This document shows positions 1 through 64,000 of a DNA stretch of 64,000 nt, one piece after another. Position numbers and translations under genes: made by a program. The DNA is from Bdellovibrionota bacterium. Its GTDB lineage: Bacteria; Bdellovibrionota_C; UBA2361; CALJRW01. The stretch is from the NCBI GenBank assembly GCA_041740355.1, contig JBGSMD010000002.1:1-64000 (forward strand), written 5' to 3'. Below the pieces are notes generated by a model. It had not been told where the DNA came from and ran no database searches. It saw only the letters and a program-made list of their open reading frames with translations. Numbering within the stretch: the stretch's first letter is position 1; each line of letters starts with the position of its first letter.

Positions 1-141
1 TAAGTCCAGAAAGTAATTTCCAATAGGAATTACTTTCTGGGGCTTACTATCCCCCGGAGGGATAATAAAAACATATAGTTATGACAAAAATCACAAAACT
101 AACTTTTGAATATTCGGAAATTAGTTTTTGTCATAACTATA
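1..141 (-). mobile_element. MITE-like repeat family A, copy 1 (divergent variant; about 5 nt cut off by the window edge)
   Basis: Reverse complement reads TATAGTTATGACAAAAA...TTTTTGTCATAACTATA..TTTTATTATCCCTCCGGGGGATAGTAAGCCCCAGAAAGTAATT...AATTACTTTCTGGACTTA and aligns with 21841-21987 and 33321-33466. Confidence 0.8.
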
Positions 142-220
142 CTAGTTCGGTGTCCTGTTTGTTTATCCTAACAAACAAACGGGATAACATCAGGCCATAG
201 CAACGGGCGTAGTTAGATTG

Positions 221-1210
221 TTAAGCAATGCTTGTTTTCACTAAGTAATCAACTGCCGGCTTAATTAATTGGTCAAAAGAATTCTGCAAGTCCTGATCAA
301 AAATGCCAGTAGTTAAGCGGTGCTTAAAAACAAAAGGGGCAAGTGTTTTAAAGTCATCTTCCGTTACATAATCACGACCATTCACAATTGCCCAAGCTAG
401 CAATCCTTTTTGAAAAAGTAAGGCCGAACGCGTAGATAGTCCAAATTGAAAATTAGGATTGTTTCGCGAGGCCTGTGTTACTTTTACAATTGCTTCCTGA
501 ATTGTTGATTTGATTTTTACTTGAGCAAGTAATTGCCGAAGATTTAAAATTTCCTCTCTGGTACAAACTGCCCTTAGAGATTTTGATTTTTCTTCGATCG
601 CACTATGTACTGTTAGGATTTCCAGTTCCGTTCGCTGGTCAACATAAGTCATCGGCACTTTTAATAAGAAGCGATCCAACTGAACCAGTGGAAGCGGATA
701 AGTCCCTGCTAAATCGAGTGGGTTTTGAGTCCCAATTACGAAGAATAGATCATCTAAACGGTGAGTTTGGTTGTCGATTGTCACTTGTTTTTCAGCCATA
801 CACTCTAAGAATGCTGCTTGAACTTTGGGGCCAGTGCGATTGATTTCATCAGCTAGAACAATATGTGAGAATACAGGCCCCGCTTGAAATTTAAACTCTG
901 CCGATTTTGGATCAAATATATTAACTCCAAGAACATCTCCTGGTAGTAAGTCGGGAGTAAATTGAATTCTTTTAAAAGAATTAAGGTGAGCATTTCCACT
1001 CGAGTCTATTAATTGACCTAAAGTTTTTGCTAGAGTTGTTTTTCCAGAACCTGGATAATCCTCTAGTAGAATATGTCCATCGGCAAAAAGCGCTGTTAAG
1101 ACTAGTTTGATAGTATCTTCTTTGCCTTTAACTATAGTTGCTAACTCTTCCAGTAGTCTATTGCTGATTTGATAAGCTTGCTCGAATCCAAAAGTTATTT
1201 GATCATTCAT
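221..1210 (-). CDS. moxR: MoxR-family AAA+ ATPase
   Basis: GHILLEDYPGSGKT Walker A, RIQFTPDLLPGD, LADEINR Walker B, TQNP...GTYPLP.QLDRF. Confidence 0.93.
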   Translation of the reverse strand: MNDQITFGFEQAYQISNRLLEELATIVKGKEDTIKLVLTALFADGHILLEDYPGSGKTTLAKTLGQLIDSSGNAHLNSFKRIQFTPDLLPGDVLGVNIFDPKSAEFKFQAGPVFSHIVLADEINRTGPKVQAAFLECMAEKQVTIDNQTHRLDDLFFVIGTQNPLDLAGTYPLPLVQLDRFLLKVPMTYVDQRTELEILTVHSAIEEKSKSLRAVCTREEILNLRQLLAQVKIKSTIQEAIVKVTQASRNNPNFQFGLSTRSALLFQKGLLAWAIVNGRDYVTEDDFKTLAPFVFKHRLTTGIFDQDLQNSFDQLIKPAVDYLVKTSIA

Positions 1211-3065
1211 GTTCGGTAAATATTTGTTTAATTAAACTGTTAATTAGGGAAAGATAGTCTTTGCCCTGCACTGTTGTTAAATAGTTGTTTGGCCCTCGAA
1301 GAGTTAGGTACTGTGATTCTTTATCTGAGGAATAAGTTAATTGAAAATTAGTACTTTTACCAGAAGTTAAATCCAAATTTGTCGGTTCTAATAATTTTAC
1401 TAATTCCGAAGGTAAGCCAGTGCTAGTGACTGGAAACTTTAAATTATTATTTAAAATAGCAGCTGGCTGGACTTTAAATAACTTCTCAATAAATACTGAT
1501 TGGTTTTGTGCTGTGCTTATTTGAATTAACTGTACTAAAGCTTGAGCTTTCAATGCCTGATCGAATTCAATTTTTGGTTCGTTAATAACTTCTTGTAGGA
1601 GTTTTTGCGCTTCGTTCTTAGCTCCATGAGTTGCGAGGTTGGAAGCTAGGTAGGTTTGATAATAGAATTTAGAATTGGGTCTTTTATCTACCTCTTGTTG
1701 CTTAGCAATCACGCGACGGGCCGTACTCTTGGGCAAACTTTGAAAAAAGAATCCTAGGCTAGGATAATCTAATAAGCTGTCTGTGTGGCGAACATCAAGA
1801 TCTTCAAACTTTTCTAAATAGCTTAGTAAAAGTAATTTCGCTTTGCGATCATACCAACTGGCTTTTAGGTAATTTGTGAAAATTTGTTTCCAGCTAGCTA
1901 GCTTTTCTAAATAGCTAGATTTTGGAGCAGATCTTAAATGGTTATTGTAAGCGAGTAGGCTTTTGGAATAATCGCTGTAAATAGCAGATTGTAAGTCTTC
2001 AATGTTTGCACCAATACTCCCAAACCACTGTTGATGTTCGATTGCCTTTTGATAATGTTCTAGGGATGCTGCGGGATCTCCCTGGTAATAACGAATTCGT
2101 CCTAGAATTAATTCTAATAGTGATTGATGTTCTTCGTTATTACGAAGCGGATATTGAGCAAAACAGCTTTTGAAATTTTTTAGAGCGGAATCTGCCAGTT
2201 TAAGTCTGAGCCCTTCAATATGGATAATGGCCAAGTTTAAACTTGGCAGGATGTGCTCACAACCATCTGGCAAACGAAGGGCACTTTCCCAGGAGCTTGC
2301 AGCTTGATCTTCTTTAAATAGTTCTCGGTAAACTTCACCCATATTATTTAGAGGTGTTGCCGACCGACCATATGAGCCTAAAGATTTTTCAAAATCATAA
2401 GCCTTAGCAAGAGTTTGAATTCCTTTTTCTTTTTCGCCAGTTACCGAGTAAAGAATACCCAAGATATTTAAGTTGTTGCCAATTGCAGCACCATTCCGAA
2501 TTCCATTTTTAGCTTCTTCGATTCCCTTCTCGTGTTGTTTTAATTTAAAGTAGATCCAGGCCCGGCTAGATTCTAAGTAGGGATCGGTGTACCCATATGA
2601 TTCATACTCATTAAGATTATTTAATGCCTGTTGGTAAAGATCTAAGTTTTGTCGGACAGTACCAAGCTGTCTAAGAATTTCAGAGTGTAAAATTTGTTGT
2701 CGATAATCTATGTATGGTGGCTTGCCATACTCTTCAAAGAGCACCTGTTCTGCTTTCTTAAAATACTTAAGTGCAAGGCGATAATGACCAACATTAGTCA
2801 TGTAATAGCTGCCGAGCATATTCAGAGTTAAGATCGAGCGAGGATCTTTTTTAAGCGCAGCAGTCAGCTTACTACGAGCGGTGAGCGGTTGGTCATAGAT
2901 TAAAGTTGAGGCTTCACGGATTAAAGTATCCACCGATTTTTCCTGATCTTCTCGATTATCCACAACAGGATTAAATTCAAAGGGATCCCAGAATTCGTCA
3001 CCGCCGCTTTGAGCATTGGAAGCAAATGGAAATAATACTAGGAAGATCAGAATTACTCGCTTCAT
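1203..3065 (-). CDS. Exported tetratricopeptide-repeat protein
   Basis: Signal peptide MKRVILIFLVLFPFASNA; TPR-like helices (LNMLGSYY, LNILGILY, LNNMGEVY); overlaps both neighbours. Confidence 0.75.
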   Translation of the reverse strand: MKRVILIFLVLFPFASNAQSGGDEFWDPFEFNPVVDNREDQEKSVDTLIREASTLIYDQPLTARSKLTAALKKDPRSILTLNMLGSYYMTNVGHYRLALKYFKKAEQVLFEEYGKPPYIDYRQQILHSEILRQLGTVRQNLDLYQQALNNLNEYESYGYTDPYLESSRAWIYFKLKQHEKGIEEAKNGIRNGAAIGNNLNILGILYSVTGEKEKGIQTLAKAYDFEKSLGSYGRSATPLNNMGEVYRELFKEDQAASSWESALRLPDGCEHILPSLNLAIIHIEGLRLKLADSALKNFKSCFAQYPLRNNEEHQSLLELILGRIRYYQGDPAASLEHYQKAIEHQQWFGSIGANIEDLQSAIYSDYSKSLLAYNNHLRSAPKSSYLEKLASWKQIFTNYLKASWYDRKAKLLLLSYLEKFEDLDVRHTDSLLDYPSLGFFFQSLPKSTARRVIAKQQEVDKRPNSKFYYQTYLASNLATHGAKNEAQKLLQEVINEPKIEFDQALKAQALVQLIQISTAQNQSVFIEKLFKVQPAAILNNNLKFPVTSTGLPSELVKLLEPTNLDLTSGKSTNFQLTYSSDKESQYLTLRGPNNYLTTVQGKDYLSLINSLIKQIFTEHE

Positions 3066-5224
3066 CGCTGTTTAAATTTAAAAATTGAACTTGGATTAAA
3101 GGCCACTAAGGCTTTCTGCTTAAAGCGTAGTGACTTGTAGAAGCTTGTTAGTAAAGAATCTAATTGCCCTGATTCCGGATTAGCTTTAGTGGCATAGATA
3201 ATTTTATTTAAGACCTCGGCCAGCTCCTGATCAATCACCGGGAAGGTATTTTTTACACGAAGTAGATAGTCAATTTTTGTTTCTCCCGATTTAGTTGGAT
3301 ACCCTAAGTCTTGCAGCATAATACTCAGTGCTTGGTAGATTCTTTTTAATTTATTCTCGGGGTTAGCTTGTAGTTTCCATCCAAGTAGTAGATACAATTT
3401 TCTAAGGTAGAGTAAGCTTACCAAAGCTAAGATCAGAAAGCTGATTTGTTTGAGTTTAATGTAGCTAAGAAATTGTTCTAGTCGATCAGATTCTTTTAAC
3501 TCAGGATCTAGTAAATCGTCACTAATAATTTCTTCATCAGTCCCTAGCGAGTCAATTAAATTATCTAAAAGACTTTGATCTACGGGAGTTTCCGCGTGAC
3601 TTTCGACCTGTTCTGGTTGGGTATCAAATGGGACCCAGCCGATTGTATCGATGTAAACTTCGGCCCAAGCATGACGATCGCTCATTCTCAGTAAAATATG
3701 CCCATCCTTAGCTTGGCTAAAATCAGTTAGATATCCCGTGCCAATTCGACTCGGAATTCCCAAAGCTCGGAGTAAATAAACTGTGGCATGGGCAAAGTGT
3801 ACGCAATAACCTCGAAGATCTCCAAATAAAAATTTTGCAGTCGGATCCGCTTCTTTAGACAATTCATGATTGGGAGTTAAAGTGTAAATGGCATTATGAT
3901 TTAAGTAGTCAATGATTGTTAAGACAATATCTAAACGATCGACAGCTTTGGATGTTAGCTTTTCAGCAAGCTCTTGATAGCGAAGGTCAGGATGTTTCTC
4001 GGTGTAGTGCGCCCAAGCTTTCTTGTCCCAATCGGGATCGCCTAGCTGTAATTCGGCAATCTGTTCGAAACCATAGTTGGGAGCAAGGGAAGTAACTTTA
4101 AAGGCACCTTTAAAATTATGATCTTTATTTTGAAGCCTCAAGGGGCGAATGGTTTTTGGATAATCAAGACCAAAGGCTAGTTGATGATCTCCTAAGAGAT
4201 AGACTTTTTGAACTATTTCTTGGCGGTCAGCGGCATTTTTTAAATCAGCTTTACGAACGTAAGTTTGGTAGGTTGAGGTGCGAGTGATATCAGGATCGTA
4301 TTCTGGGCCAGCTAAAACTAGTTCATTCTTTTTTAATTGAGAGAGAGCTGATTCCCTTAGGTAGATCATTGGAGAATGAGGATTTAATAAATAATCATTT
4401 TCCAAGCGAACTAGAGCTGCTGGTTGGTTTGATCCTCCTAGGGCCGAGTCGAAATTTAAGGGGCTGACGCCCGACTCATTAGAGCTTCCCACTCCATTTT
4501 GCACAGCAATCTCATACTTGCCTTGATGAGCATTGTAGACAATGTAGGTAATAAGCAGAAAGAAGCCGATTAATAAGATAAGATTAATAGCATTAAAGAT
4601 TTGAAAACGTTTTTCAGATAAAATTTGGTTAAAGACTAATAAGGAATCTTTTTTTTCAATTGCTAAGGTTCCAAGGAGAAATAAATAGCTTGTTAGTAAA
4701 CTTATAATAGCAAATCCAATCCCTGTAATAATGGCCAATGGCGGAAACTTAAGTTGCCACGCTAAATCGTTTACAATTTTTATTAGGTCAAAGCGATAGT
4801 TTTGATGTAAGGCAAAAAAGGCTAGACAGGTAATTAGAATTAGAAAAACTTCAGCTGTGGCATAACTTCTTACTTTTAATATTAAGTAAGCTGACCAAAG
4901 GGTAAGTAGTAAAATAACAGCTAAAAGATCAAGGTGAGTAAAGATCGTAACAAAAAGGTAGAGATTAGAGCTCGGTGCTAGATAGTTAATTATAAAAAAA
5001 CTTAACTGATAAATAATTAGAGCGCATATTGTTAGAATGCTTAGAGCAGAAAATTTAAAACTTTTCTGTGCTAAGTTAAAGCCAGTAGTAATTCCAATAA
5101 TTGCTGTCGGGAAGACTAAGAAAAGGCTGGTGTCCAGATTCACAATCTGATCGATCGTCCAGATCATGATACAGATTAGTAAGCTACGCAGGATGATTAA
5201 AGATATTAATTTATTACTAGACAT
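3062..5224 (-). CDS. Membrane transglutaminase-like protein (TgpA-like)
   Basis: About 7 N-terminal TM helices; GYCVHFA...LLRALGIPSR..TGY and HAWAEVY....GWVPFD give an intact Cys-His-Asp triad; one C-terminal TM. Confidence 0.88.
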   Translation of the reverse strand: MSSNKLISLIILRSLLICIMIWTIDQIVNLDTSLFLVFPTAIIGITTGFNLAQKSFKFSALSILTICALIIYQLSFFIINYLAPSSNLYLFVTIFTHLDLLAVILLLTLWSAYLILKVRSYATAEVFLILITCLAFFALHQNYRFDLIKIVNDLAWQLKFPPLAIITGIGFAIISLLTSYLFLLGTLAIEKKDSLLVFNQILSEKRFQIFNAINLILLIGFFLLITYIVYNAHQGKYEIAVQNGVGSSNESGVSPLNFDSALGGSNQPAALVRLENDYLLNPHSPMIYLRESALSQLKKNELVLAGPEYDPDITRTSTYQTYVRKADLKNAADRQEIVQKVYLLGDHQLAFGLDYPKTIRPLRLQNKDHNFKGAFKVTSLAPNYGFEQIAELQLGDPDWDKKAWAHYTEKHPDLRYQELAEKLTSKAVDRLDIVLTIIDYLNHNAIYTLTPNHELSKEADPTAKFLFGDLRGYCVHFAHATVYLLRALGIPSRIGTGYLTDFSQAKDGHILLRMSDRHAWAEVYIDTIGWVPFDTQPEQVESHAETPVDQSLLDNLIDSLGTDEEIISDDLLDPELKESDRLEQFLSYIKLKQISFLILALVSLLYLRKLYLLLGWKLQANPENKLKRIYQALSIMLQDLGYPTKSGETKIDYLLRVKNTFPVIDQELAEVLNKIIYATKANPESGQLDSLLTSFYKSLRFKQKALVAFNPSSIFKFKQR

Positions 5225-6401
5225 ATTGACTGCTAATTTTCTGAGTTCTGAGACGAGAGTCTTTTTTAGAGTGATGGAATAAAAAATTATTCAATTTTGA
5301 GGTAGCAATCACCGGCTGCTTGGAAGTAATTAATAAAACCTTTACTCCTTTCGCTTTGCAATGAGCTAGTAAAGGCTTACGAATAGGGTTATTATCTTCC
5401 ATAAAGATGGCTATTTCTAAGCAGCTATGTTCTTTGCCTAATAGTTGGTTAAACTTAGGGTAGTTTGCTTCCCATTTAGTAGCTTTTGCCGTCCAGACGT
5501 TGGCAAGAATTAATTCTTTAGCCATTGTAAGATCATTTAGGACGGGTTGATTTACGCCGGAGCAATCAAAAATAAACTCTAAATCTTTTTTCCCAATTTG
5601 TTCTAAATAATTAAGGCAGTGTCTGGCAAGTTCCGGGCTTTTCTCATCGGCAAATAGACAGACCAAGGATTTGCCAGCTGGCAGAGCGGTGTCCTCTGGG
5701 TGTCGGGCAATTAGCGCTTGGTTTCGGGCAAAAATTTTCCAGACGATCTTACTAATTCCATCACTGGGATGATATTTTTTTAAATCATAATAATCACCCA
5801 TTTTTTTCTGGGGGATATTTATAACATCACCTGCCGTTAGGCTAGAAAAAACGAGGGGAAGTTCAGGTGTGAAAAGCCGTGGTGGTTCCACTTTAATAAT
5901 CGGAAAATTTTCGGTGTTTTTAATCCCAATAATGACTGCCAAGCCTAAAAAATCACTAACGCTATATTCAATTTGCTCTAGTTTCCATTCACCATGATGT
6001 GGAAAATCAACTTGATAGGCGGCAGTTAATTCTTGTTGTTTTGTTTTTAAAATTAATGCTGGTGGTGAGAAGCGAGAATGTTTAAAAATTAATTTAATTT
6101 TGACTTGGCAGAGCGGAAATATTTGTAAATTTTTAATCTCTAAGTTGATAAATACGGGTCGATCGAGATATTGAATTGCCGCGGAAGAATGTCTTATTAT
6201 TTCTAAAGCTAATTTTCGCCGTAAAATAACAAAATTTACCCCGACAATAATGGTAACAATGAAAATTAAACCAATCAGTGATACAGCAAAAATTGTTGCT
6301 AATAGGTCGGTTTTGGCGATTAAGCTCAGGCAATAGGCACTAGCAAGCAGCAGGATTAAGGCATTAAGAGTTAAAGGGAAAAAACGACGCAAGGTTTTCA
6401 T
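5217..6401 (-). CDS. DUF58 domain protein
   Basis: Two N-terminal TMs; GDYYDLKKYHPSDGISKIVWKIFAR DUF58 signature; MoxR/transglutaminase context. Confidence 0.85.
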   Translation of the reverse strand: MKTLRRFFPLTLNALILLLASAYCLSLIAKTDLLATIFAVSLIGLIFIVTIIVGVNFVILRRKLALEIIRHSSAAIQYLDRPVFINLEIKNLQIFPLCQVKIKLIFKHSRFSPPALILKTKQQELTAAYQVDFPHHGEWKLEQIEYSVSDFLGLAVIIGIKNTENFPIIKVEPPRLFTPELPLVFSSLTAGDVINIPQKKMGDYYDLKKYHPSDGISKIVWKIFARNQALIARHPEDTALPAGKSLVCLFADEKSPELARHCLNYLEQIGKKDLEFIFDCSGVNQPVLNDLTMAKELILANVWTAKATKWEANYPKFNQLLGKEHSCLEIAIFMEDNNPIRKPLLAHCKAKGVKVLLITSKQPVIATSKLNNFLFHHSKKDSRLRTQKISSQYV

Positions 6402-6545
6402 CTAGATCATATTATAGGAGAACAACTTTTTTCGAAATAGTGACCTATGAAATAGGCGACTTTATAAAAAAATTAACGATTTAATTTTAATCGCCTTGCA
6501 TTTCAAGGAGATAGTGTTGGAAGTAATCCCTAGGTCTGGCTTGGT

Positions 6546-7574
6546 TTAATTTTTAATTGGATTAGTACTTTTAATCACATCAGTGATGATTTCCAGGCCT
6601 TGCTGGCGAGCAAGAGGGTCGGCCATCCACATGTGTGGACCCTCAATTAGCTTCTCTGCGGTATTATAGAGATATGCTGTCCGACTTACTTCCTTGGTAG
6701 AGATAGTATGGTCTGTTTTTGTGCCCACAACTGTAATTGGCACACCGCTTGCCCTAACTTTTTCACTATCAATTGGTATCATCGCTTGATAATTTGCGAG
6801 CAGACTTTCTGGGGATAATTTGCAACCTTTGGGGACATGCTCTGGTGTGGTTGAAAAAAGGATACGCGCAGCTGTTTTTAAATCTTGCATTGCAGCTGAG
6901 GCATTTAAAGTTAGATTTGCTTTGGCAAAAGCCAAGGGGTTTTTTAAGGCAAAACGTAGATTTGCCATCATCATTCCAGCGGGTGGCACTGAAGCGATTA
7001 ACGTGGCAGAAGCAATGTTAGCACAGTTTTTAGACGCTAAATATTTTTGAACTAAATATCCTCCAAAGGAGTGCCCGACTATGTGAATGTTTTTCACACC
7101 ACTAGCTTCAATACTTTTGATAACAGTTTCTAGATTGCTTAGGTAGCGACCAATTGAAAAATTAATTTTCTTTTGATTTAAATTAGCATCAGTTTTTAAT
7201 TTCCCACTTCTTCCGTGTCCATCTTGACTAAAGGAGAAGCTATTAATGCCTTTAGCTGCTAGTTCTTTCATTGCTGGAAAATTCATTGTGGCGGTTGACC
7301 AAAAGCCAGGCACGAATAGTACCGCTGTGTCCGAGCGAACTTCAGGGCCAATTGCTTTAACTTGAATCACATGTAAATCAGTTCCAAATTTTGATTCAAC
7401 ATAGCCGTGAGAAGGCTCATAATTAAGAGTTCGTTTTGGCAAGCGATCACTAGATAGGTCATAGGGCTTGGGGCCTAATCTACTGGTAGTTAATGGCTTG
7501 GCTTCATTTTGGACGAGAGTCTCTTGCTTAGTCGGTGCTGGTGTTGGATTATGTTTTGTCGATGCTGAGACCAT
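6546..7574 (-). CDS. Alpha/beta hydrolase with Pro/Thr-rich N-terminal extension
   Basis: VLFVPGFW, DGHGRS, nucleophile elbow GHSFGG, candidate Asp (KTDH) and His (GPHM). Confidence 0.85.
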   Translation of the reverse strand: MVSASTKHNPTPAPTKQETLVQNEAKPLTTSRLGPKPYDLSSDRLPKRTLNYEPSHGYVESKFGTDLHVIQVKAIGPEVRSDTAVLFVPGFWSTATMNFPAMKELAAKGINSFSFSQDGHGRSGKLKTDANLNQKKINFSIGRYLSNLETVIKSIEASGVKNIHIVGHSFGGYLVQKYLASKNCANIASATLIASVPPAGMMMANLRFALKNPLAFAKANLTLNASAAMQDLKTAARILFSTTPEHVPKGCKLSPESLLANYQAMIPIDSEKVRASGVPITVVGTKTDHTISTKEVSRTAYLYNTAEKLIEGPHMWMADPLARQQGLEIITDVIKSTNPIKN

Positions 7575-7658
7575 TGTTACTTTATTATTTAGATGTTCTA
7601 ATTATCTAAAAGATGTATAGATTTTTCGTACCTTTAGACCACTTTCTTTAGTTAAATT

Positions 7659-8462
7659 TTGATTACTGTGGATAAGTCCAACTTTCAGCACTGTTTTGTC
7701 GATTGGCATGTCCATTTTTACCCTAGCTATGATTATCCTAGCGCAATTAAAAGGGTTTTTATTAAGCTTAAAAGCTATTGTCAGCAGTTAGATCTGGAAG
7801 CTGGAGCAGTTGCAATACTAGTCTTAACTGAACGTGATGATTGCTCATTTTATTCTGATTTATCAATTGATTGCAGTCACTTAGAAGATCAATTTAAAAT
7901 TACTAAGTTAAAATTAGGTATTCTGATTAGTGAGGCCGATAATCATTTGATAATTTTCCCTGGAAGGCAAATTAACACTAAAGAGCGAGTGGAGTTACTA
8001 AGCCTAGGTTCTGATGAAAGAATTCCGTCTGGTCAAGATCTAGATTCAACAATCGAGCAAATCACTAATAATTTGAGTTTCCCAGTAGTTAACTGGGCTC
8101 CTGGAAAGTGGTGGATGGCTCGTGGTCGATTAATTAAAGCTTTGATTCTTAAATCCTCAAGCAGTTTATATCTTTGCGACACAAGCTTACGTCCTAAGTA
8201 TTACCCTCGCCCAGTTTTAATGCGACTTGCTGATTCCAAGGGCATACCAGTTATTAATGGATCTGATCCTTTACCTCCCCCCGAAGAACAAGATTTGATT
8301 TTTTCTTATATCACATATTATCAGCAGTCCTTTGATCTAAGTGATCCAAGTACAAGTTTAAAAAATTTAATTCAGTCTAAGCCGACAAAGATTCTAGGAG
8401 AAAGATCTTCCATCTTCCAGTTGTACCTAAGATTGAAGCGTTACTATCGCAATAAAATATAG
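7659..8462 (+). CDS. PHP-like metal-dependent hydrolase, putative
   Basis: DWHVH, LTER and GSDPLP resemble PHP motifs; TTG start uncertain. Confidence 0.5.
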   Translation: MITVDKSNFQHCFVDWHVHFYPSYDYPSAIKRVFIKLKSYCQQLDLEAGAVAILVLTERDDCSFYSDLSIDCSHLEDQFKITKLKLGILISEADNHLIIFPGRQINTKERVELLSLGSDERIPSGQDLDSTIEQITNNLSFPVVNWAPGKWWMARGRLIKALILKSSSSLYLCDTSLRPKYYPRPVLMRLADSKGIPVINGSDPLPPPEEQDLIFSYITYYQQSFDLSDPSTSLKNLIQSKPTKILGERSSIFQLYLRLKRYYRNKI

Positions 8463-8472
8463 GAGTTGATTA

Positions 8473-9504
8473 ATGTTATCTTCCAAGCGTTCATTTAAAT
8501 CAGATAATTATTCTGGAATTCACCCAGATGTCTTAGCGGCAATTAGTAATGCCAATCAGGGACATGCCTCGGCCTATGCCGAAGATACATATAGTCTGGT
8601 GGCAACAAAACTAATCCAAGAAGTATTTTCAGCAAATTGCGCAGTTGCTTATGTGCTAAATGGCACGGGAGCAAATGTACTCTCCTTAAAAATTTGTTTG
8701 CGTGCTGGAGAGTCTGTCTTGTTAGCAGAGTCTTCTCATCTAAATGTTAATGAGACTGGTGCGCCCGAAGCAATTGTCGGTTGTAAATTACTACCCGTTA
8801 AGACTAATCAGTTTGCAAAAGTTACACCAGAAGCAGTACGTAAAAAATACTTAGCTGAGACGCTCAATTCTTATCATGCAACCTTACCTAAGGTCCTTTC
8901 TGTTTCGCAATCAACAGAACTGGGAACTGTTTACTCAGTACCCGAGTTACAAGAATTAAAAGATTTAGCAACTGAATTAGGATTATTCTTTCATCTTGAT
9001 GCTTGTCGGGTTTATAATGCCGCTGAGTTTCTTAAAGTTGATCTGGCAACAATTACATCCAAGGTAGGTGTAGATTTAATTAGTTTAGGCGGAACAAAAA
9101 ATGGCGCAATGCTGGCTGAGGCAGTGGTTATTTTTAACCCTGAACTTCAAAAGAATTATCGCTACATTCAAAAAAATACGCTGCAACTTTATTCCAAGAA
9201 TCGTTTTGCTGCGGCTCAATATCAGGCTTTATTAAATGGCGATTTATGGTTAAGAAATGCCACTCAGGCAAACACCCTAGCGCGAAGTTTAGAGCAGCAG
9301 CTTAAGGGGAGAAAGGATATTCGAATCATTTATCCAGTAGAGGCTAATATGTTATTTCTGGAAGTCCCAAGTGAATTAGCGGATCGTTTAGTAACGGAAG
9401 GCTTATGTTATTTATGGTCTGAGGATCCGAGTGTTGTGCGTTTAGTGATGAGTTTTGATAATACTGAAAAGGATTTAGAAGAATTAAAGAGTTTACTTAA
9501 ATAA
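8473..9504 (+). CDS. ltaE: Low-specificity L-threonine aldolase
   Basis: FKSDNYSG, NGTGAN, HLNVNETGAPE, STELGTVYS, HLDACR, SLGGTKNG (PLP lysine). Confidence 0.88.
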   Translation: MLSSKRSFKSDNYSGIHPDVLAAISNANQGHASAYAEDTYSLVATKLIQEVFSANCAVAYVLNGTGANVLSLKICLRAGESVLLAESSHLNVNETGAPEAIVGCKLLPVKTNQFAKVTPEAVRKKYLAETLNSYHATLPKVLSVSQSTELGTVYSVPELQELKDLATELGLFFHLDACRVYNAAEFLKVDLATITSKVGVDLISLGGTKNGAMLAEAVVIFNPELQKNYRYIQKNTLQLYSKNRFAAAQYQALLNGDLWLRNATQANTLARSLEQQLKGRKDIRIIYPVEANMLFLEVPSELADRLVTEGLCYLWSEDPSVVRLVMSFDNTEKDLEELKSLLK

Positions 9505-10411
9505 CAATTTCTGATGTTTCATATGGTTTTTTCTTGTCGGCCTTAGAAACTAAGGCCGATGTAATTAACACAATCAGTGCTCCTACTAGTTGAGTGCCAC
9601 TTAGTCTTTCTCCAAAAAAGACCCAAGCAATTGGAACCGCAAGTAGCGGTCCAGTGGCTCTAAGTGCTGAAGATTTCCAGCCATCAATTCCTTGTAGTGA
9701 AGTATAGAGTAAGGGGATGGCAAGTACATAAAACATAATGGCATGAACTCCAATGTAACCCCAACCAGCAACTTGGTTGGCAGTAAAAACTAGTGGACAG
9801 AAATATAAAGCAAACGGAGCAGTTAGTAGTCCACCGGCAGTTTCAGTTAGTGTGGAAGTTTGAATTGGAGTTAGCATTTTTGTGACTTGGGGTGCGTAGC
9901 GATAGGAAAGTCCGGCGGTAATCACTGCAATCAGAATAATCAGGTCTCCCCATCCGGCAGTATTCATTGTGCTAATATCACCAACTGAAAGTAAGAGTGC
10001 GCCAAAGATATGCACCAGAAGTAATAGTAAATGTTTATTTGAGGGTCTTTTCCCATCTAGGATCCAAACCCAAAAAATTACTAGGTATGGTTCCATTTTG
10101 GTGAGAATCACGGCTTTAATGCCCGAACTCATGGAAAGGCCAATGGTAAAAAGAATATTTGCAATTACTGGGCGGCAAAGAGTTAACTTCCAAAGTGGAC
10201 CGATTACCTTGCGAATATTTTCCCATTTGGGAATCTGCTTACAGATAATCAAATAGCTAGTGGAAATCACTCCGGCAAAAAGCACTCCGATTGTTGATGC
10301 GAGGATTGGATCGACTACAGCAACACCTTGGACTTTAAACAGTGTTGCAATGCTAGATAGGCAGCTGGAAAGGATTGCAAAAACTATAAACTTGGAAGAG
10401 GGTTTGGGCAT
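9497..10411 (-). CDS. DMT/EamA family transporter
   Basis: About 10 TM helices; P.LAV.IAW.FFGERLS..QLVGALIVL C-terminal EamA motif. Confidence 0.85.
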   Translation of the reverse strand: MPKPSSKFIVFAILSSCLSSIATLFKVQGVAVVDPILASTIGVLFAGVISTSYLIICKQIPKWENIRKVIGPLWKLTLCRPVIANILFTIGLSMSSGIKAVILTKMEPYLVIFWVWILDGKRPSNKHLLLLLVHIFGALLLSVGDISTMNTAGWGDLIILIAVITAGLSYRYAPQVTKMLTPIQTSTLTETAGGLLTAPFALYFCPLVFTANQVAGWGYIGVHAIMFYVLAIPLLYTSLQGIDGWKSSALRATGPLLAVPIAWVFFGERLSGTQLVGALIVLITSALVSKADKKKPYETSEIVI

Positions 10412-13400
10412 TAGTTAAACTGTAATTCACGTTTTTTGCTAAATGCTTTTGATTTGTTTTTAGATTTGCGAGAAGCTTTTAAAGCTAATTTTTTGCCAAA
10501 GTAGGCTGTTGATTTACTTTTGACGCGAAAGTCAATCGGGCTCTCGCTAGAATTTAATTGATTAAGTTCCTGATCTTCTTTTGTTGCTTCATCCAAAACT
10601 TGAAGTTGTTGCATGATTTGCATAAAGAGTTCTAATTGATCCTCACTCCAGGTTTCTTGTGTTGTTAATACCCGGAGTAGATTTAATTTATAAATTCTTT
10701 TTAGGCGATATTCCGTTAATTCTTTTGGTGTAAGCAAGTCTTCTGCTTGAGACTCGTTCATTAAGAGATCTTGCAGTGCTTTTATCTGCGAATTGATTGC
10801 TTCTTCTATTGTGTTTGGAAGCAATGGATCTGCCTGCCCCAAAAGCTTTTCTTTAGTAAGTAGTACTTCTTGATTTTCATTAAGAAATTGTTTGAGACTT
10901 TGCAGGTTGCCGAGTAGTTCGATGATCTCCTTGCTAGGAATGCTTTGCTGCTTGGTTGCGTAGGTTTCCAGAGTAATGACTTGATCTAAAGGCAGATTAT
11001 TTAGCAACTTTGCTATTTCAACGATCACTTGTAATTCATTTAGAACTAATTTTAACTCTTCAATTCTTACCGCCAGTGCTTGTGACAAATCATGATTTGT
11101 TAATTCTGATAGATTGATTGGGATAATTTCCAGAGCTAAAAGTTTTGCAAGCTCGGGATCAGATTTAAGTGAAAGTAGTTTTTGTAAAAGTTGTTCTTCT
11201 AATAAAATTAGTTCTTCTCGCGATCTGGGAATTTCCTGGGTATCGAGATCCATTAATTTAAGAGCAAATTGTTTTTCACTTTCCAAATCAGCGCTTGTAT
11301 TTAACTGTGGAACTTCGGAAGAGTACTCAGACACTGTTTGCGAATCAGGGGATTTTCTAGTTTCTAATTCCTGACTAACTTCCAAAGGTGTCGTATCTAT
11401 TTCTCCCCTAAGGTCGGCCCCTAATGAACTTTGCTTGCCGATCTCTGGTTCTATTTCTGCGAATTGCTGGATAAAATATTCTTTAATTAAGGTGATTCCT
11501 TCTAGAAACAATTCTTTCGGTGAATTCTCGATGATTTTTAACAGAAGCTCTTCTTGTTCTATAATCGACCTTAGTTCAAGTGACTCTGATTGATTTAAAA
11601 ATTGAGTAGCTAAGATCTCAATTAGCTCCCTGGCTTCGGTGCTTTGATCGGAAGCAATCATTTTGATTAATTGTAGGACTTCTGGGGCTAAGTCCGTTTG
11701 CCTAATATTTAACTCTTCTTTTGAGAGGCTAGCAGGATCTTGCTCAGTTACATCAATAATTTTACTAAGAGCTAAATTAAGCGCAGTTAGCTCTATGTCG
11801 ACTTCAATACTTTGTTGATTAAGAGCGGGAGGGGAGACTTGGCTGGAATCAATATTATTTAGGACAATGATATTTTCAGGGACGGCTTTGCTCGTGTCTT
11901 CCGCAACATGACTTGTTTCATTGAAAATCAAAGCGGGTTTTTCTTGATTATCATTTAGAGCAATTTGTTCTGAATTCGACTTAGGTAAGTTTTCCTTGTC
12001 AGTATTATCTAATCTTTTTAAATTAGGATCTCTTGGTGGCTCTGCTTCGAGCGGAGTAACTGAATTTAAGATGATTGTTTCGGTGGGAACAAGAATATTC
12101 TTTGATTCGGCTTCTCCTGATTCGGTCTTCTGATCTGGGGACTGTCTTAGGATTTCATCTTGGTATATCTCGGTGCTTTTTTGCTTTGATAAGATATTTT
12201 GTAAATCAAGATCTTCTCCCCTTGTATTATTCTCACTAGGCATTTGTAGTTGTGACAACTCTTCATTACTACTAGAGTGAATCTCTGTTTCTGCTGTAGT
12301 AAGTGGAGCGGGCCTTTGGACGCTTGAGTCAGAACCTTCTTCTGGAATTTTACCTTTTAGTTCAACAGTCCTTTCTTCAGTAGTATTTTCTGTTGTCAGA
12401 GAATTTACTGGTGGAATTATTCTGCTTGATTGTTCTGCCTGGTTCTCAGAGTCTAAACCTTGGGAGCTTGGCACATATTGTAATTCTTGGTCGATTGGCC
12501 TGGAAACAATCTTATTGTCTGGCAAGACATCTTGTGGCTGTAAGCTCGATTCAGTGTCTAACTTTTTATCCAGAGTTACATTTGCTGCTAGTAGATCAGT
12601 TGAGGGTTCCACAGCAGTTGGACTTGTTGTTTCAGGTTGCAGGGTATTTAGATCTAGAAATTCAGAAGTACTAGGACGATCAGAATTTTGGATCTCTTGT
12701 TTACCTAGATCCTCAATAACTGCTACTAACTCAACAGAGTTCGTTTTAGGATCTAAGATTGGTTTTTTAGGATCTCCAACAAATTCTAGAGTGGATTCAA
12801 TCTCAGAATGCAATGGAGGTCTTTCACCATTAACTATCTCAGATTCTATTGATCTCGCTGAATTATCAGAATGGCTTGGGTGACTACTTTCTGCAGATGG
12901 AGTAGGCGGTTCTGGGATAGTGGTAGTTTTAACTTGTTCCGTAGGATTAGATTCGAGTTGGGTTGTTACTATTTCGGTAAAATCCTTATTTCTGTCTGAA
13001 GGTGTAGTGGCTTCGGCATTCCTGCCTAATCCTCCGCCTTCGACGCTTAGTCTCTGTGAAGAATCAATCTCCGGTTTTTGACTCTCTTTTGAGGATTCAG
13101 CGGCAGGCGAATTGTCCGGTAGATCTGTATTAATTGAATTATTCTTGTCGCGATTTAGATTTTCTAAATCTTGTTTTACTTCAGGTGTGACCGCATCTTT
13201 GAGAGTAGTAATTTTTATTTCAGCAGAATCTTTGGAAAGAACTGGATTAATATCTGCCCTTAATTGGTCAAATTCTGCAAAACTTGCGGGGCTTGTTTGA
13301 TCAAAAGAAAGACTTCTTTTTTTTGTCTGACCAAAGTCTGGTTCTTCGGCTTCTTTTGTTATAGCGCTAGTAGTCTGTACTTTAGGAATTACATTTTCTG

Positions 13401-14814
13401 CTTCACTTGTGACTGCCAAAATACTGGGAATTCCTTCGCTAGGATTTTTCCTCTCAGTACCCTCTGGTTCTTTGATTTCAATTGTCCCAATACGAGGCGT
13501 TGATCCTGAATAATCCCTCCCAATTATCCGCTCTTCCTTTGTCTGGTTTTCACGATTACTTAGGTTAACCTTTGTCTCTCTGCTCTCTGCTTCTGATAAA
13601 AAGGAGAGTGGATCGCTATCACTTAGTTGCGTACTTGGAGGAACGAAAGAAACCTTGGTCGTTTCTGCTGATCGCACGGCGTTAGATTGTTCTCTTGCTC
13701 GAGTATCATCAGTAGTAGTATTTGAGGGAATTGGATTTACAAATATGTCCTGTTTTTCTTGAACAGGTATAGGGGACCTGAGAGTTGGAATCTCGTTTTG
13801 AATAGATTGTTCTGCTTGAGTTTTGGTAATAATTTCTGGAGTTGGGTTTCTACTACTGGTTTCAAAGGTTACTTCAGGAACTAGGCTCGCTGGTCTACTA
13901 TAACTTAGGGGTTCAGTCGCGAGGGAAGGATTTGTTGGGGTAGGAATCGTAATGTTGGGGGTAGAAACTGGTTGTGTGAAACTAGGATCTGAACTGTTAA
14001 GCATTTGTTTCTCTCTAGTGTCATTTGTGCGGCTAGAGACTCTTGGAAGATTAAAATTTTCTTCTCGAGCAGAAGTTTGCTCAGCGATTATTTTTTCTTC
14101 TGAATAAAAAGTTTTCTCAGTTTTTCCTACTAACCAAGTCACTTCAACTTTTGGCTCTACTTCTTTTGGAGCTGTAATTTCAGTAACATTTTTTAATGCT
14201 GGATTAGTTTCAGGTGTTGCTCCCGGAGTATTATTTGTGTTGTTGTAAAAACTAGCTTGTTCTGTTGGTACTTCCTGACTTCGATTGATTGTTGGTAATG
14301 AGGCGTCACTTGGAAAGGCAGTGGAATAAAATTCAACTAAAAGGCCTTGCCTTGAGGCAAGTTGTTCGATTGCTTGTTGAGGAATATTATAATTGCTAAC
14401 ACTTAAGACCCCATTTGTTAACTGAGCTTGTGCATTATCTAAGCTCAGTTGAGTTAGAATTTCTTTACTACCAGAAAAGGCTTCATTTAGGATTCGACCA
14501 TCAGGAGCTTTGATGAAATTATTTACCAAACCGTATTTGTCAGAGACAACTAAGGTTTGAGAGGCCGAACCAGTTTCTATCGCCTCAAGTGCCTGAACTA
14601 GATTAGCTAAATATTCAGGAGGCTCATTTTTATTTACCTCACTTAATTTTTCTCCAAAGCAATACCATTCGCCATCAACTTTGCGATAATCAATCATCTC
14701 ATTTTTTGGGGCAAGGACCTGCATATTAAAAGTTATAACCTCAGTTTTTGGATAAGAAAGCGTAATGAGAAAGCCGAAGTGCTTGAATTGATTGAAAAAA
14801 GCTTCTTTTTTCAA
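10411..14814 (-). CDS. Large hypothetical protein, mostly S/T/E/P/N/Q-rich low-complexity, with L/E-rich helical C-terminal third and basic tail
   Basis: 4.4-kb uninterrupted ORF; its stop overlaps the DMT start (TAATG); TTG start uncertain. Confidence 0.75.
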   Translation of the reverse strand: MKKEAFFNQFKHFGFLITLSYPKTEVITFNMQVLAPKNEMIDYRKVDGEWYCFGEKLSEVNKNEPPEYLANLVQALEAIETGSASQTLVVSDKYGLVNNFIKAPDGRILNEAFSGSKEILTQLSLDNAQAQLTNGVLSVSNYNIPQQAIEQLASRQGLLVEFYSTAFPSDASLPTINRSQEVPTEQASFYNNTNNTPGATPETNPALKNVTEITAPKEVEPKVEVTWLVGKTEKTFYSEEKIIAEQTSAREENFNLPRVSSRTNDTREKQMLNSSDPSFTQPVSTPNITIPTPTNPSLATEPLSYSRPASLVPEVTFETSSRNPTPEIITKTQAEQSIQNEIPTLRSPIPVQEKQDIFVNPIPSNTTTDDTRAREQSNAVRSAETTKVSFVPPSTQLSDSDPLSFLSEAESRETKVNLSNRENQTKEERIIGRDYSGSTPRIGTIEIKEPEGTERKNPSEGIPSILAVTSEAENVIPKVQTTSAITKEAEEPDFGQTKKRSLSFDQTSPASFAEFDQLRADINPVLSKDSAEIKITTLKDAVTPEVKQDLENLNRDKNNSINTDLPDNSPAAESSKESQKPEIDSSQRLSVEGGGLGRNAEATTPSDRNKDFTEIVTTQLESNPTEQVKTTTIPEPPTPSAESSHPSHSDNSARSIESEIVNGERPPLHSEIESTLEFVGDPKKPILDPKTNSVELVAVIEDLGKQEIQNSDRPSTSEFLDLNTLQPETTSPTAVEPSTDLLAANVTLDKKLDTESSLQPQDVLPDNKIVSRPIDQELQYVPSSQGLDSENQAEQSSRIIPPVNSLTTENTTEERTVELKGKIPEEGSDSSVQRPAPLTTAETEIHSSSNEELSQLQMPSENNTRGEDLDLQNILSKQKSTEIYQDEILRQSPDQKTESGEAESKNILVPTETIILNSVTPLEAEPPRDPNLKRLDNTDKENLPKSNSEQIALNDNQEKPALIFNETSHVAEDTSKAVPENIIVLNNIDSSQVSPPALNQQSIEVDIELTALNLALSKIIDVTEQDPASLSKEELNIRQTDLAPEVLQLIKMIASDQSTEARELIEILATQFLNQSESLELRSIIEQEELLLKIIENSPKELFLEGITLIKEYFIQQFAEIEPEIGKQSSLGADLRGEIDTTPLEVSQELETRKSPDSQTVSEYSSEVPQLNTSADLESEKQFALKLMDLDTQEIPRSREELILLEEQLLQKLLSLKSDPELAKLLALEIIPINLSELTNHDLSQALAVRIEELKLVLNELQVIVEIAKLLNNLPLDQVITLETYATKQQSIPSKEIIELLGNLQSLKQFLNENQEVLLTKEKLLGQADPLLPNTIEEAINSQIKALQDLLMNESQAEDLLTPKELTEYRLKRIYKLNLLRVLTTQETWSEDQLELFMQIMQQLQVLDEATKEDQELNQLNSSESPIDFRVKSKSTAYFGKKLALKASRKSKNKSKAFSKKRELQFN

Positions 14815-15031
14815 TCAATGTAAATTGCTAAGGAAAGTAAAAATTTTATTCGTAGCTGATGTAGCATATCAGCGAGACTGAAAATATTTCTTTCCAACGC
14901 AATTTCAAGCAGTTAGGCTTTTGTAATAGCTTACTTATCCAAGACTGAGGTTTATGCCACAACTTTTTAAGCTAATGAATCTCGCCATAATACCCATAAT
15001 TCGGCAAGGTCCTTTTAGCTTGTGGCCTATT

Positions 15032-17401
15032 TTATTGCTGCTCTTGCTCTACATTTTGTGAATTTGCATCGAAAGTATTAGGAATTAAGGAGGCACTGAC
15101 TAACTCGGCTCTTCTTGGTCCATGGTTTTGAGAAGAAGAGATAAAATTATTATCGCAGGCAACTCTAGCCCTGACTAAGTTACAAGCTATTGGTGTATTA
15201 GTTTGAGTAGGGACAGCTGGATCGTCAATCTGAAAAATCCAGGGGTTAGGGCCGGTTCCGGGTAGTGTCGTTTCTTTAGGGTTATCTGGTATAGCTGGAA
15301 TCTTAATATCGGCGGAGACTTGATAGTGTTTTAAGTGATAGTCGTGATAATCAGGACTGCTTAACTCTGGATTATTTGTGTTTTCAAGAGGGACAATTGG
15401 TGTAGTAAAACTATAAGTTTGTAGTGCTGGAGGCTCTACTGGTGGAGTACCAATATCCAAATCAAAGATATCGACATCGACAAAACCAATTACTACATAT
15501 TGTGAATCATTATTAATGCTAGGTTTTGCTTTGTTGGCTCCGATAATGCAAGGCCGGGCATTCGGCCCATCCTCGGCAATAATTGGAACTTTAGCCTGCC
15601 AAACGTTGTTTGTCGGATAATCTTTATCTTTTGGTAATGATTTTAGGGTGAAAGTTTGACCTGCATAATCAACAAACTGTTCTTGTTGAGTCAAAGAGTA
15701 TGAGGGACCAAAATGTGTTGCTTGCTCAGATTTGCCTGCAGTGCAATTGCTGACGCCCCAAGCATCTAAGATATCAGTTTTTCCTCCACAATCTAATCGC
15801 ATTCTTTTGGAGTTGCACAAACCATTACTGAATTGATCTCTAAGTAGAGTTGGATAGCGATCCGTATCAATTGCTGCAGAGCTGTTGCTTTCCATGCGAG
15901 CGTCATTAAAAAAAATTGCTTCTGCTGAACTGAAACCACTAGGGACTGGGTTAACCACAGGTAAAATTGAGGGTGCCAGTGTCGGGTATGGTAATGGCTG
16001 ATCGGGAAGAACTTCTAAGTTCGGAAAATTAGGTAGTGATGCTAATCCTAACGCGCGGTTGGAGCTCATGGTTATTTCATTATTGATTAGTGCTGAATTT
16101 GTTCCAAAAAAATATGAAGGATCACCTGATTTTATGAGTTTGTCCCAGATCATATTTCCCGTATCTTCTAGCTTTAATCCATCATGCCAAACATAAAATG
16201 CTTGTCCAATGGTAGCCCAATAATCTTCTTTAAAAAGCTCATCCTTTATTTTATTCTTAAGGAGGTAGATTAGTTTACCTTCGTTAAGGCTGGAGTTGGT
16301 ATGACCTACTACACCATAGTGATCGCTAATATGACTGTATGCATAATTAGTCCAACCGCCGAAAGTTGCATATTCCCCATCAAAACTAGAGTTATCCTGA
16401 TCTAAGCTGTAGTTTATTTTACGTTTAATATTACATTCATTGATGTCCTTGCTGCATGGCCCATAGAAAAAGGATGGACGCACGCCGAACTGATTATTTT
16501 TAAAAGCTGCTAATCTTTTTGTTTCGGCATCAACTTTATCTTGATATTCATAATATGCTAGGTAGCTTTCAGCGACATTATTAGCCGGTTTCACAAAAGG
16601 ACCAATTCCTTTTAGTGCTTCTTCATAACTGACTGTGAAAGGGAGGAATTCACTAACTTTTGGCAAGTAGCGATCTGACTGAGTAAATAATCGATCTCCA
16701 TAACAGATTTCTTCTTGTTCGAACTTTCCTTCTTCGCTGATTAAGGCACAGGCAGGTATAGCAAAGGGCGCAATCGCAACCGGCAGATTAGGTCCAGAGC
16801 GGGCAATCGCTCGACCGTTTATTTTTGCCGTGTCCGAGCCTCCGATTGGAAATCCCACAACACTCGTTAATCCTATTAATTTAATTTCGACTACAAAACT
16901 ATTCATCACAAGTTGTGGTGGAATGCCAGGATTATCTGCTAGCCATTGATTATCAAGCTTGGAAAACCTTGGAATATCAGTATCGTTGGGATCCTGACTA
17001 AGCCAACCAGGGTAGATCTGAACTTCAAGGTTAGTTCTTTTTGAGGTATAGCTTCTTTTGTAGGGGTCATGCGAAGGTTCTGTGATTTCAACTGGAGGTA
17101 AAAAATCATCATTTAATTCAATCCGTTCGTAGCCATTATTTTGTAAGCTAAAGTTATGATTTATTGTGGTTACTGCTGCCTGATAAGCTTGTTCTAAACA
17201 ACCATCTGCTGGGCAAAGTTTTTGAGCACCGGCAATGGCAGCTGCTTCGGCGATTGCCTGAAGGTGAGTGTAGGCTGCAAGTCGGGCATTATTAAAATAA
17301 AGATACCCGAGAGTTGTTAATGCTAGGAATACGGTCACACCCAGCCACAGAAAAATACTTCCTCTCTCGTCATTTATCATTACTTTTGTTTCGTATCTCA
17401 T
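15032..17401 (-). CDS. TadG-like pilus-associated protein (large Cys-containing C-terminal region)
   Basis: NDERG|SIFLW plus TM, then LQAIAEAAAIAGA Tad N-terminal motif; IAPFAIPAC; follows two TadE-like genes. Confidence 0.75.
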   Translation of the reverse strand: MRYETKVMINDERGSIFLWLGVTVFLALTTLGYLYFNNARLAAYTHLQAIAEAAAIAGAQKLCPADGCLEQAYQAAVTTINHNFSLQNNGYERIELNDDFLPPVEITEPSHDPYKRSYTSKRTNLEVQIYPGWLSQDPNDTDIPRFSKLDNQWLADNPGIPPQLVMNSFVVEIKLIGLTSVVGFPIGGSDTAKINGRAIARSGPNLPVAIAPFAIPACALISEEGKFEQEEICYGDRLFTQSDRYLPKVSEFLPFTVSYEEALKGIGPFVKPANNVAESYLAYYEYQDKVDAETKRLAAFKNNQFGVRPSFFYGPCSKDINECNIKRKINYSLDQDNSSFDGEYATFGGWTNYAYSHISDHYGVVGHTNSSLNEGKLIYLLKNKIKDELFKEDYWATIGQAFYVWHDGLKLEDTGNMIWDKLIKSGDPSYFFGTNSALINNEITMSSNRALGLASLPNFPNLEVLPDQPLPYPTLAPSILPVVNPVPSGFSSAEAIFFNDARMESNSSAAIDTDRYPTLLRDQFSNGLCNSKRMRLDCGGKTDILDAWGVSNCTAGKSEQATHFGPSYSLTQQEQFVDYAGQTFTLKSLPKDKDYPTNNVWQAKVPIIAEDGPNARPCIIGANKAKPSINNDSQYVVIGFVDVDIFDLDIGTPPVEPPALQTYSFTTPIVPLENTNNPELSSPDYHDYHLKHYQVSADIKIPAIPDNPKETTLPGTGPNPWIFQIDDPAVPTQTNTPIACNLVRARVACDNNFISSSQNHGPRRAELVSASLIPNTFDANSQNVEQEQQ

Positions 17402-17416
17402 AGCTTCCTTTAATGT

Positions 17417-17995
17417 TTAGCAGTCAGGATATCCTGATGAGTTAAGTGGTAGTATGCGGTAAAACGTTTTGATATGGGTGCAGATATCGTTTGTTAAGCC
17501 AAAAGTAATCTCCCCCATTAGACAATTAATTGGGACATTGACAGATAAGGACATGAGCACATTATTGTCTGGAGGAGATGTCGACTCAAAATTCTTTAGA
17601 GTTGTTAGGGCTGGTGCGCTTGGGCTAGGTGAGGGACTAATTTGATCTGGTCGACAGATCCTACCCAAAATTAAAGGTTTAGGGGGGATTATAGTTTCAG
17701 GATCAGTATATTTAATTTGGACTGATGCAAGTTGCTCTTTAAATCGATTCTTTAGTTCGTCAGAATCTACAAAGTAACCATTGTTTGAATCAATATCTGT
17801 AGCTAATAATGAATCATCCGTAGCATATTCAAGTAAGAGTTCTTCGCTAACAAAATTTATCGATGCTTTATCCACAAACACTAAGCAGATTTGAATGACG
17901 GTAAATAAAACTCCAAAAAATAGAGGGAAGATTAAAGCAAACTCGACCAAGGATGCACCTTTCATTTCTTGATATGGATTTAGAGGTGTCTTCAT
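17417..17995 (-). CDS. TadE/TadF-like pseudopilin
   Basis: KG|ASLVEFALIFPLFF prepilin motif (Gly-1, Glu+5). Confidence 0.85.
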   Translation of the reverse strand: MKTPLNPYQEMKGASLVEFALIFPLFFGVLFTVIQICLVFVDKASINFVSEELLLEYATDDSLLATDIDSNNGYFVDSDELKNRFKEQLASVQIKYTDPETIIPPKPLILGRICRPDQISPSPSPSAPALTTLKNFESTSPPDNNVLMSLSVNVPINCLMGEITFGLTNDICTHIKTFYRILPLNSSGYPDC

Positions 17996-18628
17996 TTAAT
18001 TTGGATTTGGATTACAAAAGGCATTACTCTTGGCAATACTATTAGCCACTGGTGCCCATTGATAGTGATTAATAATTTTCGTTGGACATGAACTTGTAGT
18101 ATCTAAACTTGGACTAGTAATAATTGGTAGATCGGCAGGATTTTCCAGATCAAAGCTTGTTGGAAGCGGAGCTAATAAAGTGTGGCAATTAAGTTTGTCA
18201 TCCAGCCCAAGAATCTTGGTTGGATTAGCTAGCTTAAGTCCCATCCAGACATAACCAGTTCTTATTGTATTAACTCCCCCAGCGCTAACTCCATCAGCAA
18301 AAAGTTCAACATCAATTACAAATTCTGCAGGAGTCAAAGAGTTTAATCTCAGTAAGTCGGTGATTAAATTTTTAATGTCTGGTAAGAGTACGGAGAAGGA
18401 TTCCACACTATCAGGTAAGTATTGGACATTTGCTAAGCTGGTGCAGCTTGATGCCGTACTCACCCCAACAGCCGCTTGTTGTAGAATTCGACTAAGATTG
18501 GCGTTATCCCTCATGTAGCCGGCAAGCTCAATAATGCCGAATGCGGTAATTACTAGGAAAGAAGTCGCTATTAGGCCTTCGATCATTACCCCACCAAACT
18601 CCCTATATTTCCCTTTTGATTTAAACAC
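17996..18628 (-). CDS. TadE-like pseudopilin
   Basis: FG|GVMIEGLIATSFLVITAFGIIE prepilin-like motif; GTG start. Confidence 0.72.
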   Translation of the reverse strand: MFKSKGKYREFGGVMIEGLIATSFLVITAFGIIELAGYMRDNANLSRILQQAAVGVSTASSCTSLANVQYLPDSVESFSVLLPDIKNLITDLLRLNSLTPAEFVIDVELFADGVSAGGVNTIRTGYVWMGLKLANPTKILGLDDKLNCHTLLAPLPTSFDLENPADLPIITSPSLDTTSSCPTKIINHYQWAPVANSIAKSNAFCNPNPN

Positions 18629-18793
18629 AGATAATATTGTACAATACTTGAAAGTAAATTGACCTAATATTTATTAGGCCTAATAAAATAATATAGTATA
18701 CTAACTCAAAGCGTAAGATGAAATTATAGTAAAGATCTAAAAGATTTACTGTAATTTCAGCAATTTATTGCGAGCAAAGAATATTAGATTTTA

Positions 18794-18832
18794 TCCTTCG
18801 TTGCCTCGGGCAAAGTAGGACAAGCAATCTCA
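18794..18832 (+). repeat. Degenerate REP-like palindrome (family C)
   Basis: TCCTTCG..TTGCCTCGGGCAA..GGACAAGCAATCTCA shares its flanks with 38390-38424 (TCCTTCG...GACAAGCAACCTCA). Confidence 0.35.
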
Positions 18833-18875
18833 CGCCTTTAAAAAATATACTCGACCAATTTTCAAAGAATGTTTA

Positions 18876-19649
18876 ATGCTTAATAAAGACAAAATCTCCG
18901 AAAGAAAGGCTAATTTACAAGCAGCCATCCATCAAAGACGGTTTTTATTGCCGAACTTGGTAACTTTGGGGAATTTATTCTGTGGATTCCTTTCAGTAAT
19001 TTATGCTAGCAGTGGCCGCTATGAGAAAGCTGTCTTAGCAATTTTTGTGGGAGCACTCTTGGATGCTCTCGATGGTCGAGTCGCAAGAAGGTTTAATGCC
19101 TCTTCTAAATTTGGTTTAGAGTTCGATTCCCTTGCTGATTTGGTTACTTTTGGAGTAGCGCCAGCATTCTTAATGTACCAATGGTGTTTCAAAACTAATG
19201 CCGATGAGTTTGGGGTGATTGTTTGTTTCGTGTATGTGATTTGCGCTGCCGCTCGTTTAGCAAGATTTAATGTTGTTGATAGTGGTAGTAAGGATTTCAC
19301 GGGCATGCCATCTCCTGCGGCGGCGGCGATGATCGTGTCAGTCGTGAATTTATTTCCAAGTATTGAGTTGCCCGAGTTTTCAGTTGCTATGGGTAGTGCT
19401 TATATTTTAATTGTAGCCTACTTAATGGTTTGTCGAATTCCATATTCTAGTGGTAAGAAATTTAAGTTTAAAAATCAAATTAGCTTTATCATTCTTGTGG
19501 GGGTTTTTATTGCGATGTTGTGGTACGAACCAAGGCTAACTGTGTTTTTAGTAGCATTAACTTACTGTCTCAGTGGGCCAGTCAAGCTTTTACCGTTTTT
19601 TAAAAGAAAAGCGTCCAAGTCCATTATCCCAAGTTCATCTACTAATTAG
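18876..19649 (+). CDS. pssA: CDP-diacylglycerol--serine O-phosphatidyltransferase
   Basis: LPNLVTLGNLFCG, DALDGRVAR, FGLEFDSLADLVTFGVAP, RLARFN, FTGMPSP. Confidence 0.92.
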   Translation: MLNKDKISERKANLQAAIHQRRFLLPNLVTLGNLFCGFLSVIYASSGRYEKAVLAIFVGALLDALDGRVARRFNASSKFGLEFDSLADLVTFGVAPAFLMYQWCFKTNADEFGVIVCFVYVICAAARLARFNVVDSGSKDFTGMPSPAAAAMIVSVVNLFPSIELPEFSVAMGSAYILIVAYLMVCRIPYSSGKKFKFKNQISFIILVGVFIAMLWYEPRLTVFLVALTYCLSGPVKLLPFFKRKASKSIIPSSSTN

Positions 19650-20281
19650 TTTGGCGCTCTTCGATAGTATTTAACTTCTGCCGGCATTAAGTTAAGCCAA
19701 ATATTCTTTTTGCTTGTACGATCAAAGTAATGTTGATGGTCTAAGAATTTTCCTAACTCCCGACGACGCTTTTGTTCCTTAAGCGGGAGTATCTCACCTA
19801 GTTTTTTACAACCCCAATAAGAGAAGTAACTTAATTTTGTGTGTCGATTGGATAATTGATGAAATGTTTTAAAAATATCTTCCGCCAATTTTGCGGGAAG
19901 GTTCAAGAAAGGAATCGAGCAAATAATATAATCATAATGTTTTGCCTTACTAATGTCTTGAACTGGACCTTCAAAGATTTCGATATTTTTACGATTTTTG
20001 TGATAATTTTCATCTGTTTCCAAGTATTTGCGTAGAATATCACAAAGCATGGGGTTCATTTCGCAAAGCGTCAAATGATCCTGAGGACGTAGTTTTTTTA
20101 AGATTTGCTTAGATATTGGACCTGTTCCAGCACCTGCTTCCAAGATTCTTACAGGTCTGTTATCTTCTGGTGTAATTATTTCAGTTAGGGCTTTTGATAA
20201 GAAGCTTGAGCTGGGCATTAGAGTTCCTGTGGCCGCAAAATCTTTGGCCATGGACTTTAAAATTGCAAATTGATTTTCCAT
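19646..20281 (-). CDS. Class I SAM-dependent methyltransferase, PmtA/OlsG-like lipid N-methyltransferase
   Basis: TGTLMPSSSFLS, ILEAGAGTG, IICSIPF, WLNLMPA motifs typical of Sinorhizobium-type PmtA/OlsG. Confidence 0.7.
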   Translation of the reverse strand: MENQFAILKSMAKDFAATGTLMPSSSFLSKALTEIITPEDNRPVRILEAGAGTGPISKQILKKLRPQDHLTLCEMNPMLCDILRKYLETDENYHKNRKNIEIFEGPVQDISKAKHYDYIICSIPFLNLPAKLAEDIFKTFHQLSNRHTKLSYFSYWGCKKLGEILPLKEQKRRRELGKFLDHQHYFDRTSKKNIWLNLMPAEVKYYRRAPN

Positions 20282-20295
20282 ATTAATTACAGATT

Positions 20296-21714
20296 ATGAT
20301 TTATAACTTTTTAGACACCAACCTTACTTTAGATTTTTCAAAATCTCAATTTACTGATTACTTGACTAAATGCCCAACCTCGTTTTGGTCTAAAGCCTTA
20401 GCTGATTTACAGGCCTTAGAGTCAGGACAATTAGTTAATCGTAGCGAGAATCGAATGGTTGGTCATTATTGGTTGCGGAACTCTGAGCTCAGCCCAACTG
20501 ATAAAATTAAACAAGAAATTGATGGATTACTGGTTGAAGTTTCTGAATTTGTTAGGAAAATTGACGCTGGAACAATTCTTAGTTCTGCTGGTAAAGCCTA
20601 TCAGACAATCTTACTTATTGGGATAGGTGGTTCTGCTTTGGGTCCACAATTTATTGCCCGGGCCTTACAGTATAAATCAAAACGAAAGCTTTTCTTCTTT
20701 GATAATACTGATCCCGAAGGCTTTGAAGATACGCTTAATTTAATCGGTGATTTGGATACGACTTTGGTTTTGGTCATTACCAAATCAGGTGGCACTCCAG
20801 AAACTGCTAATGGTTGGAAAGTTGCCGAGTATGCATTTGCCGAACAGGGTTTAAAATTCGCGCCGAATGCAGTTGCTGTCACGATGCCCGATAGTAAATT
20901 AGAAAAAATTGCCAAAGAAGAATCCTGGCTAAAGGTGATCCACCTTTCTGACTGGGTTGGTGGTCGCACTAGTATTTGGTCTGCTGTTGGATTATTACCA
21001 TTTGCTCTTCTAGGTTTTGATACTAAACAGTTGCTAGCCGGAGCAAAGGAAATGGATCTTTTGGGTCGTAAAACTGAAATCAAAGAAAACCCTTCTTTAT
21101 TACTAGCTACCTATTGGCTTCAGGAAGCTGAGGGAAAAGGTGCGAAATCTTTAGTGGTTTTGCCATACTCGGATCGTCTAGAGTTATTTAGTAAATATCT
21201 GCAACAGTTAATCATGGAGAGCCTGGGGAAGGAGCACGATCTAAATGGTAATGTTGTGAACCAAGGAATAAGTGTTTTTGGCAACAAAGGTTCAACTGAT
21301 CAACATTCATATGTGCAACAACTTCGTAGTGGTGTAAATAATTTTTTTGGAATTTTTATTCGCCCACTGAAAGTTAATTCTAAGTATAATTTAAAACTGG
21401 GGGATAACTATGTCAGTGACTATTTAAATGGATTTCTGCTTGGTACTCGGCAGGCATTATTTGAAAATGGAAGAAATAGTTTGACTATCACTATTCCCGA
21501 AGTAAATGAATATTACTTGGGTATGCTCGTAGCTTTGTTTGAGCGCGCGGTAAGCTTTTATGCCAGCTTTGTTAATATTAATGCCTACGATCAGCCAGGA
21601 GTTGAGGCCGGGAAGAAAGCAGCAGATTATTATTTGAAAATGTTTAATAATTCTGAAGTTTCTAAGGAATTAGATTTAGGGGATTCAAGTATGATATCCA
21701 AATTAAAAATTTAA
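20296..21714 (+). CDS. pgi: Glucose-6-phosphate isomerase
   Basis: ENRMVGHYWLR, IGIGGSALGP, TKSGGTPET, WVGGRTS, QQLIMESLGKE, YDQPGVEAGK. Confidence 0.95.
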   Translation: MIYNFLDTNLTLDFSKSQFTDYLTKCPTSFWSKALADLQALESGQLVNRSENRMVGHYWLRNSELSPTDKIKQEIDGLLVEVSEFVRKIDAGTILSSAGKAYQTILLIGIGGSALGPQFIARALQYKSKRKLFFFDNTDPEGFEDTLNLIGDLDTTLVLVITKSGGTPETANGWKVAEYAFAEQGLKFAPNAVAVTMPDSKLEKIAKEESWLKVIHLSDWVGGRTSIWSAVGLLPFALLGFDTKQLLAGAKEMDLLGRKTEIKENPSLLLATYWLQEAEGKGAKSLVVLPYSDRLELFSKYLQQLIMESLGKEHDLNGNVVNQGISVFGNKGSTDQHSYVQQLRSGVNNFFGIFIRPLKVNSKYNLKLGDNYVSDYLNGFLLGTRQALFENGRNSLTITIPEVNEYYLGMLVALFERAVSFYASFVNINAYDQPGVEAGKKAADYYLKMFNNSEVSKELDLGDSSMISKLKI

Positions 21715-21840
21715 CTTTTTGTATTAGCAAGGTAGCTATTGAGAGACTTAAATTGGATTTCAATTAGGTAAGCTTGAATCAAGTTTAAGTTGCAAAACTT
21801 TATTGTAATAATATTTTAGGCATGACGATTAAGGGAATAT

Positions 21841-21987
21841 TATAGTGATGACAAAAAATAAATTACGTAAAAATCAAATAGATTGAGTTGTTTTTTGTCA
21901 TAACTATATAATTTTATTATCCCTCCGGGGGATAGAAAGCCCCAAAAAGTAATTTCCTTACGTAAATTACTTTTTGGACTTTCTATA
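21841..21987 (+). mobile_element. MITE-like repeat family A, copy 2
   Basis: Starts TATAGTGATGACAAAAAATAAATTACGTAA and ends TTACGTAAATTACTTTTTGGACTTTCTATA (imperfect 30-bp terminal inverted repeat, 23/30); near-identical to 33321-33466 outside one variable loop. Confidence 0.85.
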
Positions 21988-22149
21988 TAGTAATTTGACT
22001 AGAAAAACAAAATATTGAAGTACAGCTGTAGCAGAGTTACAGCGAGCATCAATTATTTTGCTTTTGTCAGGCAAATTCAGTCAATTTGCTTATCGTAGTA
22101 GAATTCTTATGTCGAATTCAGGTTTTAAGGCTAATTTTAAGAGAATAGT

Positions 22150-23199
22150 CTACTTACTTCTTAAAAGGATAAATTGAAGTAGTGATTCCAAGATCATTTT
22201 TGATTCTACACAATGCTTAGGGATGGAACTTGAGCATTCATTAAGCAAAGACTGAGCTTCTGTAATAAAACTTTCAGCTAAATGCTGGCTAGCTGCTAAA
22301 ATACCCTCTGATTTAATAGCAGCCAAATGCAATTCAATATCAATTTGTTTAACATCTGGTTTAGTTTTTAAGTCTTCCGCTAATGGATTTCCAGAATTTA
22401 ACCAAAGGACATTTACTACCGAAGGCTTACGTTCCTTTAGATCTGTCCCTAGATTTTTGCCGAATTTGGCAACATTTGCAGAGACATCAAGAATATCATC
22501 AAGAATCTGAAATGAGATTCCTAACTTTTCACCAAATTGGGCAAATTTATCACAGATTTCGGGTGAGCAACCAGCAATTTTGGAAGCGCTAAAACAGGCT
22601 AATCGAAACAGTGCGGCAGTTTTCTTTTTAGCAATTAATAAGCTTGATTCAATTGTATGAGAATCTTGATGAAGTGCAGTTTCTAAGATTTCTCCTTCAG
22701 TTAAATCGGCACAAGCCAATTCTGTAGCTTTTACGATTGATGGATCGAGTAAACCACAAAGACCAAAAGCTTTGACAAGTAAAAAATCACCCGTAATAAT
22801 TGTGTCATTAATGCCAAATTTTCGACAAGCCGTTAGTTGATTTCTTCGTAGTTCTGATTGATCAATAATATCGTCGTGAAGAATCGTAGCCAGGTGAATC
22901 ATTTCAATACCAGCAGCAACATTAACTAGTTCAGGTTTTAGTTCGTTTAAGCCACAAAATTTAGCGACTAATAGTGTTAGTATCGGCCTAATTTGTTTTC
23001 CTTTTTGAGCAAATGAATAACTGGCGATCTCCGAAATTCTCGGAGCTTCAGATTCAATTGATTTTTCAATCATTTGATTTACAGCTATGAGGCTAGGAAG
23101 TTCTTGAAGATATTTAAAATCAAAATTAGTCATATTAGTATGAGTTTTAAACCCACGGTTATTCATTTTTTTCAAAAATGAATAACCGTGGGTCAGCAA
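22150..23199 (-). CDS. Polyprenyl diphosphate synthase (IspB/HepT family)
   Basis: GKQIRP, HDDIIDQSELRR, KKTA.LF, FQILDDILD; true start probably the ATG at 23133. Confidence 0.9.
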   Translation of the reverse strand: MLTHGYSFLKKMNNRGFKTHTNMTNFDFKYLQELPSLIAVNQMIEKSIESEAPRISEIASYSFAQKGKQIRPILTLLVAKFCGLNELKPELVNVAAGIEMIHLATILHDDIIDQSELRRNQLTACRKFGINDTIITGDFLLVKAFGLCGLLDPSIVKATELACADLTEGEILETALHQDSHTIESSLLIAKKKTAALFRLACFSASKIAGCSPEICDKFAQFGEKLGISFQILDDILDVSANVAKFGKNLGTDLKERKPSVVNVLWLNSGNPLAEDLKTKPDVKQIDIELHLAAIKSEGILAASQHLAESFITEAQSLLNECSSSIPKHCVESKMILESLLQFILLRSK

Positions 23200-23289
23200 A
23201 ATAATGGCCTAGCTATTTTTTACCGTAGAAAATAACACCAAACCCTCCTTTCTTATATTTGGTATTTTCAAACAATATAAGCGGAGTGT

Positions 23290-24822
23290 TTATTCCCAAC
23301 CTAAACCTTCAGAGACCCAAGAGATGGCTGATAGATATTTACTTTCAGTCGGAAAAATTTTGCAGAAACTATTGGTTTTCGCAAGTGATGCATCTGTTAG
23401 ACGTTTAGAATCCCCAACGGTCACTACTTTTGCTTCAGGATAAATAGAAAGAATTTCTTGTAAGTCTTGTAAACAGTTTTCGATCTTCTCATCGGCTAAC
23501 ATAATCAAATCTACTCGTTTAAAGTTAATCTGATACCAAGAAAGTGCCTCTGTTGAATCCATAAAAACTCTAGAGTCCATTGCTGCTGCAGAAAAATAAA
23601 GCTTGCAAACCTCAATTTGCGATAAGTCTGGTTCAATCACCATGACTAAACCCTTACAGTCAGATTTACGATTATGTTTAAGACTTTCCTTAGAAAGCGG
23701 TAGAAAGATTTTAAAGCAAGTGCCTTTGCCAAGCTTAGATTCCACAGTAATCGATCCTTGGTGAGCTTTAATAATGGAAAAAACAATACTTAAACCAAGG
23801 CCCAATTTGTTGGCTCTTTTCTTAGTAGTAAAAGTTGGATCAAATAAGGAGTTTAAATGCTCTGGCGCAATTCCTAAGCCTTGATCAGTAATCGTAATGC
23901 AGGCAAAGCGGGAATCGTTGTTTTGAAGTATAGGTGGTAAGTCCCAACTGTTTGGAATTGATAAGGCTAGTTTAATTTTACCACCATTAGGCTGTGCTTC
24001 CGTAGCATTAATAACTAAATTAGCCAATGCTTGACGGATCTCAGAAGGGTTTAAATCAACATAAATGGGCTCACTGGAATCAACCATGGAAACTACACGA
24101 CTCTTGGAGTCACTTGCTTGGTTCAGGAAATTAGTAGAATCAATAATTAAATCTACTAGATTACACTGGGGAATAATTTTTATTTCGGCAGGAGAAAAGG
24201 CTAGCAAGTTATTGATAAACTGTTGAGATTTCGTGAGGAGCGATTGGCACTTATTAATTTTCTTACAACATTTTTCTTCTTTTAAATCTTTTTCCATCTG
24301 GTTTAATAGATCGGAAATCTTTTCCAGATTTGTCCCTAAACCATGAGCAACATTTGCGGCGAGTGCTCCCAGAGATAACAACTTTTGATCACGGAGGTGA
24401 TCTTTCTCAATGCTCTGCAAGCTTTTTTCAGATTTCCGTCTTTCACAAGCGTAATAAATAGATCGGTATAGGAAATCTGGCATGATCTTTCCCAGGATCA
24501 AATAATCGGCAGCTCCGGCACGCAGCAATCTTAAATCACGATCTTTTGATTTTCCGTCAGAAAGAATAACGACTGGAAGGAGAAGCGATTCGTCATTGAT
24601 TAATTCCAAAATGGCGAAAGTGTACTTACCTAGACTTTGATCGTCAAAAAGACAAACATCATAATTATTATCAAGTTGCTCTAAACCAGCTTGATAATTA
24701 CGAGCCCAGAAAATTTCAGATTTGAAACCTTGAACCCGTTGCAAAAGGACTGTGATTTGAAAATAAATTTCTTCCGATTCTGAAACAAAAAGGATCTTTC
24801 TGGGCTTAAAGTTTTGAATCAC
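23290..24822 (-). CDS. Hybrid histidine kinase REC-HisKA-HATPase-pseudoREC
   Basis: N-terminal receiver (CLFD, GAADYL), atypical H-box NVAHGLGT, NLVINATEA, DQGLGI, GLGLS; degenerate C-terminal receiver. Confidence 0.82.
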   Translation of the reverse strand: MIQNFKPRKILFVSESEEIYFQITVLLQRVQGFKSEIFWARNYQAGLEQLDNNYDVCLFDDQSLGKYTFAILELINDESLLLPVVILSDGKSKDRDLRLLRAGAADYLILGKIMPDFLYRSIYYACERRKSEKSLQSIEKDHLRDQKLLSLGALAANVAHGLGTNLEKISDLLNQMEKDLKEEKCCKKINKCQSLLTKSQQFINNLLAFSPAEIKIIPQCNLVDLIIDSTNFLNQASDSKSRVVSMVDSSEPIYVDLNPSEIRQALANLVINATEAQPNGGKIKLALSIPNSWDLPPILQNNDSRFACITITDQGLGIAPEHLNSLFDPTFTTKKRANKLGLGLSIVFSIIKAHQGSITVESKLGKGTCFKIFLPLSKESLKHNRKSDCKGLVMVIEPDLSQIEVCKLYFSAAAMDSRVFMDSTEALSWYQINFKRVDLIMLADEKIENCLQDLQEILSIYPEAKVVTVGDSKRLTDASLAKTNSFCKIFPTESKYLSAISWVSEGLGWE

Positions 24823-24987
24823 AGGTTCATTATAAACAGGGGATGTTAGTTATTTTGATATATAACAAAATCCCTTTTAGGTTTTAAAAGTTTTATCATG
24901 AACAGAATCTTCTGTAAATTTAAGGGATATAAGTATTCTCAGGTTATTGAACGGCCTTTGGCTAAAACTTACTAGGATCTTACTGTT

Positions 24988-27426
24988 CTAGCGAGACAAT
25001 CTAACAATATCATCTGCGATTTTTTCAAAGGCTTTAACAATAGAAAAATTTTCATCTGCAGCGGAATATGTCCCTTGTAATTTACTATCTGTTGATTTGG
25101 TATTATCAAATGCTGGAACTACTAGAGCTTTTTTACTACTGACTCCTAGTTGATTAACCTGATTAATCACAATATCGGTTCGTCCTGCTATTCTACCTAA
25201 AAGAAAGTCTTTTCGGGAAATAGCATCTAAATAGTTTTGGTAGGGAGAAGGATCCATTACACATCCACTGGTCGCTGTGAAAGAGCCACTAACAAATTGC
25301 GGTTGACAAGGGTCAGCTTCACCAAAACCGATGGTATGAACTGTCCCGTTATTTTGACGCATAATATCGGCATAGTATATTGGAACATTATAAAAAATTT
25401 TCATCCATTCATCATCAAGAGTTGATATTGTTGATAAACAATCTGGCGGGGGGGAGACAGGAAGAGAAGTTGAATATTTATTGGTAAAAATTTTCTTACC
25501 ACTTCCAGAGGGAGGAATACAATCAAGGGTAGTTTTATCAGAGGTAATGTTTGCTTCGTAGATATCAATTGGTTGAATAAACTTTATATTTGGCCCAGAC
25601 ATAGTGTTGTTGAATTTAAAAATATTACCTTTTAAATCAACAATATCGATACTATCAGTTAATGCTCCTGGGCTCCAAAAATTACCATAAGTTGAAATAT
25701 TTTCGGGATCTGGAATGCCCGCACCTGGAAATAACAATGAGTTATAAGCTGCAGTCTTTGTATCATCAACTTGCAATCCATACAGTATACTTGGATTTGA
25801 TGGTGTTCCAAAAGGGTCGGGATTTTCTTCAATTAGTAGCTGAGATTTAATAAAGGGACTTGGTGCCCAAACCGATCCACTAGAATCTACTTTGGGGCTG
25901 GTGCCGAGTGAAGAATACTGCTGATAGGAGCTTAGAATGCTCAGTAGAGTTACGTCATTATCCAGCGGGAGTGAGCCTAATTTTGACATGACCTCTGAAT
26001 GTATTGCTTGATTTAAAAAACTTACACCAGGAAGAGTTGGGTCATCTAGTAAGATCCTTGTTGCGCTTGGAGCTCCATCAGTAAAAAGAACATAGTGAGT
26101 TTTAACGCGAACATTTCCATTGTCATCTGAATTGTAATGTAAATTATGAATATAACCACTAAGTAAGGCATCTGAAGGATTAGTCCAGTCTCCTAATTTT
26201 AAATTTCCAGTTTGTTGCACGATATTTTGAAAGATGGTGTTAAGTTTTGCTTGATCATGAACCTCTCGATCTTCATCTGGATCCCCAGCAATTTGTTGAC
26301 CAACATCCCAATCCCCAACTAAATTATTAGGAGCAAGATTAGAAAAGGGTGTATTGATTGATTTATAAACAAAAGAACTGGAATTAAAAGGAATAATGGC
26401 AATATTATCTTTAAATGGCCGAAATCTTTCCATAAAAGCATCTACCCCTTGGATTAGATGACTCATTTTATTATCTAAACTAAATTTCGATGATAAATTA
26501 GGATCTGGATTAATAGTATTAACAATATAATTCCCAGTAGTGGTATTAGGTGCTACTTGATTATATTTATTCGGACAAGAGGTTGTATCTGTAATTAAGC
26601 AACCACAGTAACATGTCCTATTAATCTCAAATTTTACATCATTGTGATAAATTTCATCCGCTAAATTCCCAGGCTCAGGTTCTCCAAGTTTTCTGCCAAT
26701 AAGCGGAAATTCGGTTATCTCTGTATTAGTTCCTCGTTGGATTCTTTGCCTTTTGCCCATGGCATCTGCGCAGTCGGCTTTTAATAACGGGTCCTGATAA
26801 TAAGTGTAACTTACTGGACACATCATAGAATTTGATAAGTCAATCATCAAAACAATTTGTACCGGAGAAATAGCACCTGTAGAGAGTCCCGATGTTTTAA
26901 AACTGTCCTTATTTCCTGTCCCCCCTAATAACTGATTAAGACCTGTGGTCATTAATAAATTATCACGCTGCAGATCTCTAAATTCAACCTGTAGGCCCTC
27001 CGTATTGTTATTTGCAGCAGTTGGTCCTTCGAACTGAACATAAACATCTGTTTCATCTAAAAGACCTTGAAATTTTGGGATGCTAAAAAGTACATTATTT
27101 CGAGCAACTTCTCGGGCTCTTTGAATTACAGATTTCTGCATAGGTCCTAGGCCAAGTGGCTCTGTAACAAGAGAGGCATTGGCGACTTCAAAACCATACT
27201 GGTCAAATGCGGTATGTAGGCTCGCTTGAAAACCTTTCTTCACTCGGTACTCAAGCCCAGCTACGACGCCAGCATCTGTAGCTTTCTTATACTGAAGGTT
27301 AGTATAAAACATGTTGGCAGCATCAATGCTTAGAGCTGCCACTCCTAATAAAGCAATAATTCCTAATGCCATGAGTGGAAGATATGCTCCGCACTGATTA
27401 TTTTTTTTAGACAATAGTCGCATCAT
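24988..27426 (-). CDS. TadG-like protein with vWA domain
   Basis: QCG|AYLPLMAL plus TM, KATDAGVVAG; MIDAS DLSNSM, WTNPSDAL, VLFTDGAP, VHTIGFG. Confidence 0.82.
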   Translation of the reverse strand: MMRLLSKKNNQCGAYLPLMALGIIALLGVAALSIDAANMFYTNLQYKKATDAGVVAGLEYRVKKGFQASLHTAFDQYGFEVANASLVTEPLGLGPMQKSVIQRAREVARNNVLFSIPKFQGLLDETDVYVQFEGPTAANNNTEGLQVEFRDLQRDNLLMTTGLNQLLGGTGNKDSFKTSGLSTGAISPVQIVLMIDLSNSMMCPVSYTYYQDPLLKADCADAMGKRQRIQRGTNTEITEFPLIGRKLGEPEPGNLADEIYHNDVKFEINRTCYCGCLITDTTSCPNKYNQVAPNTTTGNYIVNTINPDPNLSSKFSLDNKMSHLIQGVDAFMERFRPFKDNIAIIPFNSSSFVYKSINTPFSNLAPNNLVGDWDVGQQIAGDPDEDREVHDQAKLNTIFQNIVQQTGNLKLGDWTNPSDALLSGYIHNLHYNSDDNGNVRVKTHYVLFTDGAPSATRILLDDPTLPGVSFLNQAIHSEVMSKLGSLPLDNDVTLLSILSSYQQYSSLGTSPKVDSSGSVWAPSPFIKSQLLIEENPDPFGTPSNPSILYGLQVDDTKTAAYNSLLFPGAGIPDPENISTYGNFWSPGALTDSIDIVDLKGNIFKFNNTMSGPNIKFIQPIDIYEANITSDKTTLDCIPPSGSGKKIFTNKYSTSLPVSPPPDCLSTISTLDDEWMKIFYNVPIYYADIMRQNNGTVHTIGFGEADPCQPQFVSGSFTATSGCVMDPSPYQNYLDAISRKDFLLGRIAGRTDIVINQVNQLGVSSKKALVVPAFDNTKSTDSKLQGTYSAADENFSIVKAFEKIADDIVRLSR

Positions 27427-27979
27427 ATAAAAAATCCCCGGCTACAAATGGTAGATTAAAAATTGTATTAATAAAAACTAATATTGGAGAATAGGGAACA
27501 TAACATTCACTAAAAACAATTGCTTGATGCCGATCCAAATTTGAAAAACTGGTCTTTATCTTACCATCATTACCAAGTAGCAATGGAAGTCTACTAACGG
27601 TATCTGGGTGTTTAGAAATGTATTGTGGAGTGACGCTCCATGTTGCTCGGTCGACAAGATTAATTCGATCTGAATTTGCTATCATGTAAGTGACGGCTAA
27701 TTTAGTTCCCGGAACAATAGACTGTAAATATTCTTCAAAATTAGTTCTTTGAGAATTTAAACAAGTTGGCAACTGACTAGAATCTTCAGGGCAATCTCTT
27801 TTGATAATATTGGCAAATTCTTTACTAGCACTGGACGCAATTGTAAGATGATGAATTGCTCTGGTAAATTCGAAGACAGTGAGAGAAATTACAAAAATAA
27901 TAGGTAAAATTAAGGCTAGTTCCACAAGAACCGAACCCTGATTTGAATTTATTTGTGATGAAAAATTTAGTTTTGACAT
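27407..27979 (-). CDS. TadE/TadF-like pseudopilin
   Basis: QG|SVLVELALILPIIF; C-terminal ECYVPYSP. Confidence 0.87.
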   Translation of the reverse strand: MSKLNFSSQINSNQGSVLVELALILPIIFVISLTVFEFTRAIHHLTIASSASKEFANIIKRDCPEDSSQLPTCLNSQRTNFEEYLQSIVPGTKLAVTYMIANSDRINLVDRATWSVTPQYISKHPDTVSRLPLLLGNDGKIKTSFSNLDRHQAIVFSECYVPYSPILVFINTIFNLPFVAGDFLYDATIV

Positions 27980-27982
27980 TTA

Positions 27983-28567
27983 CTAAAATCCTCCTACTAG
28001 TTCAGCGTCATATCTAAAAATTTCATTTCTACCAAAAACAATAAAATCCATAGTTGGTGTTGAAGAGAACCATGAAAAAAGTGGTATGTTAGTGCGAATA
28101 CAGATGGCAACTATTTCTCCACGATGAGCTGCATCTGTTGGGCCAAAAGAAGTTGCCAATGTTGGATCGCAACGCCAACCAGACGGAAGCGTTGAGTCAT
28201 CTTCACCTAGTCGAGCTGGCCTAGTAACGGAAATCATACTGGGAGTGATTGTTAAATCAAAACTTTGGGCAATCTTTACAATTTCATTTTTGATACATGT
28301 GCCACGATTGAGTTCATTACCAGCGAGTTCATCATTAAGGGCATCACTAACAACACCATCATTTGGGATACAATTACCAACAGTTGAAAAGTTAGCTTTT
28401 GTTGCGGCTTCTAAACCTTTCTGTAAAGTATGCTGCACTGAGACCGTAACAAAACTAAATTTAAGAAGTTCTAAAACGGAGATAATAATCATCATGAAAA
28501 GAAGAATCGAAATTGCCATTTCCACATAGGTAGCCCCTAATTGTCGTTGTAAGGAATTATGATTCAT
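27983..28567 (-). CDS. TadE-like pseudopilin
   Basis: LG|ATYVEMAISILLF prepilin motif. Confidence 0.85.
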   Translation of the reverse strand: MNHNSLQRQLGATYVEMAISILLFMMIIISVLELLKFSFVTVSVQHTLQKGLEAATKANFSTVGNCIPNDGVVSDALNDELAGNELNRGTCIKNEIVKIAQSFDLTITPSMISVTRPARLGEDDSTLPSGWRCDPTLATSFGPTDAAHRGEIVAICIRTNIPLFSWFSSTPTMDFIVFGRNEIFRYDAELVGGF

Positions 28568-28609
28568 TGAAATAATTATACTATAGGGAGAATACTTAGC
28601 CTAATACGA

Positions 28610-29107
28610 TTAAAGATTATTCTTTAGATGCAAAATAAACTCATTTGGTTTTAAATAACCCTCGATTCTACTTGCTTTTAACTCGACACCCTCTGGATTA
28701 ATAAATAAAATTGTAGGCAAGCCTAATACCTTGTAATTATTAGATAATCCTTCGTTTGTCAGATCGATTGTATTGAAGTCTAGTCTAACTTTAATTAGCT
28801 TACTTAATTCCTTTTGAACAGTAGGGTCTTTAAAGGTTACTTGTTCAAATTTGACACAGGGCTCGCACCAGTCGGCATAGAGATCCACTAATAAAGTCTT
28901 TTCTTCCTTTCTGGCCAAATTTTTGGCGGATTCAAGGTCTGTGAACCAGGTGTTTTTATCGACCGGACTAATTTTAGGAGAGGAACCTTCAAAATTTAAA
29001 CTACCAAAGAAGTTGGGAAAGGCGATAAACAAAGTGTAACAGCAGATACCAAGCATTATTAATACTCTGATTTTTGAAGAGAATGGATTTTTGTTCGTTT
29101 TAATCAC
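28610..29107 (-). CDS. Membrane-anchored thioredoxin-like protein (DsbD C-terminal domain-like)
   Basis: N-terminal TM; VDLYADWCEPC; GLPTILF. Confidence 0.85.
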   Translation of the reverse strand: MIKTNKNPFSSKIRVLIMLGICCYTLFIAFPNFFGSLNFEGSSPKISPVDKNTWFTDLESAKNLARKEEKTLLVDLYADWCEPCVKFEQVTFKDPTVQKELSKLIKVRLDFNTIDLTNEGLSNNYKVLGLPTILFINPEGVELKASRIEGYLKPNEFILHLKNNL

Positions 29108-29260
29108 GATTATAATTTCAGACTTACTATCAGAATACTACAGTTCAAAATGTGTGACCACTTTACTAATTACTCCTTTCAAAATCTCAATACTAGTTTA
29201 ATTATTCTTGGGAGAACTGCGAGGTTTTACATTTAAACCTTCATTTGATAACTTTCCGCC

Positions 29261-29761
29261 ATGTCAAACAATAAAAAATCGGCTGTATTTCCAGGTTCCT
29301 TTGATCCTTTCACAAATGGACATATAGATATTGTAGAACGTTCGCTCGAGATTTTTGAAACAGTTCATGTGGCAGTCTTAGAAAATCTTTCTAAAAATGC
29401 GCTATTTACTCCGGAAGAAAGAGTCGAGCTAATTGAAAAAATTTTCAAAAAACGAAAACAAAAAGTTGTTGTTGAGACTTTTAGTGGACTCCTTGTCGAC
29501 TATGTAAAAAAAGTGAAGAGCAGGGTGATAATTCGCGGGCTCAGGGCAATTAGTGATTTCGATTATGAAGCACAAATGGCCTTAATGAATCGTCAATTGG
29601 ATCACCGCGTTGAAACTTTGTTTATGATGACTCGAGAAGAGAATTCCTATATCAGTTCAACCTTAGTTAAGCAGGTTGCTCCTTATGGGGGTGATGTTTC
29701 GATGTTAGTTCATCCAATTATCGCTAAAGCACTTCAAGCAAAGTATTCAAAAAAGAAATAA
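29261..29761 (+). CDS. coaD: Phosphopantetheine adenylyltransferase
   Basis: FPGSFDPFTNGH, RGLRAISDFDYE, ISST. Confidence 0.96.
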   Translation: MSNNKKSAVFPGSFDPFTNGHIDIVERSLEIFETVHVAVLENLSKNALFTPEERVELIEKIFKKRKQKVVVETFSGLLVDYVKKVKSRVIIRGLRAISDFDYEAQMALMNRQLDHRVETLFMMTREENSYISSTLVKQVAPYGGDVSMLVHPIIAKALQAKYSKKK

Positions 29762-29789
29762 ACTATTTCCTATTCAATTTAAAATAAAA

Positions 29790-30983
29790 ATGAAATTTAC
29801 AAATAATTTAATTAACTCACAAAAACCAAGCGCGACATTAGCAATAAAAGCAAAAACATTAGAGCTGAAAGCGAAAGGCTTGGACATTATTGATTTTAGC
29901 ACTGGAGAGCCTGATTTTGATACTCCAGATTTTATTAAAGATGCTGCTAAGCTAGCGTTAGACCAAGGACATACTAAATATACCGCCGTTCCCGGAATCC
30001 CAAGTCTTCGAAAAAGACTTGCCGAAAAATTCAGCACTGAAAATAAAATTAAAGCTGATGCTGAAAGTGTTATAGTTACAAATGGTGGAAAACAAGCAAT
30101 TCATAATTTTTTAGAAGTAGTACTTGAGCCAGGTGACGAAGTTATTATTCCGGCCCCTTACTGGGTCAGCTATCCAGCCGAAGTTGCTTTAGCCGGTGGA
30201 GTACCAGTAATTTGCACAAGTAACCCAGCAAATAATTATAAATTAACTCCTGCAGAACTTGAGAGTTACATTACTCCTAAAACTAAAGTTTTGATTCTTA
30301 ATAGTCCTTCTAATCCAACGGGAGCAGGTTACACAAGCGAAGACTTCCAAGGTCTAGCTGAAGTCTTAAAGAAGCATGAAATTATTGTGATGTCAGACGA
30401 AGTTTATGAGAAAATTACATATCAGGATTTCAAGTTCGTTTCTTTTTCCGAAGCGGTTCCCGAACTTGCAGATCGAACAGTTACGATTAATGCCTTCTCC
30501 AAAGCATATTCAATGACAGGTTGGAGAGTCGGTTATGCTACAGGACCGCAGCAAATTATTTCGGCAATGTCTAAATTTCAAAGTCAGACTACTTCAAATG
30601 TTTGTTCATTTGCTCAACATGCGGCACTTGCCGCGTTAAATGGCCCTCAAGATTTTATTCCTAAAATGAATCAAGTTTTTTGGAACCGTCTACAATCAGC
30701 GGTTAAAGTAATTGAAGAAACTCCTGGCTTAAGCCTAGCAGGAATACCAGAGGGTGCTTTCTATTTGTTCATAAGAATTGATCAGTTTTTTAATAAAAGC
30801 GCTACTATTAAAAACTCTACAGATTTTTGTAATTTCTTGTTAGAATCAGCCCTAGTTTCTGCGGTTCCTGGGATAGAATTTGGTGATGATGGGGCATTTA
30901 GAATTAGTATTGCAGTTTCTGACCAAGAACTAGCAAGTGGAATGGATCGAATCTCCAAAGCCTGCCATCAGGCTTTAAAATAA
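29790..30983 (+). CDS. aspC: Aspartate aminotransferase (class I/II PLP)
   Basis: GEPDF, NGGKQA, PYWVSY, NSPSNPTG, SDEVY, SKAYSMTGWRVG. Confidence 0.9.
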   Translation: MKFTNNLINSQKPSATLAIKAKTLELKAKGLDIIDFSTGEPDFDTPDFIKDAAKLALDQGHTKYTAVPGIPSLRKRLAEKFSTENKIKADAESVIVTNGGKQAIHNFLEVVLEPGDEVIIPAPYWVSYPAEVALAGGVPVICTSNPANNYKLTPAELESYITPKTKVLILNSPSNPTGAGYTSEDFQGLAEVLKKHEIIVMSDEVYEKITYQDFKFVSFSEAVPELADRTVTINAFSKAYSMTGWRVGYATGPQQIISAMSKFQSQTTSNVCSFAQHAALAALNGPQDFIPKMNQVFWNRLQSAVKVIEETPGLSLAGIPEGAFYLFIRIDQFFNKSATIKNSTDFCNFLLESALVSAVPGIEFGDDGAFRISIAVSDQELASGMDRISKACHQALK

Positions 30984-31215
30984 TCAAAGTCAGAATTTAA
31001 TTAATATTTAAGTTATCTCTGGTATTTTAACCTTAACTAGGGGATTTTTGCTTAAATTTCAATTACTTGCTATATTATCGCGCAGTTATATATAGAGCCA
31101 AAAATTATCTTCCTTATATTCAGGGGAATACTTGTAGGTCACTATTAACATCACCTTTAGCTATTTAAATTTATAAGCTACTTGCGATTAACTATAAATT
31201 TTTACTTATAATATC

Positions 31216-31623
31216 ATGGAAAAAACACTCTCAATCATTAAACCAGATGCAGTTCAAAAAAACGTTATTGGCAAAATCTTAAGTCGCTTTGAAGATAAGG
31301 GCCTCAAAATTGTAGCAATTGAATTAATGCAACTAAGCGAAGCTCAAGCTCAAGAATTCTATGCTGTCCATAAAGAAAGACCATTCTTTGGTGAATTATG
31401 CGATTACATGGTTACTGGACCTGTTGTTGTCTCAGTACTTGAAGGACCAAATGCAGTTTCGATCAATCGTGATCTGATGGGTGCTACAAATCCTAAAGAT
31501 GCTGCTCCCGGAACAATTAGAGCTGATTTTGCTGATAGTATCAGTGCTAATGCTGTTCATGGTTCTGATAGCCTTGAAAATGCCAAGAATGAAATTAGTT
31601 TCTTTTTTCCAGAATTAGCTTAG
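31216..31623 (+). CDS. ndk: Nucleoside diphosphate kinase
   Basis: IIKPDA, GTIRADF, NAVHGSD. Confidence 0.97.
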
Positions 31624-31634
31624 TAATTAACATC

Positions 31635-31678
31635 AAACCCTCATTTATTATTTGAAAAAAATATTTGAGGGTTTTTTT
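31635..31678 (+). terminator. Intrinsic terminator after ndk
   Basis: AAACCCTCA...TGAGGGTTT stem followed by a T run. Confidence 0.65.
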
Positions 31679-31691
31679 ATAGTGCCAACAA

Positions 31692-32807
31692 ATGACGGAC
31701 TCTGTAAATTTCTTCGATCTTAGTCGCAAAGATCTCGCTGACTATTTGTCGGAGAAGTTTTCTTTGCCAGCATTTAGAGCCAATCAACTTTTTGATTGGG
31801 TCTATAAAAAAAATGTCTGGGATATCTCCCAGATGAGCAATCTTTCCGAAGTGCTTCGCGATCAACTTGCAGGTCATTTTACTTTTCCAGAAGCAGAAAT
31901 TAAAGATCGTCAAATCAGCAATGACGGCACCAGAAAATATCTTTTTCAAGTGCCAAGTGGAAGAACAATTGAAACAGTTCTGATTAAACAACCAAAACGT
32001 CAAACTATCTGTGTCTCTTCTCAATATGGTTGTGGAATGGGATGTAAATTTTGCCGAACAGGCACTATGGGTTTTATTGCGAACTTAAAACCATCAGATA
32101 TAGTTGCACAAGTTTTAGGAATCCTAAAAGACGCCAAAGAGTTTGGGGATGGATTTCAAAATATTGTTTTTATGGGAATGGGAGAACCACTTCATAATTA
32201 TAAAACAATCATTACAACTGTTAGAATCTTAACAGACCCTAAGGGTCTAGCAATTTCTCCCAGAAGGATTACCGTATCAACTGTTGGTCTAGTACCGGCA
32301 ATTGAAAAATTTGCCGAAGCTGACTTAGGAGTGAACTTAGCAATCTCTTTAAATGCGACAGACGATGCAACCAGAACAGAGATTATGCCAACAAATAAAG
32401 CCTTTCCGATCGATACCTTACTTGGAACTCTTAAAAAATATCCACTAGCCGGCAGAAAAAAACTAACGATTGAATATGTGATGTTGGCTGGAGTTAATGA
32501 TCGAGATGAAGATTTGAAGCGTCTTCCAAGATTATTAAAAGATATTAAGTGTAAAGTAAATTTGATTCCCTACAACGAAAACGCCGGATTGGGATTTAAG
32601 TCACCTTCGGAGGAAAAGGTCTATCGCTGGTTTAAGGTTTTAAATGAACAATTTATTTTTACTAGTGTGAGATGGTCGAAAGGAAAAGACATTAATGCAG
32701 CATGCGGCCAGTTGGTCACAGAAAAATTTGCATTAAACGAAACAAGTATAAAAAACAATTTACAACAAGCTGAGAATAAAAACTCTAAGCTTGCTGTTAT
32801 TCAATAA
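31692..32807 (+). CDS. rlmN: 23S rRNA/tRNA m2A methyltransferase RlmN
   Basis: CVSSQYGCGMGCKFC, FMGMGEP, NLIPYN, DINAACGQL. Confidence 0.95.
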   Translation: MTDSVNFFDLSRKDLADYLSEKFSLPAFRANQLFDWVYKKNVWDISQMSNLSEVLRDQLAGHFTFPEAEIKDRQISNDGTRKYLFQVPSGRTIETVLIKQPKRQTICVSSQYGCGMGCKFCRTGTMGFIANLKPSDIVAQVLGILKDAKEFGDGFQNIVFMGMGEPLHNYKTIITTVRILTDPKGLAISPRRITVSTVGLVPAIEKFAEADLGVNLAISLNATDDATRTEIMPTNKAFPIDTLLGTLKKYPLAGRKKLTIEYVMLAGVNDRDEDLKRLPRLLKDIKCKVNLIPYNENAGLGFKSPSEEKVYRWFKVLNEQFIFTSVRWSKGKDINAACGQLVTEKFALNETSIKNNLQQAENKNSKLAVIQ

Positions 32808-33101
32808 CTATTCTTTAGCTTCTTCAGCAGGTGCTGATTCAACTTTCTCAACAGTTATCATTGATTTTAAACCACAAGTTACACGCACCGCATGTAAACC
32901 TTTTGGACCTTGCTCCATTTCGTAACAAACATCATCACCATCTTTAAGAGTCTTAAAGCCTTCGCTTTCAATAACTGAATAATGAACAAAGACGTCAGAA
33001 CCATCAGTGTGTTCTATAAAACCGAAACCTTTAGAATTATTAAACCACTTTACCTTACCTGCGTAAGTTTCTGATGATGAATCAGTTGAAGAACTAGACA
33101 T
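32808..33101 (-). CDS. Cold-shock domain protein (CspD-like, with acidic tail)
   Basis: [27 protein letters not shown]. Confidence 0.9.
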
Positions 33102-33320
33102 AACTTAATCAATTAAATAAACAACATCAGTAATTTATCCAAAATATATCCCTTTGTCTACAATAAATTAACATCAGACAGATGGAGTAACTTTGAACCC
33201 TCAAATATGGCTTAATCACAAATCATAGAATCTACCCCTAAAGACATCGGTCAATACTAAAACCCACTTAATATTAATGAGCATACTGGAAAAAATGCCT
33301 TCTTTTTAGTCTTTAGCTAT

Positions 33321-33466
33321 TATAGTGATGACAAAAAATAAATTACGTAAAAGTTAAAGAGAACAATTTTTTTTTGTCATAACTATATGATTTTATTATC
33401 CCTCCGGGGGATAGAAAGCTCCAAAAAGTAATTTCCTTACGTAAATTACTTTTTGGACTTTCTATA
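33321..33466 (+). mobile_element. MITE-like repeat family A, copy 3
   Basis: Same TATAG...CTATA element as 21841-21987; differences concentrated in the loop of hairpin 1 (about 33353-33368). Confidence 0.85.
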
Positions 33467-33723
33467 ATTTACATTTCATCAAAGTAGATTTTATTATAAT
33501 TGCATTAGCCACTATTTAGCCTAAAAAATAGGGATTATTAAGTGATCTGACACTTGAGTGCTTAGCTGCAGATTCAATAAGCTTGTGCTTGCTGGCCTTG
33601 GTGACTATCTTATAAGAATTAATTTTTTTGCTACTTTTTTGGAAATTCGTCTTAATCTCTGAATTTATTTTGATCACTTACCATCTTGCCCGATTTAAAA
33701 CCTAATTTTATGTTATATTTATA

Positions 33724-35193
33724 ATGTATACAGATCTTTCCCTAAAAATATTAGACCATTTGCCATATTCTTTACTGGTAATTGATCAAAAGTTTACTCC
33801 TCTTTACTGCAACTTAGCCTTTCTAGATTTAATTGAGCAGTCAGAGCAAGCCAATGCCTTTAAATTAACCAGTATTTTTAATGATTTAAATAGTTTAATT
33901 GCCGACCAAGGCCCTCGCTTCTCAAGAATTAATACTGTTAATAACAAGTCGATTAATGTTTATATCTCAATTTCATTGCTGGATGAAAATGTTTATCTTG
34001 TTGAATTGTCTAGGCTCTCTTCGAGTGCTCATGATTATCAAGGCAAAAGATTAGAAACTCTGGGTCTTTTAGCCAGTTCAATTGTCCATGATTTTAATAA
34101 TTTTCTAGCTGGGATTATTGGTCACGTGGCTTTCTTAAAAAGTATTTTGCCCAAAGAGGGTCGTCACTTGGCTTCGATTGAATCAATTGAACAGGGAAGT
34201 ATGAATGCTTCGGAAATCACTAAAGAGATCTTACGCTTCTCCAAGCAAAGAGATTCCGCGGAAAGTCAAAATATTGAACTGAATAATTTAATTCAGCGAA
34301 CGATTAAGATTTTATTAGCATCAATTAATCCCAAAATTAAAGTTGAATTTGTATCTTCCGTTCAAGATGTGCGAGTGAAATGTGTTGATGTAAGAATTAC
34401 TCAAATCTTAGTGAACCTGATTGTAAATGCCCAAGATGCAATTTTAGAGTCAAATTGCACTGTTCAAAAAATATTAGTGACTCTTGATGTCGTGGAAGAT
34501 CCTGTTGTTAAGCTAAAACTAAGTAATAATACTCTTCACCAAGGTCGTTATGCTTGTCTGACAGTTAAAGACTATGGCTCTGGTATTCCCAATGAGTTAC
34601 AAGAAAAAATCTTTCAGCCATATTTTTCCACTAAAGGTGAAAAGGGAACGGGTCTTGGATTGACAACGGTCGCATCTATTGTCTATGAACTTAAGGGCCT
34701 TATTGATATTTCTTCGGAAACTGGAAAGGGCACGGAAATTCGAATTCTACTTCCGATCTCTGATTCTAATGTTGAAATAACTAAAGAATCCTTACAACAG
34801 GAATCTGCAGGTCAAATTATTCAGAAAAATGAACGCATTTTAGTCGTCGATGACGAGGATGTTGTTCGTAATGTATTAGGACTGAATCTGGAACAATTAG
34901 GTTATAATGTTCAATTAGAAGGCTCGGCTTTAAAAGCCATCGACTATTATAAAAATCAAAGAAATGATATAAGTTTGGTTATCTTGGACATGTTAATGCC
35001 AGAGCTTTCGGGAGAGGAAGTTTTTGAAATTATTCGGGAAATCAATCCAAAACAAAAGATTTTAATAGTTAGTGGGTTTTGTTCTGACGATTTAATTGAA
35101 ATGATGTTGGAATCTAAGAATTGTGATTTCTTAGCTAAGCCATTTATGATTGAAGAGCTTAGTTTAAAAATAAATAGCTTAATGCTCTCATAA
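33724..35193 (+). CDS. Cytoplasmic PAS-like hybrid histidine kinase (CckA-like HisKA-HATPase-REC)
   Basis: HDFNNFL H-box, NLIVNAQDA, DYGSGI, GTGLGL, VVDDE...ILDMLMP...KPF receiver. Confidence 0.9.
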   Translation: MYTDLSLKILDHLPYSLLVIDQKFTPLYCNLAFLDLIEQSEQANAFKLTSIFNDLNSLIADQGPRFSRINTVNNKSINVYISISLLDENVYLVELSRLSSSAHDYQGKRLETLGLLASSIVHDFNNFLAGIIGHVAFLKSILPKEGRHLASIESIEQGSMNASEITKEILRFSKQRDSAESQNIELNNLIQRTIKILLASINPKIKVEFVSSVQDVRVKCVDVRITQILVNLIVNAQDAILESNCTVQKILVTLDVVEDPVVKLKLSNNTLHQGRYACLTVKDYGSGIPNELQEKIFQPYFSTKGEKGTGLGLTTVASIVYELKGLIDISSETGKGTEIRILLPISDSNVEITKESLQQESAGQIIQKNERILVVDDEDVVRNVLGLNLEQLGYNVQLEGSALKAIDYYKNQRNDISLVILDMLMPELSGEEVFEIIREINPKQKILIVSGFCSDDLIEMMLESKNCDFLAKPFMIEELSLKINSLMLS

Positions 35194-35240
35194 AATTAAG
35201 AACAATATTTTTTCCTCAAGTTTGTAATAATAATTCAACA

Positions 35241-35990
35241 ATGAATAATACAGTCCTTACAGTTGATAACTTATCCAAGTTTTTTGGGATTAATCATGTT
35301 TTAAAAAATATTTCATTTGACATTGAGGAAGGTCAAGTGATTGGTTTGCTAGGGCCTAGTGGTGGCGGTAAAAGTGTATTATTAAAAATCTTAGCGCAGG
35401 TTCTTGCTCCCGATCATGGTCAAGTCATTTTAAAAGATATGACGGTTGATGACGTGGGACTAATGTTTCAAGAAGGAGCTCTTTTTGATTCACTGACAGT
35501 TTTTGACAATGTCGCCTTTCCTTTAGTTGACGGTCGAGTTCCCTCGACGTCCTTAAGTCTAAAAGTTCAAGAAGAAATTGCTCCAAAAGTAATGAGTATC
35601 CTTAAGCGTGTTGGGCTAGGCGTTGCTTTTAATAAGTATCCAGCTCAACTCTCGGGTGGTATGAAGCGGCGGGCATCTTTAGCTAGAACTTTAATTGCTA
35701 ATCCAAAACTACTTTTACTAGACGATCCAACTTCCGGATTAGATCCTATTGCTAGCAGGGTGATTATGGAATTAATTACAGAAATTCAACGCGAGACCAA
35801 AGCAACTACAGTGATTGTTAGTCAGGACTTACGTCGCCTGATACCATATGTTGATAAAGTACTCGCTTTATTTGACGGTGAAATTGCTTACTATGGAAAG
35901 GTAACGCCAGATTTATTATCAGAAACACCGAATGTCGCCAATTTCATAAATTGTCGTTATGACTTATTAGAACAAGTTGCAGGTGTCTAA
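35241..35990 (+). CDS. MlaF/Mkl-like ABC ATP-binding protein with atypical catalytic motifs
   Basis: GPSGGGKS, FQEGALFDSLTVFDNVAFP, LSGGMKRR; Walker B LLLDDP and H-loop VSQD. Confidence 0.85.
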   Translation: MNNTVLTVDNLSKFFGINHVLKNISFDIEEGQVIGLLGPSGGGKSVLLKILAQVLAPDHGQVILKDMTVDDVGLMFQEGALFDSLTVFDNVAFPLVDGRVPSTSLSLKVQEEIAPKVMSILKRVGLGVAFNKYPAQLSGGMKRRASLARTLIANPKLLLLDDPTSGLDPIASRVIMELITEIQRETKATTVIVSQDLRRLIPYVDKVLALFDGEIAYYGKVTPDLLSETPNVANFINCRYDLLEQVAGV

Positions 35991-36039
35991 GTAAAAAAAG
36001 CAAATTTTTGCCGAGCGCCTACTAGAAAGGAAAATATAA

Positions 36040-36828
36040 ATGAATTTTTTTGAAAAAATAAAAGCGGAGAGAGAAGAATTTCTTTCTGGAATTGGATTAC
36101 CAGAACAATCGGTTTTTAAGCCCGATAAATTTCAGCTAGATGCCATTGAAAGCGCGGTTTCCGGCACAGATACTTTAGTTGTAGCTCCAACAGGTTCTGG
36201 AAAAACTTATATAGCACTACAAGCTATTGCAGCAACCTTAGCTCTTGGTTGCAGAGCTGTTTATACCACACCCCTTAAAGCATTATCCAATAGCAAATAT
36301 AATGATTTGAAAACTCGTTTTGAACCACAATATAAAGTGGGAATCTTAACTGGGGATCGCAAAATTGATACTGATGCCAGTGCCGTAATTGCTACGACTG
36401 AAATTTACCGCAATGAATTATACAACGGTGATAGTAATTACTCTTTAGTTGTGCTGGATGAAGTTCATTATATCGCTGACGCACAAAGGGGCGCAGTTTG
36501 GGAGGAAGCTATTCTACTTACTCCAAGGGATAGTACCTTACTGATGCTTTCCGCATCAATTTCAAATCATCAAGAGATCGCTGCTTGGCTAAAAAGCGTT
36601 CGTGGTCGAGAGTGCCGTGTTGTTATTGCCACAGAACGTCCGGTTGCTCTAAGACTTGGTTTTCTTCATCCCGAGTATGGAATTATTCCACTTCGTGATA
36701 AACAACAAAATGTTCATAAAATTGTGGCCGATTATTATGGAACTTCCAAATTAGATTCTAAAGGCATGCGCCTTAAGCCAAAGCAAGGTTTTCGTGGTCC
36801 CCGTCGTCAGTCATCGTCTCGTCGTTAA
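36040..36828 (+). CDS. Ski2/HelY-like SF2 helicase, N-terminal RecA1 half
   Basis: APTGSGKT, PLKALSN, LTGD, TTEIYRN, DEVH, SAS, ERPVAL. Confidence 0.88.
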   Translation: MNFFEKIKAEREEFLSGIGLPEQSVFKPDKFQLDAIESAVSGTDTLVVAPTGSGKTYIALQAIAATLALGCRAVYTTPLKALSNSKYNDLKTRFEPQYKVGILTGDRKIDTDASAVIATTEIYRNELYNGDSNYSLVVLDEVHYIADAQRGAVWEEAILLTPRDSTLLMLSASISNHQEIAAWLKSVRGRECRVVIATERPVALRLGFLHPEYGIIPLRDKQQNVHKIVADYYGTSKLDSKGMRLKPKQGFRGPRRQSSSRR

Positions 36829-36848
36829 TTTAGGTTCAACAAATAAAT

Positions 36849-38258
36849 ATGTATACAGATTACCCAGTAAGTAAAATCCTAAGACAACTCGACCGAGATA
36901 ATTTATTACCAGCAATTATCTTTCGCTCGGCACGTAAACAGTGCGATCAAGACTTAACTCAATTAACAAAAAAGAGTTACCTTCAAATAAAACCTGAACA
37001 TCAAAGAGATATTGAAAATCGGATTGAAGAACTTGTTGTTAAGTACTCTTGGGACTTCGAAATCTTAAAAAACCATGATCAGTACAAAACTTTAATTCAC
37101 TTCGCTGCAGGTGCTCACCATGCTGGTCAACTCTTAACATGGCGTTTGCTATTAGAAGAGTTAATGACCTCAGGCTTGCTCCGAATGTTAATAGCGACTG
37201 GAACTGTAGCAGCTGGAGTTGATTTTCCAGCACGTACCGTGGTTGTTACAGCCCATAGTAAGCGTGGACATTTAGGATTTAACACCTTGGCTTCATCTGA
37301 ATTTCAACAGATGTCCGGACGTGCTGGGCGCCGTGGTAAAGATGCTGTCGGATTTTGTTTAGTAGCACCGAATCCCTACGCTGATGCTCGTGTAATTTCT
37401 GAGGTCGATAAGTCACCTCCAGAACCACTGCGCTCAGCTTATTTTGCATCACCTTCTAGTATTCTTAATCTTCTAAAATATCGTTCAATTGAAGATTTGA
37501 AATTTATAGTTAAAAATTCATTAGGTGGATTTGTAGATCAAACTGAAGCAAAGAAAATTATTGAAGAAGCTGATAAAGAAGAGCTAAAGCTCGTTGGTCT
37601 TCCCGAAAACGATGCTAATCATAAACGAATTGTAAAAAAAGTACGCCGATTAAAAAGAAATGCCGAAGAGCTGATCAATAAGCAAATGACTGAGTTAGAA
37701 ATAACTTTGTTAGCACTCAAGAATTTAGGCCACTTAGATCAAAATGGATCATTAACTGAAAAGGGGACATGGACCGCTGAGTTATGCACAAGTATTGTGT
37801 TAGAGCTGGCTGAGTTTACTGAAGACTTTTTGTTAAGCGATTGTTCAACTTTGGAATTAGTTGGAATTATTGCTTCCATCGCTGGCGATGCCCATCGATC
37901 ATATTTAAGAATTAAAAACACTGTAGTTAAAAAGGAAAAGCTAGAGGCTTTAGCAAAACGAGTTCAGTTGGTTAAAGATCTTTATCAAGTTAAAAATTTT
38001 GAACGTGAAATTGAAGTCTTGCCTGATGCCGCATCTACTGTTGAGACTTGGGTTCAAGCCAGCAGTTGGGCAGAATTTTCTTCGCTATTAAAACTTTCCG
38101 GAGTGACAGAAGGGGATGCTGCAAGATTGATTACGCAAACAGCAGATCATTTACAGCAGTTATCAAGACTGGGTGCCACGCATTATGAGTTGGCACAACA
38201 AGCAAAAGAAGCGCGTGATCTTCTGCTAAGACCCCCCTTGTCTGAAGTAATCTTATAA
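36849..38258 (+). CDS. Ski2/HelY-like SF2 helicase, C-terminal half (RecA2 plus helical domains)
   Basis: LLPAIIFRSARKQCD, HHAG, ATGTVAAGVDFPAR, QMSGRAGRRG; C-terminal EGD.AR...T.D.L.Q resembles DSHCT. Confidence 0.88.
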   Translation: MYTDYPVSKILRQLDRDNLLPAIIFRSARKQCDQDLTQLTKKSYLQIKPEHQRDIENRIEELVVKYSWDFEILKNHDQYKTLIHFAAGAHHAGQLLTWRLLLEELMTSGLLRMLIATGTVAAGVDFPARTVVVTAHSKRGHLGFNTLASSEFQQMSGRAGRRGKDAVGFCLVAPNPYADARVISEVDKSPPEPLRSAYFASPSSILNLLKYRSIEDLKFIVKNSLGGFVDQTEAKKIIEEADKEELKLVGLPENDANHKRIVKKVRRLKRNAEELINKQMTELEITLLALKNLGHLDQNGSLTEKGTWTAELCTSIVLELAEFTEDFLLSDCSTLELVGIIASIAGDAHRSYLRIKNTVVKKEKLEALAKRVQLVKDLYQVKNFEREIEVLPDAASTVETWVQASSWAEFSSLLKLSGVTEGDAARLITQTADHLQQLSRLGATHYELAQQAKEARDLLLRPPLSEVIL

Positions 38259-38379
38259 TTTATTATCCGTTCACGGGGTTAATGTAATGATTTGCGGAAG
38301 TACTTTACAACGAAATGATCGAGGTATTCCGTTGGTCAAAATCTGCATGTCACGTCATAGCGTAGTGTGCGACGGCGAA

Positions 38380-38424
38380 TTGTCCCTCCTCCTTCGCTAA
38401 AGCTTCGGATGACAAGCAACCTCA
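38380..38424 (+). repeat. REP-like palindrome (family C)
   Basis: TTGTC-CCTCCTCCTTCGCTAAAGCTTCGGAT-GACAA hairpin; related copy at 41308-41336. Confidence 0.55.
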
Positions 38425-38476
38425 ATTTACTTCGGAAGCTGCCTCTTTTTGGGGTGTAGTAAACTCGGAAACAATT

Positions 38477-39226
38477 ATGAAAGTATTAGTACCAGTGAAG
38501 AGCGTGCTTGATTATGCCGCTAAAATTAAAGTGAAACCGGATGGATCTGGTATAGAGAAGGACGGTATAAAGCAAATCGTTAATCCTTTTGATGAAATTG
38601 CCGTGGAAGAAGCTTTGCGCTTGAAAACAGCTGGCAAAATTTCAGAAATAACTGTTGTTGGTATTGGCCCAGAAGAAGTCACTACACAATTGCGTTACGC
38701 TATGGCGATGGGGGCTGATCAAGCAATTTTAATTAAAAGCCTTAATGCTGTGGATTCAGATTTAGCAGCTAGAGCTATAACGGAAGTTTTTAAGAAAGGT
38801 TCTTATCAATTAATCTTAATGGGCAAACAGGCAATTGATTCTGATAGTGGGCAAACTCCACAATTACTTGCCGGTTATTTAGAAATCCCACATGCTTCCT
38901 TTGCCTCTAAAGTAGAATTGTCTGCTGACAAAGTAAAAGTTACTAGAGAAGTTGATGGAGGGTTTGAAGTTGTTGAATCAAGTTTGCCAGCAATTGTATC
39001 CACTGACTTAAGACTCAATGAGCCTCGTTACGCACCACTTCCAGGGATTATGAAAGCAAAGACTAAGCCACTAGAGATTATTGAGTTACATTCTTTAGTC
39101 AATGATTTAACTGAAAAAGTAAAAGTAATTAAGTATCATTCTCCGGAAGCTCGCAAGGCTGGTCGTTTAGTCTCTTCTGTCGATGAGCTAATTTCTGCTT
39201 TAAAAAATGAAGCAAAAGTAATTTAA
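38477..39226 (+). CDS. etfB: Electron transfer flavoprotein beta subunit
   Basis: NPFDEIAVEEA, GKQAIDSD, REVDGG, DLRLNEPRY. Confidence 0.95.
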   Translation: MKVLVPVKSVLDYAAKIKVKPDGSGIEKDGIKQIVNPFDEIAVEEALRLKTAGKISEITVVGIGPEEVTTQLRYAMAMGADQAILIKSLNAVDSDLAARAITEVFKKGSYQLILMGKQAIDSDSGQTPQLLAGYLEIPHASFASKVELSADKVKVTREVDGGFEVVESSLPAIVSTDLRLNEPRYAPLPGIMKAKTKPLEIIELHSLVNDLTEKVKVIKYHSPEARKAGRLVSSVDELISALKNEAKVI

Positions 39227-39238
39227 TTTTTAAATTTT

Positions 39239-40204
39239 ATGAGTAAAATATTACTGTTTATTCAACAAGATCAAGGTAAGCTAAATCAAGCTAGTCTGGC
39301 GGCACTAACAGCCGCACAAGAAATTAGTTTTAAGCACGAATCCGCTGAGATTTTAGGTATATGTTTGGGAGCTGGCGCCAAAAATGTCGTAAGTGAAATT
39401 GCAACTTATGGCTTAGCAAATATTTATTACTCTGAAAATTCGATTTTTGATAAGTATATTGCCAGTAATTATGCTAAGGCTTGTGTTCAGATCATGCAAA
39501 AAAATGATTGTAAGTATTTAATTGCTTCAGCAACAACAACTGGTAAAGATTTTCTTCCCCTTGTTGCTGTGAAGCTATCTGCTGGTCAGGCTTCAGATAT
39601 TACTGGGGTTAATCCAGACAAATCATTTAGACGTCCAGTGTATGCGGGAAATGCATTAGCTGATGTGCAAATTACCACAGATAAAAAGATTATTACTGTT
39701 CGGGGTTCCAGTTTTGATCTTGCTAAATCTGTTGGCGGATCTAGCCAGCTGGAAGATTTTTCACCCGATTTTCAACCAAGTACTTCGGTTACGGTTCTGG
39801 AATATCAAATTCCAGAGAATTCGCGTCCCGAGTTAACTGAAGCAAAAATTATTGTTAGTGGTGGACGTGGTGTAGGTACCTCGGCTAACTTTGAAAAACT
39901 AATTTTTCCGCTAGCCGACAAGTTAAATGCTGCCGTCGGAGCCTCTAGAGCAGTTGTTGATGCTGGGGAAGTACCAAATGATTGGCAGGTTGGACAAACA
40001 GGAAAGATTGTTGCTCCCAATCTTTATATAGCTATTGGTTTATCCGGGGCAATTCAACATTTAGCCGGAATGAAAGACTCCAAGGTTATTGTCGCTATTA
40101 ACAAAGATGCTGAAGCACCAATCTTTGAAGTAGCAGATTATGGGATCGTCGGCGATCTTTTTCAGATTGTGCCAGAGTTAACCCAAAAAATAAATTTATT
40201 ATAA
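39239..40204 (+). CDS. etfA: Electron transfer flavoprotein alpha subunit
   Basis: [39 protein letters not shown]. Confidence 0.95.
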
Positions 40205-40214
40205 AAAAATTAAA

Positions 40215-40703
40215 TTGAGTAATCGACAAAAGAAAAGAGTTAATCAAAGACAAATCATATTTTTAATTGCCTTTATTGGCTTATTAATTGCTGGTACTTA
40301 TTTCTATCTAGATTACAAACGCACTTCACATTTAAAACTTGCAAATTTAGTAAATCAAGATGGTAAAAATTATGGCCAGATTTACTTGGAAATTGCTGAT
40401 ACTCCTGAAAAGAGAGCGAAAGGATTAATGTATCGTCAGAAACTTTCCTTAGATCAAGGAATGCTCTTTAAGTTTGATGAAACAAAAATCCAATCGATCT
40501 GGATGAAAAATACATACCTAAGCTTAGATTTATTTTTCCTTAGTCCCAATTATCAGATTGTTGGTATTATTCCTAAAGTTCCAATCTTAAATGAGATATC
40601 CAGAAAAGTTGAAGTTCCATCTCGTTATGTAGTCGAACTTAATGCTGGTTCAGTTGAAAGACTTGGGATTAAGCTTGGGGATACTTTTAAGTTAGATTCA
40701 TAA
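40215..40703 (+). CDS. DUF192 domain protein
   Basis: EIADTPEKRAKGLMYR, GMLF, WMKNTYLSLD, VVELNAG. Confidence 0.9.
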   Translation: MSNRQKKRVNQRQIIFLIAFIGLLIAGTYFYLDYKRTSHLKLANLVNQDGKNYGQIYLEIADTPEKRAKGLMYRQKLSLDQGMLFKFDETKIQSIWMKNTYLSLDLFFLSPNYQIVGIIPKVPILNEISRKVEVPSRYVVELNAGSVERLGIKLGDTFKLDS

Positions 40704-40939
40704 TTAATAATTCTACTTTTGCAGCACAATTTTACCAATGTAACACTAAGAGTTTTTACAGAATCAAATCTAGTTTTTTAAAAATGTCTGGTTCTGATCT
40801 TAAGTGCGATTTGTTTACTCCATTACCTCCATTTAGTTATCATCATAAATCTGTAACTGCCTGTAATCTCCTTGAAAATTAGAGACTAGCTCTTTACATA
40901 AATTTCTAATCGTGTAAATTATTGTCCAACTTCAAGTGC

Positions 40940-41143
40940 GATAAACCCTCGGCATATCAAATTGCGGAGGGCGAGAGTAATCTTGGCTTTAGCCATGTTA
41001 CGCCGTAGAAGAAAAACCAATACTCACCATTAATTTGCGTAGGGTTTGTAGTATTTTTTACGGCAAAACCTGTCTTTGACAGGATTTTGCTCGCTCACCT
41101 TATTCTATTCATTTTTTATCAAAAATGAAAAACGGTGAGTATA
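40940..41143 (+). ncRNA. Structured repeat family B, copy 1 (longer copy; candidate ncRNA or non-autonomous mobile element)
   Basis: Homologous to 61832-62006; 5' hairpin, multibranch core closed by GCGAG/CTCGC, 3' hairpin; G-U pairs favour the + strand. Confidence 0.65.
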
Positions 41144-41165
41144 TTTGCCCTTAAAGTTAACTTGC

Positions 41166-41240
41166 TGGCCTGTCGCCAAGTGGTAAGGCAACTGGTTTTG
41201 GTCCAGTCATCCGGGGGTTCGAATCCTCCCAGGCCAGCCA
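41166..41240 (+). tRNA. tRNA-Gln (TTG)
   Basis: Acceptor stem (T)GGCCTG/CAGGCC(A), D-arm GCCAAGTGGTAAGGC, anticodon arm ACTGG-TTTTGGT-CCAGT, GGTTCGAATCC, encoded CCA; canonical position upstream of prs. Confidence 0.96.
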
Positions 41241-41307
41241 ATAAGTGTATTTAAATATCATCGCCGTTATTTCGCATTATTGTGATAGCGGTACAAAACT
41301 GGAAAAC

Positions 41308-41336
41308 CCTCCGTCGCATAAGCTTTGGAGTACAAG
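41308..41336 (+). repeat. REP-like palindrome (family C)
   Basis: CCTCCGTCGCATAAGCTTTGGAGTACAAG aligns with CCTCCTTCGCTAAAGCTTCGGATGACAAG at 38388-38416. Confidence 0.55.
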
Positions 41337-41439
41337 TTCAGTATTTGTGCTAGGCGTAAATTCAGTATTATTTGGTAAATACTTTTGGAATTTACTTTAT
41401 TTAGCTGAGGTGCAAAACTTCTCAGCAAAAGTTGATTTT

Positions 41440-42384
41440 ATGAATCGTAACCTCCTAGTTTTCTCTGGACGCTCTTCTCAGTCCTTCACTTCTAAAATTA
41501 CAAAAATATTAAATGTTGAGCTTGGTAAGTTAGAGGTAACTCGCTTCAGTGATGGGGAATTATCCGTCGATATTGGAGACAATGTTCGGGGACGTGATGT
41601 CTTCATAGTTCAAAGTACCTGCAATCCAGTAAATGACAATTTAATGGAATTGCTTATTGTTATGGACGCCTTAAAACGAGCATCCGCAGGCAGAATTACT
41701 GCAGTCATTCCTTACTTTGGTTATGCTCGTCAGGATCGCAAACTTAAACCTCGAGTTCCAATCACTGCTAAGTTAGTAGCCGATATTCTTACTACTGCCG
41801 GAGCTCATCGGATGCTGACAATTGACCTACACTCTGGTCAGATTATGGGATTCTTTAACTCTCCGGTTGATAACTTAAATGCTCTTCCCGTTATTCTTCC
41901 TTATGTTAAAAATAAATATAAGAATGAGAATATCGCGATTGTCTCACCTGATGCTGGTGGAGTTGAGCGTGCTCGTGAGTTTTCTAAAAGATGGCCGGAA
42001 TCAAGCTTAGCAATTATTGATAAAAGACGGCCTGAACCAGGCAAAATTGCTGAAATGAGAGTAGTAGGTGATGTAAAAGATCGCTGCTGTATTATTGTCG
42101 ATGATATGATTGATACAGCTGGAACTCTCGTCAAAGCTTCCGAAGTACTAAAAAAAGCTGGTGCTTCAAAGGTGATTGCTTGTTGCACTCACGCGGTACT
42201 TTCAGGGAGTGCTATGGAAAGAATTAACGAAGCTGATTTTGAGGAAGTGATCATTACAGATACAATCCCGCTTAAGCATGCAGAAATTAGCCCAAAGATT
42301 ACAGTGCTTTCTGTTAGTTCGTTATTTGCTGAAGCAATACGTAGAATTCACAAAGAAGATTCGATTAGTAGCTTATTTAGCTAA
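41440..42384 (+). CDS. prs: Ribose-phosphate pyrophosphokinase
   Basis: FSDGE, PYFGYARQDR, DLHSGQI, VSPDAGG, VDDMIDTAGT; start moved to ATG 41440 (MNRNLLVFSG). Confidence 0.96.
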   Translation: MNRNLLVFSGRSSQSFTSKITKILNVELGKLEVTRFSDGELSVDIGDNVRGRDVFIVQSTCNPVNDNLMELLIVMDALKRASAGRITAVIPYFGYARQDRKLKPRVPITAKLVADILTTAGAHRMLTIDLHSGQIMGFFNSPVDNLNALPVILPYVKNKYKNENIAIVSPDAGGVERAREFSKRWPESSLAIIDKRRPEPGKIAEMRVVGDVKDRCCIIVDDMIDTAGTLVKASEVLKKAGASKVIACCTHAVLSGSAMERINEADFEEVIITDTIPLKHAEISPKITVLSVSSLFAEAIRRIHKEDSISSLFS

Positions 42385-42769
42385 TAAAACTTTGCCAAGA
42401 ATTTTTTTCAAAAACGTTTGTCCTGTTTCAAAAACTATTTGGTCTGACATTAATTGTGCCTTTTGCTAAGGAATCTCTGTTAATAAATAATTAGTTTAGA
42501 TGAGCTACTAAGTTATGATCAGATGTTATCTTACCAAATAAGTGACTAAGTCACTTAAATTACATAATATTTTTACTGATCTTAGTGAATATTCGAACAG
42601 TCCTAAAAATCTTAAACTTGCTAAGTTAAGAAATATTTCTGAAAAGTTTACAAATTCTTTAAAAACATATAAATTACGCACCCTTAGTATTACACTTGGA
42701 GCTTAATAGTGTTTTTGTATAGCAAGCCTATAATACTAGTTTTTTTATATTCTGATTTAAGGAAGTAAC

Positions 42770-43435
42770 GTGGAAGAAAAAGTTTTACATATCGAATCCA
42801 GAACTAGCAATGGTTCAGCTGAAAGCCGTCGTTTACGCCGTACTGGTAAAGTTCCAGTTTCTATTCTTTATCCTGATGCTACTAGCGTTGCTGGAATAGT
42901 AATTGAAAAAGATTTCGTACATTTGGCTGAAATGTCTAAGTATACTGATGTTTTTCATTTTAAATCTGATAATCAGAAATTAAATGGTCAAAAAGTATTG
43001 GTAAAGGATTTACAGAAAGAGCCTTTAAAAGGTTCAGTATTACACGTTGACTTTTTGGCACTAGATGACAAGAAAGCAATTAACGTTAAAGTTCCTGTTG
43101 CTCTTGTGGGAACTCCTGTCGGAGTAAAAACCCAAGGTGGTATTTTAACTAAGTCAGCGCAATTTTTGGTTGTTTCTTGCTTACCAGCAGTTATTCCTAG
43201 TGAAATTGAAGTAGATGTTACTGAATTAAAAGTAGGGGATCGTGTAATTGCAAATGAATTAAAATTCACTAACGGACTTGTGTTAAAAAGCAACGAACGG
43301 GAAACAATTGCCTCAGTAGTAGCAAGTAGAGCAACTCGACTTCAGGAAACTGATGCTAAAGCTCCAGAAGCTGCTGCCAAAGGTGCTCCTGCTAAGGCAC
43401 CAGCTGCTGCGGCTAAAGCGCCTGCTAAGAAATAA
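42770..43435 (+). CDS. rplY: 50S ribosomal protein L25/Ctc
   Basis: SRRLRRTGKVP, LHVDF, GVKTQGG, IPSEIEVDV; AAGGA Shine-Dalgarno; prs-rplY-pth synteny. Confidence 0.92.
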   Translation: MEEKVLHIESRTSNGSAESRRLRRTGKVPVSILYPDATSVAGIVIEKDFVHLAEMSKYTDVFHFKSDNQKLNGQKVLVKDLQKEPLKGSVLHVDFLALDDKKAINVKVPVALVGTPVGVKTQGGILTKSAQFLVVSCLPAVIPSEIEVDVTELKVGDRVIANELKFTNGLVLKSNERETIASVVASRATRLQETDAKAPEAAAKGAPAKAPAAAAKAPAKK

Positions 43436-43443
43436 AGTTTTAA

Positions 43444-44040
43444 GTGGACAGCTTCAGCAATCATAAATTTTTGCTGGTTGGCTTAGGTAACCCAGGTTCT
43501 CGATATCAGTCTACAAGACATAATGTCGGGTTCATGTTTTTAGACTTTCTGCTTAAATCAATTAGTAGAGATTCTTTTAAAGTTGATTCTCAATTTAACT
43601 CGGAGATTGCTCGAGTTAATATTGAGAAACATGATTGTACGTTAGTTAAACCGCTAACTTATATGAACCTAAGTGGAGAAGCAGTCGTGAAGATTGCTAG
43701 GTTTTATAAAATTGCCCCAAGTCAGGTTATAGTATTTTATGATGATTTAGATTTGGCCTTTGGTAAGATTCGCCTTCGAACCAAAAGTGGAGATGGCGGG
43801 CATAATGGAATAAAATCCATTAAGCAACATCTCACTACCAACGATTATGTAAATTTTCGCTTTGGAATTGGTCGTCCGGAAATCAAGGGATTTGAAATTA
43901 GTGATTGGGTCTTAAGCAAACTTGGTAAGGCGGAACTTGATACTATTCAAGAAACGTTTCAAGTTGCCGAAAAGGCGTTGGCAGTTTTATTACAAGATGG
44001 GTTGTTATCAGCTCAGAATAAACTAGGACAAAAAGATTAG
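43444..44040 (+). CDS. pth: Peptidyl-tRNA hydrolase
   Basis: VGLGNPG..Y..TRHNVGF, KPLTYMNLSG, YDDLD, GGHNG. Confidence 0.95.
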   Translation: MDSFSNHKFLLVGLGNPGSRYQSTRHNVGFMFLDFLLKSISRDSFKVDSQFNSEIARVNIEKHDCTLVKPLTYMNLSGEAVVKIARFYKIAPSQVIVFYDDLDLAFGKIRLRTKSGDGGHNGIKSIKQHLTTNDYVNFRFGIGRPEIKGFEISDWVLSKLGKAELDTIQETFQVAEKALAVLLQDGLLSAQNKLGQKD

Positions 44041-44352
44041 TTTTTTTTGTTTTTTAAAAGTCCATTCTTGGCAAAGCTAAGTTGGGTCTTTGAAGAAAAT
44101 TTACTCAACAGCATCAGCTTTATTAGCAATAATTGATTAGTGGTGAGTGCAAACAAGTTTTTAAGCGCACATAAATTATGCGTTTGGAATAAAAAATAAG
44201 CCCAAACCTTTTAAAGTTTGAGTAGTAGCATAATTTAGTATTTTAAATTTAATCACTACCAGAGAATAAAAGGTTTTATAAATTTTTTACTTAATACTTT
44301 GGTTTTTGTACCAATGTTGATTAAGTAAAGTTATAGGTAATTAAAGGAATAT

Positions 44353-44709
44353 ATGAATAAATACGAAACTATTTTGGTAATTAATCCAAAACTAGATGAG
44401 CAAGGGTTACAAACCTTAGCTGATAAATATCGCAAGTTAGTAGAAGCTAATGCAGGCCAAGTTGATGAAATCGAAAGCTGGGGCAAACGCGAAATTGCTC
44501 AGACTTTAGGCAATGAAGCCTATGGTTATTATTTGAATTTCAACTATCAGTCTGAAAATTCTAAATTAATCACTACTATCAACACGCAATTTCGTTTAGA
44601 TGGTGATATTTTAAAATTTCAAACTCACCGTGTTGGTGAAGCTACTAAGAAGTTTAAAGTTAATCGACGTTTTCAAGCGCTTGGTGATGACTATACAATT
44701 GGTGGTTAA
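44353..44709 (+). CDS. rpsF: 30S ribosomal protein S6
   Basis: MNKYETILVINP, WGKREIA, GYY; AAGGA Shine-Dalgarno. Confidence 0.88.
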   Translation: MNKYETILVINPKLDEQGLQTLADKYRKLVEANAGQVDEIESWGKREIAQTLGNEAYGYYLNFNYQSENSKLITTINTQFRLDGDILKFQTHRVGEATKKFKVNRRFQALGDDYTIGG

Positions 44710-44779
44710 TATTGCGTAATCAAATCAAAGAGATCTGATTTGGTATGCTGTTCAAATTATAAATAGGCAAGGAGATAAA

Positions 44780-45283
44780 ATGGAAGTTATTTTAGAGAGA
44801 GATTATCCACAACTAGGATTTGTTGGTGATCGTGTACAAATTAGTCGCGGGTTTGGACGTAACTATTTAATACCGCAAGGGATTGCAGTTGAGGTCAACG
44901 CTCGTAATGAGAAGTTTCTTAAAAATAAAATGCAAGCAATTGCTACTCAAAGAGCTAAATTAAAAGCAGACGCTGAGCAATTGTCTGATAAAATGAAATC
45001 AGAAGCCTGGGAATTTACTTTAAAAGTTGGTTCAAAGGGTAAGAGCTTTGGTTCAGTTTCAGCTAAAGATGTTTACGAGATGGTGATTTCTCGTGGTTAC
45101 GAAGTTGATAAGAAGCAAGTTGTATTAACTGATTCTGTAAGATCTTCTGGTGATTATAAGTTTTCTGTTAAATTACATTCTGAAGTGACAGCAATTGTTC
45201 CACTTAAAGTTTTAGCTGACATTACTGCTAAAGCTAAGTCAGAGAAGAATGATGCTGAGTCTGAAGACCAGACTGCAGAATAA
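44780..45283 (+). CDS. rplI: 50S ribosomal protein L9
   Basis: MEVIL....LG.VGD.V.ISRGFGRNYLIPQG, GKSFGSV, VKLHSEV. Confidence 0.94.
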   Translation: MEVILERDYPQLGFVGDRVQISRGFGRNYLIPQGIAVEVNARNEKFLKNKMQAIATQRAKLKADAEQLSDKMKSEAWEFTLKVGSKGKSFGSVSAKDVYEMVISRGYEVDKKQVVLTDSVRSSGDYKFSVKLHSEVTAIVPLKVLADITAKAKSEKNDAESEDQTAE

Positions 45284-45288
45284 TACCT

Positions 45289-45330
45289 AAGCCATTTCGA
45301 TTTCTTGATCGTGATCGAAATGGCTTTTTT
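45289..45330 (+). terminator. Intrinsic terminator after rplI
   Basis: AAGCCATTTCGAT...ATCGAAATGGCTT followed by TTTT. Confidence 0.85.
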
Positions 45331-45385
45331 CATCTAAAAGTATCGAAATACTTATGCTTCCTGCGTTATCGCGCATCCAGATAAT

Positions 45386-46222
45386 ATGAAAAAGTTCTTA
45401 CTATTGATTACGATCTTAATCTTAATCGGAGCTGGTTTCATATTCAAATACTCCTTAAGGACTACAACAAATCAATTGCCGAGTAATCCGAAACAAGTGT
45501 TTACTAAGTTTCAAAATTTTAAACCGGCACAAAGAGTTTCCTTTAAAGATCAGCAAGAATTTAATCCAAAAAAAGATCTAAGCTTTTCCGTAATAATTTG
45601 GTTAAGATTTAAGGAAATTACCAAACAAGAGCAAAGGACTTTCATCCTTCGAAAATATAGCCAAAAAGAGCAAACTGGTTACGCATTAGCCTTCAATCAA
45701 TTTGAGGATGGCTTTTATCCACAGATATTTTGGACAAAAAAACAAGAGGGCAAATGGCTTACGTTTCAAAAGTTTAAACCACAACCGCACCGTTGGTATG
45801 GTTTTCTATTAACTTTTACTGATAATAAATACCTTGGACTTCATTTACTAAAACCGGAAAAAGTAAGCGATCAAATTTCCTTAAAAAACTTAGGTGGCTA
45901 CATCCTTGAAGATACTTTCCCGATAAGTAATGCCAAGTTAGAAATAGGGTCAATTGGAACTAAAATCTTTAATGGTTCCATCGCTAAGGTCTCATTTTAT
46001 AAATCAGATTCGAAGAATTTTGAACTGCTAGATTTCTTAGAAACGCTGAAGTCAGCTTCCGTGGATAGTAAATTTGAAGAATATCCTAGCTATGATTTGG
46101 AGTTTGAGAAGATTCAGAAGAGCACAAAAAAAACTAAAGATTTAAATGGTAAAGGAAAAAATACTATTTCAAAATTAGATGCAAAAGTTAAATCTTCCCA
46201 GAAAAAGGCTGGGCGTAATTAA
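45386..46222 (+). CDS. Membrane-anchored LamG/concanavalin-like beta-sandwich protein, putative
   Basis: N-terminal signal/TM; FSVIIWLRF, WYGFLLTF, LEIGS...FNGSIAKVSFY LamG-like pattern; Lys-rich tail. Confidence 0.55.
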   Translation: MKKFLLLITILILIGAGFIFKYSLRTTTNQLPSNPKQVFTKFQNFKPAQRVSFKDQQEFNPKKDLSFSVIIWLRFKEITKQEQRTFILRKYSQKEQTGYALAFNQFEDGFYPQIFWTKKQEGKWLTFQKFKPQPHRWYGFLLTFTDNKYLGLHLLKPEKVSDQISLKNLGGYILEDTFPISNAKLEIGSIGTKIFNGSIAKVSFYKSDSKNFELLDFLETLKSASVDSKFEEYPSYDLEFEKIQKSTKKTKDLNGKGKNTISKLDAKVKSSQKKAGRN

Positions 46223-46285
46223 AAATTACCTCCAATAAGATCCTCTGGTTATAAAAATAATTTTCCCCTAATATCGATTAAGACT

Positions 46286-48058
46286 ATGGTATCAATGATC
46301 TTAACTCTATTAATTGCAATATTCTTTGCGATTCTACTTAATCCATTAAGTACTTTGATTTCTTTACCAATTATAGTTTTGACAATAGTTTTCCCAAAAC
46401 TAGTTTTGCCGACACTATTTTTAATTGGAGCAACTCTTGGCAACCAATTCCAAATTTTTACCTTTGGGCTATTTCTAGTTTATCAAGCAGGAGTAAAGAA
46501 AACTAAGATAGCAATCCCAAGAGACTGTATGTATTTTTTCTGTGTTTTAGGAACATGGCTAGTAATTGAATTTTATCAACTAACAAACTTAGCGCATTCA
46601 CTTCAGTTCTTTAAAGATCATGATATCTTCCAGTGGTCTACTTATCTGAAAACAGAATATCATCACCTCATTCAAACCGTAACTATCGTTAGTAATCTTT
46701 GGTTGATTATAATTTCCTATCAGTTTTTCAAATCATATCAATTAAAGGATTTTAAATTTGGACTAATTCTGGCTGTCTTGTTGCTACAATTATTAACTAC
46801 CTATCAAATCTTTATTGATCCATTTATCTTTGGAAATCAAACAAATTTTTGGTTGATGCAACTGAGGTTCTCTGGCACTTTTACGGATCCCAATGCCTTT
46901 GCGCTAGCATCTTTTATTATTATTGGTTTTTTGGTTTTTCTCTCAGAGGAGGATCGTTCCGATAAGAAACTACCAGTCATTATCTTTATTCAAATCTTGC
47001 TTACCTCATGTTCCGGCTCGCGGACTTTCTTTCTAGCTCTCTTTGGAAGCTTGCTAGGTTTGTCATATCTGAGAAGTAAAAAATTGTTTTATACAAGTAT
47101 CATAATATGCTTCTCCACATTATTTTTCATCAACCTACTGTTTTTAGCCAATAGGTTTAGCCCAACCAGTCTCAGCATATTTCCGACAAGCATTTACAGA
47201 GTACTAACCAGCTTAAATATCGAAGATGTAAGTCAAACGTTTTTTTCTCGGCAAGTTTTTAATGAGCTGAATTTTTTAATTTTCAAGGATTACCCAATCT
47301 TTGGTATTGGACTTAATCAATTCGATCAGTTTTTACCAAGCTATCAAAACTTATTACATAGTGATATTGGAAGTTGGGTTGATAACAATAATAATTTCTA
47401 TTTTGGCTTACTATCAGAGCTTGGACTCTTGGGCTTTCTGAGTTTTCTGTGCTTAATTAATTGTTTTCGTTTTGACTTTTCGAAATCTAAAATCTTAATT
47501 GTCTTCTGTCTAGTTTTTCTCTCTTTACTCCTCCTTGGCCCTCATTTCTATTTTACAGAAGTAAGCATACTTTTTGGTTTTCTAGTGAGTCAGGTTGTTA
47601 GGGAAAATCCTAGTATTACTCAAAAATGCCCAAGAATCCTAAGTCTGGCTTTCTGCCTTGTAATCATTTTAGGATGCATAAGTAATTCAAGGTTTCGAAC
47701 AATTGGACTTTATCCAGTAGAACAAGATGGAGTTGGTAATTTTCATTGGTCCAAGCAAGAAGCTAAGATTTTTCTTGATTGTTCTAAAGTTCAAAGCTTA
47801 GCACTTGAAGAGTTTATGCCTGATGTCAAAATTCAAAGCTTGCAAATCTCTGAGTTTGGAAGAGTTCCTCTTCTCGGGCAAAAATTCGTAGACTTAAAGT
47901 TAGATGGTGGGAAATTTATTTGCCCAGATATTCAAAGTCAATTTCAAATTTACTTAAAACTTTCTGGTGTTTGGCAACCAATTAATATTATTCCGTCTTC
48001 CAATGACCAAAGATACCTAGGGGTCAAGGTTAGGTTTAATTATTTCTCGCCCTTTTAG
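46286..48058 (+). CDS. O-antigen ligase / O-oligosaccharyltransferase family membrane protein
   Basis: Many TMs; RFSGTFTDPNAF, SGSRT, YPIFGIGLNQF, NNFYFGLLSELGLLG. Confidence 0.8.
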   Translation: MVSMILTLLIAIFFAILLNPLSTLISLPIIVLTIVFPKLVLPTLFLIGATLGNQFQIFTFGLFLVYQAGVKKTKIAIPRDCMYFFCVLGTWLVIEFYQLTNLAHSLQFFKDHDIFQWSTYLKTEYHHLIQTVTIVSNLWLIIISYQFFKSYQLKDFKFGLILAVLLLQLLTTYQIFIDPFIFGNQTNFWLMQLRFSGTFTDPNAFALASFIIIGFLVFLSEEDRSDKKLPVIIFIQILLTSCSGSRTFFLALFGSLLGLSYLRSKKLFYTSIIICFSTLFFINLLFLANRFSPTSLSIFPTSIYRVLTSLNIEDVSQTFFSRQVFNELNFLIFKDYPIFGIGLNQFDQFLPSYQNLLHSDIGSWVDNNNNFYFGLLSELGLLGFLSFLCLINCFRFDFSKSKILIVFCLVFLSLLLLGPHFYFTEVSILFGFLVSQVVRENPSITQKCPRILSLAFCLVIILGCISNSRFRTIGLYPVEQDGVGNFHWSKQEAKIFLDCSKVQSLALEEFMPDVKIQSLQISEFGRVPLLGQKFVDLKLDGGKFICPDIQSQFQIYLKLSGVWQPINIIPSSNDQRYLGVKVRFNYFSPF

Positions 48059-48121
48059 CACGCAGAAGTTCGATGCAATAATATTGTAAATTCTGAGTTT
48101 GCCAAAAGGGGAGAACGAGCC

Positions 48122-48151
48122 TTGACTTAACAGCACACTCTCGAGTATCAT
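48122..48151 (+). promoter_or_regulatory. Putative sigma70 promoter of the pyr operon
   Basis: TTGACT-18 nt-TATCAT immediately upstream of the PyrR-site-like hairpin. Confidence 0.5.
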
Positions 48152-48159
48152 CATTTAGC

Positions 48160-48190
48160 CCTTTAACGAGTACCTGTGAGTTCTCCAAGG
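48160..48190 (+). promoter_or_regulatory. PyrR-binding RNA hairpin (variant)
   Basis: CCTTTAACGAGTACCTGTGAGTTCTCCAAGG resembles CUUUAA...AGUCC.GUGAG.CU...AAGG; lies directly upstream of pyrR. Confidence 0.65.
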
Positions 48191-48286
48191 AAATAAACCT
48201 ATCTTAAGCAGACGACTGTCTCAATCCTTGCGTGCTCATATCTCTCAATTATAAGGATAATTCAATCTTTACAGAGGTAACATTAC

Positions 48287-48868
48287 ATGTCCGAGCAAAA
48301 GAAAAGCATTCCCAAAGACTGGATTAAACTGATTGATTCTGAAATTATTAAAAAATGTATTACCAGAATTTCCTATGAAATCCTTGAAAAAGGGATTCCC
48401 TTGGATCAGTTAGCAATCGTTGGGATCCACACTGGTGGAGAATACATTGCACGCCGAATCCATCAGTGTATTCAACAAATTGAAAATCGTGAAATTAACC
48501 TAGGGGTAATCGATATTACATTATATCGAGATGATTTAAGTCATGCCTCTGCACAGCCTGTAATTAAAGCTACTGATTTACCATTTGATGTTGATGATTC
48601 TCACATTATCTTAGTTGATGATGTTTTTTATACCGGAAGAACAATTCGCGCGGCTTTAGATGCGATCATTGATTTTGGAAGACCAAATTGTATCGAATTA
48701 GCTGTGTTAATGGATCGCGGACACCGAGAACTTCCAATTCGGGCTGATTATGTTGGGAAGAATATTCCAACCAAGAGAAATGAATTTGTACGAGTCAGAC
48801 TGGAAGAGTTAGGGTATGAAGATGCTGTATATTTAATCTCCGCTGAACATAATCGTGATAATAGATAG
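48287..48868 (+). CDS. pyrR: Pyrimidine regulator / uracil phosphoribosyltransferase PyrR
   Basis: RISYEILE, DITLYRDD, LVDDVFYTGRTIRAA, DRGHRELPIRADYVGKN. Confidence 0.96.
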   Translation: MSEQKKSIPKDWIKLIDSEIIKKCITRISYEILEKGIPLDQLAIVGIHTGGEYIARRIHQCIQQIENREINLGVIDITLYRDDLSHASAQPVIKATDLPFDVDDSHIILVDDVFYTGRTIRAALDAIIDFGRPNCIELAVLMDRGHRELPIRADYVGKNIPTKRNEFVRVRLEELGYEDAVYLISAEHNRDNR

Positions 48869-48886
48869 TTTATTAAAAAATCTTTT

Positions 48887-49861
48887 ATGAAAAGTGACCA
48901 ATTAAGGACACCGAAACATTTACTAGGTTTAGAATATATCACGTCAGATGATTTTTTTAAGATAATTAATAATTCCTTGGCGCTTGCCGAAATATCTTCT
49001 CGCGATATTAAAAAAACACCCGCACTTCGTGGAAAAACAATTATTAATTTTTTCTGCGAACCAAGCACTCGCACAAGAACTAGCTTCGAAATTGCTGGCA
49101 AATGGTTGTCGGCTGATACTATAAACGTTACTGCCGCAGATAGTTCCTTTAAAAAAGGGGAGTCATTTGTTGATACAATTAAAACTCTACAAGCGATGCA
49201 TCCCGATGCGATAGTGGTTCGTCATCAAGATGGTGGAATTCCAAACCTAATGGCTAAACATCTAAAAAATGTAGCAATTCTAAATGCTGGTGACGGTACT
49301 CACGAACATCCAACACAAGCTTTATTAGATTGCGTTAGTCTAATCCAACACTATGGTCTGGGGGTGGATGGTCTTCGCAATAAAACAATCGCGATTGTTG
49401 GAGACGTTCTGCATTCTCGTGTAGTTCGAAGTAATCTTTGGGCTCATTATTTACTTGGTAATAAAGTTAAGCTTGTTGGACCAAGTACCTTAGTACCTAA
49501 AGAATTTGAGCAAATCACTCCTGGTAATGTTTCAGTTCACCATGATTTAAAATCTGGAGTGGAAGGTGCGGACATTGTGATGTGCCTTCGGTTACAACTT
49601 GAGCGTCAAAATAATTTTTTTATTCCGAATGCTCAAGAATATACAAATCAGTATTTCGTAAGTCGTAAATTATTAAATCAATATGCTAATTCAAACTATG
49701 TAGTGATGCACCCTGGTCCAATTAACCGTGGAATTGAAGTTGAAACAGATTTAATTGATTCCAATTCATCTTTAGTTGAAAGTCAGATATCAGCGGGACT
49801 TGCCGTAAGAATGGCTTGTTTAATTCGATCCTGTATTGGAGAAGAGACGATTGCAAGTTAA
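48887..49861 (+). CDS. pyrB: Aspartate carbamoyltransferase catalytic subunit
   Basis: EPSTRTRTSFE, NAGDG.HEHPTQALLD, LRLQLER, MHPGP. Confidence 0.96.
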   Translation: MKSDQLRTPKHLLGLEYITSDDFFKIINNSLALAEISSRDIKKTPALRGKTIINFFCEPSTRTRTSFEIAGKWLSADTINVTAADSSFKKGESFVDTIKTLQAMHPDAIVVRHQDGGIPNLMAKHLKNVAILNAGDGTHEHPTQALLDCVSLIQHYGLGVDGLRNKTIAIVGDVLHSRVVRSNLWAHYLLGNKVKLVGPSTLVPKEFEQITPGNVSVHHDLKSGVEGADIVMCLRLQLERQNNFFIPNAQEYTNQYFVSRKLLNQYANSNYVVMHPGPINRGIEVETDLIDSNSSLVESQISAGLAVRMACLIRSCIGEETIAS

Positions 49862-49886
49862 GGAATTTATTGTTTAAGAATAGAGA

Positions 49887-51188
49887 ATGGTTCAGAAAAA
49901 TAAAATTTTAATAAAGCATGCTCGGGTCATTGATCCTGATTCAAAAACAGATGCTATTCTTGATGTTCTTATTGAAGACTCACAAATTAAAGCTGTTGAA
50001 AAACCAGGTACTCTAAGCTCTGGAACCGACACAAATACAATTGATGGAAGTAATCATTGGTTAATTCCGGGATTAATTGATCTTCATGTCCATTTACGAG
50101 AACCTGGTCAAGAATGGAAAGAAACAATTCATAGTGGTTGTCAGGCGGCGATTAGTGGGGGATACACGACGGTTTGTGCCATGCCAAATACCAAGCCAGT
50201 TAATGATTGTATCGAGATTACTAAGTATATTAAAGAAAAAGCAGCTCAAGCTAACCTAGCCAAAGTTATTCCTATTGGTGCTGTTTCTCATAATTTAGAA
50301 GGTAAGCAGATGTCCTCGCTTTCAGAGCTATATCAAGCAGGATGTTTAGCATTTTCTGACGATGGACAACCAATTTATGACTCCGGTTTAATGCGTCGAG
50401 CTCTAGAATGGTGTCGTATGACAGATGCCGTTATTTGCTGTCATGAAGAAGATAAGTGCCTTAGTTGCGGAGGCGCAATGAACGAGTCAGCATTATCTTA
50501 TAAGTTAGGACTTCCGGGAATGTCGACCATAGCGGAAGATGTCATGGTTGCTAGAGATATAGAATTAGCAAGATTTACAGGTGGCCGAGTTCATATCTGT
50601 CACATTTCTAGTGAACGGGGAGTTGAACTAATTCGCCGTGCAAAAAATGATGGAATCAATATTACCTGCGAAGTTACTCCTCACCATCTAACTTTGAATG
50701 AAGACTGCTTAGCGGACTATGATACTAATTACAAAATGAGCCCACCACTTCGTTCTGAAGCTACTAGACAAGCTTTGATTGCAGGAATTAAAGATGGAAC
50801 TATTGATTGTATAGCTAGCGATCATGCTCCTCATGAATTTGATAGTAAAAATACTTCTTTTCCTCAAGCATCGATGGGGATCTTAGGTTTACAAACAAGC
50901 TTGCCACTGATGTTAGAGTTTTGTGAACAAAAAATTATTACTCCACTTCAATTAGTTAGCCTACTTGCTACAAATCCAGCAAAGATTTTTAAATTAGAGC
51001 AGGGTCGAATCAAGGTTGGTGCTCCAGCCGATCTGGTTCTGCTTAATCCAACGAAAGAATGGGCATTCACTCGTGAAAATAATCTTTCCAAAAGTTTTAA
51101 CAGTCCTTTTTTAAATCGAACTCTTAAGGGGGAGTGTTCGGTTGTGATGGTTGATGGTCAAATCAAAACACTAGTAAATGATAAATAA
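49887..51188 (+). CDS. pyrC: Dihydroorotase
   Basis: DLHVHLREPG, MPNT.P, HICHIS, EVTPHHL, SDHAPH. Confidence 0.95.
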   Translation: MVQKNKILIKHARVIDPDSKTDAILDVLIEDSQIKAVEKPGTLSSGTDTNTIDGSNHWLIPGLIDLHVHLREPGQEWKETIHSGCQAAISGGYTTVCAMPNTKPVNDCIEITKYIKEKAAQANLAKVIPIGAVSHNLEGKQMSSLSELYQAGCLAFSDDGQPIYDSGLMRRALEWCRMTDAVICCHEEDKCLSCGGAMNESALSYKLGLPGMSTIAEDVMVARDIELARFTGGRVHICHISSERGVELIRRAKNDGINITCEVTPHHLTLNEDCLADYDTNYKMSPPLRSEATRQALIAGIKDGTIDCIASDHAPHEFDSKNTSFPQASMGILGLQTSLPLMLEFCEQKIITPLQLVSLLATNPAKIFKLEQGRIKVGAPADLVLLNPTKEWAFTRENNLSKSFNSPFLNRTLKGECSVVMVDGQIKTLVNDK

Positions 51189-52341
51189 TATGAAAAATAA
51201 AGCTATCCTTGTCTTAGCAGATGGTCGTCACTTCGAAGGTGAATCTTTTGGGGCAGATATTAGCTCTGACAATCCAATTGTAGGAGAAGTGGTCTTTAAT
51301 ACTTCCATGTTTGGCTATCAAGAAATCATTACTGACCCAAGTTATGCTGGGCAAATCATGTGCTTTACAACAGCACAGATTGGCAATGTTGGTTGCAACG
51401 AAGAAGATGTGGAATCAAAAAAAGTTCACGCTATGGGCGTGATAGTCAAAAATTACTCCGATTTCTACTCTAATTTTCGTGCTAAAGAATCCTTAAGCAG
51501 TTACTTAAAGAAAAATAATATTCCAGGAATTGCCAAGATTGATACCCGGGCATTAGTCCAACACCTTCGAGATAATGGCTCACAAATGGGGGCTATTGCT
51601 TGTGGTGAAAATATTGATCTTGAAAAATTACTCGCTAAAGCAAAATTAGCTGGTAGCATGGAAGGCAAGAATTATGTTCGTGCCGTTAGTTGCACTGAAC
51701 CTTACACTTGGTCACAGCTTCCATGGGATTCAACATCTAATGCTTATCCTGAATTACTAAAAACAGAATTATTAAAGCGTCCTCACTTAGTAGCCTTAGA
51801 TTTTGGAATTAAATTTAATATCCTCAGACTTCTAACACAAATTGGATTTAGAGTTACTGTATTACCAGCTTATAGTTCAGCAAAAGAGATTCGTGATCAT
51901 AATCCGGATGCCGTGTTTCTTTCCAATGGACCGGGTGATCCCGCAACACTCTTAGAAATTGTGGCCGTCACTAAAGAGCTGATTTCAGAGTTACCAATTT
52001 TTGGAATTTGCCTTGGTCATCAAATTCTTTGCCAAGCACTTGGTGGAAAAACTTATAAGTTAAAATTTGGTCACCGTGGTGGAAATCATCCTGTTCTAGA
52101 TTGTATAACTAAGAAAGTTGAGATTACTTCTCAGAATCACGGATTTGCTGTGAAACAAGATAGCTTGGGTAAGAATGTGTTAATTAGTCACGTCAACTTA
52201 AATGACAACACAGTGGAAGGATTAGCTGATGCCAACTTAAAAGTATTCTCAGTACAATACCATCCCGAAGCTTCGCCTGGTCCACATGATTCAAATTACC
52301 TTTTTCAAAATTTTTATAATTTAGTAGTAGAAAATGCCTAA
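51178..52341 (+). CDS. carA: Carbamoyl-phosphate synthase small subunit
   Basis: [37 protein letters not shown]; start may be 51190. Confidence 0.96.
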
Positions 52342-55300
52342 AAGAACTGACTTAAAATCGATTTTAATTATCGGCTCTGGTCCAATTGTAATTGGACAAG
52401 CCTGTGAGTTTGATTATTCTGGCGCTCAAGCAATTAAAGCTTTAAAGGAAGAAGGCTATCGAGTAATTCTCGTTAATTCTAATCCAGCAACAATCATGAC
52501 AGATCCGGATTTTGCCGATGCTGTTTATCTTGAGCCAATCACGCCAGAGTTTGTTAAAAAAGTAATCGCTAAGGAACGTCCATGTGCTGTTTTACCAACA
52601 ATGGGCGGTCAAACTGCGCTTAACATCGCAATTGAACTTGATGAACAAGGAGTCTTTAAAGAATTCAACTGCGAATTAATCGGTGCCAAGATTCCTTCAA
52701 TTAAGATGGCGGAAGACCGTAAACTTTTTCGTGATGCCATGGATGAAATTGGCTTGGAATCAGCCAAGAGTTTCGTTGTTCACTCTGTTAATGAAGCTAA
52801 GGATCTTATCTCACAGATCGGTTATCCGATGGTGCTTAGGCCATCTCGAACATTAGGGGGTACTGGTGGTGGAATTGTTCGTAATGAACAAGAGTTACAA
52901 GCAAAAGTGCATATGGCACTTTCTGCAAGTCCTAACCATGAAGTCTTAATTGAAGAGTCACTCTTAGGTTGGAAAGAAATTGAATTAGAAGTAATGCGTG
53001 ATCTTAATGATAACGTTGTGATTATTTGCTCTATTGAAAACTTAGATCCGATGGGAGTTCACACCGGAGATTCTATTACTGTTGCTCCAATTCAAACCTT
53101 AACTGATAAAGAATATCAGGTTCTTCGTGATGCCTCGATTAAAGTTATTCGTAAGATTGGGGTTGATACTGGGGGTTCTAACGTACAGTTCGCAATAAAC
53201 CCTGTAGATGGTCGTGTAATTGTAATTGAAATGAATCCACGAGTATCACGAAGCTCAGCTTTAGCATCCAAAGCAACGGGTTTTCCTATCGCTAAAATTG
53301 CGGCCAAACTTGCTGTAGGTTATTCACTTGATGAAATCCCAAATGATATTACTAAAGAAACACCAGCCAGTTTCGAACCAGCTATTGATTATGTAGTTGT
53401 TAAAATTCCTCGATTTAATTTTGAAAAATTCCCCTTGGCTGAAGCAGTCCTTGGTACTCAGATGAAATCTGTTGGAGAGGTGATGGCCTTTGGTAGTAGT
53501 TTTGGAGAAGCTCTTCAAAAAGCACTTTGCAGTATGGAAATTAATTCCTCTGGATTTGATCGAGAGAATCTAGTTGTTGGACTTGATCAGCAAGACATTC
53601 TTTTAAAAACAGCAATTCCTTCGCCCGACCGAATTTATTATTTAGCGGAAGCGCTTAGAGCAGGTGCAACAATTTCTGAAATATATCAGATTTCGGCGGT
53701 GGATCCTTGGTTCTTAAATGAAATAAAACAAATTATTGATTGCGAAATGGAACTAGCTGTTAAGCCATTAGAGACCATTTCTGCGGAGAAACTTTGGAGT
53801 TTGAAGCAAAAAGGTTTTTCTGATGAGCGTCTAGCTACATTACTAAAAGTTTCAGAACACACTTTTCGTGATTACCGAAAAAAATTGGCAGTCATTCCTA
53901 ACTTTAAAGCTGTTGATACCTGTGCCGCTGAGTTTAAAGCTAACACACCCTATTTATATTCTAGCTACGAGCAAACCGAAGATGCACCTCCAAGTAACAA
54001 CAAGAAGGTGTTGATACTTGGTTCAGGCCCAAACCGAATTGGACAAGGCATTGAGTTTGATTATTGCTGTGTCCATGCTGTTCAAGCTTTGCGCAGTGCT
54101 GGTTATGAAACAATCATGCTTAATTGTAATCCAGAAACAGTTTCTACCGACTATGACACTGCCGATCGTTTATACTTCGAACCATTAACTTTAGAGTCAG
54201 TTTTAAATGTAATTGATCGCGAAAAACCTTTTGGTGTGATAGTTCAATTTGGTGGCCAAACCCCCTTAAAACTAGCTAGAGATCTTAAGAATGTAGGCGT
54301 AAATATTATTGGAACATCCGTTGAGTCAATTGAGCTGGCCGAGGATCGTGAATTATTTTCTAGCCTAATTACTAAGCTAAATTTAAAACAACCAGAATTT
54401 GCTACGGTTAGAACTTTAGATGAAGCATTAGCTGCCGCCGAACGTATTTCTTATCCTTTGATGATTCGTCCTTCATTTGTTTTAGGCGGAAGAGCCATGA
54501 GAGTTGTTTTTACTGATCAAGACTTAATTCACTATATGAATGAGTCCGTAGAAGTTTCTCAAAACAGACCTATCTTAATCGATCGATATTTACATAATGC
54601 TATTGAGGTAGACGTTGACTTAGTCTCTGATGGACAGGAAGTAATAATTGCAGGAATTATGGAGCATATTGAACGAGCTGGCATCCATTCCGGAGATAGT
54701 TCTAGTTGTTTACCTCCACCAACATTAAAGCCTGTGATTATAAATGAACTTAAAGCTTTTGCTACGGCACTGGCCAAGGAATTAAAAGTTATTGGTTTAA
54801 TGAACGCTCAGTTTGCCGTTACTAAAGAACAAGAAATTTTTATTATCGAAGCAAATCCGAGGGCTTCTAGAACTATACCATTCGTTAGTAAAGCTACTGG
54901 AACTCCATGGGCTAAAGTTGCCGCACTCACAATGGTTCAAAAAACTTTAAGAGAACAAGAAATTACAGAACCATTACATGATAAATATTTTGCAGTTAAA
55001 GCCAGTGTTTTTCCATTCTCCAAATTTCCAGGAGTAGACACCATTCTTGGGCCTGAGATGAAATCTACTGGAGAAGTTATGGGAATTGATATTTCTTTTC
55101 CGGCAGCATTTGCTAAAGCTCAAGTTGCTGTCGGGAATTTATTACCAACCGTGGGAAAAGTTTTTTTAAGTTTAATGGATGCTGATAAACCTGAGGCTCA
55201 AAATTTAATTGAATTACTAAAAGCAACTAATTTTAAAATAGTAGCCACAAAAGGTACAGCTAAATATCTTAACTCAGTTGGGCTAGAAGCAGATTCAATT

Positions 55301-55546
55301 AATAAGGTAAGAGAAGGTTCCCCACATATTGTCGAAGAATTGGAGTCGGGAAGTATTGCCTTAGTAATTAATACACCAGAAGGTCCTGCGCCAATGCTTG
55401 ATTCTCGCTCAATTCGCTTAGTCGCTAACGAACAAAGGGTTCCAACATTTACCACAATTGCAGCTGCGGAAGCTGCCTTGCAATCAATAAAATCCTTACA
55501 AGACGATCATAATGTGGAAGTTCGTGCTATAAAAAGCTACTATTAA
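52334..55546 (+). CDS. carB: Carbamoyl-phosphate synthase large subunit
   Basis: [23 protein letters not shown], duplicated ATP-grasp halves, C-terminal MGS domain. Confidence 0.98.
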
Positions 55547-55633
55547 GTTAAGCTAAATCTGACCCCATTTTTTTATGTCCGAGAGAGAAACTCTAAGACA
55601 GGCAATATTTTATATCACTATAGAAACATTATT

Positions 55634-56107
55634 ATGAAATTTCCGATAACACCAAAGGGTCTTGAAAAGATTAAACATGAGCTTGTTGAGATGAAAGCTC
55701 AACGACCAATTATCGCCGAAGAGATTGCTACAGCTCGTGGCCATGGAGATCTCTCCGAGAATGCTGATTATGATGCCGCCCGCGAAAAATCTGGAATGCT
55801 GGAAGCAAGAATTAGAGATTATGAAGCTAGGATAGGGAATGCTGAAGTAATCGATCCAAGCCTACTAAAAGATTACACTAAGGTTGTTTTTGGAGTTACA
55901 GTTAAACTAGAAGAAATTAATTCTGGTGAAAGCAAGACTGTTACTATTTTAGGATCTTCCGAAAGCGATACTAGTAAAGGTATTATTTCTTATGATACCC
56001 CCTTGGCTAAAGCTTTAATTGGCAAGTCTGTTGGTGAGATTGCCGAAATTCGTCTGCCTGCGGGCCTTCGTGAATATGAAATAATTGAAATAACAGTAGC
56101 TGTATGA
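55634..56107 (+). CDS. greA: Transcription elongation factor GreA
   Basis: ARGHGDLSENADYDAA, ISYDTPLAKALIGK. Confidence 0.94.
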   Translation: MKFPITPKGLEKIKHELVEMKAQRPIIAEEIATARGHGDLSENADYDAAREKSGMLEARIRDYEARIGNAEVIDPSLLKDYTKVVFGVTVKLEEINSGESKTVTILGSSESDTSKGIISYDTPLAKALIGKSVGEIAEIRLPAGLREYEIIEITVAV

Positions 56108-57903
56108 TTTCACCCGAAACGATTGAAAAAGTTAAAGACATCAGTATCGTTGATTTGATATCCGAAACTGTTTCATTAAAAAGGGCCGGAAATAACTTTA
56201 CCGGACTTTGCCCTTTTCATAATGAAAAATCTCCTTCTTTCCATGTTAAAGCCGAACAAGATTTCTTTCATTGCTTTGGTTGTGGCGAGTCTGGAAATGC
56301 AATTTCATTTGCGATGAAGACTCAAAATTTAAGTTTCCCAGAAGCTATTGAATACCTTGCCAATAAATTTAATATTCCTATTGTTTATACTAATACAACA
56401 ACTTCGCAAGCTGGTAACTCTAAAAACGATCTTTATAAAATCAATGCCTTGGCCTACGAATTTTTCCAAGAGCAACTTAAGAATTCTCCAGCAGTAGTTA
56501 GAAACTATATTGATAAAAGACAATTACTTCCGGAAGCTATTAAGAAATTTACAGTTGGTTATGCACCTGCCGAATGGGGGATGCTGCATCAGTTTTTACT
56601 CTCACGCAAAGTTGATCCAAAAATCCTGATGGAATCAGCCCTCGTCAAAAGAAACTCGTCCGGAAAGTATTATGATACCTTTCGCGATCGCTTAATATTT
56701 CCAATTTGGGTTGATAATTCACGTATTGCTGGTTTTGGTGGAAGAATTATCACAGAAGATCCAAATAACCCGCAAGCGAAATACCTTAATTCGCCCGAGA
56801 CAAAAGTCTACCAAAAAAGTCAGATCTTTTATGGATTACCTCAAGCCCTAAATGCTATTAAAACTGAGAAAAAAGTCTACATTGTAGAAGGCTATTTGGA
56901 TGTAATCGCCTTACACCAAGTCAATGTTTGTAATGTAATTGCTACCTGTGGCACAGCTCTTACTGAGCAACACGTAAAAAAACTTGGTGGCCTTGCCACA
57001 CAAGTACAATTGCTATTTGACGGGGATTCAGCAGGACAAGCTGCCGCTGCTAAGTGCTTTCCACAGATGATTAATTTTGAAGCCGATATTGCTGTATTAT
57101 TCTTGCCTGATCAGCAAGATCCTGATGATTTTGCCAAGCTACATAAGAACAATACTTTTACCGAATTAGGTAAGTTAACATCTAAGTCTTTGATGGAATG
57201 TTACCTGGACGATCAAGTTAAAAAGCAAGGCTATGAAGGACGTAGTGCCCTTGGTGCAGTAATTAAGAGTAAGCTAGCTGAGCAGGTCAATAAGATTATT
57301 GGTCAAAATACTAACCCGATAGTTCGTACCGAATTACAAAAACAACTACAATTTCTACTTAACCTTAAATTGACTGACCTAACTTCTCATCCAATTTCCC
57401 CAGAGATTATCTTTCAAGAAGAGCTAAATGATTCTCAGACAAGTAACGTCATTCCTAAAATTGAGGATTTGGATTATTTAAATCGCGACATCTTAAAATT
57501 TGCGATTATAAAGAAAGGGGAAGCTTGTCGCTTAATCCTAAATAATTCGAGCTTGGCACAACACTTAGATTCTAATGTTAGCAATTTTATTGCCAGTGTC
57601 CTAGAAATCGATCAGGATCAAAGTTCTGACCTAAACCAAAGAAAGAATGAGCTAAAATCACTATTAGATTTGTATCCTATTTCATGGACCGAGTTCTGGA
57701 AATTAGGCTCAAAACAGGCAGCTGATACTACTTTTAATGCCGAACAGCTCTATAAGCAAATCCTGCAAGAGGTAAAGAAACGCCCTTGGAAACAGCAAAT
57801 AAGCTTGTTAGAAACCCAAATTAAAAATGCCCATAGCGAAGATGATAAAACTAAATTAGCCACGGAATTGATAGAGGCTAATAAGATTCTTAGAAAACTT
57901 TAA
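56104..57903 (+). CDS. dnaG: DNA primase
   Basis: CPFHNEKSPSF..FHCFGCG zinc finger, AKYLNSPET, VEGYLD, FDGDSAG, DPDD. Confidence 0.96.
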   Translation: MISPETIEKVKDISIVDLISETVSLKRAGNNFTGLCPFHNEKSPSFHVKAEQDFFHCFGCGESGNAISFAMKTQNLSFPEAIEYLANKFNIPIVYTNTTTSQAGNSKNDLYKINALAYEFFQEQLKNSPAVVRNYIDKRQLLPEAIKKFTVGYAPAEWGMLHQFLLSRKVDPKILMESALVKRNSSGKYYDTFRDRLIFPIWVDNSRIAGFGGRIITEDPNNPQAKYLNSPETKVYQKSQIFYGLPQALNAIKTEKKVYIVEGYLDVIALHQVNVCNVIATCGTALTEQHVKKLGGLATQVQLLFDGDSAGQAAAAKCFPQMINFEADIAVLFLPDQQDPDDFAKLHKNNTFTELGKLTSKSLMECYLDDQVKKQGYEGRSALGAVIKSKLAEQVNKIIGQNTNPIVRTELQKQLQFLLNLKLTDLTSHPISPEIIFQEELNDSQTSNVIPKIEDLDYLNRDILKFAIIKKGEACRLILNNSSLAQHLDSNVSNFIASVLEIDQDQSSDLNQRKNELKSLLDLYPISWTEFWKLGSKQAADTTFNAEQLYKQILQEVKKRPWKQQISLLETQIKNAHSEDDKTKLATELIEANKILRKL

Positions 57904-58153
57904 ATTCAATCAAAAGCTGATTAATAGCTTCAAATCCTTGATATAAAAATAGCTCAGTATAGCCTTCCCCAAAATGCCCATAAACTTGACGAATTGCTGA
58001 AACTTTTACAATAAGCTATAAACTTTAGCCTTAATACTAAGAGTAAATAACCAGTTAATTTCATGACTTCGTTGTAGTTTTGGAATGAAAATTATTCTGC
58101 TTGGCTCTTAGTTGCAATCTAGCGTTTGCTAAATAATTTAGGAGTTTTATTCC

Positions 58154-60223
58154 GTGCCCAAAGTAAAAACTAATCAGAAATTAAATAAAAGCAAAAAGGT
58201 TAGCCCACCTAAAAAAATCTCAACAAAACAAAGACAAGTAATCAGTAAAGTAGCTAAAATAAAAAAAGCTAAAGGTTCTGGTTCTGTTCAAAAAGCTCAA
58301 GATCAGAAAGCTAATCGTTCAAATAAACTAGATCAACTTGTAGCTCAGGCTAACGAAGATAATAAAAATATTTCTCTTACTGAAACTAAAGAGGCTATGC
58401 AAAAGTTAATTGTTGCTGGTCGAGAGAAAGGATCTCTTAGTATGAAAGAGATTGATAAATTACTTCCTGATGATTTAGTTTCCAAAGACAACGTAGAAGA
58501 AGTTACTTCTATTTTTGATGACTATAATATTGATATTGTAGATAAGGAAGCTGAAGAACCAGCAACGGACGATGAGGGACCATTCAATATCGATCAAGAC
58601 ATGGAAACTTCGGCCATTGGCAAAAGTAGCGATCCGGTCAGAATGTATTTACGTGAAATGGGTAATGTTAATCTTCTAACCAGAGAAGGTGAAGTTACAA
58701 TTGCTAAGAAGATCGAAGAAGGTTTACTGACAGCCTCTGATGTTATTCTTCATCAACCAATAACGCTTAATTACATTGTGGATCTGTTTGAAAAAGCAAA
58801 GCGCCAAGAAATCCGGATGCGTGATATTTTTGCAAATGAAACAGAAGAAGAAGGCGTTGAAGGTGCTTCGCCAGAAGGAGAAGACGATGCTGAAGATCCA
58901 GTAGCAGACGCCGACGATGATCCCAACATGTCCCGAGCCGAAACTCTAGCGATCGAAGAAGAGCAAGTACGTAAGAAATTTTTAAAACTTGCTCCAACTT
59001 TCAAAAGAGCTTGGCTGGAACTGGAGAAGACTTACCAAGAGATTTGCAAGTTTAAAGGGACAAAGAATTCCCGAAAATTACCTGAATTAGAAAGGAAATA
59101 TTACCGATCTCTAGATAAGATTGCAGTAAAGATTAAAGATCTTAATATCAGTGAACGTCAATACATTCAAATCTCGTCTTTGATCAAAGCAACTTACTCT
59201 GAATTTAGACTTTCTCAAAAAGAACTAATCAAGATTGAGAAAAAGTATGCTAGATCGCCGGAAGATCTTTTCTTATCACTAAAAGAACTTAACTCTACCA
59301 ACCAAATTGATTTTAAAAGAGCTTGTCGCCGTTTAAAGCTAAAAGCGGAGAACGCACGAAAACTTGCTACTAAAATTGAGGAGATTAAGGAGGTTTACGA
59401 TCGAATCGAAGCAAAAACTTTAATGAATTTGGTCGAGTTTGCTACTCAAGTTAGAATTTTAAAAAGTTCTCAATTAAAAGCAGCTATTGCCAAACAAGAG
59501 TTAGTTGAAGCAAATTTAAGATTAGTAGTTTCGATTGCTAAAAAATATACCAACCGTGGCTTACAGTTTTTGGATTTAATCCAAGAAGGTAACATCGGAT
59601 TAATGAAAGCGGTTGATAAGTTTGAGTACCAGCGTGGGTACAAATTTTCAACTTATGCCACTTGGTGGATTCGTCAAGCAATCACTAGAGCAATCGCCGA
59701 CCAAGCTAGGATTATCCGAATCCCAGTCCACATGATTGAAACAATCAATAAATTAGTTCGAACTTCCAGACAGTTAGTTCATGAATTAGGTCGCGAACCT
59801 ACTCCGGAAGAGATTGCCCAAAGAATGGATATTCCTACGGAAAAAGTTCGTAAGGTAATGAAGATTTCCAAAGAGCCAATCTCCTTGGAGACACCAATTG
59901 GGGAAGAAGATGACTCTTCCTTAGGTGATTTCATTGAGGATAAACGTTCAATTTCTCCGGCAACAGCAGTTGTTAACCTTAACTTACAAGAACAAACTCG
60001 TCGAGTATTATCTAGCCTTACCCCACGTGAGGAAAAAGTACTTAGAATGCGTTTTGGAATTGGAGAAAAGAGCGATCATACACTGGAAGAAGTTGGACAA
60101 AATTTTGATGTTACCCGTGAAAGGATTCGTCAAATTGAGGCTAAAGCCTTAAGAAAACTTCGCCATCCAACTAGAAGCAAAAAGTTAAAAACTTTCTATG
60201 AAGAAGAAGAGAATAATAGCTAA
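58154..60223 (+). CDS. rpoD: RNA polymerase primary sigma factor
   Basis: [57 protein letters not shown]; Lys-rich N-terminal extension. Confidence 0.97.
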
Positions 60224-60764
60224 ACTTTTTCTGCTAACGCAGATTTGTAGCTTTTGGGCTTGTGGTTTATACAAGGCTCCATTAGCACCTGAATACTTTG
60301 CACCACTAGAAGTAAACGAACTGTTAGTGGCTGCGGAAGATCAAAAAGTAATTATTACTTGGAGAGCGTCAGAGCAAGATCGTCGCAATGAAAATCTCAA
60401 ACAGATCGATGGTTATCGAGTAGAAAGAAAAGGTCCGATTAAAGATACAAATAAAAAATCCGAATTTGATTACGAGGAATTAACTTTTATTCCTGACCAG
60501 CATTTAGCTATTGAAAGGGAATTAAAAGATCAGGCTATCGAGAAAGGGGAAATCTCACGTAAGGTAAAAGCAGAAGATCGATATTACAGCTTTAGTTTTG
60601 AGGATTCTAAATTGGAAAAAGGAGCGACTTATTTTTATAAGATCACTCCTATAAATCAAGGTGATGTTAAGGGACAAGTGAAGCAACTAATAGTGATTGA
60701 GTTTAATGGTATCGAGAGTAAGGTTATCCTGATTGAGCCAGATATCGAAGAGCTGGAACAATAG
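60198..60764 (+). CDS. Putative lipoprotein with fibronectin type III-like fold
   Basis: Basic N-terminus and FWAC lipobox; [24 protein letters not shown]. Confidence 0.65.
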
Positions 60765-61067
60765 GAGTCTAAAAACCACCATTTCTCAATAAGCGTTTAG
60801 GATTTTTTAGAGGTCGAATTAAGAAATTTTGCCAAAACGTAGGTGTACCTTGTTCTCCTCCTTTGAAAACGCCTATGATTAAAGTCAGCAATAGCAAAAA
60901 TGCTTTGCATATCAAAAGGTGATAATTTATACAGCAGACTGTCTCGACATAGCTTTAGCTACTGCAGAAGTATTTTCTTAGTTTTTTTCTTTTGAAAACT
61001 GCCCAAGGCTAGACGGTTACACATTTTCACTCTTTAATAAATTAAAATTATAGGTTAGATTCATCTT

Positions 61068-61901
61068 ATGGCTATAAAAAGAGAACGTTCCAATTACCTA
61101 ATTCAGTCTGTTAAGCATGCAACAGAAGTACTTGAAGCCTTAGCAAATGCCAAAGATGAAGTTGGTATTACATCACTCTCTAAGCAACTAGGACTTCATA
61201 AAAATAATGTTTTTAGACTACTAGCAACTCTTAGCTTGCAAGGTTTAGTTCAACAAAATCCAAAATCAGAAGATTATTCGCTGGGACCTGCTTGCTTAAA
61301 GCTAGGCCAATCTTATCTTTTAAATAGTGATTTAATTTCTCGAATCAGACCATATATCCAAGAGTTAAATGAAAATATTGATGAAACAGTTAGCTTTGCT
61401 AGATTAATCAATAATTTGGTTCATTTTCCAATTTCTATTTCATCTAAGTCGGCCGTTGCTGTTTCCCCTCGTGTTGCAAAATCACTAAAAGCAGAGAATT
61501 GTGCTGTTGGCCGTTTATTAATGTCCAAAGAATCTGATCTTAGTAACCAACGAGATAATAAGATTTTAAATTTAAAAGATATCGAGCACTGCTCTGACTC
61601 AGGTCAACTTGATAAGGATGTCTTTACTGTTTGCATGATTGTTCGAGGTATTGCCAATGCCCCAATCGGCGCAATTGAGATTCAAGCACCAATGTATCGT
61701 GCAAGTCACGACTCAATTATGAAGCAATTAGATAAAACCGTTAAGGCGATTAACAATTGTTTTTCTGTGGATAATGTTGCTTCCAACTTAAAACTTAGCC
61801 AGCAAATCCAGACTGAGGTTCTTAAAAATCAGATAAACCCTCCGCAAATTTCCTCTGCGGAGGGCGAGCGTAATCTTGGCGTTAGACAAGTTACGCCGTA
61901 G
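61068..61901 (+). CDS. IclR-family transcriptional regulator
   Basis: IQSV.HA..VLE, LSKQLGLHKNNVFRLLATL HTH; last ~22 codons come from repeat family B. Confidence 0.87.
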   Translation: MAIKRERSNYLIQSVKHATEVLEALANAKDEVGITSLSKQLGLHKNNVFRLLATLSLQGLVQQNPKSEDYSLGPACLKLGQSYLLNSDLISRIRPYIQELNENIDETVSFARLINNLVHFPISISSKSAVAVSPRVAKSLKAENCAVGRLLMSKESDLSNQRDNKILNLKDIEHCSDSGQLDKDVFTVCMIVRGIANAPIGAIEIQAPMYRASHDSIMKQLDKTVKAINNCFSVDNVASNLKLSQQIQTEVLKNQINPPQISSAEGERNLGVRQVTP

Positions 61902-62006
61902 AAGAATAACCAATGCTCACCGCGGATTTGCCTCGGGTTTAGTATTATTTTCTACGGCAAAACCTGTTTTTTCATTTTTTATCAAAAAGAATAGGCGGTG
62001 AGTATA
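61832..62006 (+). ncRNA. Structured repeat family B, copy 2 (lacks an internal ~30 nt)
   Basis: GATAAACCCTCCGCA...TGCGGAGGGCGAGCGTAATCTTGGC...GTTACGCCGTAGAAGA...CTACGGCAAAACCTGT...CGGTGAGTATA; homologous to 40940-41143. Confidence 0.65.
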
Positions 62007-62925
62007 AATTCAGAGCAATCTGTAAACCTTTAGGTTCTTCTGGTAATCGATCTTTCAATACTAATTCGATGATCTGCTTACCCAAGATCCTTTGATCGAT
62101 TCCAATTACTTTCCAAAATCTATGATTAGTTAATTTGCGTTTATTCCGTAAGAAACGATTAATTTGACTTTGGTAACCAGAATTAATTAAAAAGTCTACT
62201 GTGATTAATGACTGGGCATAGGCTACTGGTATTATACTACTTGGAAGTCTTGTAAACCCTGACTGAAGTTTGTTAAAATCAATTAATTGCTTATCAGATA
62301 ACCATTCAGTAAGAACAGATTTAAGTAAATGATGTTCCTGCTCTTCAATTAATTGAGCAATACCTTCATCTAACCAACCAGGACAATTATTATTACTTAA
62401 ACTTGCTGTCAGAGCATGAGCAAATTCATGGTTTAAAATCTTAAGTAAGTTAAACGGTGATTGCATCTCTTTAACTGGTATTAAAATTTGATTCTTGTAG
62501 TATAAAGCATTGGTCCACTGGGGAGCTCTAGTTATTTGATAAAATGTCTCAGGAGTAAGAAGTTTGATTTTGAGCTTGAATAACGGAACATCCCCAAATT
62601 GTGACTGATAACTAATTAACTGCTTTTCTAAATGTATCGGTAACAAGCTAGCCAAATTTTCGAAACTTGATTGATAGCTAAGGCTGATTCTTGCTTGATT
62701 ACTAAGCAAGAAGCTTTTTTTAAGTATCTTTAATTTTAATGGCCTAGTCGTATGATGTGATAAGTTAACAGATCTTCCAATTGGAACTTCAGCTGTAACT
62801 ATTAAATTAAAGGCAAAAAAGACCCCAAAAAAGAAAAGATAAAATGTGCTGTGCCTACAAAAGTGCGTTTGAACCATGAACAGATTTCGACAATTTGAAC
62901 CAATTTCTTGAGCACTTATTGCCAA
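61972..62925 (-). CDS. Peptidase MA-family zinc metalloprotease-like protein
   Basis: HEFAH plus PGWLDEGIAQ gluzincin motif, AYAQS; start uncertain. Confidence 0.75.
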   Translation of the reverse strand: MAISAQEIGSNCRNLFMVQTHFCRHSTFYLFFFGVFFAFNLIVTAEVPIGRSVNLSHHTTRPLKLKILKKSFLLSNQARISLSYQSSFENLASLLPIHLEKQLISYQSQFGDVPLFKLKIKLLTPETFYQITRAPQWTNALYYKNQILIPVKEMQSPFNLLKILNHEFAHALTASLSNNNCPGWLDEGIAQLIEEQEHHLLKSVLTEWLSDKQLIDFNKLQSGFTRLPSSIIPVAYAQSLITVDFLINSGYQSQINRFLRNKRKLTNHRFWKVIGIDQRILGKQIIELVLKDRLPEEPKGLQIALNLYSPPILFDKK

Positions 62926-62995
62926 GTGAGGTAGATTTTCATATAATGGAAAGATAGATCCAAAGAGTTTAATTTAATAATTTTTGTATAAAGTC

Positions 62996-63370
62996 ATGGA
63001 AAATACCGCATCAAATAATAACGAAGAATTCAAGGCTAGTGATGAAATGCCAATAATGGTAACAGAAGCTGCTGTAAAAGCAGCACTTAATGCTATAAAA
63101 GAAGAAGGGGAAGAAGGCGATGGGCTGAGAGTTTCCGTCATGGGCGGAGGATGTTCGGGTCTGTCTTATAACCTTGATTTTGATCAAGAAGAAAGAATGG
63201 GAGACCTGGTTCTAGAGTTTTCTGGATTAAAAGTTTACTTAGATGCTGCAAGCTTAAGTCACCTTAAAGGTACTACAATTGACTATGTCACAGGTTTAAA
63301 TGGCGCAGGATTTAAATTTCACAACCCAAATGCCGTTCGTACATGTGGTTGCGGAAATTCTTTTAACTAA
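62996..63370 (+). CDS. A-type Fe-S carrier (IscA/ErpA, HesB family)
   Basis: GGGCSGLSY, GTTIDY, NPNA..TCGCGNSF; ATG 62996 preferred over TTG 62984. Confidence 0.93.
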   Translation: MENTASNNNEEFKASDEMPIMVTEAAVKAALNAIKEEGEEGDGLRVSVMGGGCSGLSYNLDFDQEERMGDLVLEFSGLKVYLDAASLSHLKGTTIDYVTGLNGAGFKFHNPNAVRTCGCGNSFN

Positions 63371-63402
63371 GACTCCTTAGCAATTCTAATTAACACAATA
63401 TA

Positions 63403-63882
63403 ATGGTGCAAAGACTTTTTATTCTAACATTAGTCTTTGCACTTAGTTCCTGTTCATCATCTGCTAGCAAAGAGAATTCTTGGCATTATGCCGAACAAGT
63501 AAATGAAACCCTCAACGTAAAAGGCAAATCTTACCAAATTATAGATTCCGAAACCGAAAATCTTTTAGTAGTCAAAGCGACTAAAACAAGTTTTAAACTG
63601 GATCCATTGCAAGATACTCAAGCTTGGGAGAGGCTTTCATTCTATTATCAATTCTATTTAGCTTCTTCTCAAAATTTAAAAAAAGATCAATTAGAAGTAA
63701 AAAGCACCGAAGGAAACTTCGAATATTATATTTCCAGAAAGTATAACGAAGACTTGTCCGCTAATTATCTAATTAAAGTGATTGATCTGAGGATCAAACA
63801 GATAACTGAAGAGTCCAAATTAAAGGCTAAAAATCTTGCTCGCTTCCTTAAAGACGGAATATTGGATCAAAACCTTATTTAA
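63403..63882 (+). CDS. Putative lipoprotein
   Basis: MVQRLFILTLVFALSSC lipobox. Confidence 0.65.
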   Translation: MVQRLFILTLVFALSSCSSSASKENSWHYAEQVNETLNVKGKSYQIIDSETENLLVVKATKTSFKLDPLQDTQAWERLSFYYQFYLASSQNLKKDQLEVKSTEGNFEYYISRKYNEDLSANYLIKVIDLRIKQITEESKLKAKNLARFLKDGILDQNLI

Positions 63883-63998
63883 AGGTTTAAACACTCTAAA
63901 TCAGCAATTCTTTTTTCTAAAATGTTCGTAAAATTACCCCAAATTAAGGCCTTAGAATATTTCTTTTTATTTTGAATCCATTTCCAGTTCTTTGAATA
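63879..63998 (-). CDS. Possible 3' end of a gene entering from beyond the window
   Basis: Open frame YSKNWKWIQ...ADLECLNL* running to the window edge; its stop overlaps that of the lipoprotein gene. Confidence 0.3.
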   Translation of the reverse strand, partial: YSKNWKWIQNKKKYSKALIWGNFTNILEKRIADLECLNL

Positions 63999-64000
63999 GC

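Follow-up and report, generated by a model that had tools for sequence, protein, structure and literature searches.

A repeat family in a Bdellovibrionota genome, probably a MITE composed of the two hairpin-rich ends of an IS630-family IS

A repeat that we call family B occurs twice in the window, a 64,000-nt stretch of DNA from a Bdellovibrionota bacterium (assembly GCA_041740355.1, contig JBGSMD010000002.1, positions 1-64,000). Family B is very probably a MITE made of two ~100-nt, hairpin-rich ends of an IS of the IS630/Tc1-mariner family, which were joined after the transposase gene was lost. It shows presence/absence variation at TA sites, both of its halves are homologous to IS ends, and the transposase of the parent belongs to the IS630 family. 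Together with a sister family, S, family B constitutes an uncatalogued MITE family that exists in one-core and two-core forms. Below, G000 denotes the window's own 3.27-Mb assembly and G001 a congeneric genome. R1 is a covariance model built from a cross-lineage alignment, A1, that covers the inner segment, the conserved core and the 3' terminal hairpin; a second alignment, A4, compares the left half of family B with IS left ends. The features in the window, with the evidence for each, are:

40942-40943, no strand: TA abutting the 5' end of copy 1 (the target TA or its duplicate); the orthologous G001 site is uninterrupted, with TA at the junction.
40944-41141, plus strand: family B copy 1, whole body, 198 nt (sequence, fold, R1 matches, left-end alignment).
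40944-40971, plus strand: 5' terminal hairpin of copy 1, formed by the outer left motif Lo (AACCCTCGGCA) and its local partner (TGCGGAGGG) (fold; helix 93% paired in 16 copies).
40972-41012, minus strand: left conserved core of copy 1, inverted, with CGAG, the arm-1 hairpin and GCCGTAGAAGA (R1 minus-strand match; alignment A4 with IS left ends).
41020-41031, plus strand: inner left motif Li of copy 1, ATACTCACCATT, the "segment 1" of an earlier note on this DNA (complementary to the 3' terminus; helix 92% paired).
41036-41048, plus strand: inner right motif Ri of copy 1, TGCGTAGGGTTTG, "segment 2" of the same note (complementary to the 5' terminus; helix 84% paired).
41054-41094, plus strand: right conserved core of copy 1, with TTTTTTACGGC, the arm-3 hairpin and CTCGC (CGGCAAA and GCTCGC invariant in alignment A1; the arm covaries).
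41095-41141, plus strand: 3' terminal hairpin of copy 1 with the outer right motif Ro (CGGTGAGTA) (fold, helix pairing, covariation).
41142-41143, no strand: TA abutting the 3' end of copy 1 (sequence, empty-site comparison).
61836-62004, plus strand: family B copy 2, 169 nt, internally deleted and TA-flanked (sequence, R1 matches, G001 site empty).
23148-23292, minus strand: family S copy with a single core, consisting of 5' terminal motif, loop, Ri, core and 3' hairpin (R1 match at 23150-23251, minus strand, 92 bits).

The two copies of family B that the earlier note had picked out are thus confirmed at 40944-41141 and 61836-62004. R1 matches each of them twice, in opposite orientations: copy 1 at 40944-41031 on the minus strand (35 bits) and 41036-41141 on the plus strand (96.6 bits), and copy 2 at 61836-61924 (minus) and 61929-62004 (plus). 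Because element positions 37-173 match their own reverse complement in an nhmmer search, family B is an imperfect dyad. Its terminal inverted repeats, AACCCTCCGC and the reverse complement TACTCACCGC, agree at 7/10 positions. Similarity among copies ends at TA|AACCC on the 5' side and GAGTA|TA on the 3' side. The element is short (198 nt), multicopy and gene-less, with no room for a transposase gene. Copy 2 is flanked by TA at 61834-35 and 62005-06, and its internal deletion has removed arm 3 and part of the 3' hairpin. A tRNA gene (41166-41237, 59.5 bits) begins 24 nt downstream of copy 1. It is the sole sequence that passed a search of Rfam 15 at gathering thresholds and at E <= 10, the next best match scoring 17.6 bits against a threshold of 81.3, which agrees with the earlier note's failure to recognise a known Rfam family. 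Two convergent genes, an IclR-like regulator gene and a 317-codon ORF (61068-61901, plus strand, and 61972-62925, minus strand), meet at copy 2, which lies in their overlap. The last 22 and ~11 codons of these ORFs, and both stop codons, come from the element; their G001 orthologues end in different tails, SLNSEQSVTL* and LRIDS*.

Family B is one of the two repeat families related by this module in G000. A BLAST search with the element gave 62 matches in the assembly and nhmmer gave 51, of which 28 are near full-length copies of family B. Partial matches led to family S, which is ~145 nt long and has 20 full copies in G000. From the 5' TA onwards, S has the terminal motif, then a loop of ~35 nt and the motif's complement, followed by the conserved core, the 3' hairpin and a second TA. 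Segment 2 of family B corresponds to the 3' arm of the first hairpin of family S (hairpin 1); Ri is homologous to this arm, and also to the part of a full-length IS where the transposase gene has its stop codon. By crude ORF calls, 10/28 copies of B and 8/20 copies of S lie in divergent spacers, compared with 413/1747 spacers overall. In tandem gene contexts, by the same crude calls, 10 copies of B have the orientation of the genes and 4 the opposite one, and the corresponding numbers for S are 2 and 7. A scan of G000 with terminal and core motifs detected no long copy that carries an ORF, only decayed or mini copies.

Several variants accompany the basic forms. Some copies of B, including L014-L016 and L019-L024 (for example C42:15823-16056, C63:27166-27434 and C30:105093-105389), contain extra, GC-richer hairpin modules of ~31-34 nt. 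These are of three kinds, are found within arm 1, within the loop of arm 3 or ahead of the 3' hairpin, are sometimes nested, and look like a separate tiny mobile hairpin. TA-bounded mini-elements of ~35-45 nt (G000 C32:15681-15715, C39:47137-47180 and C63:80048-80085) consist of the 5' terminal hairpin alone, or of this hairpin immediately followed by the final bases of the 3' terminus. In the S copies of G000 (L109-L128), a stem segment of 5-7 bp in the 3' hairpin is nearly private to each copy yet self-complementary, while the adjoining stem is conserved. We considered the private segment as a copy or guide of flanking DNA and rejected the idea, as there was no excess of matches (3.1 vs 2.70 +/- 0.54, p ~0.27, with 10/20 copies parsed).

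Comparisons with related DNA that lacks the element indicate where it was inserted. The earlier note had proposed looking for empty orthologous sites, and all four of those examined have TA at the junction: the sites of copy 1 (G001:C6:82376|82377) and copy 2 in G001, and the sites of the S copies of loci L047 and L049, which are empty at G000 C56:3227 and C39:100593. The corresponding filled sites have TA on both sides. Because flank identity is only 77-92%, duplication of TA and insertion beside a TA are not separable from the sequences, and for copy 1 the duplication model needs a 1-nt indel. Among the B-type and IS elements examined, TA is found at 10/11 left ends and 9/11 right ends, and abutting copies have one TA in common. 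One copy of B, on contig C12, occupies the same location in both congeners. At a tRNA-adjacent site (C38:103533-103793), G000 has a B-like copy and locus L054 an S copy. Contigs from four DNA sequencing runs over 40600-41500 included the filled site and other copies of the element; none joins across the element.

The distribution of the module across genomes is patchy. An exact pattern of the core found 32 stretches in a species-level genome collection, 25 of which have, by reading, the layout hairpin-core-hairpin; the other 7 are chance matches in the coding sequence of other phyla. In alignment A1, which has 25 sequences, CGGCAAA and GCTCGC are invariant, and 16/31 predicted pairs of the core arm and the 3' hairpin show compensatory changes. 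No part of the element is better conserved than this core. R1 matches occur in 24/91 genomes of the order, 9/39 genera and 18/55 high-quality genomes, with 47, 64 and 101 matches in three genomes that belong to one genus. This patchy, bursty distribution is the pattern of a mobile element. No description of the family was found in the literature searched.

The high-copy genus supplied the link to a transposase. Many of its R1 matches are paired, a minus-strand match followed by a plus-strand match ~0.35-0.75 kb away, end to end, which is the layout of family B with a longer centre. Ten such elements with inverted cores (L159-L168, roughly 0.6-0.75 kb) have centres with broken reading frames and remnants of a transposase. 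When five fragments were compared with Pfam, DDE_3 was above the cut-off in 3/5, HTH_23/HTH_29 was found in 1/5 and nothing in 1/5; matches to transposase remnants were seen in L160, L166, L168 and L163. Two further elements of this genus, L134 and L142, have a different repeat of ~190 nt inserted in the transposase-remnant part. When the 91 genomes of the order were searched for a complete parent, only fragments turned up, at 16 places in 4 genomes, with a longest open frame of 132 codons; several of these places adjoin contig ends.

Full-length relatives were found in metagenome contigs, so that the long copies enclosing an IS630 ORF for which the earlier note had recommended a search do exist. 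A metagenome scan with a 100-residue fragment gave 183 relatives, of which 80 were kept; 42 of the 80 were scanned with R1, and 8/42 loci had matches. In five loci (L189, L190, L194, L195 and L196), inverted R1 matches lie 1260-1357 nt apart around a transposase gene. L189, L190, L194 and L196 have an intact right-terminal hairpin and TA on both flanks, and L195 is without a normal right terminus. L189 has an open frame of 335 codons, with a possible frameshift near its 5' end relative to L194; the product matches DDE_3 (103.3 bits), HTH_33 (49.5) and HTH_23 (27.5). The genes of L195 and L196 have one in-frame stop each, and those of L190 and L194 are split into shorter ORFs. The stop codon of the transposase falls inside the right inner segment of the full-length IS. 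In alignment A4, the left half of family B and the IS left ends have 36 invariant columns and a mean identity of 69%. Since the left half aligns with IS left ends and R1 matches both halves in inverted orientation, family B is an IS630-family IS reduced to its left and right ends.

Other transposases in these genomes were considered as the parent and set aside. A search of G000, G001 and G006 with the L189 protein found no cognate transposase, the sole match in G000 being a 28%-identical IS630 at a contig end. G014 retains a 34-residue remnant inside its B-type copy. The resident IS630 of G000 is split over two contig ends (C8:19300-20267 and C10:42491-42629) and has TA-flanked inverted repeats of 26-28 bp. 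It was rejected as the parent, its inverted repeats being unrelated to the ends of B and S and its protein 27-28% identical to the L189 type; locus L086 contains a full copy, 70% identical to this resident element, with perfect 27-bp repeats. An IS630 in G002 was also rejected, as its repeat fits the ends of the G002 elements at merely 10-13/25 positions by reading. The first residues of the 25 largest multi-copy protein clusters of G000 were read, and no further transposase was seen among them.

The feature that had drawn attention to family B was its structure. The by-eye fold of the earlier note, a 5' hairpin, a multibranch core closed by GCGAG/CTCGC with three arms, and a 3' hairpin, is reproduced by the minimum-free-energy RNA fold of copy 1. 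At -66.3 kcal/mol this fold is much more stable than 200 shuffled sequences (-40.6 +/- 3.5; z -7.3, 0 shuffles as good). The minus strand folds strongly too (z -5.2). Pairing was tested in 16 basic copies, 12 from G000 and 4 from G001, with copies that contain insert modules excluded. In this set 91.6% of the cells of the local fold are paired, compared with 41-47% when the partner is slid. For the two long-range helices between centre and termini the value is 88.0% of 367 cells, compared with 34-43% when the partner is slid by 1-3 columns, and the complementarity of the centre to both termini thus holds family-wide, as had been proposed from the two copies in the window.

The same 16 copies gave no indication that pairing is maintained by selection within the family. 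Covariation was not above the level of shuffles (66 and 82 of 500 shuffles attain the observed score), and most changes break pairs. Behind the earlier statement that loop and terminus change together there is a single compensated pair of copy 1 (pair 97-200 of alignment A3). Across the family, double changes in the long-range helices were found in 2 pairs, against 0.9 expected, a count that 100/500 shuffles attain. The suggestion that G.U pairs favour the plus strand was likewise not supported: the numbers of G.U and A.C cells are 39 and 38 in the local fold and 6 and 7 in the long-range helices, which shows no preference for either strand. As pairs are lost without compensation beyond the shuffle level, single copies decay like neutral DNA.

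The match between the centre and the tips can be explained by the layout of the parent. On the top strand Lo and Li have the same orientation at the left end, and Ri and Ro, at the right end, have the opposite one. With the ends inverted, and with the inner motif of an end repeating its outer motif in the same orientation, the centre is complementary to both tips. Loss of the intervening transposase gene made Li and Ri neighbours in the centre, and the central loop corresponds to the junction of this deletion. To compare motifs, we scored Lo with Ri and Ro with Li (cross) against Lo with Li and Ro with Ri (parallel). The cross and parallel scores for Lo and Ro, respectively, were 7 v 4 and 9 v 4 in copy 1, 5 v 4 and 8 v 4 in copy 2, 11 v 8 and 11 v 8 in G006, 7 v 5 and 7 v 5 in G014, and 6 v 5 and 8 v 5 in L196. 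In G000, G006, G014 and L196, all of which have inner repeats of the terminal motif, the inner motif thus fits the opposite terminus better than its own, while the motif sequences differ between lineages. The cross-match is absent in G071 and mixed in G079. The L189-type ISs (L189, L190 and L194), among them the sole IS with an open frame, lack both recognisable inner repeats and complementarity between centre and terminus (scores 3-4), which implies that such pairing is no requirement of this type of IS. Hairpin 1 of S-type elements has seven different yet complementary sequences across genomes. A longest-helix matrix of pairing across lineages was too noisy in this AT-rich DNA.

We propose the following history for the element. 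Each end of the parent would comprise, from the outside in, the target TA; a terminal motif of 10-12 nt that forms the terminal hairpin with a nearby partner; the conserved core, with GCTCGC, a covarying arm hairpin and GCCGTAGAAGAC; and an inner copy of the terminal-type motif. Loss of the transposase gene would have joined the two ends, giving family B, and family S would be a further derivative that retains the whole right end and, of the left end, the terminal motif alone. Both would move, or would have moved, by cut-and-paste into TA with duplication of the TA, mobilised in trans by a cognate DDE transposase. The terminal and inner motifs are putative binding sites of this enzyme. The hairpins may have been selected in the active parent, for instance as insulating terminators or as regulators of transposase expression.

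Plain cut-and-paste of double-stranded DNA does not account for three observations: the covariation of stems at the level of lineages (16/31 pairs), the private stem segment of family S, and the match of inner motifs to the opposite terminus. Because stems are compensated between lineages and inner motifs match the outer motif of the opposite end, a small chance remains that the folded single strand matters. We regard it as unlikely that this IS630 subgroup uses folded single-stranded nucleic acid, with the core and the two helices between termini and inner motifs as the functional unit; such a unit could be an end transcript that controls the transposase, or a structure that brings the ends together. 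If true, this would explain the lineage-level stem covariation, inner motifs that track the opposite terminus, and the spread of S elements with a rebuilt hairpin, and B-type elements would present the folded unit on both strands. Stated as a rival to the MITE explanation, the element would be IS630-derived, the folding of its single strand (DNA or transcript) would matter, the termini would pair with the inner motifs beside the core, and either both ends would be presented together or an end transcript would regulate transposition. We consider this version decidedly unlikely. It draws on the better fit of the inner motif to the opposite terminus in four lineages (G000, G006, G014 and L196) despite their differing motif sequences, on the seven complementary versions of hairpin 1, and on the compensated pairs of the core arm and 3' hairpin in an element whose core is its most conserved part. 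It is opposed by the low scores of the L189-type ISs, by the absent and mixed matches of G071 and G079, and by the absence of both within-family compensation and G.U strand bias in the copies compared. Inverted repeats can, moreover, stay matched through mutational processes without selection. A related transposon, ISY100, is described as requiring solely its 24-bp inverted repeats on double-stranded DNA (PMC2170065).

Two explanations outside the IS630 family were also weighed. The earlier note had left a choice between a non-autonomous mobile element, which is the reading that stands, and a pseudoknotted or bistable ncRNA, which does not. A family of structured ncRNA genes acting as RNA would be compatible with the strong fold (z -7.3), with a conserved core whose arms covary across lineages, and with the occurrence of MITE-derived small RNAs in Coxiella (PMC5896051). 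We nonetheless judge it very improbable: TA sites that are filled in one genome can be empty in a related one, copies overlap gene ends and lie in both orientations relative to genes, both strands fold without a strand-specific G.U signal, copies decay without compensation, there is no Rfam match, and remnants of a transposase lie within the same frame of ends. The most improbable of the explanations is a single-strand-DNA element of an HUH/Y1 enzyme (IS200/IS605- or REP/RAYT-like), or an IS110-type element with a bridge-like RNA. The terminal hairpins with compensatory variation and the GTAG in the core would suit it, and candidate enzymes exist in G000: five Y1_Tnp-like (HUH) genes of ~325-341 codons, with a weak match to the family and HIH and Y..NPV motifs (C16:249390-250415, C51:14138-15163, C51:22114-23139, C26:27160-28155 and C63:205624-206598), and one IS110-family gene (PF01548, DEDD_Tnp_IS110; C24:312-731, a 335-codon frame). 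The Y1 genes were rejected as partners, however, as they have conserved flanks of their own without similarity to B or S, and they occur in 38/41 related genomes as against 24/91 for the element. Contig C24, which carries the IS110 gene, is without B or S matches. The full-length relatives encode DDE_3, and the ends of the element are inverted repeats with TA on both sides. Together with the L189-type ISs, which are without a centre-terminus match, these facts also speak against the mechanism envisaged in the earlier note, in which the ends would be juxtaposed by base pairing as with IS200/IS605 guides or IS110 bridge RNAs.

Under the MITE explanation, what had been a candidate for a new structured RNA or self-pairing mobile element becomes fairly ordinary selfish DNA. 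About 50 loci in G000, and hundreds in related Bdellovibrionota-like genomes, can be annotated as IS630-derived MITEs, and the covariance model and the parent IS can be used for masking these repeats. The element also accounts for altered gene tails, such as those of the two convergent genes at copy 2.

Close analogues are MITEs derived from IS630-family ISs, such as RUP of Streptococcus pneumoniae, which is mobilised by IS630-Spn1. Like RUP, family B is short, gene-less and multicopy, has inverted ends homologous to those of an IS630-family IS, is flanked by TA, and lies between genes or clips gene ends. Unlike RUP, it has ends of ~100 nt with a terminal hairpin, a hairpin-bearing core and, further in, the terminal motif once more; the one-core S and two-core B forms coexist, and no cognate IS is assembled in G000.

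The small repeats Correia/NEMIS of Neisseria and ERIC/IRU of enterobacteria fold into long hairpins. We know of no parent IS for either group. The QMITE1/2 elements of Coxiella are described with direct repeats of 2-3 or 7-11 nt (PMC5896051). All of these are small repeats that resemble families B and S in folding into long hairpins and in lying between genes or overlapping gene ends, where they can supply gene tails or small RNAs. They differ in that the parent family, IS630, is identified here, and there is no sequence relation.

In the IR/DR-type Tc1/mariner transposon Sleeping Beauty it is the like pairs, outer with outer and inner with inner, that resemble each other. Its outer repeats are 14 bp and its inner repeats 12 bp, according to the account in PMC5224488. 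In the elements described here, as in Sleeping Beauty, each of the long inverted repeats has an outer motif and an inner one that point the same way (PMC5224488), and this IR/DR-type layout alone makes the inner motifs complementary, on one strand, to the terminus of the other end. They differ in that the inner motif fits the opposite outer motif in several lineages, each terminus has a local hairpin partner, the L189-type IS is without recognisable inner repeats, and the motifs are here only putative transposase sites.

As described in PMC2170065, IS630-family elements insert into TA and duplicate it. ISY100 (ISTcSa) of Synechocystis, a member of the IS630/Tc1-mariner group, has 24-bp inverted repeats, and 30 bp per end are enough for its transposition (PMC2170065). 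The full-length parents share with ISY100 a single gene, whose transposase product has HTH motifs at the N-terminus besides the DDE domain, a length of ~1-1.3 kb and, probably, insertion into TA with duplication of the TA (PMC2170065). In contrast to the simple 24-bp repeats reported there for ISY100 (PMC2170065), the ends of the L189 and L196 types are ~100-130 nt long, with hairpins and a conserved core. Beside elements of the ISY100 type, a bacterial IS630 subgroup whose ends are ~100 nt long, rich in hairpins and furnished with an inner repeat is unusual.
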